64,000 nt of DNA from Bdellovibrionales bacterium (GTDB taxonomy: Bacteria > Bdellovibrionota > Bdellovibrionia > Bdellovibrionales > UBA1609): positions 3,433-67,432 of the forward strand of contig JBFWVI010000001.1 in assembly GCA_050246815.1 (NCBI GenBank). Reading direction: 5' to 3'. Positions 1 to 64,000 of the stretch are shown here, piece after piece. Numbering within the stretch: the first letter of the stretch is position 1; every line of letters begins with the position of its first letter. The notes beneath the pieces were generated by a model that had not been told where the DNA came from, made no database searches, and saw only the letters and a list, made by a program, of their open reading frames with translations. Position numbers and translations under genes: made by a program.

Positions 1-1
1 G

Positions 2-133
2 ACCATGGTTGTGAAACACAAAGCGGGTGGTGAAGACAAGATTCAGTTGAATCACTCGTTCAACGCCGAGCAGATCAAGTGGTTCAAAGCAGGTTCGGCC
101 TTGAACCTGCTTCGCCAGCAGGTCATCCACTAA
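2..133 (+). CDS. acnA: Aconitate hydratase, C-terminal fragment (mitochondrial-type), 5' truncated by the window
   Basis: Frame 2 reads TMVVKHKAGGEDKIQLNHSFNAEQIKWFKAGSALNLLRQQVIH*; the WFKAGSALN end is typical of mitochondrial-type aconitases. Confidence 0.85.
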   Translation, partial: TMVVKHKAGGEDKIQLNHSFNAEQIKWFKAGSALNLLRQQVIH

Positions 134-139
134 TAACAA

Positions 140-168
140 CCGAGGCTCATGATCAGTCACGGCCTCGG
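140..168. terminator. Hairpin between the convergent aconitase and peptidase genes, possible terminator
   Basis: CCGAGGC...GCCTCGG inverted repeat; followed by TTGTTATT on the minus strand. Confidence 0.35.
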
Positions 169-366
169 CGACTGTGGCTGACCTCCGTTCTCAGGTCTCT
201 GGCTTCGGGCCACTGGCCCCTGGCGGCGGGCACCGTTGCCGTTTGTTGGTGGGTCTAGTTGTTTCTTTGCTGCTTCATGGGCTTTGGTGGGCGGGGCAGC
301 AAACACTGATCACTTAATTTAAAGCCGCATTCGGGAGGGACTTGAGCCCTTCGCCGAGTTTCGTCG

Positions 367-2712
367 CTAATTTTTAATCGGATCAAAATTGGCTTTGGCG
401 GTCAGCCAAAGATCGCACGGATCGGCCATGCGCATATCCATCGCGACATCTTTTAAAACTTCCGCCAATCGCGCCGATAGATCCAAGATCGATTCTTTGT
501 CTTGCAGGCGGGGGACGTTTTGCATTTCTTTAAGACGATTGCGAACTTCATCGCGGCGCCACAGGGTGCTCAAAATGCGATCATGCATCAAAAGACTATT
601 GGGGATCGGGAAAATCAAACGTCGCCAATCTTCGGGCTTAAGATCTTTGATTTCTTTGGCGGCAGTCGTTAACTCTTCGCTCAGTTGGCCGTAGGCACGC
701 TGCAAATCAGCAGCACCAGCGTTAAGATCTGCTTCGGCGTTGGTGAAGGCCGTGTTTTTGCGGAACTTTTCCAGCAGGTCGGCCAAGGGTTTGATTCTTT
801 TTTCGGCGGCTTCGTCTTTGGCTCGTTTGTCATAACGTTCTGTCAAAGCTTTTTTGATCTCATCTTCACCCTTTTTATCAACCAGGTTCACAGCCACGGT
901 CAGGATATCGTCTGCATAATCCTTAAAGTCATCCATCAAATCGGCGTGGCCGATTTCGCGGTACAGGTTCGGCACCGTGCCTACGCCCTCAATGGGCCAA
1001 CCGTCGGAACGCTGGCAGTAGCCACTGGTGCAGCGAAATGACATTTCTGAGCCTGGCATCGAGTCGATGCTTCGATAAACCGGTCCACCTAAACCTTTGC
1101 TGGTGTCACCAAACACCAAAATGCCGTTGGACTGAGCTTCGGCGGGCACAAAGTCACCACCACTGGCGGAGCGGCGGTCGCTGACGACGAACCACGGTAG
1201 TTTATTTTTTACGTTCAAGTCTTGCACTAAGAGGCCCGGTCCTTGCTTGAGAAAGAGGTTGGTGAAAGCGGGTTTTAGCCCTGTCCATTTTTTTCCTTCC
1301 TTGAACATACGTTCAAGCTCTTCTTGCGCCAGTTGTTCAAGGCGATCTTCGCCCCAGTTCAAAGGACGATCTTTTTCAGAGTCGCGTCGGGCTTCCGTCG
1401 TAAAAGTGCTATAGGCCAAGGTTTCAGAAAGGCGACTATTAATTTGCACAGACCGCATGGAGGGCTGACCCATCAGCATTTCCAGTAGTCGTATGGTGTA
1501 GTACACTGAGCCGCCGCTGTTGATGCCCACATCCAACACCACCACATCGGCGATATTTTGAAAACGGTTCAGCACTTCACCGATCCAAGCCAATTCGTTG
1601 TTTTGTGCAGCTCCGTTATAAGAGGGGATTCGCAGCACGGCCACCATTTTGCCTTGGTGGCGAACCACGTAGGCCTGCAAGCGCTTAACAGGGGTCAACT
1701 GGCCCAAAGATCTTCCATCAACTCCGACTTGCAGTCTAGCTTGATCCGCCGAACTTTCTTCTGTTGTTGATTCGACGCTTTTGTTCGCCGAGGCCTCACC
1801 GCCCGAAGTTTTCTTCTTTTGGGTGCTAATCTCAGAGTTCACGATCTCGCCAATGTCGATGATCGAGCCCGGGGGCAGCTTTTTAGCAAGCAGACCTTTA
1901 CGCAAGAGGCTTCGGACAGTGCCGGCAACTCCGAAGGGGGCTTCAACATCTTCTTTGAAAATATTGGCTAGACGCATGTCGAAAGAATTGTTGTGGCGAT
2001 TTTTTTCGCTTTGGAAGTCGTGAATGGCCAACCAGTTCAGGTGGGCTTCAAAAGTTTTATCGCCGCGGCCAAATTCCACCACAACCGTATCGCCCTCTTT
2101 CGGCACCCGATTATTGTAAGCTGAAGCTGTTAAAAGGGATTCCATGGCTCCCATCTGACGGGCATCAAAAGTTCCGTTTTGCTGATAGAGCATTCTTTGC
2201 TCAGTCAGGCGGGCGACGGGCACGTGGTTGATTTTTAGCACTTCATCGCCTCTTTTAATTTCTTCAGCAGCCGCGTAGCGGTTGATCAGATCCTTGTTGA
2301 TGTCCGTGACATAAAGGCGGCCCTGAATCATGGCCGACACCAGGCCCAGTCCGTAAGACTCTTTGTTCTGGCGGCCGTTATTAACGTGGCCATCACGAAG
2401 CTCGGCGATCATGCCGATCATGAGCTGTTGAAACTCCACGCGCGACAAGATGTCACGGGGTTTGGGCATGCTAAAGCCGGCCTCTTCTTCTAAGGTGCGA
2501 GCTTCGTTGATCAATCGTGTGTATTTGGAACGAAGTCCATCGATCACCAGGCCGTACTCGTCATATTTGAATTGCGCCATGCCGTAGTGGGTGTCCAACT
2601 CGGTCAAAAACGCTTCCATGGCACTGAGCTGTTGGCGTTTGGTTTCAAGGGCGAACACTGGCGGTGCCAGCAGGGAAACCGCGAGCAACAAAATCGACAG
2701 GATGAACTTCAT
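367..2712 (-). CDS. Exported S41-family serine protease with PDZ region, CPAF-like
   Basis: Signal peptide; LRDGH, NSGGS and SASGGD (catalytic Ser region); IEGVGTVPN resembles the S41/CPAF C-terminal motif; GDEVLKIN is PDZ-like. Confidence 0.8.
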   Translation of the reverse strand: MKFILSILLLAVSLLAPPVFALETKRQQLSAMEAFLTELDTHYGMAQFKYDEYGLVIDGLRSKYTRLINEARTLEEEAGFSMPKPRDILSRVEFQQLMIGMIAELRDGHVNNGRQNKESYGLGLVSAMIQGRLYVTDINKDLINRYAAAEEIKRGDEVLKINHVPVARLTEQRMLYQQNGTFDARQMGAMESLLTASAYNNRVPKEGDTVVVEFGRGDKTFEAHLNWLAIHDFQSEKNRHNNSFDMRLANIFKEDVEAPFGVAGTVRSLLRKGLLAKKLPPGSIIDIGEIVNSEISTQKKKTSGGEASANKSVESTTEESSADQARLQVGVDGRSLGQLTPVKRLQAYVVRHQGKMVAVLRIPSYNGAAQNNELAWIGEVLNRFQNIADVVVLDVGINSGGSVYYTIRLLEMLMGQPSMRSVQINSRLSETLAYSTFTTEARRDSEKDRPLNWGEDRLEQLAQEELERMFKEGKKWTGLKPAFTNLFLKQGPGLLVQDLNVKNKLPWFVVSDRRSASGGDFVPAEAQSNGILVFGDTSKGLGGPVYRSIDSMPGSEMSFRCTSGYCQRSDGWPIEGVGTVPNLYREIGHADLMDDFKDYADDILTVAVNLVDKKGEDEIKKALTERYDKRAKDEAAEKRIKPLADLLEKFRKNTAFTNAEADLNAGAADLQRAYGQLSEELTTAAKEIKDLKPEDWRRLIFPIPNSLLMHDRILSTLWRRDEVRNRLKEMQNVPRLQDKESILDLSARLAEVLKDVAMDMRMADPCDLWLTAKANFDPIKN

Positions 2713-2840
2713 AAAAACCCTCCGCCCAATGAATGAACATGAGAGAGTTTTTTACCTGTTCAGAGTGCGGGTGGTCAATTTATGGAACCAGACAACTTAT
2801 ACAAAACACCCAGGAATTTTTACGCCATCTCGGGGCACTC

Positions 2841-5627
2841 TTACCTCTGCAGTTGATCGCGCATTTTCGCCGAGTCGGTAAGCCATTCGTCGCAGGGGTT
2901 TTCAACGGTGCCCTTGATTACGGTCAAGTGAGGTGCCGATGGTCGCAGGTAGCGGCTTGCAACTTCGCGGATTTCCTTGATGCTGAGACCTTTTAAAACA
3001 GGAACCAGCAGGTTCGAATAGAAGGGGTGGCCAACATCCATGAAAAATGTGTGCATGTTATGAAGCGCTTTTGAACTTTCATCGAATTCTTGTTCAAAAT
3101 AGGCAACTCGACCCGCGAGCGTCTTTTCAATTTCTTCATCTGTGATTTGGCCGTTTTGCCAAGCTTCGCGAGCGGCAAACCAGCCTTGCTGCACGCGTCT
3201 AAGCTGTTCTTGGTCATTGGCCTGGCCATAAAACTGAAGATGACTGTCGAGCAGGGTGTTGTTGTGTGAGCCCACTCCTTGAACATACCCATAATCCCGG
3301 TTGGCGATAAACACCCGGTCATGCAACAGGCTGCGAACCACGGCCAAGGCTGCGCGTTCACGAATGCGGCTGGGGGCCGCAATGGGCAGCAGTTGCACGG
3401 CGCCTACGCCATCCTGACCGGACTGCCCTTTCCACGGCTCAAAGTAGGTCTGATTTTTTTGCACGCTCAAGCGTCTTTCAATGCTTGAACCGCTGTCAGC
3501 AGTTAGGTCTTGCGGCGAGATCCTTCGCGCAATCGATTGGCTAAAGTGCACTTCAGATTCATAAAAGTTTCCGGCTAGAACCAGGATTTTTTTGCTTTTC
3601 AGCAGTTGTTTTTCACGCAATTGTCGAATCGATTCGATATTGACCAGAGCAAGCGCATTTTCTCGGTCTTCCAGCCTTAGACCCTCATTTTTGCTGAGCA
3701 GATCGCGGGCGGTGTCCATCGCCACTTCTCCCGGAAACCCAAACTCGACTTCACGATAATTTTGTTTAAACATGTGCATCACTTTTTTAAGAACTTGTGG
3801 GTTCGGGTTATAGGCCAACAGTTTTTCAGCCAACCATTTGAGAGCTGAAAGTTGCATGGGGCCAAGACCGGTCACATCTAATGCTAAGCTATCTAATTTT
3901 GCTTTTAAGCTCGTTGTAAATCCTAGCGCATATAGGTTTTTCAGCTCGGGGGCAAACTCAAGATTGAAGCAACTGACCCACGCATGCAAAGACATGACAT
4001 CCAAGGCGGTCAGTGAACTGAACTTCAAGTGAACCCGAAGGCTGCGCTCTTTCCAATCGGGCGACACGGTTTGCAGCACCGACCAACCGTCGGCTAGTTC
4101 GCGCCAGCTTCGTGTTTTGAGCAAAGGACTTTCTGCTAAGACCAGCGGTTCAAGTTGAACATTCGGCGCTAGGACCGTGGCCGGTTCAATGGGCAAGCCA
4201 ATCGGGAACAGCGTACTCGCCTCTAGCGCGCGTCGCTTGTAGGGGACCTTGTAAACAGGGTCTCGCTGGGCGCCTTTGATTTTGGTGGGCCCCTGATAGA
4301 CCACAAGCAATCGGTTAAAATCCAGAGCTTGAGCACCGGCTAAGACGTTTTCGGGAATATGCTCTTGAATTCTGCTTTGCCAGTTGCCCATGACCAAAGA
4401 GTGTTCATGCCCCGAAGTCAACCAACCCGGGTAGCTCTTGATCAGATAGTCCAAGTCGAACTGCTTTCGAACTCTCACTCTTTCAAAACTTTGACGGACT
4501 TTGGCCAAAACCGCTTCTGGTAGTCGTTGTTTTTGGTATTTTTTGATTGCGCTGATCAGGGTTTGAACCACTTTGTCGCGATTTTTATATCCTGTTGGAG
4601 TAAGTCCAAAGAAAAAGCCCAGAACACGATGGGCGCCCAGACGCGTGGTCCACGAAGATAGAGAAGAGATCCAATTCTTCTCCATTGTTAAATAATTTTC
4701 TATTCCACCTCGATAAGATTCAGAAAATGAATGTGCGAAAATTTCCACCAGATTGATGTCGACGTGTGCCGGAAGGCTGAAATAAATCACGCCTGTAGGC
4801 TCAGTTTCAGTCTGAATTTCAAGAATCTGTGGTCCTTGTTGAATATCGAAAAGGGGGCCGGATGGAATTTTAAGTTGCATTTCTTGTCGCTTAAAATTCT
4901 GCGGCAGATAGTCTTTCAAGGCCTGCAGAATTTGCGGTCGGGTCCATTTTCCTGAAGTGAAGTTGCCAAAGACAGCCAATCGAACAATGCCCGGGCGGTA
5001 AACTTGTCGATGCAGTTCGTGCAAGTCAGCCGCAGACATCGGGACCAAAGTCGTCAAGTCACCCAAGGGATAGCCATGCAAAGAGTGTCCTGGAGGAACA
5101 GCAACGGCCGTAGGCAGAATAAAGATAGAGCGCTCGGGATCGTTGGGCGCGGTGTCCACGACTTCGTTGATGACGGTTTTTTTCTCGCGTGCAAACGAGG
5201 ATTCTTCCAGTTCCAGCCCTTCTAAAGAGGACAAAGTCATTTCAAGTGCCTCTAAGGCGTTTTTCTCGTGTCCTTGGGCATAATACGCAGTGTAATCCAT
5301 GCCGGTTTCAGCATTGTCAAAGTAGCCAAGGGACGACATTTTTTCAGTCATGGTTTCATGTCCCGGGAATTTCAACGAGCCACGGCCCATCATGTGTTCA
5401 AATAAATGGGCACGGCCGAACATTCGGGGCGGGTCATCCGCAGAGCCATAAGGGACAGCGAAGGTAAAACCGAACTGATTTCCTTGCTGCAAATCAACTA
5501 AGTAGACGTCGTAACCGTTGACCTGTTCCCAGCTCACTTGAGGTGATTCGGCTTGGACATGAGTCGCGCTAAGCAGATTGAAGACAACAAGACAAAGGCC
5601 AGCCAGTACTTGCTTTGATGACGTCAT
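2841..5627 (-). CDS. Exported M16 (insulinase/pitrilysin) zinc peptidase
   Basis: Inverted zinc motif HLFEH, NAETG..YT.Y; start moved to ATG 5627 after a GGAGGA RBS, giving a signal peptide. Confidence 0.85.
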   Translation of the reverse strand: MTSSKQVLAGLCLVVFNLLSATHVQAESPQVSWEQVNGYDVYLVDLQQGNQFGFTFAVPYGSADDPPRMFGRAHLFEHMMGRGSLKFPGHETMTEKMSSLGYFDNAETGMDYTAYYAQGHEKNALEALEMTLSSLEGLELEESSFAREKKTVINEVVDTAPNDPERSIFILPTAVAVPPGHSLHGYPLGDLTTLVPMSAADLHELHRQVYRPGIVRLAVFGNFTSGKWTRPQILQALKDYLPQNFKRQEMQLKIPSGPLFDIQQGPQILEIQTETEPTGVIYFSLPAHVDINLVEIFAHSFSESYRGGIENYLTMEKNWISSLSSWTTRLGAHRVLGFFFGLTPTGYKNRDKVVQTLISAIKKYQKQRLPEAVLAKVRQSFERVRVRKQFDLDYLIKSYPGWLTSGHEHSLVMGNWQSRIQEHIPENVLAGAQALDFNRLLVVYQGPTKIKGAQRDPVYKVPYKRRALEASTLFPIGLPIEPATVLAPNVQLEPLVLAESPLLKTRSWRELADGWSVLQTVSPDWKERSLRVHLKFSSLTALDVMSLHAWVSCFNLEFAPELKNLYALGFTTSLKAKLDSLALDVTGLGPMQLSALKWLAEKLLAYNPNPQVLKKVMHMFKQNYREVEFGFPGEVAMDTARDLLSKNEGLRLEDRENALALVNIESIRQLREKQLLKSKKILVLAGNFYESEVHFSQSIARRISPQDLTADSGSSIERRLSVQKNQTYFEPWKGQSGQDGVGAVQLLPIAAPSRIRERAALAVVRSLLHDRVFIANRDYGYVQGVGSHNNTLLDSHLQFYGQANDQEQLRRVQQGWFAAREAWQNGQITDEEIEKTLAGRVAYFEQEFDESSKALHNMHTFFMDVGHPFYSNLLVPVLKGLSIKEIREVASRYLRPSAPHLTVIKGTVENPCDEWLTDSAKMRDQLQR

Positions 5628-5717
5628 GATTCCTCCAAGGCGCTCGAATCTAGGAGGTGTGACGAGCAATGTCAAAGTCAGGGCCTTAGAAAGATTTCAG
5701 TCTAAGACCCTATTTTT

Positions 5718-8399
5718 TTACGGAGTTTGGCTTTGTTTCACGCCTTTTTCTGCAAGACCTACGATCTTGCGGCAGCGTTCGCCTTCTTGTGCGGATATTC
5801 GCAAGTTTTTACGGATCACAGGCTGCAGATTGGTCTCTTTGTCCAAGAAGGCCAAGGTTTTGCCCGCGCTAGTGTCGGAACATTCGCTGGGAGCTAGACG
5901 AGTGAACAATCCCGCCACAAAGTTATCTTTGCTTTGGTTGATCACTTTTAAATCTTGAAAGAATTGCTCACTAAATTGCTCGCGCAGATTGTCTTGATTG
6001 TATGGGAATAGGCCGCGAAAAGCAGAACGCAGTTGCGAAAAGCTATAGGTCGACTTGGGTAGCTTGTATTCGTTGATCCATTTTATTTTTTCATCCCAAA
6101 GCGGGCGGGCGGCTAGACTCGCGATTTTTTGTTCGACACCTTCGCTTGAGGGATCGCGTTTTGATTCACTTTCGATCAGCGCCAAGGACTCCGGATCATT
6201 GTAACGGCTTAAGGTGTGGATCAATTTCCAGCGACGGTCTTGATCAAGTTTAAAGCCGAAAAGTTTTTCTTGGCCTTTCAACAATCGTTTGATTTGGCCT
6301 AGGCCCCACGCGCTTGATGTCAAATTAGTTATGCCATCAAACCAAACAAGTTGATCATTGCTGCCAGCCTGGGCCGCTTTTAGGCGTTTCCAAATGAGTT
6401 GATCCAAACGTTCGCCAAACGCCTTGAATTCGTTGCCTTTTAGACTTGGCGTTTGCTGAAAGTAACCTAAAATTGAACTGGTGTTGTAAGCCAAGTGGCC
6501 CAAGATCAGATCATCATTTTCTTTGTCCAGGGCCTCTGGCACCAGCAGGTCGGCGTAGCTGATGTAGTTGAGCTCGGCGTCGCGAACTTTATCCCAAAGG
6601 GCGTACCAAAGTTGGTGGCGCAACATGGCGCTTTGCACCTCGTTCAATGAACGTTTCAACCCTTCCACCGAGCGGTCATCCAGTCGCACTTTGATGTAAC
6701 CGTGGTCATTTAAATTGGGATACACAACAGCCGGGCAAGTCTTGCCGATCGCGGCGGTGACGTAGGTGGTGGGCTCACTGATTTCAAGCCGGATGGTATC
6801 ATTGACTTTGAGTGCGCCGTTTTCACGCGTCAAGAGCGCGATTTCGAAAGCGTGGGGGCGCATGGTGGAATCACCACTGGCCGTGTTTTGCAAAATGGCG
6901 AATTGGCTGATGCGGCCGTCACGACAATCAAATTGCGCAGCCACCGAGTTGACGCCCGAGGTTTCGAACCACAGGCGCTTCCAAGTGTCCAAGTCACGAT
7001 GCGAGGCCTCGCTCATGGCATTCATGAAGTCACGGTATTCCGTGTTTTTCTCGGCGTAGCGGTCGAAGTAAATCTTCAGGCCCTTTTTGAAGTTCTCTTC
7101 ACCGATGGTGTAAGAGAGTTGTTTCAAGACGGCCGCGCCCTTGCCGTACGTGATACCGTCAAAGGCGGTGAAGGCATCATCGGTGTTGTCCACTTTGGCC
7201 ACGATGGGGTGGGTGGTGACCATTTGGTCTTCGTAATAAGCCCAGCTTTTGCCAGCAAAGAATTGGTGCCAGGCTTCTTTAAATTCGGGTGAAGCCGCCA
7301 AAGCCACTGACGACATGTAAGTGGCAAAGGATTCATTCAGCCAAAGGTCGCCCCACCAGCGCATAGTGACAAGGTTGCCAAACCACATGTGGGCCATTTC
7401 GTGCAATATAGTGATGGCCAAGCCCCGTTGTTGGCCCCGAGTTTTAGTTCCGCGCGAGGTAAAACGTTCAGTGAAGGTCACCGCAGCCACGTTTTCCATG
7501 GCGCCAGCATTGAACTCTGGCACCATCAGCTGGTCGTACTTTTTATAAGGGTATTCTGTGCCGAAATACTTTTCGAAGAAATCAAAGCCATGGCGTGTGA
7601 TTGGAAACCACTCTTTGACTTTCACGTAAGGAGCCAAAGATTTGCGCGCAAACAGTCGCAGCGGAATACGAAAGCCTTTATCCTCCCACTTGGCGAAGGG
7701 GCCTGCGTGCAGCGGAAAAATATAAGTGCTAAAGCGCGCCGAGCGCGGAAAGTTCCAGCGCTTTAAACCATTGCCTTCGGGTTGCACTGAGGTTTCGAGG
7801 GTGGAGGTCACCACTTCCCAATGTTTAGGTGCCAGCACTTTTAAAGTGAAGGTACCCTTCAAGTCAGGCTGATCAAAACAGGGAAAGAAACGGTTTGCAT
7901 CGTACGGTTCAAAGTCGGTGTAGAGATAGGTTTGCTTGTCGACAGGATCAATAAAGCGGGTCAGGCCACGGCCTTGGCGGCTATACTCTTGATTAAAATC
8001 CACTTCCAAACGCTGCGGTCCTTTTTTGATTTCAACTCCGGGAATGACTAAAAAATGTTTATTCGCTTTGATTTCGAGAGGTTTGCCGTTCAGTGCCAAC
8101 CGCGTCACAGTTCCGTCAGCGAAATCCAGCCGCAAATCGCGGCCGCTCGCGAGCGCGTTGAAGGTGATGACCTCGCGGCCGCTGTAGCGGTCTCCGGGTT
8201 GGCTTAAATCCACATCCAATTCGTAGTCGACATCGGCAATTTGTTTGGCGCGTACGGCGGCGTCCACGGCGCTAAGCGAGGGTGTTTGCGATTTGCCAGG
8301 GGCTTTGGTTTCTTTTTTCGCATCGTGAGCGCAGCGAAGTGAAAACGCCGTCAATAAACCAATGGTGATGACACCTAAAAAACGCGACAAGGTCCGCAT
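5718..8399 (-). CDS. pepN: Aminopeptidase N (M1 family), exported, possibly a lipoprotein
   Basis: GAMEN and HEMAH..WFG..W.DLWLNESFA motifs, FPCFDQPDLK, YGKG; hydrophobic N-terminus with Cys. Confidence 0.92.
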   Translation of the reverse strand: MRTLSRFLGVITIGLLTAFSLRCAHDAKKETKAPGKSQTPSLSAVDAAVRAKQIADVDYELDVDLSQPGDRYSGREVITFNALASGRDLRLDFADGTVTRLALNGKPLEIKANKHFLVIPGVEIKKGPQRLEVDFNQEYSRQGRGLTRFIDPVDKQTYLYTDFEPYDANRFFPCFDQPDLKGTFTLKVLAPKHWEVVTSTLETSVQPEGNGLKRWNFPRSARFSTYIFPLHAGPFAKWEDKGFRIPLRLFARKSLAPYVKVKEWFPITRHGFDFFEKYFGTEYPYKKYDQLMVPEFNAGAMENVAAVTFTERFTSRGTKTRGQQRGLAITILHEMAHMWFGNLVTMRWWGDLWLNESFATYMSSVALAASPEFKEAWHQFFAGKSWAYYEDQMVTTHPIVAKVDNTDDAFTAFDGITYGKGAAVLKQLSYTIGEENFKKGLKIYFDRYAEKNTEYRDFMNAMSEASHRDLDTWKRLWFETSGVNSVAAQFDCRDGRISQFAILQNTASGDSTMRPHAFEIALLTRENGALKVNDTIRLEISEPTTYVTAAIGKTCPAVVYPNLNDHGYIKVRLDDRSVEGLKRSLNEVQSAMLRHQLWYALWDKVRDAELNYISYADLLVPEALDKENDDLILGHLAYNTSSILGYFQQTPSLKGNEFKAFGERLDQLIWKRLKAAQAGSNDQLVWFDGITNLTSSAWGLGQIKRLLKGQEKLFGFKLDQDRRWKLIHTLSRYNDPESLALIESESKRDPSSEGVEQKIASLAARPLWDEKIKWINEYKLPKSTYSFSQLRSAFRGLFPYNQDNLREQFSEQFFQDLKVINQSKDNFVAGLFTRLAPSECSDTSAGKTLAFLDKETNLQPVIRKNLRISAQEGERCRKIVGLAEKGVKQSQTP

Positions 8400-8460
8400 A
8401 GATCCTCCCGATTAAAATAAACGTTTTCGATTAAAATGGTATTGTTCGAATGGGTCAAGA

Positions 8461-9009
8461 TCACTTCTGCACAGGCAGAAGATATTCGGTGAGCATCTTG
8501 CCGTCAGCCGTGAGGGTGTATATTTCGATGCTGGAAGTCGAGGGCTTAAGCTTATGCTGCTCGGCGAATTCCGTAAGTTTTGGGTACACTTTCCAGGGCC
8601 CAATGGCGGGTGAGCCCGTGAACTCCGCGCGCACGTAACGGCCTGCGGATAAGGTGGAGGCACTGATCTCAGGGGGCAAGGTCGCGGGATCAAGCGGCTG
8701 CTCCAATACACAACCGGCTTTCGACCGTAAGCGTCCTTCGTCAACTTGGCGCGGGTCATCAAGGTATTCACCAAATGTACGCGAGCAAGGAACTTGTTTA
8801 GATTTGGCCCATTCTTCCACTTGCACAATCACATTGTTGATTTGATGATAGGCACCGCGATGTGAGCGTGAAATCACTTGGACCTCAGGGCGTTCGACCA
8901 GCTCGACCAAAACAGGTTTGTAGCCACCCAAATAATAATACAAATAGGCGCCCAGGATAAAAAAGCCCAAAAAGACAGGCAGGGCGACTAGACGCCAAAG
9001 CCGCATCAC
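8461..9009 (-). CDS. Membrane-anchored GyrI-like small-molecule-binding protein
   Basis: N-terminal TM helix; HRGAY, FGEYLDDP and SIEIY patterns of the GyrI-like fold. Confidence 0.7.
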   Translation of the reverse strand: MMRLWRLVALPVFLGFFILGAYLYYYLGGYKPVLVELVERPEVQVISRSHRGAYHQINNVIVQVEEWAKSKQVPCSRTFGEYLDDPRQVDEGRLRSKAGCVLEQPLDPATLPPEISASTLSAGRYVRAEFTGSPAIGPWKVYPKLTEFAEQHKLKPSTSSIEIYTLTADGKMLTEYLLPVQK

Positions 9010-9521
9010 GGTTTTTCCTCCTGATTCGTGGTGTGAGGGGCGATGGTGAGCAAGCCGTAATTCAGGCTGAATCCTCGATCGGGATTACGAATTGAAACGA
9101 GCACCGTCCACTTTACGTTTTGGGACTCCACGTTCTGTGCGGACGCGAAAAGACGGGCATAAGGGTTTTGTGAGGAGAGCGGTGGCGTTGTGATGCGGGC
9201 CACTCGAAAAGAAGCAAAAAGGGATTGAACTTCATCCACCGGAATTGCCTCGATCAAAACGTCCAGCACATCGTCAGGATAAACCCCGCCGCCGCTTTGC
9301 CAGGAAGACAAGTGGACCGAAACCGGGTGGGAGGTTTTGTCACATTCAATGGCCCCGGTCCCGAGCCAAGAATCTGTGCCGTACATCCAAAAGACAGAGG
9401 TGTCGCCGTTGATTGTGGCCTTTAATTGGCATTGTTTGGCCACCTCGGCCCACGCCAGAGGCGAAGACGAAAGAAGGGCTATGGCGAAGAAGGCGCGGAA
9501 TAGGTGCACCAATTTTTTCAT
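9006..9521 (-). CDS. Secreted hypothetical protein
   Basis: Signal peptide ending AWA; Cys pair; 4-nt overlap with the next gene. Confidence 0.65.
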   Translation of the reverse strand: MKKLVHLFRAFFAIALLSSSPLAWAEVAKQCQLKATINGDTSVFWMYGTDSWLGTGAIECDKTSHPVSVHLSSWQSGGGVYPDDVLDVLIEAIPVDEVQSLFASFRVARITTPPLSSQNPYARLFASAQNVESQNVKWTVLVSIRNPDRGFSLNYGLLTIAPHTTNQEEKP

Positions 9522-9677
9522 GGATTCGAAGACCTCTCGAGTTTGGTTCTAGGCTTAAGCTCATCTGAGAGCAATCTGAAGTGTGATTTTTTCTTGCCTG
9601 TTTATAAAATAATCATTCCAGCGCAGCTAATCACGCTGCGCGTTGCCTTCCTTCATGCCCAAGGTTAGATCGGTTTT

Positions 9678-10814
9678 ATGACGCCACAAAGATGGATACA
9701 CTCGCTGGTTGTTGTTGGGATCGGATTGATCGCGCTCAATGCCGGTGCGGTTCAGACTGCTGTACGATGTGATCGTCTGCTTGATTCGCCGGGCCGTGTT
9801 GTCATTGAATCGACGGATATGGCCTATTTGCGTGATGAGGCCCGTTTTGCTGAAGGACCAGCCCCGCAAAAAAATATGGGCACGGTCGAAATTGTTGAGC
9901 AGTTCCACTTCAACGATCAGAGCGCACAAGCTTTGCATTTAAAAGGTGAGCTGATAAAACGATACGCGCCAAATGTCGTTCAAATTAAAAAGGGTCATGC
10001 GCGCCACGTTTTGTCAGCAGCGCGTGAGCAGTTCGAATTTTTGCTGAGCGAACTTCCACAGTCGCAGCCTGAGCACTTTCGACGCGAAGGTCATTTGCTT
10101 CATAATTTATTGAATAACGTGACGGTTTCTTTGGCCGATTTTGAACCTGGTGTTCCGGCCCGGCATGCTTTGGCCCAATTGGCTTTATTGGTGGCGGAAG
10201 ATCTGATTTTCATGAAGCAAGATTCCAAGAGTGGGGAGTTCCAGATCATCGGCGGGGCCTTGGCTTACCCGACCTATTGGAGCTTGGACTATTTTCTTGG
10301 GCATTCGATTGCTTCCATTCACAAAAATATTTCTTCTACACCCGAAAAATCAGTCCAGTTCGCGCAGATGATCAATCGGATTCTGGCGCGGAATCTTGAA
10401 AATCCAACAGTTGTTCGTCGCAACAACTGGTTTATTCAGTGGGACGCGCGCTACTCATTGCCGGATCCGGTATTCGCATCGCAGGCACAAGAGCCTTATC
10501 CTTATCCACAGCGGATCGATCGCAGAAATTACTTGGATCGACTTTTTTTGCGTGTTGAGCGGCAGACGCTTCGTGGTTTGCCACAAAGCAAAGTGGTGGT
10601 TTTTGCGATTTTGCCATTTGTTTACTCGATCAATCGGGTGACATCAGATCCGGTGGCGGCGGCCAACCTTCGCGATGGCCTGCGTGTCAAGACGATGCCC
10701 CGGCCGCGCAGCGAGAATGAACATCATGTCCGCACGTTGTATAAATATCTCAGTCAAGACTTTCCGGTGCTTGCCGAACAAGCGTCACCCGCCAGCACGG
10801 CGATTCAACCTTAA
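9678..10814 (+). CDS. DUF3445 / heme-dependent oxidative N-demethylase alpha-like protein with a signal peptide
   Basis: VAEDL, YPTYWSL...G.SI..IH, RNNW and LRVERQTLRGLP.SK..VFAI motifs of DUF3445. Confidence 0.75.
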   Translation: MTPQRWIHSLVVVGIGLIALNAGAVQTAVRCDRLLDSPGRVVIESTDMAYLRDEARFAEGPAPQKNMGTVEIVEQFHFNDQSAQALHLKGELIKRYAPNVVQIKKGHARHVLSAAREQFEFLLSELPQSQPEHFRREGHLLHNLLNNVTVSLADFEPGVPARHALAQLALLVAEDLIFMKQDSKSGEFQIIGGALAYPTYWSLDYFLGHSIASIHKNISSTPEKSVQFAQMINRILARNLENPTVVRRNNWFIQWDARYSLPDPVFASQAQEPYPYPQRIDRRNYLDRLFLRVERQTLRGLPQSKVVVFAILPFVYSINRVTSDPVAAANLRDGLRVKTMPRPRSENEHHVRTLYKYLSQDFPVLAEQASPASTAIQP

Positions 10815-10815
10815 T

Positions 10816-11367
10816 TTATTTCGACCATTTGATCGAGCAGCCCATCGAGGGGTTTTGCAGCGTCAAAGGACGCTGACCACTTAAGAGTGCCGTCACGGCG
10901 GTTTCAAGTTCGCGTCGGGTCACCGCGGCCGGATTTTTCCAGGAGTCATCTAAACGTCCACGATAGGCCAATTTTCGATTTTGATCGTAAACAAAAAAGT
11001 CAGGGGTACAAACCGCACCAAAAGCCTTGGCCACACGTTGATCTTTGTCGACAAGATAAGGGAAAGGATACTTTTTTTGCTGCCAGCGCTGAAGCAGGGC
11101 GGCCGGGGCGTCCTCTGGGTGTTCACTGGGGTCATTGGCGCAAATCGCGGTGAACGCCACGCCTTTTGGTTGTTGGCGTTTCGCCAAATCCAGTAAGCGA
11201 TCTTCAATGGCTTGCACATAGGGGCAGTGGTTGCACATAAACATCACCACCAGCACGCGAGAATCCGAAAAGTCTTTTGGGGAAAATGTTTTGCCATCCA
11301 CGCTGGGCAAATGGAAGTCGGGAAGTGAAGAACCCAAATCTCCGTCGGGGGTGTAGGTCAATGCCAT
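10816..11367 (-). CDS. Thioredoxin-family (AhpC/TSA-like) redoxin
   Basis: CNHCPY, AVCTPDFF, YRGRLDD, SMGCSIKW. Confidence 0.88.
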   Translation of the reverse strand: MALTYTPDGDLGSSLPDFHLPSVDGKTFSPKDFSDSRVLVVMFMCNHCPYVQAIEDRLLDLAKRQQPKGVAFTAICANDPSEHPEDAPAALLQRWQQKKYPFPYLVDKDQRVAKAFGAVCTPDFFVYDQNRKLAYRGRLDDSWKNPAAVTRRELETAVTALLSGQRPLTLQNPSMGCSIKWSK

Positions 11368-11397
11368 CTTCGCCGCTGCCTTTCCATAAAATAGGCT

Positions 11398-12123
11398 CTA
11401 GATTGAATACCAATCGATGGTGCGATCAGGAAGAATCAAATCGCCATCGGGGCTGACGTCACGCAGTTCCCTAAATTGGGGATGACGCTTGAGTGCTTGT
11501 AAGAGATCTTGGCGCAACGGCGTGCTCAATTCATGAATGTGCGCTTGGTGGACGGCAGAGTTTAGACCCTGTTGTAGATTGTGCATAAATTCTTGCCATT
11601 TAGATTCGGTCAGGGTTTCTTTTAAGTGGTCCGAAATGCAAGTGGCTTCGGGCACATGTCCGGGAGCTGCAAATACATTCAAACCCAAACCGATCAAGAG
11701 GGTGTGGGCGTAACCACTGGTGATGGTTTCCACCAGCAGACCGCCTACTTTTTTATCCGCTAAAAATAAATCATTGGGAGCCTTCAAACTCCAGGGCAAT
11801 GAACGCCATGTTTGGTTTAACGCTCGGTAAACATAAAGTCCTACCAAGGGGGCCGTCAGATGCTGGGGCGGCTGTTGAATATGCCAAGACCAGGTGGTCA
11901 ACAGGGCCGAACCTTCAGGCGGCGATGCCCAGGTGTGGTCGCCTCGACCTCGGCCGTGGGTTTGCTGCGCGGCCAACCGCACATAAAAAGAAGGTGTGGA
12001 GGCCACTTCTTTTTTGGCGATCGTGCTGGTGCTTTCACATAACACATACGCTTGATGGGGCAGACCACTGGCCTCGAGCCACTTTTGCGTCCATAAAAAA
12101 ACATTGCCTTGGGTCTGACTCAT
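11398..12123 (-). CDS. birA: Biotin--protein ligase, monofunctional (no HTH domain)
   Basis: QTHGRGR, KAPND, KVGGLL.E, IGLGLN. Confidence 0.85.
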   Translation of the reverse strand: MSQTQGNVFLWTQKWLEASGLPHQAYVLCESTSTIAKKEVASTPSFYVRLAAQQTHGRGRGDHTWASPPEGSALLTTWSWHIQQPPQHLTAPLVGLYVYRALNQTWRSLPWSLKAPNDLFLADKKVGGLLVETITSGYAHTLLIGLGLNVFAAPGHVPEATCISDHLKETLTESKWQEFMHNLQQGLNSAVHQAHIHELSTPLRQDLLQALKRHPQFRELRDVSPDGDLILPDRTIDWYSI

Positions 12124-12938
12124 AATTCGAACTCCAAACTTAAATCTGCGGTTGGCGCGGAGTGGGTTAAGGCGCCGACGCTAATGGCGGTGACACCGAG
12201 TTCAGCCACACGCTTGACACGATCCAGAGTCATATTGCCGCTGGCCTCGGTTTGCACTGTGGCGGGGATCAGTTTGAGCGCTTGTTTGAGCTGTTCATCG
12301 TCAAAGTTGTCCAGCAGAATCCAGGCCACCTTAAGGGCTACGGCCTCTTCGACTTGCGCCAGTGTTTCGCATTCCACTTCGATCGGTAGTGAGGTCTGGG
12401 CGCGCACCATTTGCACGGCTTGACGGACTCCGCCGACAGCGCGCAGATGATTGTCTTTAAGCAAAACGGCTTCACTTAAATTGCGGCGGTGATTTTGACC
12501 GCCGCCGTGACGCACGGCCGTTTTTTCGAGGTCACGAAGCAAGGGCGTGGTTTTGCGCGTGTCCAAAATTCGACAAGCGGTGTGTTCCACCTGTTGCACA
12601 AAACAACGGGTTAAAGTGGCGATGCCGCTTAAGCGCCCCAAAAAATTCAAGGCCGTGCGTTCCGCTTTGAGCAGGCTGGGTAGGGGGCCATGCAGCATGC
12701 AAACGGTTTGTTTGCTCCAAGTGAACTGACCGTCCTGGGCCACCCATTTCAATTGAATCAATGGGTCAACGGCTTGCATAACAGCGGTGAAAACTTCTTG
12801 CCCGGACAGCACCAAATCCTCTTTGGCCAGCACTCGTGCCCGCCCCTCGCGCTGGCCCAGTTTCAACGCGTCGGTGGTCACATCGCCATTGGGAAGATCC
12901 TCTTTCAACGCGGCTTGAATGAGCTGCTCGAGATTCAC
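12120..12938 (-). CDS. nadC: Nicotinate-nucleotide diphosphorylase (carboxylating)
   Basis: ERTALNFL, DTRKTTP, NHRRNLS..VLLKDNH, IEVE, LLDN, EASG, ISVGALTHS. Confidence 0.95.
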   Translation of the reverse strand: MNLEQLIQAALKEDLPNGDVTTDALKLGQREGRARVLAKEDLVLSGQEVFTAVMQAVDPLIQLKWVAQDGQFTWSKQTVCMLHGPLPSLLKAERTALNFLGRLSGIATLTRCFVQQVEHTACRILDTRKTTPLLRDLEKTAVRHGGGQNHRRNLSEAVLLKDNHLRAVGGVRQAVQMVRAQTSLPIEVECETLAQVEEAVALKVAWILLDNFDDEQLKQALKLIPATVQTEASGNMTLDRVKRVAELGVTAISVGALTHSAPTADLSLEFEL

Positions 12939-13957
12939 GGATTCTTTTCAGCCAGCAGGCGTTGAAGTTCACGCTCGATGATTTGGGTGGCTAAGTCGGG
13001 GACGACTTTCCAGGCAATGGCTTCGATCATCGCCTTGGCTTGTTCGCGGACCATTTTTTCAATTTGTGCTTCGTTTAAAGTCGTTGCGGGGGTGGAAGTT
13101 TGGTTTGATGCGGGTTGCACAGTAAATTTGCCGGTTAAAGGGCGCTTTTCAGGTGAGGACGTCTGTGGCGGCGGTATGGCCAATTGATCGTCTTCCATTT
13201 CCAAATCCAAAACCACGTCTTCGTCGCTTGCGTCATCGGGGGGCAGTGAAACCGCGATTTGTTCGGCGGGTTCGTCTTCGGCTTGAATCTGAAAGCGGCT
13301 CAAGGATTTTGTCGACCATTGTGTGGCTTCGCGCTCGGGCTCGTCGATTTCATCTAAATCGCTTAATTCATCTACTTTCGGAGGGGGTGGCAGCGGCACT
13401 TCCTGAAATTCCTCCACAGCTTCGGAACCCATGTCGACAGGGGGAATGGGGTCAAAGCTTTCCATATTCCAATTGCCGCTGGGTTCGACTGAACCATCGC
13501 TATTGATCTGGGCTTGCGCGGGCGGAGGGGTTTCCACCATTTCAGGCATTTTGGGAAAATTCAAAAATTGCCCCAGGCGCTGAGAGCGGGTTTTGGCCAC
13601 GAATTGATTCACCAGTGCGCGCAAATCCTGTACTTCGAAGGGCTTTTCTAGGTTGCCATCTGCTTTTGCCGCCTGCATTTTATCTTCATCCAGCTCCATA
13701 AAGGCGCTCCACATCAGGATCACCGGCAGGCTTTTGAGCTGAGCATCGTTTTTAAGATCGGCGCATACGTCGTAGCCATTGCGCTTTTGCAGCAAAATGT
13801 CGCAAAAAATAATGTCAGGCTTGAACTGGCGGGCCACCTGCAAAACATCAGTGCCCAAAGCCACCGACGTCACATCCACCGCGTAGTCCTGCAACGCCAA
13901 TTGAAATACTTTTTTGATCGTGGAACTTTCATCTGCCAGTAAGACGCGCAACGCCAT
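12935..13957 (-). CDS. romR: RomR-like polarity response regulator
   Basis: N-terminal receiver domain (MALRVLLADES), Pro/Glu/Asp-rich linker, C-terminal AWKVVPDLATQIIERE helix typical of RomR; start moved to ATG 13957. Confidence 0.8.
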   Translation of the reverse strand: MALRVLLADESSTIKKVFQLALQDYAVDVTSVALGTDVLQVARQFKPDIIFCDILLQKRNGYDVCADLKNDAQLKSLPVILMWSAFMELDEDKMQAAKADGNLEKPFEVQDLRALVNQFVAKTRSQRLGQFLNFPKMPEMVETPPPAQAQINSDGSVEPSGNWNMESFDPIPPVDMGSEAVEEFQEVPLPPPPKVDELSDLDEIDEPEREATQWSTKSLSRFQIQAEDEPAEQIAVSLPPDDASDEDVVLDLEMEDDQLAIPPPQTSSPEKRPLTGKFTVQPASNQTSTPATTLNEAQIEKMVREQAKAMIEAIAWKVVPDLATQIIERELQRLLAEKNP

Positions 13958-13963
13958 AGAATG

Positions 13964-14028
13964 AGTTAACGACGAGGGGTCGATCTCAGTCAATAGATTT
14001 TGACCGGCCCGGTGGTGAACTCTAGGAT
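13964..14028. promoter_or_regulatory. Back-to-back divergent sigma70-like promoters for romR and lptG
   Basis: Plus: TTGACC(14000)-17-TAGGAT(14023), 6 nt before the ATG. Minus: TTGACT(13993)-18-TTAACT, 6 nt before the ATG. Confidence 0.6.
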
Positions 14029-14034
14029 GAGCCC

Positions 14035-15114
14035 ATGAATTTGATCGATCGCTACATCAGCCGGCTTTTTTTAACCTATTTTGTGGTGGGGTTGGCGGTT
14101 TTTGTGACGCTGTTCTTGGCTGTGGATGCGATGAACTTCGCGGTTCGTAACAGCGATGCCGGCGCGGGGCCTTTGATTCGCTATTATCTCTATTATTTGC
14201 CTACGGTGATTTATCAAATGGTGCCGGTGGCCTGTTTGATGTCGACCGTGTTCACGGTTTCGGCTCTCAATAAATCAAACGAGTTAGTGGCACTTTATAG
14301 CGTGGGCATGGGTTTGCTGCGCGTAAGCGTACCAATTTTGGTTCTGGTGGCGGTGATTTCAGTTCTGGCTTTCGGCGTGAACGATCAGGTTTTTCCGCGC
14401 CTAGCCCAGCGTAAGAATTATGTGGAGTACGTGGAGATTAAAAAACGGCCTGGTCTTTACTCCACGGTGAACACCAACAAGATTTGGTATCGTTCAGAAA
14501 ACGTGCTTTTTAACATTAAAACCTTGGATGCCTTGGCCTCAAAAGCCCAGGGGTTGACCCTTTATTATTTTGATGCAGCTTGGAATCTGGTGCAGTTGAT
14601 TACGGCGAAATCTGTGGACATCAAAGGCACCCAATGGGAGCTGCATGAGGGCACGGTGACTTTGTTCGTGGAGGACACGTCGTTTCCTTTGACCAAAAGC
14701 TTTCCCACAAAAACGGTGGTGATGAACGAAGACGTGGCCGATATTCAAACGGCCTCCAACTCATCCGAAGTGATGAGTTTAAATTCACTCAGTAAGTTCA
14801 TTGCCCGCAACAAAGAGGCGGGGCTGGACACCCTTCGTTACGAAGTTGATTATTACGCCAAGTTTGGCTTTGCCTCGGCCGCGTTGGTGATGTCGCTTTT
14901 AGGTTTGCCGTTCAGTGTGCGGCGCCAGCGTTCTGGCGGGCACGCGCTGTCGATCGGTCTTTGTTTGGCTTTGGCCTTTTCTTATTGGACCCTTTACAGT
15001 TCGGGCGTCACCATGGGGCAGCATGGTGCTATCCCACCTGTGCTTGCGGCCCTTGGTCCTAGCGTCTTTATGGCCGGTGTTGCGGCGTGGCTGCTCTTGC
15101 GTCTGAAGCAATAA
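14035..15114 (+). CDS. lptG: LPS export ABC transporter permease (LptF/LptG family)
   Basis: DRYI start, LNKSNELVAL..G, 3+3 TM arrangement around a periplasmic domain. Confidence 0.85.
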   Translation: MNLIDRYISRLFLTYFVVGLAVFVTLFLAVDAMNFAVRNSDAGAGPLIRYYLYYLPTVIYQMVPVACLMSTVFTVSALNKSNELVALYSVGMGLLRVSVPILVLVAVISVLAFGVNDQVFPRLAQRKNYVEYVEIKKRPGLYSTVNTNKIWYRSENVLFNIKTLDALASKAQGLTLYYFDAAWNLVQLITAKSVDIKGTQWELHEGTVTLFVEDTSFPLTKSFPTKTVVMNEDVADIQTASNSSEVMSLNSLSKFIARNKEAGLDTLRYEVDYYAKFGFASAALVMSLLGLPFSVRRQRSGGHALSIGLCLALAFSYWTLYSSGVTMGQHGAIPPVLAALGPSVFMAGVAAWLLLRLKQ

Positions 15115-15133
15115 TAATGATATATTGCGTTAT

Positions 15134-15733
15134 ATGGCATTACTCGAGATTTTGAAATATCCAGATCCGCGTCTACGCAAAAAGGGTGAACGGGTCGTGA
15201 AGGTCACACCTGAATTGCAAAAGTTCGCTCAAGATATGCTCGAGACCATGTACGCCTCTCGCGGTATTGGTTTGGCTGCGGTTCAAGTGAATCGCCATAT
15301 CCGCTTGTTGGTGATCGACATTCGTCCCAAAGAAAATGGTCGTTATAAAATCGAGGATCTGACCGAGCTCGAAAAAGCCGCGCCTATGCCATTTATTATT
15401 TTTAATCCCGAGATCTTAAGCAAAGATGGCAAGACCACCTATGATGAAGGTTGTTTGAGTGTGCCCACCTACTTTGAAACTGTGGAGCGCGCCAAAATTA
15501 TTGAAGTCAAAGGCTTGAATGAAAAAGGTGAAGAGTTCACTTTAACCACCGATGGATTGTTGTCGATTTGCATTCAGCATGAAATCGACCATTTGGATGG
15601 CAAATTGTTTTTGGACCGCTTGACCCCGATTCGCGCTTCGCGCCTGAAATCCAAAATCAAAAAACATGGTTATCCTGATCCGAATGAAAAGGATCTGGAT
15701 GAAGATGACGAAGTCGAAGAAGCCAAGATGTGA
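15134..15733 (+). CDS. def: Peptide deformylase
   Basis: GIGLAAVQV, EGCLSVP, QHEIDHLDG. Confidence 0.96.
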   Translation: MALLEILKYPDPRLRKKGERVVKVTPELQKFAQDMLETMYASRGIGLAAVQVNRHIRLLVIDIRPKENGRYKIEDLTELEKAAPMPFIIFNPEILSKDGKTTYDEGCLSVPTYFETVERAKIIEVKGLNEKGEEFTLTTDGLLSICIQHEIDHLDGKLFLDRLTPIRASRLKSKIKKHGYPDPNEKDLDEDDEVEEAKM

Positions 15734-16668
15734 GTCGGATCCGCACCGCCTTTTTAGGCACTCCTGATTTTGCACGACATTGTTTGGAGGGGTTGATCAA
15801 AGACCCTCATTTTGAGGTGGTAGGCGTGATCACTCAGCCGGATCGACCTGCCGGCCGCCATATGAAGCTGACACCCTCGCCCGTGAAGGCCCTCGTTGAG
15901 CCGCTCGGTATTCCGCTGTTGACGCCGGTGTCCGTCAACACCACTGAGGTTTTGGCCACCGTGGCGGGTTGGCGGGCTGAAGTGGCCGTGGTGGTCGCTT
16001 TCGGTCAGATTTTAAAGCAAAGTTTTTTGGATTTATTTCCGCGCAAAATCGTCAATGTGCACACCTCCCTTTTGCCGCGTTGGCGAGGTGCTGCACCGAT
16101 TCAGCGCGCCCTGATGGCTGGCGATAAAGAAAGCGGCGTGTGTCTGCAGGTGATGGAGTTCAAGCTTGATGCTGGCGATGTTTTAGGTTTGCGCAAGCTT
16201 CAACTTCCCCCGGAAATGAATGCCCTGACTTTGCACGAGGCCTTAAAGCCCCTGGCTGTGGAGCTTTTGACCGTCGACCTGATGGATTACCTGCGCGGTA
16301 ATTTGACCGCGACCCCGCAAAACGAAGCCTTGGCCACGTATGCCTCGAAAATAAGCAAAGCTGAAGCCGTGATCGACTGGCATCGGCCGGCAGAAGTTAT
16401 ATTTAACCAAATACGTGGTTTGGCCATGGGGCCCGCCGCGGTTTGTCGACGCCCGGACCACACTTTGAAGATTCACCGGGCCCAGCTTGCCGCTGGGGCT
16501 CAAGGCTCTGCCGGTGAAGTGGTTCGCATTGACGGCCCTTCTTTCACCGTGGCATGTGAAAGACAGGGACTTGAAATATTTGAGGTGCAGCCTGAGTCCC
16601 GGGCGCGTCTGAATGTGGCAGATTATCTGAAAGGCTATCCGCTGCAAGTGGGCGATATGCTGCTTTAA
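15730..16668 (+). CDS. fmt: Methionyl-tRNA formyltransferase
   Basis: GTPDFA, TQPDRPAGR, NVHTSLLPRWRGAAPIQ. Confidence 0.96.
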   Translation: MSRIRTAFLGTPDFARHCLEGLIKDPHFEVVGVITQPDRPAGRHMKLTPSPVKALVEPLGIPLLTPVSVNTTEVLATVAGWRAEVAVVVAFGQILKQSFLDLFPRKIVNVHTSLLPRWRGAAPIQRALMAGDKESGVCLQVMEFKLDAGDVLGLRKLQLPPEMNALTLHEALKPLAVELLTVDLMDYLRGNLTATPQNEALATYASKISKAEAVIDWHRPAEVIFNQIRGLAMGPAAVCRRPDHTLKIHRAQLAAGAQGSAGEVVRIDGPSFTVACERQGLEIFEVQPESRARLNVADYLKGYPLQVGDMLL

Positions 16669-16699
16669 GGGCAGCAGATGAAAGTGGCCGGAGTCAATT

Positions 16700-17356
16700 T
16701 TGAGCAAGAAATTCTTAGTGGCCCCGTCGATTTTATCCGCCGACTTCGCCAATTTGCAGCGCGAAGTGGAGGCGGTCACTCAAGCGGGTGCTGATTGGAT
16801 TCATGTGGATGTAATGGATGGGCAATTTGTGCCCAACCTAACCATCGGTGCACCGGTGGTGAAGGCTCTTAAAAGAATCACGCGAATACCTTTGGACGTG
16901 CACCTGATGATCGTGGAGCCTGAACGCTACATCGATGATTTTATTGCGGCCGGCGCGGATTATCTGACTATTCACGTGGAAGCGACAAAAGATCCGGCGG
17001 TGGTGTTGCGGTCGATTCGCGCCAAAGGTGCCAAACCCGGCATCACCCTAAGGCCGCAGACCGCCATCGACAAAATTATGCCGTTTTTGCCTTTGGTCGA
17101 TTTGGCCTTGGTGATGACCGTCAATCCTGGTTTTGGGGGACAGTCTTTTATGCCCGAGCAAGGTGCGAAGCTTTCACAGTTGAAACAAGAGTGTTTGCGG
17201 CTAGGGCGTAAGGTGATTTTAGAAGTGGATGGCGGTATCAACCCTGAGACCGCGCGCCAAGTGCCTGATGCCGATATGTTGGTGGCGGGCAATTACGTGT
17301 TTAAAAATGATTATGCCACGGCGATTCGCGCCTTGAAGGAAGCCCATCATGCTTGA
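16700..17356 (+). CDS. rpe: Ribulose-phosphate 3-epimerase
   Basis: APSILSADF, HVDVMDG.FVPN, MTVNPGFGGQ, EVDGG. Confidence 0.96.
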   Translation: MSKKFLVAPSILSADFANLQREVEAVTQAGADWIHVDVMDGQFVPNLTIGAPVVKALKRITRIPLDVHLMIVEPERYIDDFIAAGADYLTIHVEATKDPAVVLRSIRAKGAKPGITLRPQTAIDKIMPFLPLVDLALVMTVNPGFGGQSFMPEQGAKLSQLKQECLRLGRKVILEVDGGINPETARQVPDADMLVAGNYVFKNDYATAIRALKEAHHA

Positions 17357-18881
17357 ACTCACCGGTGAAAATGTGAATTTGGAGTCCTGTTGGGCCGTGG
17401 CGCAAAAACAAGCCGGCCCGGTGAAGCTCTCAAGCGGCGCGCGCGACAAAATGATCAGCTCAAGGTCGTACATTGAAAATAAAATCAATGCCGGTGAGAC
17501 CATGTATGGAGTGAACACCGGTTTTGGCGCGTTCAGCAGCGTGCGCATTTCGGATGAAGAAATCGTGCAGTTGCAAAAAAATCTGATCCGTTCGCACTGC
17601 TGTGGCGTGGGTGAGAGCTTTTCGCCAGAAGAAACCCGCACGATCATGTACTTGCGGGCCAATGCACTGGCGCGCGGTCATTCGGGTGTGCGGCCCCTGG
17701 TGGTTGAAAAATTGCTGGATTTTTTGCGTGCGGACCTGCTGCCGGTGATTCCGGTGCAGGGCAGTGTCGGCGCGAGCGGTGATTTGGCGCCGCTGGCTCA
17801 TTTGGCGTTGGCGTTAATTGGTGAAGGCGAAATTCGTTATGAAGGCCAAGTGATGTCGGCGATCGAGGCCTTGAAAAAAGCGGGTGTGACTCCTTTGGAG
17901 CTTCAAGCTAAAGAAGGGTTGTCTTTGATCAACGGCTGTCAAGTGATGACAGCAGTTGGTTTGAACAACGTTTATCAAGCTCGTCGTGTGCTTTGGTGCA
18001 CGGATCTAGCGGGTGCGATGTCGCTTGAAGCTTTGCGCGGCTCGCGTTCGGCGTTTGACCCCTTGATCGCGGCCACACGCCGCCATCCAGGTGAAGCCAA
18101 AACGGCGCGCAATTTGCTAAAACTCTTAGGCGCGACTTCTGAAATTGCTGAAAGTCACGCCGATTGTGGTCGTGTTCAAGATGCCTACAGCCTGCGCTGT
18201 ATGCCGGCCGTGCATGGTGCCAGTAAAGATGCTTTGAATTCGACTCTACAAACTTTGGAAATCGAGGCCAACTCCAGCACGGACAACCCCTTGGTGTTCA
18301 GCACCGAAGGCAAGGTGCTTTCGTGCGGGAATTTTCATGGCGAACCCGTGGCTTTTGCCTTGGATTTTTTGGCTATTGCCATGGCCGCGCAAGCCAGCAT
18401 CAGTGAATGTCGCATTGAAAAACTGATCAATCCGGCCATGAGTGAATTGCCGGCATTTTTGGCGCCTAAAGGCGGCTTAAACAGCGGTTTAATGATTGTG
18501 CAAGTGGCGGCGGCCTCTTTGGTCAGCGAAAATAAAATTTTGTCCCACCCGGCTTCCGTCGACAGTATTCCAACCTCGGCCGACAAAGAAGATCATGTCA
18601 GTATGGGGACGATCGCCGCGCGAAAGCTGGGGCAAATCATCAAGAATGCAGAAAATATCGTGGCCATGGAACTGTTGACCGCGGCCCAAGCGTTAGACTT
18701 TCTAAAGCCCTTAAGACCTGCAGCTGGCGTGAAAGCGGCTTACGACTTAATCCGCACGCAAGTGCCCTTTGCCGAACATGACCGCGTGTTCGCCCGTGAC
18801 ATTGAGGTTGTCAAAGGTTTGATCTGCAGCGGTCAGTTGTTGGATGTGGTGAAGTCGGCCATCGGGGAGTTGGAAATATGA
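17349..18881 (+). CDS. hutH: Histidine ammonia-lyase
   Basis: [17 protein letters not shown] (MIO-forming ASG), [15 protein letters not shown]. Confidence 0.96.
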
Positions 18882-20524
18882 GTCGCGTGATCAAGGCCCC
18901 CACGGGATCGAAGCTCAATTGCAAGGGCTGGTTGCAAGAGGCGGCCTTTCGCATGATTCAAAATAATCTGGATCCCAATGTGGCAGAGGCCCCGGATCAA
19001 CTGGTGGTGTATGGTGGTCGTGGCAAAGCGGCGCGCGATTGGAAAAGCTTTGATCAAATTTTGGCATCATTGAAAATTTTAAACAGCGATGAAACCTTGC
19101 TGGTCCAATCCGGTAAGCCGGTGGGCATTGTGCGCACGCACGAGGACGCGCCACGCGTTTTGTTGGCGAACTCCAATTTGGTCGGCAAATGGGCCAATTG
19201 GGAGGTCTTCGATGAACTCGAGAAAAAAGGCCTGATGATGTACGGCCAAATGACCGCGGGTTCTTGGATCTATATTGGCACCCAAGGTATCGTTCAGGGC
19301 ACTTACGAAACCTTCGCCGAAGCTGGGCGTCGTCATTTTGGCGGCTCGCTTAAAGGCAAAGTCATTTTGACGGCGGGTTTGGGCGGAATGGGCGGAGCCC
19401 AGCCACTGGCTGGTGTTTTCGCTGGCGCCGTGGTGTTGGCGGTGGAAGTAGATCCATGGCGAATTCAGCGCCGCCTTGAGACTCGCTATGTCGATGAGCA
19501 AGCTCAAAACTTGGATGAGGCCATTGCCTTGGTTGAAAAATATAAAAAGTCAGGTCAGGCCAAATCGATAGCGCTTCAAGGCAATATGGCCGAAGTGATT
19601 CATCAAATGCTCGGGAAAGGCTTTTTACCTGATCTGTTGACGGATCAAACTTCAGCCCACGATCCTGTGAATGGCTATATCCCTGAAGGCTACGACATCA
19701 AAGCCGCCGCCGAGCTGCGCAAAGTGGATCCGAAAAAATATTTAAAATTGGCCCGCGCAAGCATCGCCAATCACGTGCGCGGTATGCTGGAGATGAAAAA
19801 GCGCGGTGCGATCACTTTTGATTATGGCAATAACATTCGCGCAGAAGCGCAAATCGAAGGCGTGCAAAACGCATTCGATATTCCGGGGTTCGTGCCTGAA
19901 TATATTCGGCCGTTGTTTTGCAAGGGCTCGGGCCCATTTCGTTGGGTGGCCCTTTCGGGTGATCCACAGGATATTCGTGTGACCGATCAAGCGGTGCGCG
20001 AATTATTTCCAGATAAGCCACACCTGCAGCGTTGGCTCGATATGGCCGAAGAGCGCATCGCGTTTCAAGGGTTGCCAGCGCGAATTTGTTGGCTTGAGTA
20101 TGGTGAACGCGCCAAAGCCGGCTTGAAATTCAATGAACTGGTGGCCGGCGGCAAAGTGAAAGCGCCGATTGTGATCGGACGAGACCATTTGGATTGTGGT
20201 TCCGTGGCCTCGCCCAATCGTGAAACCGAGGCGATGAAAGATGGCTCGGACGTGATCGCCGATTGGCCCATACTCAACGCACTTTTAAACACCGCCTGTG
20301 GCGCCACATGGGTCAGCTTTCATCACGGCGGCGGAGTCGGCATGGGCTATAGTCTGCATGCGGGTCAGGTGATTGTAGCGGATGGCACCCCCGCCGCGGC
20401 CAAGCGTTTAGAGCGGGTTCTAACCGCCGATCCGGCCATGGGAGTTTTTCGTCACGTCGACGCGGGCTACGAAGAGGCGGCCACGATTGCGCGTGAACGT
20501 GGAGTGCAGATCCCTGGCCTTTGA
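18878..20524 (+). CDS. hutU: Urocanate hydratase
   Basis: [42 protein letters not shown]. Confidence 0.97.
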
Positions 20525-20629
20525 TTTCTTGGTGTCAATCTGCCGGATTGATTTGTAAATTAGAGCCACTTTGTCTTTTTTTGCGTCTCAAGTCTGAGGC
20601 GAGTGCATCATCTTCGATACAAAATCAAT

Positions 20630-20645
20630 TGGCCCACCTCTTGAA
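20630..20645 (+). promoter_or_regulatory. Sigma54-like -24/-12 promoter (variant -12)
   Basis: TGGCCC-N5-TTGAA upstream of 20669; near-palindrome CGTCTCA-N4-TGAGGCG at 20584-20601. Confidence 0.4.
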
Positions 20646-20668
20646 ATGCAAAGGTCAGGGGGTGCAAC

Positions 20669-21247
20669 ATGAAAACTCGAGCCGCATGGATTCTGACACT
20701 GATTTTTTCGCCGCAACTTTTCGCCCAATCACTGGAGTTCGGTCGACCGGGCCTTGGTGGGTCGGGTTGTAAGTCCGAATCGACCACCATTACGATGCGC
20801 GAGGATCGCCAGCAGTTGCATATTTTATTTAATGATTATTTGGCTCACAGCTCTTTTGGTGAAGGCCCCGCAATTGATCGCAAGGCCTGCAGTTTGGCGA
20901 TTCCAGTGAGGGTGCCCTACGGATATAGCGTGGCGCTGTTGCCGGTGGAATTAAATGGGTTTGCCGCCATCAGCGAGGGGGGCCAGGGCGAGGTGCAGAT
21001 TGAAACTTTTTTTGCGGGTCAACAGGGGCGTCACGAGGTCCACCCTCTGCGGTCGGGTGAAATCGACTATTTCACGGTGTACAGCAGCCCGCTTTTGCAG
21101 CGAGAAATCTGGTCTGCTTGTGGCCAGGATACAATTTTAAGGATCAACACCAGCGTTTTAAGTAAGGCCAATGCCGAAGGTGCACGAAGTCTGATTTTGG
21201 TGCAGAATGCGGCCACTTTTGAGTTGCAATGGAAGCGCTGTCCGTAG
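20669..21247 (+). CDS. Secreted DUF4360-like protein
   Basis: Signal peptide; GGSGC, RKAC.L.I...VP.G.S, WSACG....LRINT, C-terminal W.RC. Confidence 0.75.
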   Translation: MKTRAAWILTLIFSPQLFAQSLEFGRPGLGGSGCKSESTTITMREDRQQLHILFNDYLAHSSFGEGPAIDRKACSLAIPVRVPYGYSVALLPVELNGFAAISEGGQGEVQIETFFAGQQGRHEVHPLRSGEIDYFTVYSSPLLQREIWSACGQDTILRINTSVLSKANAEGARSLILVQNAATFELQWKRCP

Positions 21248-21261
21248 AATCAAAATGCGAC

Positions 21262-21321
21262 AAAACTGGATGATTTGAGAATCTCCTTTTGAGAATAAAC
21301 AAAATCACTTCATCCAGTTTT
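21262..21321. repeat. 12-bp perfect inverted repeat enclosing a TTTGAGAAT direct repeat
   Basis: AAAACTGGATGA (21262-21273) ... TCATCCAGTTTT (21310-21321). Confidence 0.6.
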
Positions 21322-21426
21322 CCTGATCTTCGGCTTAAAGCGGCCGTTTCGATGTCTCATCATGAATCAATTGGCTTAATGTAAACTAATGAAATTGTTC
21401 AATTAAAATAAATTTTAACTCAATGC

Positions 21427-21455
21427 ACAAGTTTCTTTCTGGAGCGACCGATAAG
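21427..21455 (+). promoter_or_regulatory. Sigma28 (FliA)-like promoter of the pilin-like trio
   Basis: ACAAG-N16-CCGATAAG followed by an AGGAG RBS. Confidence 0.6.
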
Positions 21456-21477
21456 ACTTTAGTCCAGGAGAGATTAT

Positions 21478-23124
21478 ATGTTGTACGTTGACGGTGCCAA
21501 AAGAAGCGTGATTTCTAATAACCGTGGCAGTTCACTCGTGCTGGTGCTGGCCTTTATGGCCGTGGCCATGTCGGTGGTGACGGTTCTCAATCAGCCCAAT
21601 ATCAATCGAAGCACAATTCAAAATGCGCGTGTTATCAATGGTCGTAACACCTTGGCCTCGCACATTCGTAAGTATGCTTCGATGGGCGGTACTTTTCGTG
21701 CGAGTTTGAATCCTGAGGTCGTGGCGCTGAATCCGGCCTTGAAAAGCTGCATATTAGGAGACAATACCAATCCTTGCATTGGAATGGGCCTTGAGCGTCC
21801 CTTAACTCTTTATTACCCCGCTTCGACAGGTGCGGCCGGAACTTCTTTAAAATTGATTTCGGGCCCCGGCCCTTTTGGTAGCGCCGATGCGCGTGCGGCC
21901 TTCTATGATCTTAAGGGTGGGTTGTGCAGCAATGAGGTGGGCACAGAAAATGCCGAATGCCCGTTTGAAGTGTACACCACCTTTTCTGCAGCTTGTCCGG
22001 CGGGTGATGCCGTTTGCCCCTTGGCATCTTCGATCATGGTTCATTTCTATATTCGCTACAACGCCGCCGTCGCCAATACGATGGTGATCAGTATGATGCA
22101 ACTGGCTCCGGTGGACGAGATGACTGTGTCGATCGACATCAACGACATCTTGCCCCCAGATTACGGCAAAGCCACTCAGAACGTCGTGGTCACCGTGATC
22201 AATACCAACGTTCAAGAGGTCGCGGCCACCGAATCCACTCCATTTGAGCGCGCCATTGAAACGGCCGGAATTACGGATCCCGTGCTGATCGCCAAATTAA
22301 AAGCAGCTTATGAAGGTATTGATAACGTCAAAATTTTAAATGCCTTGATCAGCGCCAACATCACGGATCAGGAACTGGCGCAAGATATTGCCTCGGCCAT
22401 TCTTGAGGCCGGGGTGACAAGTGGTCGTGCCATGCGGGTTATTGCGGGTGCGGGTATCACGGATCCCAATCAGGCTATTTTTGTGGCCAACTCAGGGATC
22501 ACCAGTTCAGATTTTGTGCGCACTATTTTTGATCTCGGAGTCGATAACCCTTGGATCGCGGGTGCGATGTTTGAGTCGGGTATCACCAGTGTCGAGACCC
22601 TCACTCAAGTTTGGGGCGCGATCGCCAACGTAGATCACAGTTTCGCCTTGCAGTATTACCTGGCCTATGTTGGCGAAACCAGCGGGGAGCGTGCAGCGGC
22701 CTTTGAACGTGCCGTCATTGAAGGTGGTGTGGTGGATTCGTACACGATCTACATCATGGTGCAAGAAGGTATCACTGATGGAACTCAGGCCCGGCTTTTA
22801 GAAGAGCGTTTGCGGGCTGAATACGCAGCCTATCTGGCAGAGTCTGAAGCGCGCGCGATCGAAGAGGCCGCTGCCGCAGCCGGCGCGGCCGGAGAAACCG
22901 GAGATGTTGCGGCCACAGACCCGGCTGCAACGACAGACCCCAATGCGGATCCCAATGCGACCGTCTCGACTGGCGGCAGCACGGGTTCAAGCGGCGGCGA
23001 GGTGATTATTTCGCAGACCGAAGGTGAAACAACAATCGTGGTGGGTTCAGCTGAAACGCCCGTGGATGTTCAGCCGATTTCCACTTGCGTGACAGACCAA
23101 TGTTCATCGATAGTTGGATATTGA
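21478..23124 (+). CDS. Large prepilin-like protein (PilX/GspK-type, no Glu5) with a Cys-rich domain, GITD-type repeats and an acidic tail
   Basis: NNRG|SSLVLVLAFMAV type III-like signal; six-Cys domain shared with the next two genes; about 10 G(I/V)T(D/S)-like repeats. Confidence 0.7.
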   Translation: MLYVDGAKRSVISNNRGSSLVLVLAFMAVAMSVVTVLNQPNINRSTIQNARVINGRNTLASHIRKYASMGGTFRASLNPEVVALNPALKSCILGDNTNPCIGMGLERPLTLYYPASTGAAGTSLKLISGPGPFGSADARAAFYDLKGGLCSNEVGTENAECPFEVYTTFSAACPAGDAVCPLASSIMVHFYIRYNAAVANTMVISMMQLAPVDEMTVSIDINDILPPDYGKATQNVVVTVINTNVQEVAATESTPFERAIETAGITDPVLIAKLKAAYEGIDNVKILNALISANITDQELAQDIASAILEAGVTSGRAMRVIAGAGITDPNQAIFVANSGITSSDFVRTIFDLGVDNPWIAGAMFESGITSVETLTQVWGAIANVDHSFALQYYLAYVGETSGERAAAFERAVIEGGVVDSYTIYIMVQEGITDGTQARLLEERLRAEYAAYLAESEARAIEEAAAAAGAAGETGDVAATDPAATTDPNADPNATVSTGGSTGSSGGEVIISQTEGETTIVVGSAETPVDVQPISTCVTDQCSSIVGY

Positions 23125-23741
23125 ATAAAAAAAGAAAACACTCTCAGCTTGGGCATACTTTAATTGAGGTCATGATCGCAGGATTGATCTTTGCGGTCTT
23201 GATTTTAGCCGTGGCAAAAGTTTACGAAGAAGTTTTTGTTAACACCGAGCGCAACAAGCTGATGTTGTCGCGGGACCAGATTGTGATTCTAACCCGTCAG
23301 CTTGCCGGCGATATTCGTGCCTTAAGGATGACCCTGACCAAACCTGAAAATGCCCAATTTCGTAGCTGTGTTTGTGGCGGGGGATGTGTGAGTATGCAAA
23401 CCAACCCGCTGAGCCTTTACGACTGGGCTGGCGAAGCGCCACAGACCCCCAATTTTTATGACGCCTCCGGTTTTCCGTGCGACCCGGCTAGAACCAATTG
23501 TTACATCCAGGTGACTACGACTTTTTTGGCCGAATGCCGCCCACCATTGCCCACGGCCAATCCGGTCCCTCCCGCCAATTGCAACATCCCAGCCGAGTTC
23601 GTTCAGGTTATTTATAGCATACGCCAAAATCCCACTACGGTGGATCCGAACCAAGTGGATTCCCCGGTGATTTTAAAACCTATTCAAGGTGGAGTTTTCA
23701 CTCAAGTGGAAGACATTGCGCCAGGGGGCGTCTGCCCATGA
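23121..23741 (+). CDS. Prepilin-type N-methylation domain protein (minor pilin/pseudopilin)
   Basis: KKRKHSQLG|HTLIEVMIAG; probable TTG start overlapping the upstream stop (TTGA). Confidence 0.8.
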   Translation: MNKKRKHSQLGHTLIEVMIAGLIFAVLILAVAKVYEEVFVNTERNKLMLSRDQIVILTRQLAGDIRALRMTLTKPENAQFRSCVCGGGCVSMQTNPLSLYDWAGEAPQTPNFYDASGFPCDPARTNCYIQVTTTFLAECRPPLPTANPVPPANCNIPAEFVQVIYSIRQNPTTVDPNQVDSPVILKPIQGGVFTQVEDIAPGGVCP

Positions 23742-24439
23742 AGAACCGTCGCGGTTTTACTTTGGTTGAAGTGATGGTGGCCAGTGCCATTGCGGGTGGG
23801 TTTATTTTGCTCACCATGACTTACTCCAAAATTATGCAGACCAACACTGGAGTGACTCGGGCGATCTCAACTCGAGATCGTATCTTGGCCGGGGTCAGAA
23901 GCTTGGCTGGCATGCCAGCTTCGCTGCGTAATAGCATGCGGGCGTCGGATGGAGCGGGCACAGTGGTCAACCCCAGGCTTCTGGCCTGCGCTGGCGGTAA
24001 CCCTGCCAATGGCTGCCAAAGCGGTATCAGCTACGCTTTTACGCTTTATTCGCCCTTGGTGGCATTGGACGCCGCCGGCAATCCTGTTGGTATTCAACCC
24101 ATCGCTTCGCCGATGGGCAGCGCGGTTCCCATGCGATTCGACAACTTTGGATTACCATGTACGACGGCAGGCCCCAACTGTGCGCTTTTGGTGCAGACGG
24201 CGTTTAAGGCTCAGTGTGGCCCGCCCCCGCTGCCTTTCCCTCGACCCGCAGTGATCACGCCTGAAATGTTAATTCCGGCTGTGGTCTGCACCATTGCGGA
24301 TTTGATCGACGTGACTTATCAGGTGCAACTGGATCCCAATGTTGTGGAGGCCAATGATGTCTTCACTCCTTTTGCCACCCCGGTACGCGGTACTGTGGCG
24401 ACCCCGGTGCGTTTGATTTCGGGTAATCAGCCTCAATAG
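23738..24439 (+). CDS. Prepilin-type N-methylation domain protein (minor pilin/pseudopilin)
   Basis: KNRRG|FTLVEVMVAS canonical motif; ATGA overlap. Confidence 0.85.
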   Translation: MKNRRGFTLVEVMVASAIAGGFILLTMTYSKIMQTNTGVTRAISTRDRILAGVRSLAGMPASLRNSMRASDGAGTVVNPRLLACAGGNPANGCQSGISYAFTLYSPLVALDAAGNPVGIQPIASPMGSAVPMRFDNFGLPCTTAGPNCALLVQTAFKAQCGPPPLPFPRPAVITPEMLIPAVVCTIADLIDVTYQVQLDPNVVEANDVFTPFATPVRGTVATPVRLISGNQPQ

Positions 24440-24569
24440 CAAATTCATAAAGGCAAATTCTAAGCTGGTGAGTTTATAAATGTGTAGTTTGTGCGCTCGC
24501 CTTAGACCTATGTCCTGGGATTGATTTTAACAATTTTGATTTTATCCCGTTCTTTCCTACAATTGGTTC

Positions 24570-25169
24570 ATGAATAAAATTATACGGTTTTCCCTTTTGG
24601 CGTTGATCTTGGGGTTTGTGGGTCAGGTGCAGGCGGCTTTGTCGCCGGTCTCGGTGGCCATCGTCCCGCCGGTGCAATTTCCGTCGAAGGATTTTTCAAT
24701 CACGGGCGCACGCCTGAGCTTAATTTATGGCCAACACCGCGATGTCTATGGGCTTGATTTGGGTCTGATCGGCAACATCACCGAGCAAACCTTTGTTGGC
24801 GTCGGGGTGTCGGGCCTTTTCAACATCACCAAGGGGCAAACAAAGGCGATTGGTCTGCAAGCGGCGGGTTTGACCAACTGGAACGTGAATAAAACCGACG
24901 TTTATGGGATTCAGTTGGCGCTGGGTTTAAACCGCAATATCGCGGCTTCTTCCGTGGTGGGCTTACAGGCGGCTTTGGTCAACATGGGTGAGCACACCAC
25001 AATCTATGGCGCTCAAGTGGGGGTTTACAATCGGGCCTTGCGCGTAAATGGGATTCAGTTGGGCCTGGTGAATGTCACCGAATCCTTAAGTGGTATTCAA
25101 ATCGGCCTGATCAACTTCCATCGTAAGGGCCTCTTCAGCGTCTCGCCCATTCTGAATATCGGGTTTTAG
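24570..25169 (+). CDS. Exported G-x-Q-x-G-x-x-N repeat protein (LA_2272-like surface repeat)
   Basis: Signal peptide; repeats GLQAAGLTN, GIQLALGLN, GAQVGVYN, GIQLGLVN, GIQIGLIN; ends PILNIGF. Confidence 0.75.
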   Translation: MNKIIRFSLLALILGFVGQVQAALSPVSVAIVPPVQFPSKDFSITGARLSLIYGQHRDVYGLDLGLIGNITEQTFVGVGVSGLFNITKGQTKAIGLQAAGLTNWNVNKTDVYGIQLALGLNRNIAASSVVGLQAALVNMGEHTTIYGAQVGVYNRALRVNGIQLGLVNVTESLSGIQIGLINFHRKGLFSVSPILNIGF

Positions 25170-25225
25170 ATGTTTAAAGTGCGTCTAAAAACTTGACCAA
25201 GGTCCGGCGCCGTCTATTCTAGGTC

Positions 25226-26509
25226 ATGGCTAAAAAAACAATCGCCAAGGGTATTTCAAAAAACCTTCTTTTCACCAATATTGGCGAAGTGCTGACAATG
25301 GCCGGGGTTGTCCTTAAAAGTGGCCGCAGACCCACTGAATCGGATTTAAGCTCGGTTACCGACGCGGCCATGGCGGTGGTCAATGGCAAAGTCATGTGGG
25401 TCGGGCCACAAAAATATTTTGATCGTGAAACCAAAAAAGAAATTTTCGGTCGACACACGGTACGCGAAGTCAATTTAAAGGGCCGCACCGTGCTGCCGGG
25501 CTTTGTCGAGTGCCACACGCACCTGCTTTTTGCTGGTGATCGCCGTGAGGAGTTTGAATGGCGCAATCAAGGGATTACGTATCAAGAGATTTCGTCTCGC
25601 GGAGGTGGTATCCGTAACACCATGAAGGCAACACGACTGGCCTCAGCCAAAACGCTTCTGGCCCTTGGGCAGACGCGAACGGATCGTTTTGTACGTCAAG
25701 GTGTAACCACTTTAGAGGTCAAATCGGGCTATGGTTTGGATCTGGAGTCTGAACTTAAACTTCTTAAGGTGGCGCGTTCTTTAAGTGGGCCCGAGATCGT
25801 TTCAACTTTTCTGGGGCCTCATTCTTTGCCGCCAGAGTTCACCAGCTATGATGAATATCTTGATTTTGTGCAACATAAGATTTTACCGACTGTGGCCAAA
25901 GGCAAATTGGCCGAGAGAGTCGATATTTTTATCGAAAGAGGCTTTTTCACCAAGGCCCACGCTGAGAAGTGGTTTCAGGCGGCGCAGAAGCTTGGGCTTC
26001 AAGTGGTCGCGCACACGGATCAACTTAGCTCTGGGGGGGGCAGTGTGTTGGCGGCCCGTCATCACGCGCTTTCTGTGGACCATGCCGTTCATTTGCAGCC
26101 TGAAGAGATTGGGCAATTGGCAAAGAGCGACACCACGGCAGTGTTGTTGCCGACCAGTGATTTTTATTTGCAAGAGGCCTATCCCCAAGCGCGTAAGATG
26201 ATCGATTCGGGCGTTAGAGTGGCTTTGGCAACGGATTTCAATCCGGGCACAAGCCCATCACAAAACTTGTCGTTGGTGGGAGTTTTGGCGCGAATCCAAA
26301 TGAAAATGTCGCTGGCGGAGGTTTTGGTGGCCTACACCTACAACGCCGCAGCGGCTTTGGGGCGGCAATCGCACTTGGGGCATTTGTCCGCTGGCGCATG
26401 CGCGGATTTTGCGGTTCTAAGCGGCTCTTGGCGAGAATTGTTCTACGAAGTGGGCCATCATCCCATCAATTCGGTTTGGCGGGGGGGCACCCCGGTCGCT
26501 TTTTCTTAA
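25226..26509 (+). CDS. hutI: Imidazolonepropionase
   Basis: PGFVECHTH, GVTTLEVKSGYGL, ATDFNPG. Confidence 0.95.
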   Translation: MAKKTIAKGISKNLLFTNIGEVLTMAGVVLKSGRRPTESDLSSVTDAAMAVVNGKVMWVGPQKYFDRETKKEIFGRHTVREVNLKGRTVLPGFVECHTHLLFAGDRREEFEWRNQGITYQEISSRGGGIRNTMKATRLASAKTLLALGQTRTDRFVRQGVTTLEVKSGYGLDLESELKLLKVARSLSGPEIVSTFLGPHSLPPEFTSYDEYLDFVQHKILPTVAKGKLAERVDIFIERGFFTKAHAEKWFQAAQKLGLQVVAHTDQLSSGGGSVLAARHHALSVDHAVHLQPEEIGQLAKSDTTAVLLPTSDFYLQEAYPQARKMIDSGVRVALATDFNPGTSPSQNLSLVGVLARIQMKMSLAEVLVAYTYNAAAALGRQSHLGHLSAGACADFAVLSGSWRELFYEVGHHPINSVWRGGTPVAFS

Positions 26510-26608
26510 AATCAATAAAAAAACTTTTGCTTTTATACAAAGAACTTTCCTAGTCTTGAGGTGTCACGACTGGTGTAGGGGTATCGCTAGCCTAAGGAGA
26601 AACAACGG

Positions 26609-27040
26609 ATGAGGCAATCCGCATCGCAGTTGACCCAATCGCGATTTTATTCGCCGGCTTTTAATGCGGCGATTTTTGATGGACCGGTCCGAATTTATTT
26701 TGCGCAATATCAAGAGGCTTTGGCGCTGAAGATTTACTTTCGCCTGCAAGATCGTCTGCAGGGCTGGCTGGCTCCAGAGCACCAGCTTTCTCGTTCTAGA
26801 CTGCCCAACGTGTTTTTGATGCTGTATCCAACCGAAGAAATCTTCGCTAACTGTTTTTCAGGTGAGCAGTGTCAAGACAAGGTGGTCGCCGAACGTTTGG
26901 GCGAGGATCATGTGATCGGGGTCTGTGGCCCATTGCGCGAAGAAGACTCGGATCGTCTATTGGATCGAATCGAGGCCATCGCGGCCAAATGGCAAGGGGC
27001 CCCACTGATGACGCAGCCATTGGCTTTGGCGGAATTTTAG
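26609..27040 (+). CDS. Hypothetical protein
   Basis: AAGGAG RBS and upstream TTGCTT/TAGTCT promoter-like elements; 143-aa ORF. Confidence 0.65.
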   Translation: MRQSASQLTQSRFYSPAFNAAIFDGPVRIYFAQYQEALALKIYFRLQDRLQGWLAPEHQLSRSRLPNVFLMLYPTEEIFANCFSGEQCQDKVVAERLGEDHVIGVCGPLREEDSDRLLDRIEAIAAKWQGAPLMTQPLALAEF

Positions 27041-27072
27041 TTTTCAAGCCTGCGGCGTTAAGGTGACAAGGA

Positions 27073-27720
27073 ATGGGTGCTGGCTCGGTTCAATTTTTGG
27101 TTTGTTTAATTGCGGCTGGTCTTTTGGCTGGCTGCGGTTCGCAATTTGGAACCCGTCTAGCCCACGCGCCTGAGCCTTCCTGCGGTTTTTTTCAATCTCA
27201 AAGCGGGTACCGAGTGTCTTGGGCCTCGCGCACCCCCGTGCAACTAAATGTCAGTCAAAATTGGCCAAGCGAGTTTCGTGGCGCGGTTCAAGGCGCCGTC
27301 GACATTTGGAATTTGGCTCAAGACTACTCTTATATCTCTGTGAACTTTGATTCGACAGCGGTGGGAGTAACTTCAGCGCCGGACTCTTTGAATGGTCTTT
27401 ATTGGATGGAGACCTGGTCCGAAGAACGTTCGCGTGAGCAAGGTGTGACGACTTTGCGTTTCAAAAATGACCGCGCCACCGAAGCCGATGTGCGGGTGAA
27501 CGCCAAAAATTTTAGTTTTTACGATGAAACCCCCACCCATTATGGTCAGGTTCATATGGGCAGTTTGTTGGTTCACGAGTTTGGCCACCTTTTGGGTATG
27601 AATCATCGCAACACATATAGCAGTGTGATGTATCCTTATCTGGAGGCCAACACGATCCGTGTGCAATTGCTGCCGGTGGATTTGGAATCGCTTATCTGCG
27701 AATACGGAGCCAGTCGATGA
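27073..27720 (+). CDS. Matrixin-family (M10) zinc metalloprotease lipoprotein
   Basis: Lipobox LLAGC; HEFGHLLGMNH; Met-turn SVMYP. Confidence 0.88.
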   Translation: MGAGSVQFLVCLIAAGLLAGCGSQFGTRLAHAPEPSCGFFQSQSGYRVSWASRTPVQLNVSQNWPSEFRGAVQGAVDIWNLAQDYSYISVNFDSTAVGVTSAPDSLNGLYWMETWSEERSREQGVTTLRFKNDRATEADVRVNAKNFSFYDETPTHYGQVHMGSLLVHEFGHLLGMNHRNTYSSVMYPYLEANTIRVQLLPVDLESLICEYGASR

Positions 27721-28346
27721 CAAATTTGTGGCGCTGGTGGGTCGGATTGGCGGTCATGATGCTGATTGCTGCGGGTGTTTGGTGGCTGGCACCTTCGATG
27801 TTCGCGCAGCGCAAACTGGCTTCAGAAAATGATCAGATTTTTGAAACGATCACCTATGAAATTCAAGACACGCAAGATGAGAAACTTGTGCGTGATATTA
27901 AATTGCGTCTGCTGCAGCAAATGAATTGGCAACAGGTCGACGGCGATTGGCAACTGCAATTAGGCGCCTTTATGCTGCTGAAAGATGAACAGGTGCGAAC
28001 CGATGCCTGCGCCAATTATAGTGCGGTGATCTACAATTTAGTGGCCTCTGGCGTGATCGTGGGGGGTGAGCGTCCCGGGTTGACCGTGACGGCCCCTTGC
28101 CAAGAGGTGAGTGGGTATTTGGTTTTGCCTAAGCTTTCATTGAGCCAGGTGCAAAGCCATGTGCAGGGGGCGAGCCAATGGCAGAGCGATCGCGCCCATT
28201 ACATAGCCCATCGTTTAGACGAGGAGTGGTTCACCGAGTGGGACCTGAACACCATCGAGCTTGTACCGGTCAGCCAGGCTCCGGCCATTTTGATCGATAG
28301 CATCGAAATTCAAGCCGTTCGCCCGGGTTTCGCGCCGATTCAATAA
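27717..28346 (+). CDS. Membrane-anchored hypothetical protein
   Basis: N-terminal TM helix then RKLAS; Cys pair; ATGA overlap with the matrixin gene. Confidence 0.65.
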   Translation: MTNLWRWWVGLAVMMLIAAGVWWLAPSMFAQRKLASENDQIFETITYEIQDTQDEKLVRDIKLRLLQQMNWQQVDGDWQLQLGAFMLLKDEQVRTDACANYSAVIYNLVASGVIVGGERPGLTVTAPCQEVSGYLVLPKLSLSQVQSHVQGASQWQSDRAHYIAHRLDEEWFTEWDLNTIELVPVSQAPAILIDSIEIQAVRPGFAPIQ

Positions 28347-28368
28347 GGCACGATTTCAAGCCGATAAG
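28340..28368 (+). promoter_or_regulatory. Sigma28-like promoter
   Basis: TCAAT-N16-CCGATAAG, 5 nt before ATG 28374. Confidence 0.55.
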
Positions 28369-28373
28369 AGAGC

Positions 28374-28577
28374 ATGCGAAACAGGGCTTTAAGTCTGAAC
28401 AATGCGGGTCAAGTGGTGGTGGAATACACGCTGCTTTTGGTGGTGGGCGTGATGATTGCGTTTACCATCACGACATTGATGGTCAGCCGGGATCAAAATT
28501 CGCCGGGTTTTTTGATTGTCAAATGGTCGGCCATCATCATGACCATTGGCGCGGATACGGCCGACGATCTCAATTAG
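28374..28577 (+). CDS. Flp/Tad-type small pilin-like protein
   Basis: G|QVVVEYTLLLVV motif followed by a hydrophobic helix; 67 aa. Confidence 0.75.
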   Translation: MRNRALSLNNAGQVVVEYTLLLVVGVMIAFTITTLMVSRDQNSPGFLIVKWSAIIMTIGADTADDLN

Positions 28578-29622
28578 TTTTTTGATCCATATCTTTTTTC
28601 AAAGCGGGCACAAAGGGGTTAAAATCACGCAGCCAACCTGGCCGTATTTGGTTTGGCGATTCGTCTTCTTTGAGGGGGTAATGGGCGCCGAAAATATCGG
28701 GGCGATCGACCAGATAGTGCTGCTGCGGTTTGGCCAGACGGTCACAGTTTTTTTGCTCAGAGGCCAAAATCATATTGTGCGCCAACTTGGCTCCAAATTC
28801 GACGCCCTGACTGTTCATGACATATCGTTTTCGTTGCCCGACGAATGTTTTTGCGGTCATAGCTTGTGCAAATAGATCAAAAACCATTTCAAGTCCCACA
28901 AGGCCGCCCGCTGCGACTCGGCCCATTATTTGGGCATTGGCAGCCCGCATATCACAGTCGAGTGGTAGACCTGTGGGTTTGGTTGCTTCGTCGTAAGCCA
29001 CAGCCGCGGCACCGAAGAAATGATACCAAGAAGAGGCTTTGCCGCCACGAGGTGAAATCAGTCGGCCCCAGCCACGTTCGACCTTTGGAAATTTTCCGGA
29101 AGCGTGTTTATCTTGAACAATTTTTTGTTCACCCGTGATGTCGACAAGCTTTTGGAAAAGTGGCCGCTTGGCGCGTCGGATGGGAGGGGCTCTGGGTGTC
29201 AGTTCATCGGAATACTGCAGTTCTTCGGATGTGAGCAGATCATAGATCAATCGAAGAGCCATTAGGACATTGCCATTTTTGAGTTCAGCAGATTTCTGTA
29301 AAAGCTTGAGCGGATCGATCGAGTTGTCCGGTTGACTCAGAATCCATGATTCTAAGCGGGCGCCATCGGCTTGATTGGCATAATGGTCAAAGGCAAAACC
29401 ATAAAGCCCAAGCAAGGCCGAATAGGCTGGCGTGTGGTGGTCATACTCTTGGAAGTTGAAGGCTTGAGGATTTTTGCAGAGTTCAGCCGCAGCGTGATCA
29501 GCCAAGGCCTTGCCATCTAAAAAAAGAAAGGGACGATAGTCATAATTTTCTTGGGCATGGCTTTGGGGCAAAGACCCCAGCCAAGCAAAGGACCAAGTCG
29601 CTATCAATATGATGTGGCGCAT
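28570..29622 (-). CDS. Secreted hypothetical protein
   Basis: Signal peptide ending SHA; 350-aa ORF; WYHFFG motif. Confidence 0.65.
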   Translation of the reverse strand: MRHIILIATWSFAWLGSLPQSHAQENYDYRPFLFLDGKALADHAAAELCKNPQAFNFQEYDHHTPAYSALLGLYGFAFDHYANQADGARLESWILSQPDNSIDPLKLLQKSAELKNGNVLMALRLIYDLLTSEELQYSDELTPRAPPIRRAKRPLFQKLVDITGEQKIVQDKHASGKFPKVERGWGRLISPRGGKASSWYHFFGAAAVAYDEATKPTGLPLDCDMRAANAQIMGRVAAGGLVGLEMVFDLFAQAMTAKTFVGQRKRYVMNSQGVEFGAKLAHNMILASEQKNCDRLAKPQQHYLVDRPDIFGAHYPLKEDESPNQIRPGWLRDFNPFVPALKKDMDQKTN

Positions 29623-29627
29623 GTATT

Positions 29628-29656
29628 TTTTTCGGTTTTGTGGGGATAAAACTTGA
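29628..29656 (-). promoter_or_regulatory. Sigma28-like promoter
   Basis: Minus strand TCAAG-N16-CCGAAAAA, 5 nt before ATG 29622. Confidence 0.5.
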
Positions 29657-29727
29657 AATCAGCGCCTCATGCTTTGGTCTAGGATTTCACCAGAGCAAAC
29701 TAGGCTTTGGGGACGATGTCCATCCAA

Positions 29728-30495
29728 CTAGAAATAAACGGAATCGCGGTTTTTGAGTTCTTCATTCAAAACTTTTTGCATTTGTTCGCGTAGGTCTTCA
29801 GCGATTTCGCGGGCTAAATTGTTGTCCTGCGCCGAGGCGGCAGGATAAGGCAATCGCACTGGCGGCAGAAATTTAATCCGCCATTTCGATGGCAACGGCA
29901 AGAAATTCAAAGGCAGTGGCAAAACCAAATTACGCCAACGTCGGCCAAAGTTAAGCTGACGTAAATTTATTTGCGATTCTTCAGCTCCAATGATCAGCAC
30001 GGGAACAATTGGCGCGCCTGTGGTCAAGGCCATGCGCACGAAGCCGCGCTTGAACTCTTGCAAGTCGTAGGCCTTCAGGGACACCTTAAAATTTCCGTGC
30101 TCGCCTTCTGGAAAAATGATTACCGGTTGATTCTTCCTCAGCACACTGAGGCCGTTGGCCATATTCGCTTCAACAAAACCCATTTTTTGGGCGGGGGATG
30201 CGGTCAACTTGCTTAAAAACCAGGCGAAGTGGGTCAGCACCCGCGGTTGGCGCCCCGTGGCTTGGCGAATTTCGTGGGACAGCAGCATGGCATCCAGCCC
30301 GGCAAAGCCCGAGTGATTGGCGGCTATAATCACAGCGCCACGCCTAGGGACATGCTCAAGGCCCTCGATCTTGAGGCGAAAGTAGCGACTCATCAGCTGC
30401 ATCAAAAGCTGTGGCAGCAAGCCGAACACCAAGGCTTCAGGTTTACTTCTAAGCCAGGGTTCAATCCAGGATGGGATCTTGATCTTTTGCCTCAT
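29728..30495 (-). CDS. Lysophospholipid acyltransferase family (PlsC/DGAT-like)
   Basis: NHSG...D, IFPEG, GFVRMAL...APIVPV; start moved to ATG 30495. Confidence 0.85.
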   Translation of the reverse strand: MRQKIKIPSWIEPWLRSKPEALVFGLLPQLLMQLMSRYFRLKIEGLEHVPRRGAVIIAANHSGFAGLDAMLLSHEIRQATGRQPRVLTHFAWFLSKLTASPAQKMGFVEANMANGLSVLRKNQPVIIFPEGEHGNFKVSLKAYDLQEFKRGFVRMALTTGAPIVPVLIIGAEESQINLRQLNFGRRWRNLVLPLPLNFLPLPSKWRIKFLPPVRLPYPAASAQDNNLAREIAEDLREQMQKVLNEELKNRDSVYF

Positions 30496-30528
30496 TATGT
30501 TTGAATGGACTACCACGAGGTGATGGCG

Positions 30529-32025
30529 ATGTCGAAATACATTCTGGCGATTGATCAGGGCACCACGGGCACGACCGTGGCGATTTTGGACCAAACCGGC
30601 GCTTTAAAGGCGCGAGTCACCCACGATTATCCGCAGCTTTACCCAAAACCAGGTTGGGTCGAGCACAATCCAGAGGAAATCTGGCGCAGCGTCACCCACG
30701 GCATAGAGGCCGCCTTAGCCCAAGGCAAAATCATGGGTCATGAGGTCGCAGCCATTGGCATCACCAATCAGCGAGAAACAGTTTTGATTTGGGATCGTCA
30801 AAGTGGCCAGCCCATCCACAACGCCATTGTCTGGCAATGTCGACGCACCACTGAGTACTGTCAAAAATTAAGAAAACGCGGTTTAGAAAAGACCATTCGT
30901 GACAAAACAGGTTTAGTGATTGATCCCTATTTTTCTGCGTCCAAGATCAATTGGCTTTTAACCAATGTACAGGGCGCACGGGCGCGTGCCGCGCGTGGCG
31001 AACTGGCGGTCGGCACCATCGACACCTTTTTGCTTTGGCGTTTAAGCGGCGGCCAAGCTCATGCAACCGATGTGTCCAATGCCTCAAGAACCCAATTGAT
31101 GAATCTCAAAACCGCAGATTGGGATGCACAACTTCTTAAAATTTTTCAAGTGCCGGCGGCCCTTTTGCCCGCCATTCAGCCTTCAAGCGGTGAATTCGCG
31201 CGCACCAAAAACTTGGCCGGTCTTCCTGACGGAATTCCGATCACCGGTGTGGCAGGTGATCAGCAGGCGGCGCTGTTTGGCCAAGCGTGTTTTCAGCCGG
31301 GTTTAGCAAAATGCACCTTTGGCACGGGCAGCTTCATGTTGCTTAATACGGGTTCGAAGATGGTGCGATCCAGAGCGGGCATGCTTACCACCGTGGCCTG
31401 GCAGTTGAAAAAGAACGGTCCCCTGACCTACGCCTTGGAAGGTGGAGCTTTTATCTGTGGTGCCGCCGTTCAATTTTTGCGCGATCAATTGGGGTTTATC
31501 AAAACCAGCGCCGAAATTGAAAGCCTCGCGGCTCAAGTGACCGACAGTGAAGGTGTGGAGTTTGTACCGGCGCTGACCGGTTTAGGCGCGCCTTACTGGG
31601 ACCCCAAAGCGCGTGGCCTGATTTGTGGGATGACCCGTGGGACCAAACGAGCCCATATCGCCCGCGCCACACTTGAGGCGATGGCCTTGCAAAATGTCGA
31701 CATCTTGACCGCCATGCAAAAAGATCTGGGGCGCAAACTGCGCGAAGTGCGGGTCGATGGTGGGGCTTCGGCCAATAACCTGTTGATGCAGTTACAAAGT
31801 GATTACTTGGGGCTGTTGATCAATCGTCCACGCATGATTGAAACCACGGTGGCGGGTGCGGCTTTTTTAGCTGGCCTAGGAGTGGGATTATGGCCTGATC
31901 TTAAAACGCTTGAGAACGTTTGGGCCAGCGACAAATTGTTTAGGCCCCACATGACCAGCAAGGTGCGCACACTGCGCTTGAAAGCTTGGCATCAAGCCGT
32001 TGAGCGTGTGCGACTAGAACTCTAG
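30529..32025 (+). CDS. glpK: Glycerol kinase
   Basis: DQGTTG, ITNQRET, YFSASK, GDQQAALFGQ, YALEG, LGAPYW. Confidence 0.96.
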   Translation: MSKYILAIDQGTTGTTVAILDQTGALKARVTHDYPQLYPKPGWVEHNPEEIWRSVTHGIEAALAQGKIMGHEVAAIGITNQRETVLIWDRQSGQPIHNAIVWQCRRTTEYCQKLRKRGLEKTIRDKTGLVIDPYFSASKINWLLTNVQGARARAARGELAVGTIDTFLLWRLSGGQAHATDVSNASRTQLMNLKTADWDAQLLKIFQVPAALLPAIQPSSGEFARTKNLAGLPDGIPITGVAGDQQAALFGQACFQPGLAKCTFGTGSFMLLNTGSKMVRSRAGMLTTVAWQLKKNGPLTYALEGGAFICGAAVQFLRDQLGFIKTSAEIESLAAQVTDSEGVEFVPALTGLGAPYWDPKARGLICGMTRGTKRAHIARATLEAMALQNVDILTAMQKDLGRKLREVRVDGGASANNLLMQLQSDYLGLLINRPRMIETTVAGAAFLAGLGVGLWPDLKTLENVWASDKLFRPHMTSKVRTLRLKAWHQAVERVRLEL

Positions 32026-32026
32026 A

Positions 32027-32791
32027 TTAACGATAGCGACAGGGTTCGCACTCTTGGGTGGCCGGAGTGCGCGAGTTGAGATCGCGGCGATAAGCAAGCA
32101 ACGAAATATCTTCGGCCATGGTTAGGGCCGCCTGGTTGGGGCCGTCGGGTTTCATTTGTTGCAACAGAGTCATCAAGCTGCCATTCCATTCGAGGTTCCC
32201 ACCCTTGATCGATGGATCGGCTTGAACCAAAAGTCGAAGGTGGATGTCTTGCAAAGAGTCGTGTTTGAATAGCGCCAAGGTTTGGCTCAGGTCGGCCATG
32301 GCTTTGCCGCTTTGTAGATCTTGATAAGTCAGCGTCCAATGGTGGCGTAAAGTGGCGCTGCGCTGCAGGGCCGTCAGCTCAGCTTCCAGCTCCTCAATTT
32401 GTGCCCTGGTCGTGCGCATGGTTTCGCGCAAAGCCGGAAGGCGAGGATGCTGGTCGTTGAACATATTCATACTGCTCGCGGCTTGGCTGGCCTGAACAAA
32501 GTGGGCGTTGAGCTGGCTGATCCGGCGGACCAACACACCCATTTCGCGGCGAGGAGAGTAGTCCTCACCCACCCATTTTTGATTGTAAAACTGCAGATCG
32601 ACGGTCAGCATCGCATTTTTTTGCTTCAAATCTTGAGTCAGGCGTTCACTAAAAACCAACCCCAAAGTGTTCAGGGGAGTGGTTGCCAGCCTGCTTTTGG
32701 TCTTCCCATGAGCATGTAAAGTGAACAAGGGCGTCCAAAAAGTCACCACGATCAGGGCAATCAGAATGTGGCGAGAAGCAATTAGGTGCAT
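32027..32791 (-). CDS. Secreted hypothetical protein with a coiled-coil segment
   Basis: GGAG RBS, signal peptide, heptad segment; upstream sigma54-like site. Confidence 0.6.
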   Translation of the reverse strand: MHLIASRHILIALIVVTFWTPLFTLHAHGKTKSRLATTPLNTLGLVFSERLTQDLKQKNAMLTVDLQFYNQKWVGEDYSPRREMGVLVRRISQLNAHFVQASQAASSMNMFNDQHPRLPALRETMRTTRAQIEELEAELTALQRSATLRHHWTLTYQDLQSGKAMADLSQTLALFKHDSLQDIHLRLLVQADPSIKGGNLEWNGSLMTLLQQMKPDGPNQAALTMAEDISLLAYRRDLNSRTPATQECEPCRYR

Positions 32792-32824
32792 TTACGCTCC
32801 ATAAATAATTATTAGAGCATCCAT

Positions 32825-32840
32825 TGCAAATTTTAATCCA
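32825..32840 (-). promoter_or_regulatory. Sigma54-like promoter
   Basis: TGGATT-N5-TTGCA on the minus strand, 33 nt before ATG 32791. Confidence 0.45.
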
Positions 32841-32845
32841 AGCGC

Positions 32846-33868
32846 TCAGTGCGTGGCTCCTGACGAGGTATGTCGCTCGGCGTCATAAAGACCGTAGGAA
32901 GCTCGAATGGACTGCAGCTCGCCCTTTAATGCATTTTCCATCAGGGTGGCTTGTTGCTCCGTGATGCACTTGATGTTCTGGCCAAACACCAGCGTCACTT
33001 TGTCCTCAGGAACAATATAGGCTCGTGTATGACGATCCAAAACGTTTTTTGAATAGTCCATTAGGCGGCGACGGTATTCGCATAGGCCCTGAAAATGGCC
33101 GCTATCAAAAGCTGCATCCGCACCGACCTCGTTTAAGCCGGCGCGGCAAGCTTGCGCGTTTTTAGTCTTTTGCTCTTGGGTGACGGACGTGGGTTCGCGC
33201 AGCAAATTTTCCATCACAAAGTCACCATTTCGACAGCGGACTTTGCCTTCTTTGGCCCAATGTCGCCAATAGACATTTTCAATAACCCAAGATGCGGCGG
33301 CTGGCGAGTGGGTGGCAAGGGGCATTATTAAATCACCAAAGGCGGCGCGTACGACAAAGTCCCCCAACAGGGCCAGCGCGCCAGCGGCAGGGGCTTTGGC
33401 GTCGGCGGCTTCGGCCGAAGCTAGGAAAAATTGAAAAAGTGAGGCCTGGGAACTCTCTTTGAAGCAATCTTGCGCCAACTTAAAAATTTGCGTCGCTTGA
33501 GTCTGATTTTTTAGCTTCAGCAGACGCCCTTGTTGGCACTTGTAAAGAGAATCCTTCATGGGAGTCCAACTTATGTTGGCCACCATGAACGCTTCTTTTT
33601 TCACCCGGAAGCGGGGTATGCGGTCTTGTGCCGAAATGCCCTGCTTTTTCAGCTCACCTAAAATTTCTTGATTTTCGGCAGGCAGTAAAATGCCCATTCT
33701 TTCATACTGCTCAAGCAGTTCCCCGAAATTTGCGAAGCTATTTAGGTAGCGCATCCATGTTAATAAATATTGTTGAGTTGGTGTTGATTTGGATTTTTTG
33801 ACTTTGGCCGAAGCTAAAGGCGCGGCCGTGAATAAGGTCGTCACCAGGGTCAGAATCATAAAGCGCAT
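32846..33868 (-). CDS. Secreted hypothetical protein
   Basis: AGGGG RBS; signal peptide ending ASA; six Cys. Confidence 0.65.
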   Translation of the reverse strand: MRFMILTLVTTLFTAAPLASAKVKKSKSTPTQQYLLTWMRYLNSFANFGELLEQYERMGILLPAENQEILGELKKQGISAQDRIPRFRVKKEAFMVANISWTPMKDSLYKCQQGRLLKLKNQTQATQIFKLAQDCFKESSQASLFQFFLASAEAADAKAPAAGALALLGDFVVRAAFGDLIMPLATHSPAAASWVIENVYWRHWAKEGKVRCRNGDFVMENLLREPTSVTQEQKTKNAQACRAGLNEVGADAAFDSGHFQGLCEYRRRLMDYSKNVLDRHTRAYIVPEDKVTLVFGQNIKCITEQQATLMENALKGELQSIRASYGLYDAERHTSSGATH

Positions 33869-34040
33869 GTGGTCCCCCTTTATCCTCGGTTACCCACTGA
33901 CGCCCAGTCCGATTCATGCTTAAGAACAGGTTAACGTACAAAGTCACGTTTTGCAGAGAGAAAAATAAAAATAATTTTAATTTAAAAATAAAGCGTGCGC
34001 CGATTTTTCAGCTGTCGAAAGTATCAACAGCCAAAGGCGT

Positions 34041-35498
34041 TTAAAGATCCAATTTTTCTTCTGAGCGTGGCGACTCGCGGCGCGTGGCCGAGGGCGCATG
34101 GCGCTCTGTACCTGTGGCGAGTTTCAGGGAAAGCCCTTTGATGTCACGAATCCAGTGGCAATTGAGTTGTTTGAGCAGGGGCGAATTTTTTAGATTGCGC
34201 TGGTTTGAGAGTGGCAAAAAGGCGGACTTGAAGCCAAGCTTGACGGCTTCTTTCAGACGGTCTTCCACAAACACGGCTGCTCGCACTTCACCTGTCAGGC
34301 CGATTTCACCCAAAAAAATCGAATTTTGCGGCAGGGGGCGAAATTGTTTAGTCGACCAAATGGCCGCCGCAATGGCCAAATCGCAGCTGGGTTCGGTCAG
34401 GCGCAGGCCTCCCACCACGTTGACGAAGATGTCTTCATGGGCCAACTCCAAATCGACAAATTTATCCAGCACAGCTGCGAGCATGTGGACTCGGTTTAAA
34501 TCCAGCCCCAAAGCCGTGCGGCGCGGATTGGCCATGGGCGAGGAGTTGGTCAGGGCTTGAACCTCGACCAGCATCGGTCGACTGCCTTCGAGCGCCGGAA
34601 AAATCGCGGCCCCCACGCGCGGTTCCGAACGTTCTTCCAAAAAAATTGCTGAAGGGTTCATCACTTCCTGCAGGCCCGCCCCGGCCATCTCAAAAACCCC
34701 AAGTTCGTTGGTCGCGCCAAAGCGGTTTTTCAGTGCCCTGAGCAGGCGGTAATGGTGTTGACCATCACCTTCGAAAGACAAAACAGTGTCCACCATGTGT
34801 TCCAAAACGCGCGGCCCGGCCAAAGATCCATCCTTGGTGACATGGCCGATGATGAAAACCGTGATGCCATGGGCCTTGGCCAAGCTCATCAATTTAGCGG
34901 CGCACTCGCGCACTTGGCCCACCGAGCCTGGTGCCGAGGCAATGTCTTCCATGTAGACGGTTTGAATCGAATCGACGATCAAGACCGAGGGCTTTTCGCC
35001 CAAAGCCAAATTCATGATGCGGTCCAAGGAACTTTCGGAGGTGATTTTTACGCCGGCGGTGGCCACCCCTAAGCGACGGGCGCGTAAAGAGATTTGCTGC
35101 ACGCTTTCTTCAGCCGAAACGTAAAGCACAGGGGCTGAGTTTTTTGCCAAACCCGCCGACATCTGCAACAGCAAAGTACTTTTGCCTATCCCCGGGTCGC
35201 CGCCGACCAAAACAAAGCTGCCGTTGACCAGCCCACCGCCTAAGACGCGGTCAAGCTCACCAAGACCCGTGCTTTGTCGGGCGACAGCGGTGATGGCGAT
35301 TTCTTCATCCAGGCGTACTAGGCTTGAGGTCGCGTCGACACCGACATTCCAGCTGCGCGCACCTCGTCCGCTGGAGGCAGGTATTTGGCGTTCTTCAACG
35401 AAAGAGTTCCAAGAGCCGCAGTCGGTGCAGCGCCCCTCCCAACGGCTTCGTTGGGTTCCACATTGCTGACAAACGAATACGCTTTTTGCTTTGGCCAT
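34041..35498 (-). CDS. radA: DNA repair protein RadA/Sms
   Basis: C4 zinc finger, GDPGIGKS, KNRFG, Lon-like C-terminus; start ATG 35498. Confidence 0.96.
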   Translation of the reverse strand: MAKAKSVFVCQQCGTQRSRWEGRCTDCGSWNSFVEERQIPASSGRGARSWNVGVDATSSLVRLDEEIAITAVARQSTGLGELDRVLGGGLVNGSFVLVGGDPGIGKSTLLLQMSAGLAKNSAPVLYVSAEESVQQISLRARRLGVATAGVKITSESSLDRIMNLALGEKPSVLIVDSIQTVYMEDIASAPGSVGQVRECAAKLMSLAKAHGITVFIIGHVTKDGSLAGPRVLEHMVDTVLSFEGDGQHHYRLLRALKNRFGATNELGVFEMAGAGLQEVMNPSAIFLEERSEPRVGAAIFPALEGSRPMLVEVQALTNSSPMANPRRTALGLDLNRVHMLAAVLDKFVDLELAHEDIFVNVVGGLRLTEPSCDLAIAAAIWSTKQFRPLPQNSIFLGEIGLTGEVRAAVFVEDRLKEAVKLGFKSAFLPLSNQRNLKNSPLLKQLNCHWIRDIKGLSLKLATGTERHAPSATRRESPRSEEKLDL

Positions 35499-35707
35499 TC
35501 TGACTAAAAGCCAGGAAATCAGTTGGCGCGTCAAGAGTCGAAATCCGGACAGGACCGCGCATTAACCAAAGGCCCGTTTAAGCGTGTCTTATTGAAGCTG
35601 GGAGTCCTCATAAGACGCCTGGCATCACGGAAGATAAATTAACATGAAGACTCGCCTTTTCAGGTGGCCTTGGGACAAGTAACATTTTTAAAGGCGCAGG
35701 GAGCCAA

Positions 35708-38176
35708 ATGTACAGCCAAGGTGCAAGCAAAACGTCGTCCATCAGGGCGCGAGTTCTGGCTATTTTTTTAGTCGGATTCGCCGGGGCGAACTTTGTGGCC
35801 ATGGCGGCTTCTAGCCACCTGGAGCAGGCGCGCGCTTTGGTGCAGGCGGGGCAAGGTGAAAAAGCGCTGGCGGCTTTAGCACCTCTTTTGGAGATCACCG
35901 CACCCGAGGATGAGCGAGTGCTAGCCTTGGTTCTAGCCGGGCAGATCCACTTAAGTTTGGGGCAGCCTGAACAGGCGCGTGAAAATTTAGAAAAAAGCCT
36001 GGTGCTGAAGTCCGCTGTTTCAGCCTACGCCTTCACTTGGTTGGGCGAGAGTTACTATCGATTGAAGCGTTACAAAGATGCACGCACGGCCTTGGAGCGT
36101 GTGGGCTACTTCAAACCGCCCGCCGAGTTGCGTAACCGTGTTCGCTTACTGCTGGCGGACATCGCCTTGGGCGAAAAAAATTATGGCGAGGCCGAGCGTC
36201 ACTTAAGCTATCTTGAGCGCAAGTGGCGCGGCTCGCTTTTTTACCCGCATGTGTTATGGCGCCATCTGCAGGCGGCCACCGTCAGGCGAAATCGTGGCAC
36301 CGCTTGCCGCTTGGCCCGTCGGCTCTATGCGCAGTATCCAACCCATCCCTTGATTTACGATTGGTCGATGGATCTTCAAAACGTGCGGGTGGAAGGGCAG
36401 CGTTTGGGTTGTGTTGCCAGCAGCAAAGATCAATCGTCGCGAGTGCGACGCTTGCAGTTGGCCGGTGAAACCGATCGCGCGCGTCGTGAGATGGAACAAT
36501 TGCGTGGTTCGGGTCGGCGCGCGGATGTGGAGCGTGCCGACATGATGCTGGTGCAATTTTTAACCAGCGACGGTTATCCCGACGAAGCTTTGAAGATCTT
36601 GGTCAAATATTACGACAGTCACAAGAACGACGTGAATTTTTTGTTGAGTCTGGCGCGGGCAGCGGCGCGTGGTGGCGAGTTTCAGACGGCTGTGGGCCTT
36701 TATCAACGTGTCCACGTTTTAGTGCCACGGGCTCGAGTGGGGCGTGAAGCTTTGTTTCAAGCCGCTTTTTTAAGTTATCAATTTCAAGACTATGACGGCG
36801 CCACAAGGCGCTTTGATCGATTCATCGATCTTTACGCCAAATCCGGATTGGCCAAGGACGCGCGTTGGAATTTGGCGTGGTTGCGCTATTTGCGGGGCGA
36901 TTTCGAAGGCGCCTACGACAGTTTAATGGCCTTGCGTGCGCCGCCAAAGGGACGCCGTCGTCGGGCGCCAACGCGCGATGACCGGGCGATCTACTGGTCG
37001 GCGATGTGTCTGGCCAAAATGGGTAAAAGCGCCGAGGCCAAGGAGCTGTTTGACAGTCTTGAAAAGCCGGATCCCAGCAGTTTTTACGCCCTGGCCGCGC
37101 GGGCCAGACGTGAAAGCCTGCCGGCGCCCAAACTCAAAGATGAGTTGCCACTTCGCGATTTGGCCGCCACCGCGCCTGCAGAAAATCCGACGGTGGTGAA
37201 TCCGCTTGAAGCCGCTGATGCGCCCTCTGAAAACGAGTCTGAAGACAATCTGACTTTGAACCAAGAGGACTCCCAAATCGGTGAAGACGGCGGCGAAAAT
37301 GCGGCTCTCGAGTTAGGTGATGAGATTTTGGATAGCGACACGGACGAAAAGGTGGAAATCAGCGATTTTCGCGATCCAAGGCTGCGGCGCCACTTTGAAG
37401 TGGCGCAAGATTTGTTGTTGATCGGTATGCCGGATTGGGCGCGCCATGAACTCTTTGAGGTGGAGCGCCGCACTCGAAACCCCGGATATTTGAAAAGCCT
37501 GATTAAGAGCTATGAGGCTATGGGCTCTTACCATCGATCTGTGGCCATTAGCGACACCTTCTTTGTCGGCGAGCGTTTGCAAGGCGGATACAGTGGTGCC
37601 AAGGGTCTTTGGGAGACCTCGTACCCCCGCGCTTTTCGCAATTACGTCGAGCGCTTCGCGGATCAATTTTCAACGCCCTCTGAGCTGGTGTGGGCGATCA
37701 TGCGTGCCGAAAGTCATTTTAAGCCAGATGTGATGTCGCCGGTCGGGGCCAAAGGTTTGTTGCAACTGATGCCCAACACGGGGCTGCAAGTTTCACGCAT
37801 TTTAGATCAAGAAGAGAACTTTCAAGTCATGAGTTTGCTAAACCCCGAGGTCAATGTGCGTTTGGGCACGCGCTATTTGCTTAGGCTTTCCACTAAATTC
37901 AAAAATTCTTGGCCCTTGGTGGCCGCGGCCTACAACGCTGGTCCGCACCGTGTCGACAATTGGCTGACCAACTTCGGCCATCTTGAAATGGATGAGTTCA
38001 TTGAACATATTCCGTTTTTAGAGACCCGCAACTACGTGAAGAAAGTGGTACGCAATTACGCCGCCTACCGCGCGCTTTACTCCAATGATCAGCGCATCTT
38101 GGCATGGTTGGCCGACCCTGTGCCCGTGAAGGGGGATGGGCGTCCGGCGCTGCGCGAAATCTGGGACACTCCTTGA
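35708..38176 (+). CDS. slt: TPR-containing soluble lytic murein transglycosylase (Slt70-like)
   Basis: TPR-like helices; C-terminal SLT domain with RAES, GLLQLMP, AYNAG, ETRNYV. Confidence 0.88.
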   Translation: MYSQGASKTSSIRARVLAIFLVGFAGANFVAMAASSHLEQARALVQAGQGEKALAALAPLLEITAPEDERVLALVLAGQIHLSLGQPEQARENLEKSLVLKSAVSAYAFTWLGESYYRLKRYKDARTALERVGYFKPPAELRNRVRLLLADIALGEKNYGEAERHLSYLERKWRGSLFYPHVLWRHLQAATVRRNRGTACRLARRLYAQYPTHPLIYDWSMDLQNVRVEGQRLGCVASSKDQSSRVRRLQLAGETDRARREMEQLRGSGRRADVERADMMLVQFLTSDGYPDEALKILVKYYDSHKNDVNFLLSLARAAARGGEFQTAVGLYQRVHVLVPRARVGREALFQAAFLSYQFQDYDGATRRFDRFIDLYAKSGLAKDARWNLAWLRYLRGDFEGAYDSLMALRAPPKGRRRRAPTRDDRAIYWSAMCLAKMGKSAEAKELFDSLEKPDPSSFYALAARARRESLPAPKLKDELPLRDLAATAPAENPTVVNPLEAADAPSENESEDNLTLNQEDSQIGEDGGENAALELGDEILDSDTDEKVEISDFRDPRLRRHFEVAQDLLLIGMPDWARHELFEVERRTRNPGYLKSLIKSYEAMGSYHRSVAISDTFFVGERLQGGYSGAKGLWETSYPRAFRNYVERFADQFSTPSELVWAIMRAESHFKPDVMSPVGAKGLLQLMPNTGLQVSRILDQEENFQVMSLLNPEVNVRLGTRYLLRLSTKFKNSWPLVAAAYNAGPHRVDNWLTNFGHLEMDEFIEHIPFLETRNYVKKVVRNYAAYRALYSNDQRILAWLADPVPVKGDGRPALREIWDTP

Positions 38177-38228
38177 CATATATATGGCCTGAACTAAAAC
38201 CACCCCTTTAGTTGAAAGGGGAACGGGT

Positions 38229-39818
38229 ATGCGTCGATGGTTGGGATTGGGTGCCGCCTTGTTGGTGGTCTTGGTTTTGGGTTGCACAAAACGCGAACAA
38301 AAAGCCGAGTACGGTCTGCCGCTGAAAGACACTTTACGAATCAACGTTCTGCAAGAGCCCCCGTCCTTGGATTGGAGCAAGTCCACCGACACCACATCTT
38401 CGCTTATTGAAAACAACATTATGGAAGGTTTGGTCGAATACGACCTGAATGATCCGGAGTTGGGATTGGTGCCGGGTCTTGCCACCGAATGGAGGCCCAG
38501 CAACAATGCTCAAACGTGGACCTTCGTGATTCGAAAAGGCGTTAAGTGGACCGATGGCGTGGACTTCACCGGCCAACATGTGATTGACGGTTGGGAACGG
38601 ATCTTGAATGCCGCCACCGCCTCTGAATATGCCTACTTTTTGTTTGGTGTGAAAAACGCCCAAGCTTACAACCAAGGTAAGATCAAAGACTTCTCGCAAG
38701 TTGGCGTGAAATTGACGGCGGATGGCAATTTGGTTGTCGAGCTGGAGCAGCCGAAAAGTTATTTCCCTTACCTGATGGCGCATCATTCGACCTTCCCGCT
38801 GCGAAAAGACGTGATCGCCAAACACGGTGATCGCTGGACTGACCCCGCGAATATCGTCACCTTGGGCGCTTACAAGCTGAAGATTTGGGAGCATGATAAG
38901 GCGTTGGTGCTGGAGCGAAACGATCTGTATCATGGCGAAAAAGCCAAGACAAAGTATGTACTTGCTTACATGATCAACGAAATGTCGACCGCGATTAACC
39001 TTTTTGACTCAAAGAAATTGGATTTTCAATACAGCTTGCCCTCGCGTGAGCTGCGCCAGCTTCGTCAACGAAAAGAATATCGCGAAAGCGGTATCCTGGG
39101 GATTTACTACTACGGCTTCAATGTGCGCAAACCGCCGTTTAATGATCCTCGCGTCCGCAAAGCTTTTGCCATGGGCGTGGACCGCAAACAAGTCACCGAA
39201 ATGTTAGCCGGCGGACAAATTCCGCTGTCGGGCTGGATTCCGGCTGGCATGTTTGGCTATGAAAGCGATCGCGGCCTAAAGTTTAATGTCGAAGAAGCCA
39301 ATAAGCTTTTAGACCAAGCCGGCTATAAAGATCGAAGCCGCTTTCCGAAAATTAAATTGGGTTTCAACACCAACGAAGATCATCAGCGCGTGGCTGAAAA
39401 CGTTCAGGCCCAAATCAAAAAGAATTTGGGAATCGATATCGAAATGGCCAATGAAGAGTGGAAAGTCTATTTGGCCACCTTGCGCTCGAACACTCCGGCA
39501 ATCTTTCGTTTGGGCTGGTTGGCCGATTATCCTGATCCTGACAATTTCATGAACTTGATGGCCAGTTACTCAGAAAACAATCACACCGGCTGGAAGAACA
39601 AAAAGTACGACGATCAAGTTTCAAAAGCAGTCAGTATCACCGATAAAGAAAAACGCCGCAAAGTCTATTCAGATGCGCAAAAAATGCTAACCGAAGACGA
39701 GGTTCCGGCGTGGCCGATCTATTCGATGGTGTCGCAGGTGTTGATCGATGAGCGTGTTAAGGGCTTAAAAGAAAACGCCATGAACCGCTATCTGTTTAAG
39801 ACGGTCTCCTTGCAGTGA
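38229..39818 (+). CDS. oppA: Oligopeptide ABC transporter substrate-binding lipoprotein
   Basis: Lipobox VLGC; EPPSLD, PGLA..W, GWLADYPDP. Confidence 0.92.
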   Translation: MRRWLGLGAALLVVLVLGCTKREQKAEYGLPLKDTLRINVLQEPPSLDWSKSTDTTSSLIENNIMEGLVEYDLNDPELGLVPGLATEWRPSNNAQTWTFVIRKGVKWTDGVDFTGQHVIDGWERILNAATASEYAYFLFGVKNAQAYNQGKIKDFSQVGVKLTADGNLVVELEQPKSYFPYLMAHHSTFPLRKDVIAKHGDRWTDPANIVTLGAYKLKIWEHDKALVLERNDLYHGEKAKTKYVLAYMINEMSTAINLFDSKKLDFQYSLPSRELRQLRQRKEYRESGILGIYYYGFNVRKPPFNDPRVRKAFAMGVDRKQVTEMLAGGQIPLSGWIPAGMFGYESDRGLKFNVEEANKLLDQAGYKDRSRFPKIKLGFNTNEDHQRVAENVQAQIKKNLGIDIEMANEEWKVYLATLRSNTPAIFRLGWLADYPDPDNFMNLMASYSENNHTGWKNKKYDDQVSKAVSITDKEKRRKVYSDAQKMLTEDEVPAWPIYSMVSQVLIDERVKGLKENAMNRYLFKTVSLQ

Positions 39819-40894
39819 AAGAAAAGCTGAATTGGATCATGGGGCCGGGACTGGCCTTGCTTTGGCTGGTTTTGATCATCGCGAACTTCTTCGCGATTGA
39901 ATTCCATTCTGAGGTGTGGTGGGGCACGGCCGGGTTGTCTTTGGCCGCCATGATCTTTTTTATGATCAAACAGCACATGACTCTTTATGTTTTTAAACGC
40001 CTGGTGGAAGCGACGGTGACCATTTGGGTAATCGCCTCGTTCACGTTTTTGCTTTTACGCGTTTTGCCAGGTGGCCCCTTTGACTCTGAAAAAGCCTTGC
40101 CGGCCGAAGTGAAGGCCGCCATAGAACGAAAATACAAATTGGATCAGCCGGTTTTCAATCAATACATTTCTTATTTGGGTGGTTTGGTGCGGGGAGATCT
40201 TGGCGAGTCCTATAAGTATTTAGGACGAAATATCTCTGAAATCATTCTAGAAAGTCTGCCAGCTTCTGTGCAGCTTGGGGTTTTTTCGTTACTGCTGGCG
40301 TATGCGATTGGTGTGCCTTTTGGTGTGATTGCAGCAAGATTTCATAATTCGTGGTTTGATCATGCCCTAATGATGCTGGCCATCAGCGGGGTTTCGCTGC
40401 CCAGTTTTTTGGTGGCACCGATTCTGATTTTGTTTTTTTGTTTTTCATTGGGTTGGTTTGAGCCGGCCTTGTGGGAAGGCCCGACCTACTACGTTTTGCC
40501 CACCTTGGTTTTGGGCACGCGTTCGGCTGCGGTGATCGCGCGTTTGGTGCGCGCCAGTGTTCTTGAGGTCATCCGATCAGACTACATCCGAACCGGTCGC
40601 GCCAAGGGATTGTCCGAAACCGCGCTGCTGTTCAAACACGTCTTAAGAAATTCACTGATTCCGGTTTTGACGTTTTCGGGCCCTTTGGTCGCGGGAATTA
40701 TCACGGGCTCATTCGTTGTGGAGCAAATATTTGCCGTGCCGGGTATTGGCAAGCATATGGTTTTAAGTGTGTCGAACCGCGATTACCCTCTGATTTTAGG
40801 AACCACCTTGGTCTTTTCGGTCATTCTCATCTTGTGCAACCTGATTGTGGACCTTCTTTACGCCTATGTGGACCCCAGGATTAAACTATCATGA
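39815..40894 (+). CDS. oppB: Oligopeptide ABC transporter permease with a two-TM N-terminal extension
   Basis: PGGPFD, GDLGES, DYIRTGRAKGL, RDYP. Confidence 0.9.
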   Translation: MKEKLNWIMGPGLALLWLVLIIANFFAIEFHSEVWWGTAGLSLAAMIFFMIKQHMTLYVFKRLVEATVTIWVIASFTFLLLRVLPGGPFDSEKALPAEVKAAIERKYKLDQPVFNQYISYLGGLVRGDLGESYKYLGRNISEIILESLPASVQLGVFSLLLAYAIGVPFGVIAARFHNSWFDHALMMLAISGVSLPSFLVAPILILFFCFSLGWFEPALWEGPTYYVLPTLVLGTRSAAVIARLVRASVLEVIRSDYIRTGRAKGLSETALLFKHVLRNSLIPVLTFSGPLVAGIITGSFVVEQIFAVPGIGKHMVLSVSNRDYPLILGTTLVFSVILILCNLIVDLLYAYVDPRIKLS

Positions 40895-41784
40895 GCAATG
40901 CGGTGGTTGGCAAAAGTCTTTGGCAGGAGGGATGGAAGCGCCTGGCTCGCAATCGGGTGGCTGTGGTGTCCGGCGTATTTATCGTTATTCTCTGCTTTAT
41001 GGCGGTCTTTGCGTATCAACTGAGCCCTTACGCCTTTGACGAGCAGTACATGGACAAAATTTTGGCGGCGCCGACTTCTGAGCACTGGCTGGGCACGGAT
41101 TCTTTGGGTCGCGACATGTTGTCGCGTTTGATTCACGGCGCGCGAATGTCGATGGCGGTGGGAATTGTCACGGCTTTAATTTCGCTTTTTGTGGGAGCAG
41201 CTTACGGTGCGGTCGCAGGCTGGATGGGTGGTCGAGTCGATGCCTTGCTGATGCGTTTTGTCGACATTTTGTATTCGGTGCCCACCTTGGTTTTGTTGAT
41301 TTTGGTGAAGGTGATTTTCGATTCGGTCCCATTGTTCACAAATCCCGAGCTCAAAGCTTTGACCGGCATGTTGCTGGCGCTGAGCGTGGTGGGTTGGGTG
41401 ACCCTGGCACGTATGGTGCGGGGCCAAGTGCTTCAGGTGAAGCAAATGGTTTATATTGAGGCCGCACAGGCGCTGGGGGCGTCGGGGCCACGGATCGTCA
41501 TGCGGCATATTTTCCCTAATATTTTAGGCCCGATTATCGTTATTTTGACCTTTCAAATTCCTTCCAACATTTTGTACGAAAGTTTCTTAAGTTTTTTGGG
41601 GCTTGGTCTTCAGCCTCCTTATAGCAGTTGGGGCGTGCTGGCCAACGAAGGATGGCGCAGCCTGCGCAGTTACCCGCATCTCATTATTTCACCCGGTATC
41701 GCTTTGTTTACGGCCATGCTGGCATTTAATCTTTTGGGCGATGGACTTCGGGACGCTTTTGATCCACAAATGAAAGACCGCTAA
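40891..41784 (+). CDS. oppC: Oligopeptide ABC transporter permease
   Basis: HWLGTDSLGRD, EAAQALGA, LSFLGLG, GDGLRDAFDP. Confidence 0.93.
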   Translation: MSNAVVGKSLWQEGWKRLARNRVAVVSGVFIVILCFMAVFAYQLSPYAFDEQYMDKILAAPTSEHWLGTDSLGRDMLSRLIHGARMSMAVGIVTALISLFVGAAYGAVAGWMGGRVDALLMRFVDILYSVPTLVLLILVKVIFDSVPLFTNPELKALTGMLLALSVVGWVTLARMVRGQVLQVKQMVYIEAAQALGASGPRIVMRHIFPNILGPIIVILTFQIPSNILYESFLSFLGLGLQPPYSSWGVLANEGWRSLRSYPHLIISPGIALFTAMLAFNLLGDGLRDAFDPQMKDR

Positions 41785-41855
41785 AGGTTGAGGCTTTGAC
41801 ACTTCATCCGACTTTCACCGCTGCAGCGCGGGCCGAGTATTCTCCAGGCTCGCTT

Positions 41856-42977
41856 CTACAGATAAAAATGAAGCAATAAAAAGACCGAATCGTTTTCAAG
41901 GCCAGCTGCCGGTAAACCCGATTGGCGTTGGTACTCGGCTTGGAATTCCAAATGCGGCAGGGGCAGAAACTGAAAGCCCACGCCTGGTGATTTGATCTTA
42001 TCTTCGTTGAACATATTGCTGTGCAGGTATTCGTAGACCACGTAAGGCGTAAAACCCTTAAATAGGTGATAACCCAGTCGCGTGTGTCCGGCCAGAGTGC
42101 GGGTTTTTTCTCTGGACGGAGTTAAATCCGTGCTCTCTTGGTAATCCATCTCACCCAGCAGTACCATTTTTTCGCCAAATAAAGGGGTCACACCCCAAAG
42201 CCCCAAAAGTTCGCGGCGGGTGTCTTCATTTTCTCCAATAAAAGCGCTAACACCCAGCTTGGCATTTTCAGCCACATAGTGGCCATAGCTTGCCGCAAGC
42301 GCGCGCTCGTTGCCCATACGAGACTGGTCCAGTGCGCCGATGCTGGAGGTGACAAAAAGCTCGGATTTTTCGCTGTGCACGCCCACTTCTAAATTGTAGG
42401 TTTCGCTCAAGGCGCCAAAGCTGAGCCCCGCTTTGGTCACACGAGTGTGATTGGGGTCGTTTATGCCATGATTCAGACGAAATTTACCAATTCGCACGGT
42501 CAAGTTTTCAGCGGCGTCGTAAAGCAGGTAGTGGCGTTCGGATAAAAACTCGCCACGTTCGGGCACGCTTTTTGGACCTTCTTGGGTGCCGAATGTGCCG
42601 ATGAACCAGGTCTTACCGGCACGAAGCGCCAATTCGACGTTTTGCTGCATACGAAAATAGCGGCTTTCCTCTTTTTGGTCGTTGTTGATGTAGGTCTGCA
42701 CGGAGCGAACATCGCCGCCGATGCGAAAATTTTCCCCTTCAGGGATAAGGCCAAAGCCCGCACCTTCGATGCCCTCTGGCCCCCAGGTGCTCATCAGTTC
42801 ACGCGAAAGCGAGCGCCCATACTCAGTTAAGACGCCGCCCCCCGACGGCGAAAGGTGGCAGGCCCGGCAGCTTTGGTAGCCATGGGTGACATTCTCGACA
42901 AAAGCGAAGGCGTTCAAAGAAGATAAACCCATCGCGGCCAAAGCCAGATAAAAAAGCCCTCGATTTTTGATTTTCAT
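41856..42977 (-). CDS. Monoheme cytochrome c fused to an outer-membrane beta-barrel (Cyc2-like architecture)
   Basis: Signal peptide, then CRACH...LTEYGR; alternating beta-strand pattern; C-terminal LHFYL. Confidence 0.7.
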   Translation of the reverse strand: MKIKNRGLFYLALAAMGLSSLNAFAFVENVTHGYQSCRACHLSPSGGGVLTEYGRSLSRELMSTWGPEGIEGAGFGLIPEGENFRIGGDVRSVQTYINNDQKEESRYFRMQQNVELALRAGKTWFIGTFGTQEGPKSVPERGEFLSERHYLLYDAAENLTVRIGKFRLNHGINDPNHTRVTKAGLSFGALSETYNLEVGVHSEKSELFVTSSIGALDQSRMGNERALAASYGHYVAENAKLGVSAFIGENEDTRRELLGLWGVTPLFGEKMVLLGEMDYQESTDLTPSREKTRTLAGHTRLGYHLFKGFTPYVVYEYLHSNMFNEDKIKSPGVGFQFLPLPHLEFQAEYQRQSGLPAAGLENDSVFLLLHFYL

Positions 42978-42979
42978 GA

Positions 42980-43531
42980 TTATTCTTTTTTCGCTTCAGC
43001 CAAAACTTTGACTTTGATGTCTTCAGCCACTGTGACGCCTTTCCAGTTCGGCACGCCGATGCCCGGGTAGTCTGACAGCTTCACCACAAATTCGGCTTCC
43101 ACCTTGGTCGTGCCACCATCTTCTTTTAAGGTGGCGGTGCCTTTGACCGGTTTGGTCTCTTCTTTAATTTTGAGAGTGCCGGTAAAGGGAAAGCTTTTGC
43201 TGGTGTCGGCCGGTTTTTTGAAATCTGTCAGTTTAAGTTCCGCGGTGGGGTACTTGGCGGTCTCAAGATATTTGTCGCGCATGTGTCCATCGCGCAGGCT
43301 GATCCCAGTGCCCAAGGTCGCCAATTGAAACTGCAGTTGGCCACTGATGGTATTGTCTTTTTCGGTCAATTCACCGCCGACGCCTTTGCCTTCGCCTTTG
43401 ATGGACATCAATGCAGGTTTTCCTTTGGCGGCAAAACTCACCTGTCCTTTTTCAGGATTGAATTTGTAAGCCGCGGCCAGGGTTGTGGTGGGCAATGCGA
43501 TTAAAAGTAGAATCGCGATTTTTTTTGTCAT
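42980..43531 (-). CDS. YceI-family periplasmic lipid/isoprenoid-binding protein
   Basis: Signal peptide; TGISLRDGHM..KYL...KYP, GTLKIK; start ATG 43531 overlapping the upstream stop. Confidence 0.85.
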   Translation of the reverse strand: MTKKIAILLLIALPTTTLAAAYKFNPEKGQVSFAAKGKPALMSIKGEGKGVGGELTEKDNTISGQLQFQLATLGTGISLRDGHMRDKYLETAKYPTAELKLTDFKKPADTSKSFPFTGTLKIKEETKPVKGTATLKEDGGTTKVEAEFVVKLSDYPGIGVPNWKGVTVAEDIKVKVLAEAKKE

Positions 43532-44187
43532 GGGTGGTCTCCTTTTTTGCTCATGGTTTCGGGGGCTCCGTCTAAGATCCACTGCAGCAGAAGTTTTTTT
43601 TCTTCGTCAGGCAACGGATCCGCTTCTTTTTCAAGGGGTGGCATTTTGCCGCTTTCAACCATCTGGGTGATTTTGGGCAACTGGCTGACAATATCGGCAT
43701 AGGTGTTCAAGGTGGTGAAATCATTTTCGACTTCGGCGAACTCATGGCATCCCAAGCAGTAGGGCTCAAACACGCGCTGGCGCAGTAGTTCGTAATTGAG
43801 TTCGGCAGGCGCGGTGGGGGGCGGCACAATCACGGGTGGAGGCTCGGTCGGGTCGACCTTACGCCCCGGGGGCTTTACGGGGGCCCCTATTTCGAGCCAG
43901 CGCACCAGCAGGGCCCTTTGCTCTAGCGGCATAGAGCGGTTTTTGGGCATCCGCCCGGTCAACACAGACCTTCGTATCGCGCCAGCGCGCGCGGTGACGG
44001 CCTTGTGGTTACGAACCCAGCCATGGCAACGCACGCAATTTGGAATTAACACCTGGGCACGAATTTCCTCAAAGCCAGTTTCAGCCAATTTTTCTTGGGG
44101 TACAGAGGGCAGTTTTATGAATTTCAGGCGGGAGCCATCACAAGAAACCAGTAAGAATAAGGCGATCAGAAAACCAATCTTGCCCAT
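43528..44187 (-). CDS. Diheme c-type cytochrome lipoprotein
   Basis: Lipobox LLVSC; two repeated domains with CVRCH and CLGCH, each followed by G.MP and W...GAP. Confidence 0.82.
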   Translation of the reverse strand: MGKIGFLIALFLLVSCDGSRLKFIKLPSVPQEKLAETGFEEIRAQVLIPNCVRCHGWVRNHKAVTARAGAIRRSVLTGRMPKNRSMPLEQRALLVRWLEIGAPVKPPGRKVDPTEPPPVIVPPPTAPAELNYELLRQRVFEPYCLGCHEFAEVENDFTTLNTYADIVSQLPKITQMVESGKMPPLEKEADPLPDEEKKLLLQWILDGAPETMSKKGDHP

Positions 44188-44276
44188 AGGGGCAAGATAA
44201 CGATCTGGCCGGATTTACACAATCCAGCCAAAGTGCATAGCAACTATTCCAAAATGGAAAGGGAGGGGTCGGGAGA

Positions 44277-44399
44277 TTATTTCACGGCCACAAGGCGGGC
44301 CTGGCGGCGCAGTCTTAAGCGGGCTCGTTTTTGCCGTAAATTGACGTATTGAACAGACATTTGGCTTCGATTCGCGACGGCAACAATGATTGAGCCCAT
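44277..44399 (-). CDS. Small basic protein, 40 aa (absent from the ORF track)
   Basis: MGSIIVAVANRSQMSVQYVNLRQKRARLRLRRQARLVAVK*; GAGGT RBS; TTGACG-17-TAGGAT promoter upstream. Confidence 0.6.
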   Translation of the reverse strand: MGSIIVAVANRSQMSVQYVNLRQKRARLRLRRQARLVAVK

Positions 44400-44573
44400 G
44401 CTTTTTACCTCTTAAGCTTATGGCCTGAATGGCTCTATCCTACGCTGATGAATGCGCAGCGTCAATAGTGAGACTCCCGGCACGATAGAATTTCGGTTGC
44501 GGCTCGTCCCAGCTTAAGTCGGAAAAAATCAATTTGGGGGGGGCCTATTAGCAAGGTCCCAAAATGATTCGCC

Positions 44574-44984
44574 TTAAGTGGGAAGGCCGACTGCGTGGCG
44601 AAACTGCGGGGTGGGGCTGATCAACTTGCGCGCTTTTAAGTCAAACATGGCAAAGGTGAATTTGGCCCAGCAGGCCACCTCACCCTTCGCGTTGATCATT
44701 TGCTGCTCGATCACTGCCACGCTGCCCGTGAAGGGAGTGGACCAGCTTTTAATTACAATCTGTTCGCGGTTTTTAAGCTCTTTTTGAAATTTCATTTCAA
44801 TGCCCAGAATCACCGGCCCGGTTTGGGTCTCTTTGACATGTTTCAGTCCAAAGCCTCGGTTGGTGATGATGTCCCAGCGGGCCTCTTCAAAGATCTGTAA
44901 ATAGGCCGCATTGTTGACGTGGCCGAAGGTGTCCAGGTGGACTTCGCGAATCAAAAAGGGATATTCAAAAATCTCAGGGTTCAT
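44574..44984 (-). CDS. Acyl-CoA thioesterase (4HBT/YbgC hot-dog fold)
   Basis: LDTFGHVNNAAYL..FEEAR. Confidence 0.88.
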   Translation of the reverse strand: MNPEIFEYPFLIREVHLDTFGHVNNAAYLQIFEEARWDIITNRGFGLKHVKETQTGPVILGIEMKFQKELKNREQIVIKSWSTPFTGSVAVIEQQMINAKGEVACWAKFTFAMFDLKARKLISPTPQFRHAVGLPT

Positions 44985-46016
44985 TTACACCACCAAACTG
45001 CGCTGCTCGGGGCGTCCCATGGCCAGCACGAAAGGGTTTTGGTTTTGACGTTCGGTAAAATCGGCTTTGGATTTCATTTCAAACCAGTCGTTTTGGATCA
45101 AAATCTGACCCACGGCTCCGCCCAAAGAGCTGCCCGGGCCCAATAGCACCACATGATCAGGACAAAATTCTTTTAGGCCCACCGTGATGGCGGCTGTGAA
45201 GTCATAAGGTGCCACCACTTGATGGCCCAGGGTGTATTCGTAAAGCTTCGAAATTGAGGTTGAGTAGGGTTGCCATATATTGCCCTGGCCATCGATCAGC
45301 GGGATTTTAGGCCGTTGAAAAAGACTTTCCGGTAGCCTTTCAAAAGCGCGCTGACTTGTTTCTTGCAAAAGTGGGGTATGAAACGCGGCATGGTTGATCA
45401 GCTGAAACGGGTAATTTTCCACTTGAGGTAATTCTTTAAGTAAGGCCGCAACACCTGCGCGGTTAGCGCCCAAGACGATAAATCCGCCCAAATAAATCGA
45501 GATGTAAACTTCATGGCCGTCGCGGGCCTTGATGTCGGCGACCACGCGTTCCACCAAAGCCATCTTTTCGGGGCTGGGCTGCCAGTTGTCCAAAGTCACA
45601 GGATAGATCACTTGGCCGCCGATGATCTCTTGTTTCATCATCGAACCCATGGTGTTGACCACTTCAAAACCCGAAGCCCAATCCAAAGCACCGCCAAAGG
45701 CCAGGGTCAGATACCAGCCCATGGAGTTGCCGGTCACCGCGACGATTTCATACTTATTACGGTTGATCGCCATAAAGTCGGCGTAGGCGCAGGCATAAAT
45801 CAAGCTTGAGGCATGCTCGCCCTTAGTGTGCACCTGGGGTTTAAAAACTTCAGCACCATCTAAGGTCGAGATGGTGGGCTCATCAAGATCGCGGCGGCGT
45901 TGGTCGATATCGGCCAAAAAATCCTGAACGTGAGCGCCGTGCTGGCGCAAATAGCCCAAAGTCTCTTTGGTGTACGTTCCGCGTCCTGGGCAAACCACTA
46001 CAATTCGTTTTTTCAC
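44985..46016 (-). CDS. ACP S-malonyltransferase-like acyltransferase
   Basis: CPGRG, GNSMG nucleophile elbow, HAAFHT, LLGPG. Confidence 0.78.
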   Translation of the reverse strand: MKKRIVVVCPGRGTYTKETLGYLRQHGAHVQDFLADIDQRRRDLDEPTISTLDGAEVFKPQVHTKGEHASSLIYACAYADFMAINRNKYEIVAVTGNSMGWYLTLAFGGALDWASGFEVVNTMGSMMKQEIIGGQVIYPVTLDNWQPSPEKMALVERVVADIKARDGHEVYISIYLGGFIVLGANRAGVAALLKELPQVENYPFQLINHAAFHTPLLQETSQRAFERLPESLFQRPKIPLIDGQGNIWQPYSTSISKLYEYTLGHQVVAPYDFTAAITVGLKEFCPDHVVLLGPGSSLGGAVGQILIQNDWFEMKSKADFTERQNQNPFVLAMGRPEQRSLVV

Positions 46017-46024
46017 CGTCGCCT

Positions 46025-48235
46025 CTAAAGTCGATTCATCAGTTGCAAAGCGCCCCGCACGATGTCGTCACGGCTGGGCAAACCCGCGGCAGCCGCTTTA
46101 CCCAAGGGGATAAAACAGTCGTCGGCTGCGATAATTTTAATTCGCGGCACGGGGTCCATGTTTTCGGCCATCAGGCCGGCTAAAAATTCACTTAAACTGC
46201 CGGTTTTCCGACACTCATCCACGATCAATACTTTTTTGCTTTCACCGATTTCGGCTAGCAGCTTTTCTTTGTCGATCGGGGCGATCCAACGCAGGTCGAT
46301 GATTTTGGCTTTAAGATTATGTTTTTCTTCCAGGATCTTGGCGGCCTGGCGCGAATAATAATAGCCATTGCCATAAGTGACGATGGTGAAATCGCCCTCG
46401 TCGCCTTGAACGCCAAATTGCCCCGCTTCGATGGTTTCGTTTTCTTTCGGATAATGAAAGGTCCAAAGCTTGTCATTGGCTTCGTGCAGGTCGCGGGTCA
46501 TGTAAAGCGCGATGGGTTCAACAAACACCACCACGCGGCCCTGTTCCCAGGCCAGCTTGGTGCAGGTACGCCACATTTTGACGGCGTCCTCTCCGTTTGA
46601 TGGGGTCGCCACGATCAAGCCCGGGATATCGCGGAAAATCGCCAATGAGTTGTCATTATGAAAATGCCCGCCAAAGCCTTTTTGATAGGGAAGGCCGGCG
46701 ATTCGCACCACCATGCCATTGGTGAATTGCCCTTGCGAGAAAAACGCCAGGGTCGCGGCCTCACCGCGCAATTGATCTTCAGCATTGTGCACGTAGGCCA
46801 AGAACTGAATTTCAGGGATCGGCAAAAAGCCATTGTGGGCAAAGCCGATCGCTGTACCTAAAATGGTCTGCTCATCCAGGGGTGAGTTAAACACACGGCG
46901 CGGGCCAAAGCGTTTCCAAAGGCCATCGCTGACATTGTACACACCGCCTTTTTGCGCCACATCCTCGCCAAACACCACCGCTCCCGGATAGCGGGCCAGG
47001 GTTTCGTGCAAAGCCATATTGATCAATTTGGCCAAATGAAGTGGCTGCTGAAGTTTGGGCCACTCTTTACCAAAGACTTCATTCATCACCGGCTCGCCCA
47101 CGGGGGGTGGAGAGGCTTTGGGGAGGCGGCACTCCAAAAGACTGGCGCGCACTTCCTCGGGTTTTAAAAGTTTCGGCCTGGTTTTGGCGTATTCGCCAAT
47201 GGCCGCCACGCGCGATTCCACGCTCTTGTAAATGCCAATGAGATCTTCTGGGGTGGCCACGCCATGCTCAATTAAAATCCGCGCCGAGTGAAGCAAGGGG
47301 TCGTTGAACTCTTTGGCTTCGATGTCGCTTAAAGTGCTGTACGAAGTTTCCATGTCGCTGCCGGCGTGGCCTAGCAAACGCACGGTTTTCATGTGTAAGA
47401 ACACCGGCTTTTTACGACTGCGGGCAAAACGCTCAGCTTCGCGCGACTTTAAAACTAAGTCGCACAAATTTAAGCCATCGCAAGAAATGTAGTGAAGGCC
47501 CGGGCGCTCACTGTACTGAGACTCAAGCCAATTCTCGGGCGTGCGCACCGAAATGCCGATGCCGTTGTCTTCGCAAATGAAGACCAGCGGTAAAGCCACG
47601 TTTTGGTGGCTCACCCAGAGGGCTGAGTTGATGGCCCCCACCGCGGTGGAGTGGTTGGTTGAAGCGTCGCCAAAAGTACAAAGCGCCACAGCGTCGGCGG
47701 GCATGACTGCGGTTTCTAATTTTAAGTCCCGGGCGCGGCCAATCGAAAGGGCGGCCCCAATGGCTTTGGGCAAGTGCGAGGCAATCGTGCTGGTCTGCGG
47801 TGGAACCATCAAAGGGTAACTGCCAAAGACTTTGTGCCGACCGCCGGCGATGGGGTCATCCGCCGAGGCCACAAAAGACAACATCGTTTCATAAAGGGGG
47901 GTGGCCCCAGGCAGCTGTTTGGCCCGCTGAATCATAAAAGCACAGCTGCGATAGTGCACAAAAGCCATGTCGGTTAGGCGAAAGGTTTTGCCCCAAACCG
48001 CATTACCTTCGTGGCCGCTGCTGCCAATGGTGTAAAAGCACTCGCCTTTTTCTTTTAAAATGCGAGCACGCAGGTCCATTTGTCGACTCATGACCTGGGT
48101 TTCAAACAGGTCCATCAGCTCACTGGCACTTAAAGCGGCGTCGGCGGCCGTGGTTTGGCTTCGAGCGTCGGGAAAGCGCCCCTCGCGGACGAATTTCACA
48201 AAGTTCTGATCAATGACTTCAGCACGGTTGTACAT
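46025..48235 (-). CDS. TPP-dependent 2-oxoacid dehydrogenase E1, fused alpha/beta
   Basis: GDAST...EDN TPP motif, GHAGSD, FGEDV..KGGVY, EIQF, GGHFH; start ATG 48235. Confidence 0.88.
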   Translation of the reverse strand: MYNRAEVIDQNFVKFVREGRFPDARSQTTAADAALSASELMDLFETQVMSRQMDLRARILKEKGECFYTIGSSGHEGNAVWGKTFRLTDMAFVHYRSCAFMIQRAKQLPGATPLYETMLSFVASADDPIAGGRHKVFGSYPLMVPPQTSTIASHLPKAIGAALSIGRARDLKLETAVMPADAVALCTFGDASTNHSTAVGAINSALWVSHQNVALPLVFICEDNGIGISVRTPENWLESQYSERPGLHYISCDGLNLCDLVLKSREAERFARSRKKPVFLHMKTVRLLGHAGSDMETSYSTLSDIEAKEFNDPLLHSARILIEHGVATPEDLIGIYKSVESRVAAIGEYAKTRPKLLKPEEVRASLLECRLPKASPPPVGEPVMNEVFGKEWPKLQQPLHLAKLINMALHETLARYPGAVVFGEDVAQKGGVYNVSDGLWKRFGPRRVFNSPLDEQTILGTAIGFAHNGFLPIPEIQFLAYVHNAEDQLRGEAATLAFFSQGQFTNGMVVRIAGLPYQKGFGGHFHNDNSLAIFRDIPGLIVATPSNGEDAVKMWRTCTKLAWEQGRVVVFVEPIALYMTRDLHEANDKLWTFHYPKENETIEAGQFGVQGDEGDFTIVTYGNGYYYSRQAAKILEEKHNLKAKIIDLRWIAPIDKEKLLAEIGESKKVLIVDECRKTGSLSEFLAGLMAENMDPVPRIKIIAADDCFIPLGKAAAAGLPSRDDIVRGALQLMNRL

Positions 48236-48329
48236 GGCAGTGGCGAGATTACTGCTGATCGGGCTCAAGTTGCAAGAGGCCAGAAAGCTATGTTACCAAT
48301 TACATCTCTCAACTTTTAAGAGGTGCATC

Positions 48330-49496
48330 ATGGCCTACCAATCCTTGAACTACATGGGTGAAGACTCGCTATTGACCAGCGAAGAATTGATGGTCCGCGA
48401 CAGCGTGCGGGAATTTGTCGAAAGCGACGTGATCCCGGTTCTTCAACAGGCCAATCGCGAAGAAAAATTTCCGATGCAGTTAATCCCCCGTTTTGGCGAG
48501 ATGGGTCTTTTGGGCTCGACCATTCAAGGCTACGGCTGTGCGGGATTGGGGCATGTGGCTTATGGCTTGGCAACTATGGAGCTTGAGCGTGGTGATTCAG
48601 GTATTCGCTCGTTTTGCTCTGTGCAAAGCTCGCTGGTGATGTTTCCCATTCATGCTTATGGATCCGAAGCGCAAAAAGACAAATATTTGCCCAAGCTGGC
48701 TCGCGCGGAACTAATTGGCTGTTTTGGTTTGACCGAACCCGACGCAGGTTCAAACCCCGGCGGGATGCTGACCAAGGCCGAAAAGGTCAAAGGCGGCTAC
48801 AAACTGAACGGCAATAAAATGTGGATCACCAACGGTTGTATCTCAGATATCGCCGTGGTGTGGGCGCGCTGCGAAGGTAAAATCCGGGGCTTTATTTTAG
48901 AAAAGGGCATGGAAGGTTTCACGACCTCGACCATGAAGGGCAAATTTTCTTTGCGGGTGAGTGTGACTTCCGAGTTGCACATGAAGGACGTATTTGTGCC
49001 CGAAGAAAATATGCTCCCTAAAGCCGAAGGTCTTAAGGCTCCGTTGAGCTGCTTGTCGCAAGCCCGCTACGGCATTGCTTGGGGCGTGCTGGGCGCGGCC
49101 AACGCCTGCTACGACACCGCATTAAACTACGCCAAGGACCGTGTGATTTTTGATGGCAAACCCTTGGCGGCTTATCAATTGGCACAGGCCAAGCTGGTCA
49201 AGATGGTGCAAGAAATCACCAAAGGTAAACTTTTGGTGATCCAAATGGGTCGCTTAAAAGAGGCCGGCAAAATTCAGCCCTACCATGTCTCTTTGGCCAA
49301 AATGAACAATTGTAAAATTGCTTTAGAGGTCGCCCGCGAAGCGCGCGACATGCTGGGCGGCAACGGGATCATCGACGAGTATCCGGTGATTCGCCACATG
49401 ATGAATTTGGAAACGGTGAACACCTATGAGGGCACCGAAGACATTCATCGCTTGGTGGTCGGTCAAGAGATTACCGGGATCGCGGCGTTCCGTTAG
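48330..49496 (+). CDS. gcdH: Acyl-CoA dehydrogenase, glutaryl-CoA dehydrogenase-like
   Basis: GCFGLTEPDAGS, KMWITN, ARYGIAWG, ARDMLGGNGI, TYEGT; start ATG 48330 after GAGGTG. Confidence 0.85.
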   Translation: MAYQSLNYMGEDSLLTSEELMVRDSVREFVESDVIPVLQQANREEKFPMQLIPRFGEMGLLGSTIQGYGCAGLGHVAYGLATMELERGDSGIRSFCSVQSSLVMFPIHAYGSEAQKDKYLPKLARAELIGCFGLTEPDAGSNPGGMLTKAEKVKGGYKLNGNKMWITNGCISDIAVVWARCEGKIRGFILEKGMEGFTTSTMKGKFSLRVSVTSELHMKDVFVPEENMLPKAEGLKAPLSCLSQARYGIAWGVLGAANACYDTALNYAKDRVIFDGKPLAAYQLAQAKLVKMVQEITKGKLLVIQMGRLKEAGKIQPYHVSLAKMNNCKIALEVAREARDMLGGNGIIDEYPVIRHMMNLETVNTYEGTEDIHRLVVGQEITGIAAFR

Positions 49497-49551
49497 AGCA
49501 AGATAGACTCCAGGCGGATCGCCGATCACTTCGAAATCAGAAGAACAGTTT

Positions 49552-49737
49552 TTAAGATTTTTTCAGTCGTCGCCGGATTCGAGCTTTTGTTCTTTCGGCT
49601 GCCAATTTTACGCGCAAGTTCCAGGACTCGCAATCGCCCCGGCCGGTCAATCGCTTGTGACGGCACTTTTCTTTTATTTCTTCGCGCGGAGAAAAGGTTG
49701 CTGCATAAAGAGAGCCGAGTTCTGCGGCGGAGGTCAT
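49552..49737 (-). CDS. Possible small basic hypothetical protein
   Basis: MTSAAELG...RRRLKKS fills an intergenic gap; no recognisable motif. Confidence 0.25.
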   Translation of the reverse strand: MTSAAELGSLYAATFSPREEIKEKCRHKRLTGRGDCESWNLRVKLAAERTKARIRRRLKKS

Positions 49738-49788
49738 GAGAACTGTATTCGAGACGGTTGGCTGATGCAAGACCGCGCTAGATCTTGC

Positions 49789-50649
49789 TTAGAATGGGAA
49801 AAATAATTTTCCGAAGATTGAAAGCATATGGCCAATTTCACGAATCAATTCTGGTCCCACGGTTATTGCCACGTATCCGATCCAGAGGACTCCGCCGGTC
49901 CACACTACATTCTGGCCGATTCGAATTGTCTTTTCGACGCCATTTTCCGTTGCGGTGACCTTCAAAACTTTTATCATAAAATCACTTTTTGTGACGTCAC
50001 CAACAATTAATATTTGATCTGTTTGGGCGTTCGAGTTTTCCACCAAACTTCTAATAATGTCTTTGGATTGATCAAAAAAATCGTGATCAGTTCGAATGGG
50101 GCAATCAAGGCCTGTCTGCGCGCAATTTAAGATGTGGCTGATGCGAGCGTTATTGTAGCTGCCAAAGCTTTTAAATTCGAAATTTGTCCATCGCCCAGGA
50201 TTAAAGCTTGCAGCCAAAGATGCGGCGATCTCAGGGGTCTTCTGAAATTTAAATGCCAAACCGCTGGGCAATCGTGTGGCCTCCGTGACCTGCAAATAGG
50301 CGAGGGGGGGTGCCGAGCTCTGGATCAGGAGTGCAATATTTCGCCAGTCATCCTTTGCGGAAACCGCTGGCGCTTCAAAGTCCTCGCCGTGAGCCGCCAA
50401 AATTTTTCCATCCGCGATGATATACATTTTGCCATCGGTATTGAAGCCAACAACAACGTCACCAGGTTCAAGTAGCTCACTTACTTTCGGATTTTCGGCC
50501 TTAATTAACGCAAGATCGCATACTTTAGGATTAGTTCCTGCGGCTGGCTGGGGGGCCGCAAAGGATTGGCTCACAAGGGTATTCGCGGCCATTAGACAAA
50601 TACCAAAGCGGAAAGTATTTCTTTTTAGTGAGCTTGTGATGCTTCTCAT
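49789..50649 (-). CDS. Exported hypothetical protein with a C-terminal hydrophobic helix
   Basis: GAGGG RBS, signal peptide ending SFA, CDLAL after the cleavage site, hydrophobic C-terminal segment. Confidence 0.6.
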   Translation of the reverse strand: MRSITSSLKRNTFRFGICLMAANTLVSQSFAAPQPAAGTNPKVCDLALIKAENPKVSELLEPGDVVVGFNTDGKMYIIADGKILAAHGEDFEAPAVSAKDDWRNIALLIQSSAPPLAYLQVTEATRLPSGLAFKFQKTPEIAASLAASFNPGRWTNFEFKSFGSYNNARISHILNCAQTGLDCPIRTDHDFFDQSKDIIRSLVENSNAQTDQILIVGDVTKSDFMIKVLKVTATENGVEKTIRIGQNVVWTGGVLWIGYVAITVGPELIREIGHMLSIFGKLFFPF

Positions 50650-50713
50650 TGAGTTTCCCTCTTGGTCTATCAAATAAAATTAATTAACGTCCATTTCGCG
50701 CAGAGCCACTTTA

Positions 50714-51055
50714 TCAAGGCTTGTGTTCCAGAACGATTTTTTCTGTCTCAGCGCCGCCGCGCGCGCATTCGATTTTCAGATTGATTTTGTCTGCCGTGAT
50801 CAATTCGGCCAGCTGCTCGGGAGATAAACCAACTGATTGGATTGCTTGACTTGAAATAAATAAAGTCGGCTTTCCTTCGGCTGCCGTTTCAACGACCAGC
50901 ATTTGTTCTTTCGAAAGACCTAGAACCTTTGTGATGGTCGTGCCGTCGCCGTAATAAACACATTTGTTCAGAGGTATTAAGGCAACATCCGCTGCTGAAT
51001 TTGTGGCTGCAAGGCTGAGGACAAAAGCGACGAATGTAGAGATTGGATTTATCAT
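50714..51055 (-). CDS. Small secreted hypothetical protein
   Basis: GAGGTG RBS; signal peptide; two Cys. Confidence 0.65.
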   Translation of the reverse strand: MINPISTFVAFVLSLAATNSAADVALIPLNKCVYYGDGTTITKVLGLSKEQMLVVETAAEGKPTLFISSQAIQSVGLSPEQLAELITADKINLKIECARGGAETEKIVLEHKP

Positions 51056-51140
51056 TTTTTCACCTCTGTGCGAGTTTTAGTCACTGCACCCGCAAGTCAT
51101 TCAACGTGAGAGGGCAATGAGTCATGAGAAGCTGCAGACT

Positions 51141-51156
51141 TGCAAAGCGCAAGCCA
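51141..51156 (-). promoter_or_regulatory. Sigma54-like promoter
   Basis: TGGCTT-N5-TTGCA upstream of 51055. Confidence 0.5.
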
Positions 51157-51203
51157 GTGAAGTCGCGCGTGATGGCGCTTAGGATGAAGGCGTCGGGTTT
51201 TGT

Positions 51204-52052
51204 TTACGGCTTCATGCAGTTCTCGCCTAGTGTTGCAGTCATGCCGGGTTTGATTTTGACTGAACACGTGCGAGTCTGATCAGATACCCGAATAAAATGC
51301 ACATCCACTTGATCCGCGGCTTGGGGGATGTCCAAACTGACCCAGTGCTGTGTCATGGGGGCCAAATAGCGCGTTTTGATTTGAAAGCCGTCTTCTTCAT
51401 AGTTCACCGGCGTTGACCGATTCACTTCGCGGCCCGATCCCGCCACAATCGCGTTGACCCCGCCAAAATCCACCAAGGTGCTGATGTGATCATGCCCCAA
51501 AAGAACGGCGGTTAAACGCTCGATGTTTTTCTTAAAGAAAGCACGCAGGCAGCGTTGAAACTTTTCTTTGCCACGCCAATCATGGCCGGCATTCAAATTA
51601 AAAGTGGGGTGGTGGTAAACCAAAAATACCAATTTTTCGGTGACTTTCTCAATCTCTTCATCAAGCCAAGCACATTGTAGCTCAGCATTTTCGACATTGT
51701 CAGAGTTCAGAACAAGAAAGCGCGCGCCATTTTTTTCAGTGGAAAAGAATTCGCCGGGCATACCAAAATAATGAATTTCATTTTGATAACCTTTGTGATG
51801 GTTGCCTAAGGCCACCACGTCAAAGCGAAAACCCTCTCTTTTCCAGCGATCCCAGGTCCAGTTGTAGCGGCCGAAGTACAGATTGTCGCCGGGCAAGATC
51901 AAGGATTGGACTCTTTCAAGCCCTATAGAATCGCGCAGGTTGTCCAGATCTGTGCCTGTTAAGCCAGCATCACCAATAACCGCCATTCTGGCATCGGCAA
52001 AAACCGACGGACTGCAAAGAATAAGTGATAGCCAAACAAGCAAACGCGCCAT
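51204..52052 (-). CDS. Exported calcineurin-like metallophosphoesterase
   Basis: GDAG, GDNLY, GNHH, HHP, GHDH; signal peptide from ATG 52052. Confidence 0.85.
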   Translation of the reverse strand: MARLLVWLSLILCSPSVFADARMAVIGDAGLTGTDLDNLRDSIGLERVQSLILPGDNLYFGRYNWTWDRWKREGFRFDVVALGNHHKGYQNEIHYFGMPGEFFSTEKNGARFLVLNSDNVENAELQCAWLDEEIEKVTEKLVFLVYHHPTFNLNAGHDWRGKEKFQRCLRAFFKKNIERLTAVLLGHDHISTLVDFGGVNAIVAGSGREVNRSTPVNYEEDGFQIKTRYLAPMTQHWVSLDIPQAADQVDVHFIRVSDQTRTCSVKIKPGMTATLGENCMKP

Positions 52053-52149
52053 AACCCCTCCCCAGGAAGTCACCTCCAACTTCAGCGCGAGAGGACTTAG
52101 TTGTAAAGAGGAACTTAGACAGGATTTGGTTTGTTTAAAAAATGAAGAA

Positions 52150-52605
52150 CTATTTTCGCCCCTCAGTTTTGGGGCGTTTCACTTTCTTCTGGATTAAATG
52201 AGCACCCAGCACAAGCGGTAATGCCAGCCCAATCGCCCAATGTGCCAAGCTTGTCAGCTCCCGAAGTCGTTCATGAGAGACATAATAAAGCGCAACACCC
52301 GACAGCGACAAAAAAGCGTAAATCGCGTAAAGCGAAGCTCCGCTGCGGCGCTTATGCCGGCTGCGCCATTGCGGAATCACATGCAAGCCCGTCAAAGTGC
52401 CAAGTAAAAAAATCGAAAAGGCGGCCAGCCAACCATGCAGCTGTAAAACCTTGGCTTGTCCAGTCCAGCGCGAAGCGCCGAATTCATTTTCAAGGCGAAC
52501 CCAGTTTTCCAAAACCAGCCAAACCAGTCCGCTCAGCAAAAGGGCGATTAAAACGCCGACGGCGCTCCAGAGCCAAACTTTAAGGGATTTCGAGGTCTTT
52601 ACCAC
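52150..52605 (-). CDS. Four-TM membrane protein with His residues in the helices (cytochrome b-like)
   Basis: LHGW, LHV, AHW and AHL histidines in hydrophobic helices; last gene of the flavinylation operon. Confidence 0.65.
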   Translation of the reverse strand: MVKTSKSLKVWLWSAVGVLIALLLSGLVWLVLENWVRLENEFGASRWTGQAKVLQLHGWLAAFSIFLLGTLTGLHVIPQWRSRHKRRSGASLYAIYAFLSLSGVALYYVSHERLRELTSLAHWAIGLALPLVLGAHLIQKKVKRPKTEGRK

Positions 52606-53339
52606 CCGATGACTTCTGCTGGATTTTGGGAGGCCATGTCAAAAACAATCGCCCGGGCTGAATATTTGTTTAGGACTTCACCTTTTTGCGACCCCAAGCC
52701 AGCCACCACTTTGGTTAAGCCATCAGCCAATGCACAGGTTGGGGCCACAACACTAATCAAGGTTTCATTTGCAGAGGTTGAAATCCCGCGACTGGCGAAA
52801 CGCTCACGCGAGGCATTTTGCAGGGATTGGGGTTTGGTCAAAGATGTGGCCAATGCCCCTTCTATGAGTTCAATTTCAGCTAAGGGTTGTGGACTTAAGG
52901 GGGATGCAATGGGGATCTTTTGCAAGCGTGGTCCGAAGGCCCTTAGATCGCCACCGGCATTCACCAAACCTTGTTTCACCCCAGCGGCCTTTAAAAAGTC
53001 GACGGCCTGATCCACGGCGTAGCCTTTGGCAATGCCGCCTAAATCCAATTTATTGTTGGTGAAGGGGCAAAAAGAGCCATGGGAATTTTTAAAAAGATCG
53101 CGGGTGATGGCCAAAAGATTTTCACTCCAGGTGAAAGCGTCGGGGTTCATTTTTTCATTCAAGGAATGCAGCCAATTGCCTGGACGAAAAAAACTGGCCT
53201 CGCGGTCGATTTCCTCAATTAGCGAAAAAGCCTGGGTGATCAAGGGGTGTGCAGATTCTTCATCAAGCCCCTCAACCGTGATCGTGATGTAGGTGCCCAA
53301 AATTGGGCGTCGTCTATGGATTTTGTTTTGCGGGATCAT
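52599..53339 (-). CDS. apbE: FAD:protein FMN transferase
   Basis: DLGGIAKGYAVD, NAGGDL, ALATS, ADGLTK. Confidence 0.88.
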   Translation of the reverse strand: MIPQNKIHRRRPILGTYITITVEGLDEESAHPLITQAFSLIEEIDREASFFRPGNWLHSLNEKMNPDAFTWSENLLAITRDLFKNSHGSFCPFTNNKLDLGGIAKGYAVDQAVDFLKAAGVKQGLVNAGGDLRAFGPRLQKIPIASPLSPQPLAEIELIEGALATSLTKPQSLQNASRERFASRGISTSANETLISVVAPTCALADGLTKVVAGLGSQKGEVLNKYSARAIVFDMASQNPAEVIGW

Positions 53340-53874
53340 AGTTTTTCAACATATGCTGATAAAGCGACAACAGACGCTTTGCGCCTTCAGCCAGGTGACG
53401 GCAAGAAAGCGTCGCGCCCGAAATATTTTTGATGCTTTGATTAAATTGAATGCTTTCCACCGAATTTTTACCAACAAACTGCTCGCGCCATTTGGCATCA
53501 CGCACTTCATCGCCATAGCTTTCGCGGTACTCTAGGATTTCAATTCCCAGGACTTTGCCACTTTTGTCGATCGCCATTGCGTAGAGGATATCTTCGTGCT
53601 TACCTAAAACGCGGTCCAATATAAACCAATCGTCTTCGTTCGAGCGCCAAAGGCGGGGTTGAATTTTAGGCCAACGGACTCCGCTTTCTTGCGCCACCAA
53701 AGCCCGAGTGACTTCGGGCAAGGCCAGAACCACTTCGCTTAATGTTTTTTGCGGCAAAAGAACATTTTGCGCCTGCTCTAGACTTAAGTAAGTTTCGGCG
53801 CCTGAGGCCGGTTGGGTGAAACCCGCGGCAATTGGAATTAAGAAAGTGGCTTGCGCGTAAGGCTTAAAATTCAT
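53314..53874 (-). CDS. Exported FMN-binding domain protein
   Basis: ISGATLS flavinylation motif; EILEYRESYG.EV; start ATG 53874. Confidence 0.82.
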   Translation of the reverse strand: MNFKPYAQATFLIPIAAGFTQPASGAETYLSLEQAQNVLLPQKTLSEVVLALPEVTRALVAQESGVRWPKIQPRLWRSNEDDWFILDRVLGKHEDILYAMAIDKSGKVLGIEILEYRESYGDEVRDAKWREQFVGKNSVESIQFNQSIKNISGATLSCRHLAEGAKRLLSLYQHMLKNYDPAKQNP

Positions 53875-53878
53875 GGCG

Positions 53879-54748
53879 TCACAGGGTCCAAGCCATAACC
53901 AAGCGGGTTTCATGCACTTCGTGTTCACTTAGGTGCAAGTTGTGTCGGCGGGAATGGTCATCCATCCAACCGTAAACTTGCGGCAAAAATGTCAAAGTCG
54001 CCCAAAAGTGCTTTTTTGCGTAGTGAATGTTTGGGCCTAAAAAAAGCGCATAGTGTTCAATGGGAAATTCGGTGTCAGGATACTCCGAGTGGTAGCGGGC
54101 TTCAAGCCCGGCCATCCAATTTGAGCGCAAGCGGTAAGAAAGTCCTGTGGTGGCTTCCACCGCCAATTCGCTGGCGAAATCGTCCTCGCCCTCGAAGCGG
54201 CGCCATTCCCACTCGGGCGAGAAGTTGAAGGCAAAAATTAAAGTGTCATCCATAAAGTTTTTTTGGAATAAAACCTTAAATTCGAAAGAGTACTCTTGCT
54301 GACGTTGGCCGGTGATTTTGAACACCGTTGAGTAGCCAGGCTCAAAGTAAAGTGAAAGTCCATACGGGTTTTGGTACGGGCTTTTTAAGTTGTGAACAGC
54401 GGCAAACTGCACGCCTTGAAAGTTGAAGGATTCACGATTGGCGTACTCGGGGTCACCATTTTCATCGGTGGGTGCGGCATTTTCAATCTTGTGGTAGCTT
54501 TGATTTAGATACATGGCCACAGCGGTTTTGTCGGTCCAGCCGTACTCAATTTCTTGGCGGATATCCAAGGCGCGATATTTGCCCGCGCCTTTGTTGGCGC
54601 GGTAAGTGGTCCAACTGTAAACTTCAAGGGCCCCTTTAGGGAAAGGCTCGGCCGTGTAGCTGTAGCCGAAGATTTTTTCGCCAGCAAAAGTGGGACAAGT
54701 CAGGGTCGTCGCGGCAATCAAAAACAAGACTGAAAGTAAGCGAAGCAT
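53879..54748 (-). CDS. Probable outer-membrane beta-barrel protein (DUF6662-like)
   Basis: Signal peptide; FGYSYTAE..PKG..E, EIEYG.TD; alternating beta strands; ends AWTL. Confidence 0.65.
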   Translation of the reverse strand: MLRLLSVLFLIAATTLTCPTFAGEKIFGYSYTAEPFPKGALEVYSWTTYRANKGAGKYRALDIRQEIEYGWTDKTAVAMYLNQSYHKIENAAPTDENGDPEYANRESFNFQGVQFAAVHNLKSPYQNPYGLSLYFEPGYSTVFKITGQRQQEYSFEFKVLFQKNFMDDTLIFAFNFSPEWEWRRFEGEDDFASELAVEATTGLSYRLRSNWMAGLEARYHSEYPDTEFPIEHYALFLGPNIHYAKKHFWATLTFLPQVYGWMDDHSRRHNLHLSEHEVHETRLVMAWTL

Positions 54749-54893
54749 CGGGGTCCTTTCAATTGGGTAACTTGGCTAACAGAAGTACGAATTGTGATTG
54801 GCAAAGTCAAAGAACCGGCCTAAACGACGAAGGTCGAAAATCTATTAAAAAGGTAAGGAAAACCAAATGAGAATGCGAGACGAAATGTCCCGC

Positions 54894-55994
54894 CTAAACG
54901 TTGAACCTAAACAGCATGATGTCACCGTCTTGGACAATGTAATCTTTGCCTTCCGAGCGATAACGGCCGGCCTCTTTGACCGCCGCTTCGGTTTTGTATT
55001 TGAAGAGGTCATCGCAGTGATAAGTTTCAGCGCGAATAAAACCGCGTTCAAAATCCGAGTGGATCACGCCAGCCGCACCAGGGGCCTTGGTGCCGCGTTC
55101 AATGGTCCAAGCCCGCACTTCTTTTTCGCCGGCGGTGAAGTAGGTGATTAAGTTTAAAAGTTTGTAAGATTCGCGAATCAGGCGGCTTAAGCCCGACTCC
55201 TCAACGCCCATGGATTTTAGAAATTCCACGCGTTCTTCCGGGGCCAGTTGGGCAATCTCGGCCTCCATCGCGCTGCAAATCATGAGGCTCTGATTACCTT
55301 CAGACTGCGCACGAGCTTTGACCTTGTCGACCAAATCCGATTTGCCACTTTGAAACTCAGCTTCGCCCACATTGCAAACGTAAAGCACCGGCTTGCTGGT
55401 CAGCAGATGCAGTTCTTTTAAAATTGGCATTTCGGCTTCTTCAACCGGCACGGTGCGGGCCGGTTTTCCGGCCTGAAGTGCATCGTAAAGCTTTTTGCAG
55501 ATGCTGAATTCGACTTTGATTTTAGCGTCTTTGGTCGATTGGGCAATTTTCTCGATCTTTTTGTAGCGCTTTTCGACGGAGTCCAGGTCAGCCAGCATCA
55601 GTTCGGTGTTGATCACGTCGATGTCGCGAATGGGGTCCACATGGCCTGAAACGTGAATGACGTTGGGGTCCTCAAAACAGCGCACCACATGCACGATGGC
55701 ATTGGTTTCACGGATGTTAGCCAAAAATTTATTTCCCAAGCCTTCGCCTTGGCTGGCGCCGGCCACAAGTCCCGCGATGTCCACAAACTCCATGACCGTC
55801 GGTACGGTTTGCTGAGGTTTGACGAAAGCGGTGATTTGGTCCAAACGTGAATCGGGCACGGTCACCACCCCGACGTTGGGATCAATGGTGCAAAACGGAT
55901 AATTGGCGGCTTCTGCTTTTGCGGAGGTCAAAGCATTAAAGAGAGTGCTTTTGCCGACGTTGGGAAGTCCGACGATGCCACATTGTAAAGCCAT
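54894..55994 (-). CDS. ychF: Redox-regulated ATPase YchF
   Basis: [25 protein letters not shown] domain. Confidence 0.97.
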
Positions 55995-56000
55995 TTTCAG

Positions 56001-56582
56001 TTATCCTTTCGCGGCCGCGTTGAATTGATTGGCGGCGCGTTCGGTGCCGTTTTTAATCCAGTATTCGATCGCATCCAAACCGTCACCTAAGAACTGCGCA
56101 AGCTTGTCCGCGGGCTCAGTGAAGTTTGCCAAAACGTAATCCGCAATGCTGTGCCGGGGATCGGCCGGACGACCCACACCCATTTTAAGGCGGGCATAAT
56201 CATCCGAGCCCAAAATTTGATGGATGTTTTTGATGCCATTTTGCCCGCCAGGGCCACGTCGGATGTGAAAACGAAATTCACCAAATGGCAAATCCACGTC
56301 GTCATGCACCACCAGCAGATCAGGTCGTTCGATACGGTAAAAGCTCATGATGGGATGGACTGCCTCGCCAGATCGGTTCATGTAAGTCTGCGGTTTTACC
56401 AAAAGCAGATCTTGGCCCTGCCACTTCAATTTGCAGATTTGTGCTTTAAATTGAGTTTCAGTTTTAAAGCTTGAGCCGGGACTGAGCTGCTCAAGCAGCC
56501 CATCCATCATCAAAAAGCCCACATTGTGGCGATTGAGAATATATTTTTGACCGGGATTGCCCAAGCCGACGATGAGTTTCAC
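56001..56582 (-). CDS. pth: Peptidyl-tRNA hydrolase
   Basis: GLGNPG, RHNVGF, KPQTYMN.SG, HDD.DL. Confidence 0.96.
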   Translation of the reverse strand: MKLIVGLGNPGQKYILNRHNVGFLMMDGLLEQLSPGSSFKTETQFKAQICKLKWQGQDLLLVKPQTYMNRSGEAVHPIMSFYRIERPDLLVVHDDVDLPFGEFRFHIRRGPGGQNGIKNIHQILGSDDYARLKMGVGRPADPRHSIADYVLANFTEPADKLAQFLGDGLDAIEYWIKNGTERAANQFNAAAKG

Positions 56583-56611
56583 CGGGTGCTCTCCCTAAGC
56601 GGCAAAAAGGA

Positions 56612-57325
56612 TTACTTCTTTTCGGCTTTCTTGTCGCCACCAGCAGCCGGGGCCGCCGCAGCCGGGGCTGCGCCAGGAGCCGCCGCAGGAGCGCCAGCAG
56701 CCGGGGCTGCGCCAGGAGCCGCTGCCGCATCCGCCGCTGCCACAGGAGCCGCTGCCACGATTTCTTCGACGATTGCACAGTTGGCTATGGTCTCTTGCGG
56801 CGAGGTGATCAGCTTGACGCCCTCTGGGAAGGTCACATCCGAAACGTGCATGCTTTCATTTAAGCCCATGCCGCTGACATTAACTTCAAAGAACTCCGGG
56901 ATTGCCGTCGGCAAACATTCCACTTCGACGTCGCGGCGGATGGCGTTGAACACGCCGCCTTCACCAACGCCTAAAGCTTTGCCGGTGAAGCGAAGTTCCA
57001 CGTTCACGCGCACGTTCTTGGCCATGTCCAGTGCGTAAAAGTCCAAGTGGACGGGCTTACGGCTTAAGGGGTGGATGGTCAAAGCCTTACGCAGCACCTT
57101 GATGCCGTTTAAAGCTTTGTCTTCGGATTTAAAAGTGAAGATGGTGTTTTCAAAACCACGTTTGCTGTAGCGAACGGCGTCCAGTTCGAACAACGACAAG
57201 TTGAGCGGTTTGGTTTTGGGTCCATAGACCACGGCCGGGATTTGTTGTTCTTTGCGCGCGCTGCGCGAAAAGTGCTTACCGCTGGTGCGGGGTTTTACTT
57301 CGATTGTTAAATTCTGCTGTGCCAT
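56612..57325 (-). CDS. rplY: 50S ribosomal protein L25/general stress protein Ctc
   Basis: IPAVVYG, HLDF, beta domain; Ala/Pro/Gly tail; prs-rplY-pth-ychF order. Confidence 0.93.
   Translation of the reverse strand: MAQQNLTIEVKPRTSGKHFSRSARKEQQIPAVVYGPKTKPLNLSLFELDAVRYSKRGFENTIFTFKSEDKALNGIKVLRKALTIHPLSRKPVHLDFYALDMAKNVRVNVELRFTGKALGVGEGGVFNAIRRDVEVECLPTAIPEFFEVNVSGMGLNESMHVSDVTFPEGVKLITSPQETIANCAIVEEIVAAAPVAAADAAAAPGAAPAAGAPAAAPGAAPAAAAPAAGGDKKAEKK
56658..56722. repeat. 26-bp direct repeat, period 39 bp, in the rplY tail
   Basis: GCAGCCGGGGCTGCGCCAGGAGCCGC at 56658 and 56697. Confidence 0.8.
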
Positions 57326-57343
57326 CTTTTGTCTCCCAAAAAA

Positions 57344-58294
57344 CTATTGATCATCAAATAAAGCGCTTACTGAGTCGTAGGTGTAAATCCGGCGAATCGC
57401 TTCTGCCACCACCGGGGCCATCGAAACCACAGTAAATTTGTCGCTGTTTTTGGCCGCTTCCTTCAAAGGAATCGTGTCCGTCACCCACACCCTTTCGACG
57501 CCGCTTTCTTGTAAGCGGGTGATCGCCGGGCCCGAAAGCACGGGGTGGGTGGCAACAGCAAACACACGTTTTGCCCCATTTTTAAGCAGACTGTCAACAG
57601 CCTGAGTCAAAGTGCCGGCAGTGTCGATCATGTCGTCCAAAATAATGGCATCTTTACCTTTTACGTCACCGATCAGGTGATAGGCCTTGGCCTCGTTGGG
57701 GCCAGTTCGGCGCTTATCGATAATGGCAATGGGGCATTCAATGCGTTTGGCAAAGGCTCGGACCCGCTCCACCCCCCCGGCATCGGGGCTCACACAGACG
57801 AATTGATCGCCATGCCCCATGGATTCGCGCCAGGCGCGGGCCAGGGTGGGAATGGCAAATAAGTGGTCCACAGGGCCGTTAAAGAAGCCCTGGATCTGAG
57901 AGGAGTGCAAATCAACCACCACCAGGCGGTTGGCGCCTGCCGTGTGGCAGAGCTCGGCCACACATTTGGCGCTAATCGGGGCGCGTGGGGCAACCTTTCG
58001 ATCTTGGCGGGCATAGCCGTAATAGGGCATGACCAGAGTGATTTCTGCCGCCGATGCACGCTTAAAAGCATCCAAGATCAGAAAAAGCTCCATGTAGTTT
58101 TCATTGACCGGCGGGGAGGTGCTCTGAATCAGAAAAATGCTGCAACCGCGAACACTTTCATGAATCTCCACGCGGACTTCGCCGTCGGCAAAACGACCGA
58201 TGTCGCAGTGGCCAAGCTCAACTCCGGCCGCCTGAGCGACTTTTCGAGCAAAATCTACATTCGAATTACCGGAGAAAATTTTCATGCGCTTCAT
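57344..58294 (-). CDS. prs: Ribose-phosphate pyrophosphokinase
   Basis: FADGE, PYYGYARQDRK, SPDAGG, DDMIDTAGT. Confidence 0.97.
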   Translation of the reverse strand: MKRMKIFSGNSNVDFARKVAQAAGVELGHCDIGRFADGEVRVEIHESVRGCSIFLIQSTSPPVNENYMELFLILDAFKRASAAEITLVMPYYGYARQDRKVAPRAPISAKCVAELCHTAGANRLVVVDLHSSQIQGFFNGPVDHLFAIPTLARAWRESMGHGDQFVCVSPDAGGVERVRAFAKRIECPIAIIDKRRTGPNEAKAYHLIGDVKGKDAIILDDMIDTAGTLTQAVDSLLKNGAKRVFAVATHPVLSGPAITRLQESGVERVWVTDTIPLKEAAKNSDKFTVVSMAPVVAEAIRRIYTYDSVSALFDDQ

Positions 58295-58425
58295 GGGTGC
58301 GAAAGTCTTAATCGATTGGGTGGGTAAAGTCCACTTTTGTCGAAGGATGACTTGAATTTGAAATCTACAGTATCTGGGGTCGCTAAGGTTGACTTTTTAC
58401 GGGGTCCGTTAAGTATACTTTCGGC

Positions 58426-58830
58426 ATGGAAATGCCAGCAACCCAATGGGACGTCAAACAAGAGAAAAATTGGGCCGTCATGGTCGTTGAGGGCCGTTTG
58501 GACTCATTTAATTTTGACCCTTTTTGCCGCCAGCTGAATGAATTGGTGCAGTCGGGGCGCAATCGGATTGCCCTGGATCTGTCGGGTGCCCGTTTTTTAA
58601 GCTTACCCAGCATCAAATACCTCACCACCTTTGCCGAAGAACTTGAAAAAGCCGGCGGCAATTTCGCTCTTTTAGCGGCCTCTGAAAAGTTAAAGCGTCA
58701 AATCGATGTGTATGCCACCTTGAACCCAATGAAGGTGGTTCGTAATCTTGAACAGCTGCACAATTGGGATCCTCAGGTTTCGCCGCTTCGCTCACCGGCG
58801 GTTCCATCTAAAGCTCACGCTGAAGTTTAG
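58426..58830 (+). CDS. STAS-domain (anti-sigma factor antagonist-like) protein
   Basis: VEGRLD, IALDLSG..FL, GGNFAL; own TATACT -10 element. Confidence 0.75.
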   Translation: MEMPATQWDVKQEKNWAVMVVEGRLDSFNFDPFCRQLNELVQSGRNRIALDLSGARFLSLPSIKYLTTFAEELEKAGGNFALLAASEKLKRQIDVYATLNPMKVVRNLEQLHNWDPQVSPLRSPAVPSKAHAEV

Positions 58831-58837
58831 AGCGGTT

Positions 58838-59515
58838 ATGCCGCTGCTTTTTTTTGTGCTTTTGGCGGTGATGTTCTTTGGTACAAACGCCAAGGCCGCA
58901 GACTTTTCAGGTCATGCTGGCGCCACTTTGACTGGGGCGGCCGCCAGTATTTTGATGCACGAAAGCGGTCATGCCTTGGCCGCCAAAGCCGTCGGGTGGC
59001 AAATTGTGGCCTTCAAACCTTATCCGACGAAGCTCAAAATTCCTTTAAAAGAGGGTGGCGCCAAAGAAGTTTGGGCCGGGGGCTTGGTGCATTTTCTTCC
59101 CTCAGAGCCAGCCGCAAGCCCTGAACGGCGGGGCCACCAGGCCTGGGTTTCGGCGATGGGCAGTGTGGGGAATAGTTTGGCGGTTTTAGCCTTAGCTCCG
59201 TTGCTACCCGAGTTGGGTGGTTTTGGGGCCATGGCTTTGAATGACGCCATGATCATGTCCACTTTTGATTGGCCGGCCTATGCGCTGATCGACAGTTTGG
59301 TTTATTGGAAACTTTTGAAGGGCACGCCTTACAATGATTGGCATCAGGTGTCCTTGAACACGGGAATCGCCACGCCTTGGTATTTCTTGGCGGGGATGGG
59401 AGTCAGTTTTCTGCTGAACCAATACCATCGATATTGGCAAAATGAAGCGGCAGAGCGAGGGGCTTTGCCGACGGAGTTTCGCACCAACATAGTCGGCGCG
59501 AAGTTTTTGTTTTAG
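58838..59515 (+). CDS. Membrane zinc metalloprotease (M50-like)
   Basis: HESGH in a hydrophobic helix; several TM segments; start ATG 58838. Confidence 0.6.
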   Translation: MPLLFFVLLAVMFFGTNAKAADFSGHAGATLTGAAASILMHESGHALAAKAVGWQIVAFKPYPTKLKIPLKEGGAKEVWAGGLVHFLPSEPAASPERRGHQAWVSAMGSVGNSLAVLALAPLLPELGGFGAMALNDAMIMSTFDWPAYALIDSLVYWKLLKGTPYNDWHQVSLNTGIATPWYFLAGMGVSFLLNQYHRYWQNEAAERGALPTEFRTNIVGAKFLF

Positions 59516-59612
59516 TAACGGCACAAGGGTTGAAATAACCCTTTGCATCTGTAAAAACAATCCCAGGAGCAGAAAGTCGCTCTTCTGCACTCAGTTTAAA
59601 AAGTAGTTGGCT

Positions 59613-60200
59613 CTATTTGCTTTGCAACAACTCGTAAAGCTTACGAATTGCCTGGCCGCGATGGGAGATTTTGTTTTTAAACGCTAAACCCAGCTCGCCA
59701 AAAGTTTTGCTTTCGCCTTCGGGAATGAAAATCGCGTCGTAGCCAAAGCCGGCTTGGCCGACCGCTTTTTCGGCGATGGAACCTTCAACCACTCCGTCAA
59801 TCACATGCTCTTGGCCAGTGGGATCAAACACCACGAAGGCACAGACAAAGCGGGCTTTGCGGTTTAAGGGAGAGCGAATTTGCAGCATCTTCAAAACTTT
59901 GGCATTGTTTTCGGCGTCGGAGGCTTTGGGGCCGGCGTAGCGGGCTGAATGAACCCCCGGCATTTTGCCAAGGCCATCCACTTCAAGGCCACTGTCGTCG
60001 GCGACCACCCAAACTCCGGGCTTCATCGCCTTCATGCTGCGTGCCTTGATGCGGGCGTTGTCGACAAAAGTGGCGCCGGTTTCGGGCGGCGCAGAGTAAA
60101 CTTTCATCTCGCTGGCCCCGTGCAAATCAACACCGCTTAAAAGACTTTTGAATTCACTCAGCTTACCTTGATTGGTGGTGGCCACCCAAAGTTCAGTCAT
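59613..60200 (-). CDS. rdgB: Non-canonical purine NTP pyrophosphatase (RdgB/HAM1)
   Basis: ATTNQGK, ADDSGL, PGVHSARY, GFGYD, SHRG. Confidence 0.95.
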   Translation of the reverse strand: MTELWVATTNQGKLSEFKSLLSGVDLHGASEMKVYSAPPETGATFVDNARIKARSMKAMKPGVWVVADDSGLEVDGLGKMPGVHSARYAGPKASDAENNAKVLKMLQIRSPLNRKARFVCAFVVFDPTGQEHVIDGVVEGSIAEKAVGQAGFGYDAIFIPEGESKTFGELGLAFKNKISHRGQAIRKLYELLQSK

Positions 60201-60210
60201 AAAGGACTTC

Positions 60211-60942
60211 CTAAAGAGGGAAGATGTTCTTGATCAATTCACTTTGGTGTCGAAAAAGTTCACGGCAGCCGACATCCGCAAGCTCGGTCATGGCGTTCAT
60301 TTGCTCGCGCGAGAAGGCTTCGCCTTCGGCGGTGCCTTGGATCTCGACAAAATCGCCCCGACTGGTCATGACAAAGTTCATGTCTGTGCTGCAGGCAAAA
60401 TCTTCATCATAGCAAAGATCCAAAATAGGTTTTGGGCCTTGCATGCCGACACTGATTGCCGCGACATAGTGTTTCAAGGGAAGAGTTTTGATGTCGCCAC
60501 GGTCTTTCATGAATTTGAGTGCAAAGGCCAATGCCACAAAACCGCCGGTGACTGCCGCCGTGCGGGTGCCGCCGTCGGCTTGCAAGACATCACAATCGAT
60601 CATCACTTGGCGTTCACCTAGGGCCTTTAAATCCACAGCAGCGCGAAGACTGCGACCGATCAAACGAGAGATCTCTTGGGTGCGGCCCGAGTTGGCGGCC
60701 TTTTCACGCTGCATGCGGGTGTGGGTCGAGCGTGGCAACATGCCGTATTCGGCCGTCACCCAGCCTTGCCCTGTGCCCTGCAGCCATTTGGGAGCTGTAT
60801 TTTCAACTGTGGCCGTACAAAAGACTCGAGTGTGGCCAAAACGAACTTCCACGCTGCCTTCGGCATAGCGGGCCACTTCGGGGATCAATTCCACAGTTCT
60901 TAACTGATTGTCTTTTCTTCCGTCTGCGCGCATGGCGGTCAC
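60211..60942 (-). CDS. rph: Ribonuclease PH
   Basis: [32 protein letters not shown]. Confidence 0.97.
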
Positions 60943-61703
60943 TGTAGGCGGGGTGCCTGGGGTTTGTCCAATGATTCGTGATAACGGATCAGGCCTTCAT
61001 GAAGACTTTGCGCCACCAGTTGTTGATATTCGGCGGTGACCAATCTCAGACGCTCTTCAGGGTGTGATAAATAGCCAATTTCGATCAAAGCCGAAGGGAT
61101 GGTCAAATTACTGATCACAAAAAAAGGAGCTTGGCGAATCGATTTGGATTTGGCCTTATGGCCACCGCGCCAAGCCAGCTCCAAGGATTTGGCAAGTCTG
61201 CTGCTGGCATAAACCCTTTGGTTGCGGGCTAAGTCACGAATGATCAATTGCACTTCCGATGGCACGGCTGTTTCCGCTTCAAGCAGACCCCTTGCGTGGC
61301 CCTCATTTTCACGGGCGGCCAAATACATGGACTCTTCATCTGGGGGCAATTGGTTTTGAAAATAGATTTCAACGCCACGGGCTTTGGGGTCCGTGGACCA
61401 ATTGGCGTGAATACTCAGCAGCAAATCACCCTTGGCCTGTTCGGCCCGACGGACCCGCTCGCCAAGGTCTAAAAATTCATCGTTTCGGCGGGTCATATAG
61501 GCAACGAAGCGGCCGTCTTCTTTCAACCGCTCATACAGCATTTCGGTGACCGACAAAGTGATATGGGATTCTTTGCTGTCCGCCGCATGAGCACCTTCGT
61601 CTTTGCCGCCATGGCCCGGATCCAAAATGACTTTCAAAGGGGCGGCGCCGCTTTCGATTGCGAAAAGCATGAAAATGGTAATCGGTAAAACCTTTGCATT
61701 CAT
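60939..61703 (-). CDS. N-acetylmuramoyl-L-alanine amidase (Amidase_3)
   Basis: [24 protein letters not shown]; signal peptide from ATG 61703. Confidence 0.9.
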
Positions 61704-61796
61704 TCTGTCTAGAATACCGTGAGGCGCGGTGTTCACGGCAGACCAGGGACTTTGAATCTCGGCAAACGGCTTGGGCTTTTCGGTGGTCAAAAGGCG

Positions 61797-61851
61797 AAAA
61801 AAAAGCGACCTGGGGGTAAGGAGGGGACCAGGTCGCCAAGGGGGGGATACC
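61797..61851 (-). ncRNA. Candidate ~55-nt small RNA with a C-rich 5' tail and an anti-SD loop in its terminator hairpin
   Basis: Minus strand GTATCCCCCCCTTG-GCGACCTGG-TCCCCTCCTTACCC-CCAGGTCGC-TTTTTTTT, directly after a sigma54 promoter; 5' end inferred. Confidence 0.6.
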
Positions 61852-61861
61852 CTTAGTACTA

Positions 61862-61877
61862 AGCAAGTGAGGTGCCA
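61862..61877 (-). promoter_or_regulatory. Consensus sigma54 -24/-12 promoter
   Basis: TGGCAC-CTCAC-TTGCT. Confidence 0.75.
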
Positions 61878-62114
61878 GCGATCGGTCACCCCAGAGCTCA
61901 TATATTAATTTTAGGGCATTCAGAAGTGCGTCTTATGGTAAGGATTACGCAATTCTGGGAGCGTACCAATCAACTCTGGTCAATTTAAGACGCATTGCAA
62001 TATTACAAGTTATCGGAATTACTAGCTTTTTAAATGTTCATCATTTGCAGTGCCATTTTCGGGCAGGGTGACGAAATTTTTCAAAGCAAAAGATCTACTT
62101 AACGCGATGCATGG

Positions 62115-62144
62115 TTAAGCTGGGCCCAAGGTCGGGCCGATAAG
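62115..62144 (+). promoter_or_regulatory. Sigma28-like promoter
   Basis: TTAAG-N16-GCCGATAAG upstream of the coiled-coil gene. Confidence 0.55.
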
Positions 62145-62184
62145 CAAAGGTGGGTGGCCAACCAGGTTGGTCCAGGGAGAATTT

Positions 62185-63402
62185 ATGAACAAACTAAATT
62201 GGGTGATTGTCTTACTGTTGATAAGCCCCCTGGCTTTTGGCCAGAGCCGCTACCATGACCTACTTGTTGCAGATCTTGAAGACGTCGAAACCGACATGGA
62301 AGATGCGATGTCGGATTCTGAGGCTGCACGCGAAGGTGCAAAGGCAGCAAAAAAACGGGCAGAACAAGAACGCCGCAATCGTGAAAAAGCCAAGGCCGAG
62401 GCCAAGGACGCCTCGAGCAAAGCCCGCGTCAAAGAACGTGAAGCCAAACTGGAAATTAGCAGTGCCGAACGTGAAATCGAACGCGATCGCGCCGAAACCA
62501 ACCGCTTGGTGGGCGAAAAAACCGCCTTTGAAAATCAAATCCTCAAATTGGACAAACAGATCGCGGATTACAAAGCCAAGGTTGAAAAACAAAAAATGGA
62601 TCGCGAAGCCGCGCAAAAAGTGCGTGATGAAAAACGCGACCACGCTGCTGAGCTGATCAAACAAGCGCAACTGCTTGAGGAAGAAGTGCGTAAAAATAAA
62701 GATGAAGAACGCGCCGCTATTCAAGAGTTGGAAGCCGCCAAGAAAGAACAAAAACAGGCCGCCGAACGTTTGAAGCAGGCTCAAGACGACAACCAAAAAA
62801 CCGTGCGCAAGATGCAAGAGAAAGTGGATCACCTGAAAAATGAGGCCAACAAAGCCAAAGAGGCTGCGGCCCAATCTGAAACTCAGATGCGCGGTTTACG
62901 TCAAAATATGAGTAAACTTGAAAGCGAAACCCAATTGGCCGAGGTGGACGCGGAGCAGGCCAAGCGTCGCTCGGAAGAAGCCGGAGTGCGTTTGACTGAG
63001 CTCAAAAACAAAAACAAAACCAAAGCGGCCCAATTGCAATCGCGCAAAGCAAACGCTCAAGCGGTCATGGTGACTGCCGAAGATCGAGAAGCGTCGAAAA
63101 AGGTCGATTTGGCGGAGAGTCAGCAGGAAAACGACAATCTTGAAGCCGCCAGTGACAGCGGCAAAGTGAAAGTGCAACTGCAGCGTAAAGAGCCCAATGT
63201 CACACGCAAGCTTTCTGTGAACTGCTCGTTGTTAGATAAGCCAAGTCTGAGCGCCAAAGTCATCGGTACACGCCGTAAGGGGATGCAGCTTAGCACCGAG
63301 TCGGTGAATAAAAGCTGGGCTCGGGTCCAATCCGATAACAGCCAGCGTCCTGGCTATATGCCCATGTCTTGTTTCGAGGGCCGGACGCCCTCGATGCAGT
63401 GA
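62185..63402 (+). CDS. Exported long coiled-coil protein with a C-terminal SH3-like domain
   Basis: GGGAG RBS, signal peptide, about 300 aa E/K/A/Q-rich heptads; PS.SAKVIG...W.RV...GY is SH3b-like. Confidence 0.7.
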   Translation: MNKLNWVIVLLLISPLAFGQSRYHDLLVADLEDVETDMEDAMSDSEAAREGAKAAKKRAEQERRNREKAKAEAKDASSKARVKEREAKLEISSAEREIERDRAETNRLVGEKTAFENQILKLDKQIADYKAKVEKQKMDREAAQKVRDEKRDHAAELIKQAQLLEEEVRKNKDEERAAIQELEAAKKEQKQAAERLKQAQDDNQKTVRKMQEKVDHLKNEANKAKEAAAQSETQMRGLRQNMSKLESETQLAEVDAEQAKRRSEEAGVRLTELKNKNKTKAAQLQSRKANAQAVMVTAEDREASKKVDLAESQQENDNLEAASDSGKVKVQLQRKEPNVTRKLSVNCSLLDKPSLSAKVIGTRRKGMQLSTESVNKSWARVQSDNSQRPGYMPMSCFEGRTPSMQ

Positions 63403-64000
63403 GTTTGATTCGGCGTTAAGTGCCATAGCCACTGCGCGCGCGGACAAGAGTCCCGGAATAAATCTCGAGTCATATGATCGCGAACGGTTCCTTTAAAATC
63501 TGCGGGTACGAAGTGTCGCGCGGAAGCGGCCAAATCGGGGGACGCGTTTGCCCATAGCGATGCGGGTGGTAACCCTTGGTCAGTGGACCACAAATCGTGA
63601 AATGAAGCCCATTCGCTATTTTGCTGAAAGATTTGCCAGTGTTTAAGCCAGGATTCACGCTGACTGTCAAAATGCCGACTGAGCAGGGGCAACTGGCCTA
63701 AAAAGTTGCAAAATAAAAAGGCCGCGTCGGGATGTTCTTCACGTAAGTGAAAAAGCCCCTCAGGCCAAAGAAGCCCTTGTTTTTGCGAGAAATAATTTTG
63801 CCGTGCCCAATTTACCGTTAAACCCTTAAAGCGAACTTGAAAAAGACGAGATGAAAGGATGTCAGGGTCTGTGGCTGTGAGACGGTCAAACTGCTCCAAG
63901 AAAGCACGTGGCAAAGAGTAACCTGCCGAAGGCCCGATCAGCACCAAATGTCGACTGTGGGGCTGCCAAGATTTAAGCCAAGCGGATGTGCCTTGTCGAT
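63354..64000 (-). CDS. Hypothetical protein, 5' truncated by the window
   Basis: Frame is open to the window edge; LIGPSAGY Gly-rich motif; convergent overlap with the coiled-coil gene. Confidence 0.6.
   Translation of the reverse strand, partial: RQGTSAWLKSWQPHSRHLVLIGPSAGYSLPRAFLEQFDRLTATDPDILSSRLFQVRFKGLTVNWARQNYFSQKQGLLWPEGLFHLREEHPDAAFLFCNFLGQLPLLSRHFDSQRESWLKHWQIFQQNSEWASFHDLWSTDQGLPPASLWANASPDLAASARHFVPADFKGTVRDHMTRDLFRDSCPRAQWLWHLTPNQTHCIEGVRPSKQDMGI

What the first reader, a model, noticed from the sequence alone, without database searches (positions are those of the whole stretch)
61797..61994. Sigma54-driven tiny RNA displaying an anti-Shine-Dalgarno loop
Seen on the minus strand: a perfect TGGCAC-N5-TTGCT promoter (61877-61862), then within ~55 nt a C7 tract, a 9-bp stem GCGACCTGG/CCAGGTCGC, a 14-nt loop UCCCCUCCUUACCC and U8, with no ORF inside. 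The loop contains CCUCCUUA, identical to the typical 16S rRNA 3' end and complementary to UAAGGAGG. A TGCGTCTTA/TAAGACGCA inverted pair (61927-61994) lies at activator distance. The downstream amidase gene has its own -10 element. Inference: a stand-alone regulatory sRNA that could block G-rich RBSs (GGAGGA, AGGGG, GGGAG are used in this window) while sparing leaderless mRNAs, i.e. a possible life-cycle translational switch.
Basis: partly seen in the sequence, partly recalled or inferred. Interest (0 to 1): 0.85.

Follow-up and report, generated by a model that had tools for sequence, protein, structure and literature searches.

The report
Sigma-54 C-rich small RNA of Bdellovibrionales
This is a tiny non-coding RNA gene with its own sigma-54 promoter and terminator, kept in most predatory Bdellovibrio-type bacteria, whose exposed runs of cytosine most likely cover guanine-rich ribosome-binding sites on messenger RNAs.

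Summary
On the minus strand there is an exact TGGCAC-N5-TTGCT (61877-61862), a C7 tract, a 9-bp hairpin with a 14-nt C-rich loop, and U8 (61797). It lies in a divergent intergenic region.

It is a conserved gene. A covariance model finds one copy in 117 of 151 genomes of the window's order. Outside the order, only 2 of 127 genomes of the phylum give a match, both marginal. All 9 stem pairs covary. GG-N8-TTGC sits at fixed spacing in 60 of 64 diverse members.

What is conserved is C-runs, not the anti-SD octamer (CCUCCUUA in 7 of 64).

It is not the amidase leader. The amidase mRNA looks leaderless with its own -10 (45 of 53 loci). In genus Bdellovibrio the RNA module is inverted.

The genome has rpoN and 13 activators. 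No Hfq was found. Dozens of genes have poly-G Shine-Dalgarno sites.

Best reading (0.55): an Hfq-independent, sigma-54-gated base-pairing sRNA, working like sX13 or 6C.

No Rfam family matches, and no paper found describes it. Expression is not shown. The proposed enhancer repeat is not conserved.

Earlier notes of this scan describe analogous sigma-54 C-rich sRNAs on other DNA, but no sequence look-alike.

The parts
61862..61877 (-). Sigma-54-type promoter, TGGCAC-N5-TTGCT (-24/-12 elements)
   Evidence: Exact match. GG-N8-TTGC at the same spacing in 99 of 103 pattern-found loci (denominator) and in 60 of 64 model-found members. rpoN and 13 strong activator genes are in the genome.
61797..61852 (-). 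Predicted ~55-nt small RNA. The 5' end is inferred from the usual sigma-54 spacing (about 12 nt after the -12 GC); the 3' end is the U-tract.
   Evidence: The fold shows one hairpin, an unpaired 5' C-tract and a C-rich loop. Covariance model hit of 72.2 bits. The transcript itself is not shown.
61840..61846 (-). 5' single-stranded C7 tract (candidate seed 1)
   Evidence: A C-run of 4 or more is present in 62 of 64 members. It is unpaired in the centroid fold.
61828..61836 (-). 5' arm of the terminator hairpin, GCGACCUGG
   Evidence: 99.6% of cells paired; all 9 of 9 pairs have changes on both sides.
61814..61827 (-). 14-nt C-rich loop UCCCCUCCUUACCC (candidate seed 2)
   Evidence: Across 64 members the loops are 61% C and 2.9% G, 5-22 nt long, and carry C4 or longer in 62 of 64.
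61805..61813 (-). 3' arm of the terminator hairpin, CCAGGUCGC
61797..61804 (-). U8 tract of the intrinsic terminator
   Evidence: A T-run is present in all aligned members.
61701..61716 (-). The amidase gene's own -10-like TATTCT, a 7-nt gap, then ATG, with no SD: a leaderless layout. This is a neighbour, not part of the RNA.
   Evidence: TANNNT ending 5-9 nt before the ATG in 45 of 53 loci; SD-like motif in 2 of 53; control inside the gene 2 of 53.
60939..61703 (-). N-acetylmuramoyl-L-alanine amidase gene (Amidase_3), followed by rph and a Ham1/rdgB-type gene
   Evidence: Pfam E = 9.1e-41. It is linked to the RNA in 74 of 103 loci.
62185..63402 (+). Divergent gene for a signal-peptide, long coiled-coil K/E/A-rich protein with no Pfam family. 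It is the other conserved neighbour.
61927..61994 (-). Inverted pair TGCGTCTTA...TAAGACGCA, proposed as an activator site. It is present but not conserved.
   Evidence: One search finds it. One search shows no conservation upstream of the -24 element in two same-genus genomes and one same-family genome.

Best explanation
This is a stand-alone gene for a ~50-60-nt regulatory RNA, found across the order Bdellovibrionales.

Proposed mechanism:
1. RNA polymerase with sigma-54, switched on by an as yet unidentified enhancer-binding ATPase, starts about 12 nt after the -12 element.
2. It terminates at the hairpin and U-tract.
3. The product displays two unpaired C-runs: a 5' tract, and the unusually long loop of its own terminator hairpin.
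4. These most likely pair with G-rich Shine-Dalgarno regions (GGGGGG or GGAGG types). Several G-C pairs in a row allow this without Hfq.
5. Pairing would block ribosome binding on a subset of mRNAs. Leaderless mRNAs, such as that of the neighbouring amidase, cannot be touched in this way.

Shown here by comparison: the promoter, hairpin and C-runs are conserved as one unit, and the unit is independent of the flanking genes.

Inferred: transcription, sigma-54 dependence, pairing and the targets.
For: Conservation limited to the unit:
- In 19 of 40 relatives, BLAST matches cover only window 61789-61879 of a 491-nt query.
- Flanks are unalignable even within the genus.

Distribution:
- An exact pattern finds 103 loci, one per genome. 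99 carry Bdellovibrio-type names and 4 carry broader labels.
- Covariance model R1 hits 117 of 151 genomes of the order, across all 13 families sampled.
- In the phylum sample there are 24 hits in 151 genomes. Only 2 of 127 genomes outside the order match, at E of about 0.007, and both lack the promoter.

Promoter: GG[CT]A[CT]-N5-TTGC in 83 of 103 loci; GG-N8-TTGC in 60 of 64.

Hairpin: 99.6% of cells paired, 9 of 9 pairs changed on both sides, 0 of 500 shuffles as good; slid controls give 15-50% paired.

C-runs: C4 or longer in the loop in 62 of 64 and in the 5' tract in 62 of 64. Loops are 5-22 nt, far longer than a terminator needs, and their lengths are not multiples of three.

Independence from neighbours:
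- The amidase lies downstream and co-directional in 61 of 103 loci, and upstream and divergent in 13 of 103.
- A convergent downstream gene follows in 4 of 71 loci.
- The amidase layout is leaderless in 44 of 53 loci.

Cellular setting:
- One rpoN and 13 strong activator genes.
- No Hfq found at 99.1% completeness.
- G-runs of 6 or more are followed by a start codon and an ORF twice as often as C-runs: 107 of 638 against 53 of 638. There are 65 plausible run-start combinations.
- G5 lies in the SD window of 112 of 2718 ORFs.

Precedent (abstracts read): sX13 and 6C act through C-rich loops on G-rich sites without chaperones.
Against: - No discrete transcript is shown. The only RNA-library data were assembled contigs, which cannot show ends or levels.
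- No conserved enhancer site was found upstream in the window's clade.
- Target prediction gave a mixed list with no theme and no cross-species test. Any C-rich RNA scores well against SD sequences, so these energies do not discriminate.
- In 66 of 71 loci a co-directional gene follows closely. A cis role cannot be fully excluded.
- One contig of a run only guessed to be RNA reads through the terminator in a Bdellovibrio relative.
- The stem sequence is more conserved than pairing alone requires, which could point to a protein partner.
- Related genomes are not independent samples.
Confidence: 0.55

Rival explanations
1. A cis-acting element. Either it is a sigma-54-driven leader whose terminator attenuates the gene downstream (amidase-rph-rdgB here, the coiled-coil protein gene in Bdellovibrio), or its transcription and termination interfere with the promoter that abuts it.
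For: - A co-directional gene follows in 66 of 71 loci.
- In several loci only 17-26 nt separate the U-tract from the amidase ATG, so the amidase promoter must overlap the terminator.
- One contig (X14, RNA only by guess) runs from near the predicted start through the terminator into the coiled-coil gene.
Against: - The amidase has its own -10 and no SD in 44 of 53 loci, so a read-through transcript would carry an untranslatable 5' extension.
- The downstream gene differs between clades, because the module is inverted.
- In 4 of 71 loci the next gene is convergent.
- The distance from terminator to ATG varies from 17 to 504 nt.
- No sequence in the ~15-nt 5' part can pair with the 5' stem arm to form an antiterminator.
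- A 9-bp G+C-rich stem with U8 is a strong terminator.
Confidence: 0.12
2. A protein-binding or decoy RNA. The C-runs and the strongly conserved stem would be the binding site of an RNA-binding protein, or would soak up a G-rich RNA, rather than acting on many mRNAs.
For: - The stem sequence GCGRCCWGG is nearly invariant in most genera, although pairing alone would allow drift.
- Two C-rich sites on one tiny RNA resemble multi-site decoys.
- No Hfq was found, so another partner is conceivable.
Against: - No candidate protein is linked to the locus; the neighbours are an amidase and a secreted coiled-coil protein.
- There are no GGA motifs of the CsrA-binding kind in the loop. CsrA is present in the genome.
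- In more distant members the stem does change by compensation.
Confidence: 0.12
3. Not a gene: a chance promoter-like match beside a terminator-like hairpin, or a DNA-level element such as C/G-run secondary structure.
For: - A single TGGCA[CT]-N5-TTGC[AT] match is expected by chance several times per genome.
- No expression is shown.
Against: - The promoter, spacing, C-tract, hairpin and U-tract are kept together in 117 of 151 genomes of the order, while the flanks diverge completely.
- The covariation follows RNA pairing rules, including G-U pairs. DNA structure would not favour these.
Confidence: 0.03

Closest known systems
sX13 sRNA of Xanthomonas (Schmidtke et al. 2013, PMC3771888; abstract read)
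   Same: A small RNA whose unpaired C-rich loops repress mRNAs carrying G-rich motifs at the ribosome-binding site. Hfq is dispensable. G-rich motifs sit at the RBS of about 5% of genes there; here G5 lies in the SD window of 112 of 2718 rough ORFs.
   Different: sX13 has three stem-loops; this RNA has a single hairpin plus a 5' tract. The promoter here is of the sigma-54 type. No Rfam family, sX13's if there is one, reached threshold. The phylum is different. Nothing has been tested experimentally for this RNA.
6C sRNA of Actinobacteria (Mai et al. 2019, PMC6486639; abstract read)
   Same: C-rich loops bind several mRNAs through runs of G-C pairs, independently of RNA chaperones.
   Different: A longer RNA with several loops, from high-GC Gram-positives. 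No Rfam match here. It is not sigma-54 driven, as far as I recall.
Qrr1-5 of Vibrio, and from recall Pxr of Myxococcus, CrcZ and GlmY: sigma-54-dependent sRNAs (Qrr seen only in search listings)
   Same: A stand-alone sRNA gene behind a -24/-12 promoter that needs an enhancer-binding ATPase, so the RNA reports one signalling pathway.
   Different: Those RNAs are about 100 nt or longer, mostly depend on Hfq or sequester a protein, and have defined activators and enhancer sites. Here no Rfam match was found, no activator is known, and no enhancer is conserved in the window's clade.
Burkholderia ncS54 (RF02871), the best Rfam score
   Same: A terminator-like hairpin with a U-tail aligns.
   Different: 21 bits against a gathering score of 43, E = 0.045. 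The match is essentially the terminator stem. It is not a member.
Reported B. bacteriovorus sRNAs: APsRNA1-7 and merRNA (Karunker et al. 2013, PMC3627812) and the hit-locus sRNA (Capeness et al. 2013, PMC3818213); passages read
   Same: Intergenic non-coding RNAs of the same group of organisms.
   Different: Those are 98-655 nt, were chosen for attack-phase excess, and three have FliA promoters. None is described with a sigma-54 promoter or C-runs. No c-di-GMP riboswitch lies within 1.5 kb of the element in two Bdellovibrio loci, so it is not merRNA. I could not map their HD100 coordinates onto my loci, and I did not read their supplements.

Membership tests
Sigma-54-dependent promoter | GG at -24 and GC at -12 with fixed spacing (TGGCAC-N5-TTGCW) | tested here: met
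   Exact in the window. GG[CT]A[CT]-N5-TTGC in 83 of 103 loci. GG-N8-TTGC in 60 of 64.
Sigma-54-dependent promoter | The organism encodes RpoN and enhancer-binding AAA+ activators | tested here: met
   One Sigma54_DBD gene. 13 strong Sigma54_activat genes. rpoN found in 149 of 151 genomes of the order.
Sigma-54-dependent promoter | Upstream enhancer (activator binding sites) | tested here: inconclusive
TGTC-N9-GACA occurs in 17 of 99 loci, mostly genus Bdellovibrio, but not in the window or two same-genus genomes, even allowing 1 mismatch.
Sigma-54-dependent promoter | Transcription abolished without RpoN or its activator | not testable with these tools
   Needs a mutant or an in-vitro transcription assay.
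Intrinsic (Rho-independent) terminator | G+C-rich stem directly followed by a U-tract | tested here: met
   9-bp stem plus U8, with covariation. The simple scan missed it because its loop limit is 8 nt.
Trans-acting C-rich / anti-SD base-pairing sRNAs (functional class of sX13, 6C, RsaE/RoxS) | Unpaired C-rich motifs conserved | tested here: met
Trans-acting C-rich / anti-SD base-pairing sRNAs (functional class of sX13, 6C, RsaE/RoxS) | A discrete, abundant small transcript | tested here: inconclusive
   Only assembled contigs were available. They show no ends or levels.
Trans-acting C-rich / anti-SD base-pairing sRNAs (functional class of sX13, 6C, RsaE/RoxS) | G-rich target sites at ribosome-binding sites that confer regulation | tested here: inconclusive
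   G-run SD sites exist and candidates can be listed. Regulation is untested.
Trans-acting C-rich / anti-SD base-pairing sRNAs (functional class of sX13, 6C, RsaE/RoxS) | Sequence or structure homology to a catalogued family | tested here: not met
   No Rfam 15 family reaches its threshold on the window or on 8 homologous loci. It may work like these RNAs, but it is not a member of any of those families.
Transcription attenuator / 5' leader | Alternative antiterminator pairing, and a downstream gene that depends on read-through | tested here: not met
   No competing structure. The amidase has its own -10 and is leaderless. The module is inverted or followed by a convergent gene in some genomes.

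The most novel reading that the evidence does not exclude
The RNA is a sigma-54-gated mimic of the ribosome's anti-Shine-Dalgarno sequence. When induced at one stage of the predatory life cycle, it would mask the strongest G-rich ribosome-binding sites across the transcriptome. Translation would shift towards leaderless and weak-SD mRNAs. This would be an order-wide translational switch carried out by a 55-nt RNA without any chaperone.
Probability: 0.12. Interest if true: 0.8.

Novelty: new member of a known kind. Interest (0 to 1): 0.6.

Why it matters
Bdellovibrio is the model predatory bacterium and a candidate living antibiotic, yet almost nothing is known about its RNA regulators or its sigma-54 regulon.

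This element is among the most conserved non-coding features of the order. It is present in cultured B. bacteriovorus strains, and it is tiny enough to have escaped standard RNA-seq.

It gives a direct handle on two open questions. The first is what sigma-54 senses in these predators. The second is how an organism without a detectable Hfq uses RNA pairing.

It also adds a third phylum-level case, after sX13 and 6C, in which C-run RNAs and G-run ribosome-binding sites appear to have arisen as a regulatory pair.

Tried and rejected
- Rfam search of the window region and of 8 homologous loci: nothing reached threshold.
- Paralogues in the window's own genome: none by BLAST or by the covariance model at E up to 10.
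- Sequencing runs. Only Logan contigs were served for a B. bacteriovorus locus (L042:1200-1900).
  - Two runs of different studies (X2, X4) have a contig ending at the last base of the T9 tract (1499/1500). Both contigs reach about 100 nt upstream of the predicted start.
  - X1 runs through the whole region.
  - X14 runs from about 5 nt inside the predicted start through the terminator.
  - Taken together this is at most a weak hint of a 3' end, and no evidence of a discrete RNA.
- Enhancer search:
  - k-mer counts were mostly A/T-rich words; my first attempt used a wrong spacing in the regular expression and found nothing.
  - TGTC-N9-GACA appears only in a subset of loci and is absent here.
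- Co-occurrence with rpoN has no discriminating power, because rpoN is in 149 of 151 genomes.
- Target prediction by duplex energy with Pfam annotation of the top 20. Named families among these were DnaG, a HAMP-repeat hybrid kinase, MltA, DUF2203, Dus, a LuxR-type regulator, a PilT-like ATPase, FliI, ChaN and a PilZ protein; 9 of the 20 had no Pfam family. There is no common theme and no conservation test, so this is not used as evidence.
- A coding reading was rejected: there is no ATG, and loop lengths of 5-22 nt vary out of frame.
- A G-quadruplex or i-motif DNA reading was considered and set aside because of the G-U-tolerant covariation.
- Literature: five searches of the held library found no description of this RNA. 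Subscription journals and supplements were not searched.

Full report
**1. The observation**

- TGGCAC-CTCAC-TTGCT at 61877-61862. It is the only match in the window, with 0 mismatches.
- A C7 tract at 61846-61840.
- A perfect 9-bp inverted repeat, GCGACCTGG/CCAGGTCGC, at 61836-61828 and 61813-61805.
- A 14-nt loop, UCCCCUCCUUACCC.
- U8 at 61804-61797.

With the usual sigma-54 spacing, the transcript would start near 61851 and be about 55 nt long. It folds into one hairpin with a free 5' C-tract, at -20.4 kcal/mol. None of 200 shuffles folds as well.

The simple terminator scan missed it only because that scan allows loops of at most 8 nt.

One promoter match is not significant by itself. The looser TGGCA[CT]-N5-TTGC[AT] occurs 14 times in the genome, where I calculate about 6.5 by chance.

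**2. Setting**

The element lies in a ~480-nt divergent intergenic region.
- To its left, on the same strand as the RNA, are an Amidase_3 gene, RNase PH and a Ham1/RdgB-type gene.
- To its right, on the other strand, is a gene for a signal-peptide protein made almost wholly of K/E/A-rich coiled coil, with no Pfam family.
- No upstream gene runs into the hairpin, so it is not another gene's terminator.

**3. Conservation**

- A 491-nt query covering the whole intergenic region matched 19 of 40 relatives. The matches covered only query positions 312-402, which is window 61879-61789: from the -24 element to just past the U-tract.
- Aligned with two same-genus genomes and one same-family genome, identity is nil upstream of the -24 element and nearly complete from there to the U-tract.
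- An exact IUPAC pattern for C-tract, stem, loop gap, stem and T-run found 103 loci in one-genome-per-species contigs, always one per genome.
- Of these, 99 are named Bdellovibrio, Bdellovibrionales, (Pseudo)bdellovibrionaceae, Bdellovibrionia or Bdellovibrionota. Four carry only broader labels: Proteobacteria three times and Oligoflexia once.
- They include cultured B. bacteriovorus strains Bd5, Bd16, s4 and kdesi, and several Bdellovibrio sp. HCB isolates.

**4. Unbiased distribution**

That pattern forces stem identity. I therefore built covariance model R1 from the 104-sequence alignment.
- In a sample of the order (genomes at least 90% complete), 117 of 151 genomes have a hit, across all 13 families.
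- The misses include several 1.2-1.6-Mb genomes.
- A few genomes have two hits: G036, G030, G152, G186 and G037.
- In a sample of the phylum, 24 of 151 genomes have hits. All strong ones are in the window's order.
- Only 2 of 127 genomes outside the order match, at E of about 0.007. Their alignments lack the promoter.
- The window's own genome has one copy, even at E up to 10.

**5. Structure and what is conserved**

On 64 diverse model hits (alignment A3):
- The 9-bp stem is paired in 99.6% of cells.
- All 9 pairs show changes on both sides (39 cells).
- No shuffle of 500 reaches the observed values.
- Sliding the partner by 1-3 columns drops pairing to 15-50%. The alignment is fitted to the model, which favours the structure, but the slid controls and the many U-A to A-U and A-U to G-C switches are clear.

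Beyond the stem:
- GG-N8-TTGC is present in 60 of 64; the strict GGCA[CT]-N5-TTGC in 39 of 64.
- A 5' C-run of at least 4 is present in 62 of 64.
- A loop run of C4 or longer is present in 62 of 64, and C5 or longer in 56 of 64.
- Loops are 61% C and 2.9% G, and 5-22 nt long.

Genus Bdellovibrio has loops such as ACCCCUCCCCCCCAAAU.

This genome's 16S rRNA ends ...CACCUCCUUU, so the loop shares seven letters with it. The conserved property is exposed C-runs, not a copy of the rRNA end.

**6. Not a leader of the amidase operon**

Three results argue against the attenuator reading.

(a) Synteny with changed orientation.
- The amidase lies downstream and co-directional in 61 of 103 loci. It lies upstream and divergent in 13 of 103, all in genus Bdellovibrio.
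- There the RNA points at the coiled-coil protein gene instead.
- The conserved pair is amidase and coiled-coil gene, with the promoter-RNA-terminator module between them in either orientation.
- Of the other 29 loci, 23 are only about 650 nt long or shorter, so they are uninformative.
- In 4 of 71 loci with enough flank, the next gene is convergent.

(b) The amidase has its own start signals.
- TANNNT ends 5-9 nt before the ATG in 45 of 53 loci, and 44 of those 45 have no SD.
- An SD-like motif is present in 2 of 53.
- The same test 60 nt inside the gene gives 2 of 53.
- In the window this is TATTCT, 7 nt, then ATG.
- Such an mRNA is leaderless. A read-through transcript from the sigma-54 promoter would bury its start codon.

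(c) No antiterminator is possible.
- The ~15-nt 5' part cannot pair with the 5' stem arm.
- The gap between U-tract and ATG ranges from 17 to 504 nt.

Against this stands the fact that a co-directional gene follows in 66 of 71 loci. I therefore keep a cis role at about 0.12.

**7. Cellular context for a pairing mechanism**

- The genome has one rpoN and 13 strong sigma-54 activator genes. rpoN is found in 149 of 151 genomes of the order.
- Lambert et al. 2012 note bd0843 as the RpoN-like factor of strain HD100 (PMC3464611, passage read).
- No Hfq gene was found at 99.1% completeness; CsrA is present.
- G-runs of six or more are followed within 3-12 nt by a start codon opening an ORF of at least 80 aa in 107 of 638 cases. 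For C-runs the figure is 53 of 638.
- 65 run-start combinations have a short upstream open frame and look like real G6-G11 Shine-Dalgarno sites. Some runs are counted with two or three alternative starts.
- In a rough census using the first ATG of 2718 ORFs of at least 150 aa:
  - 1097 have an SD-like motif (control inside genes: 242).
  - 211 look leaderless (control: 75).
  - 112 have G5 in the SD window.
- A C7 tract would bind a G6-7 site more tightly than the ribosome's CCUCC can.

This is the logic shown experimentally for sX13 of Xanthomonas. There, C-rich loops act on G-rich motifs at about 5% of ribosome-binding sites, and Hfq is dispensable (PMC3771888, abstract). The same logic holds for 6C of mycobacteria (PMC6486639, abstract).

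**8. What stays open**

- Expression is not shown. For a B. bacteriovorus locus only assembled contigs of metatranscriptome-labelled runs were available. Their ends are at best a weak hint of a 3' end at the U-tract, and one contig reads through it.
- The activator is unknown.
  - A different candidate site, TGTC-N9-GACA, occurs in 17 of 99 loci. In every hit the spacer is exactly 9 nt, although 8-12 nt were allowed. In Bdellovibrio it sits at -69 with GACAATTGTC at -85.
  - It is absent from the window and its genus.
- Duplex-energy ranking of ribosome-binding regions gave a mixed list with no theme. I give it no weight.

**9. Comparison with what is known, and novelty**

- No Rfam 15 family reaches threshold on the window or on eight homologues. 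The best score is Burkholderia ncS54, at 21 bits against a gathering score of 43, and it is essentially a terminator match.
- The published Bdellovibrio sRNAs are 98-655 nt. They were chosen for attack-phase excess or for lying in the hit locus. None is described with these features (PMC3627812 and PMC3818213, passages read).
- Five full-text searches found no description. This covers only the held open-access library, and supplements were not read.
- Earlier notes of this scan report a sigma-54 RNA with C-rich loops in Gemmataceae, and a different sigma-54 sRNA in an uncultured Bdellovibrionota lineage. A sequence look-up found no look-alike of this element.

I file it as a new family of a known kind. 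It works like the C-rich, chaperone-independent anti-SD sRNAs, and like Qrr-type RNAs in its promoter. It is a member of none of their families.

**10. Verdict**

- Real conserved sigma-54-type small-RNA gene: about 0.85-0.9.
- Acts in trans by C-run to G-run pairing at ribosome-binding sites: 0.55.
- Cis role: 0.12.
- Protein-binding or decoy RNA: 0.12.
- Artefact: 0.03.
- The bold reading, a global switch from SD-led to leaderless translation, is not excluded: 0.12.
- Interest: 0.6.

Noticed in passing
window 61701-61716 (minus), and 53 related loci: The amidase gene downstream of the RNA appears to be translated from a leaderless mRNA. A TANNNT -10 ends 5-9 nt before the ATG in 45 of 53 loci, and an SD-like motif occurs in only 2 of 53. 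In several genomes only 17-26 nt separate the RNA's U-tract from this ATG, so the amidase promoter overlaps the terminator.
   Followed up: partly
whole genome G000 (e.g. C18:24385, C44, C59:7966, C65, C83:7616): A class of genes uses pure G-runs (G6-G11) as the Shine-Dalgarno sequence, 3-9 nt before the ATG. There are 65 plausible run-start combinations. G-runs of 6 or more precede a start codon and ORF twice as often as C-runs.
   Followed up: partly
window 62185-63402 (+); L042 1459-236 (minus): The conserved neighbour is a ~400-aa secreted protein made of K/E/A-rich coiled coil with a short C-terminal globular part and no Pfam family. It keeps its place opposite the amidase gene from the window's clade to B. 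bacteriovorus, although its sequence is barely alignable.
   Followed up: partly
L042 1633-1649 and 1656-1665 (minus strand), and 16 other loci: The palindromic motifs TGTC-N9-GACA (about -69 from the -24 GG) and GACAATTGTC (-85) lie upstream of the RNA promoter in genus Bdellovibrio. TGTC-N9-GACA also occurs at other distances in seven other loci. The spacer is always 9 nt, although 8-12 nt were allowed. It is a candidate activator site.
   Followed up: partly
L187 (G036:C11), L156 (G030:C35), L155 (G152:C14), L154 (G078:C22): Some genomes carry a second copy or a look-alike. G036 has two good copies. L156 has a perfect sigma-54 promoter, a C-tract and a longer body. L155 and L154 (the latter outside the order) are C-rich terminator hairpins without a sigma-54 promoter.
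   Followed up: no
10 nt after the U-tract in 102 loci (window 61787-61796): The bases just after the terminator are moderately conserved, as R-C-C-Y-A-A-A-A-T. CC is at positions 2-3 in about two thirds of loci, and 35 of 102 match a loose pattern. This holds whichever gene follows. The window itself has CGCCTTTTGA. Unexplained.
   Followed up: partly
G000:C1 about 68157-68172, minus strand (about 740 nt beyond the window's end): A second exact sigma-54-type promoter match, followed about 45 nt later by a G-rich SD and an ATG. Most of the 14 genome-wide matches have this promoter-UTR-SD-ORF layout, often with G-rich SD sequences.
   Followed up: no
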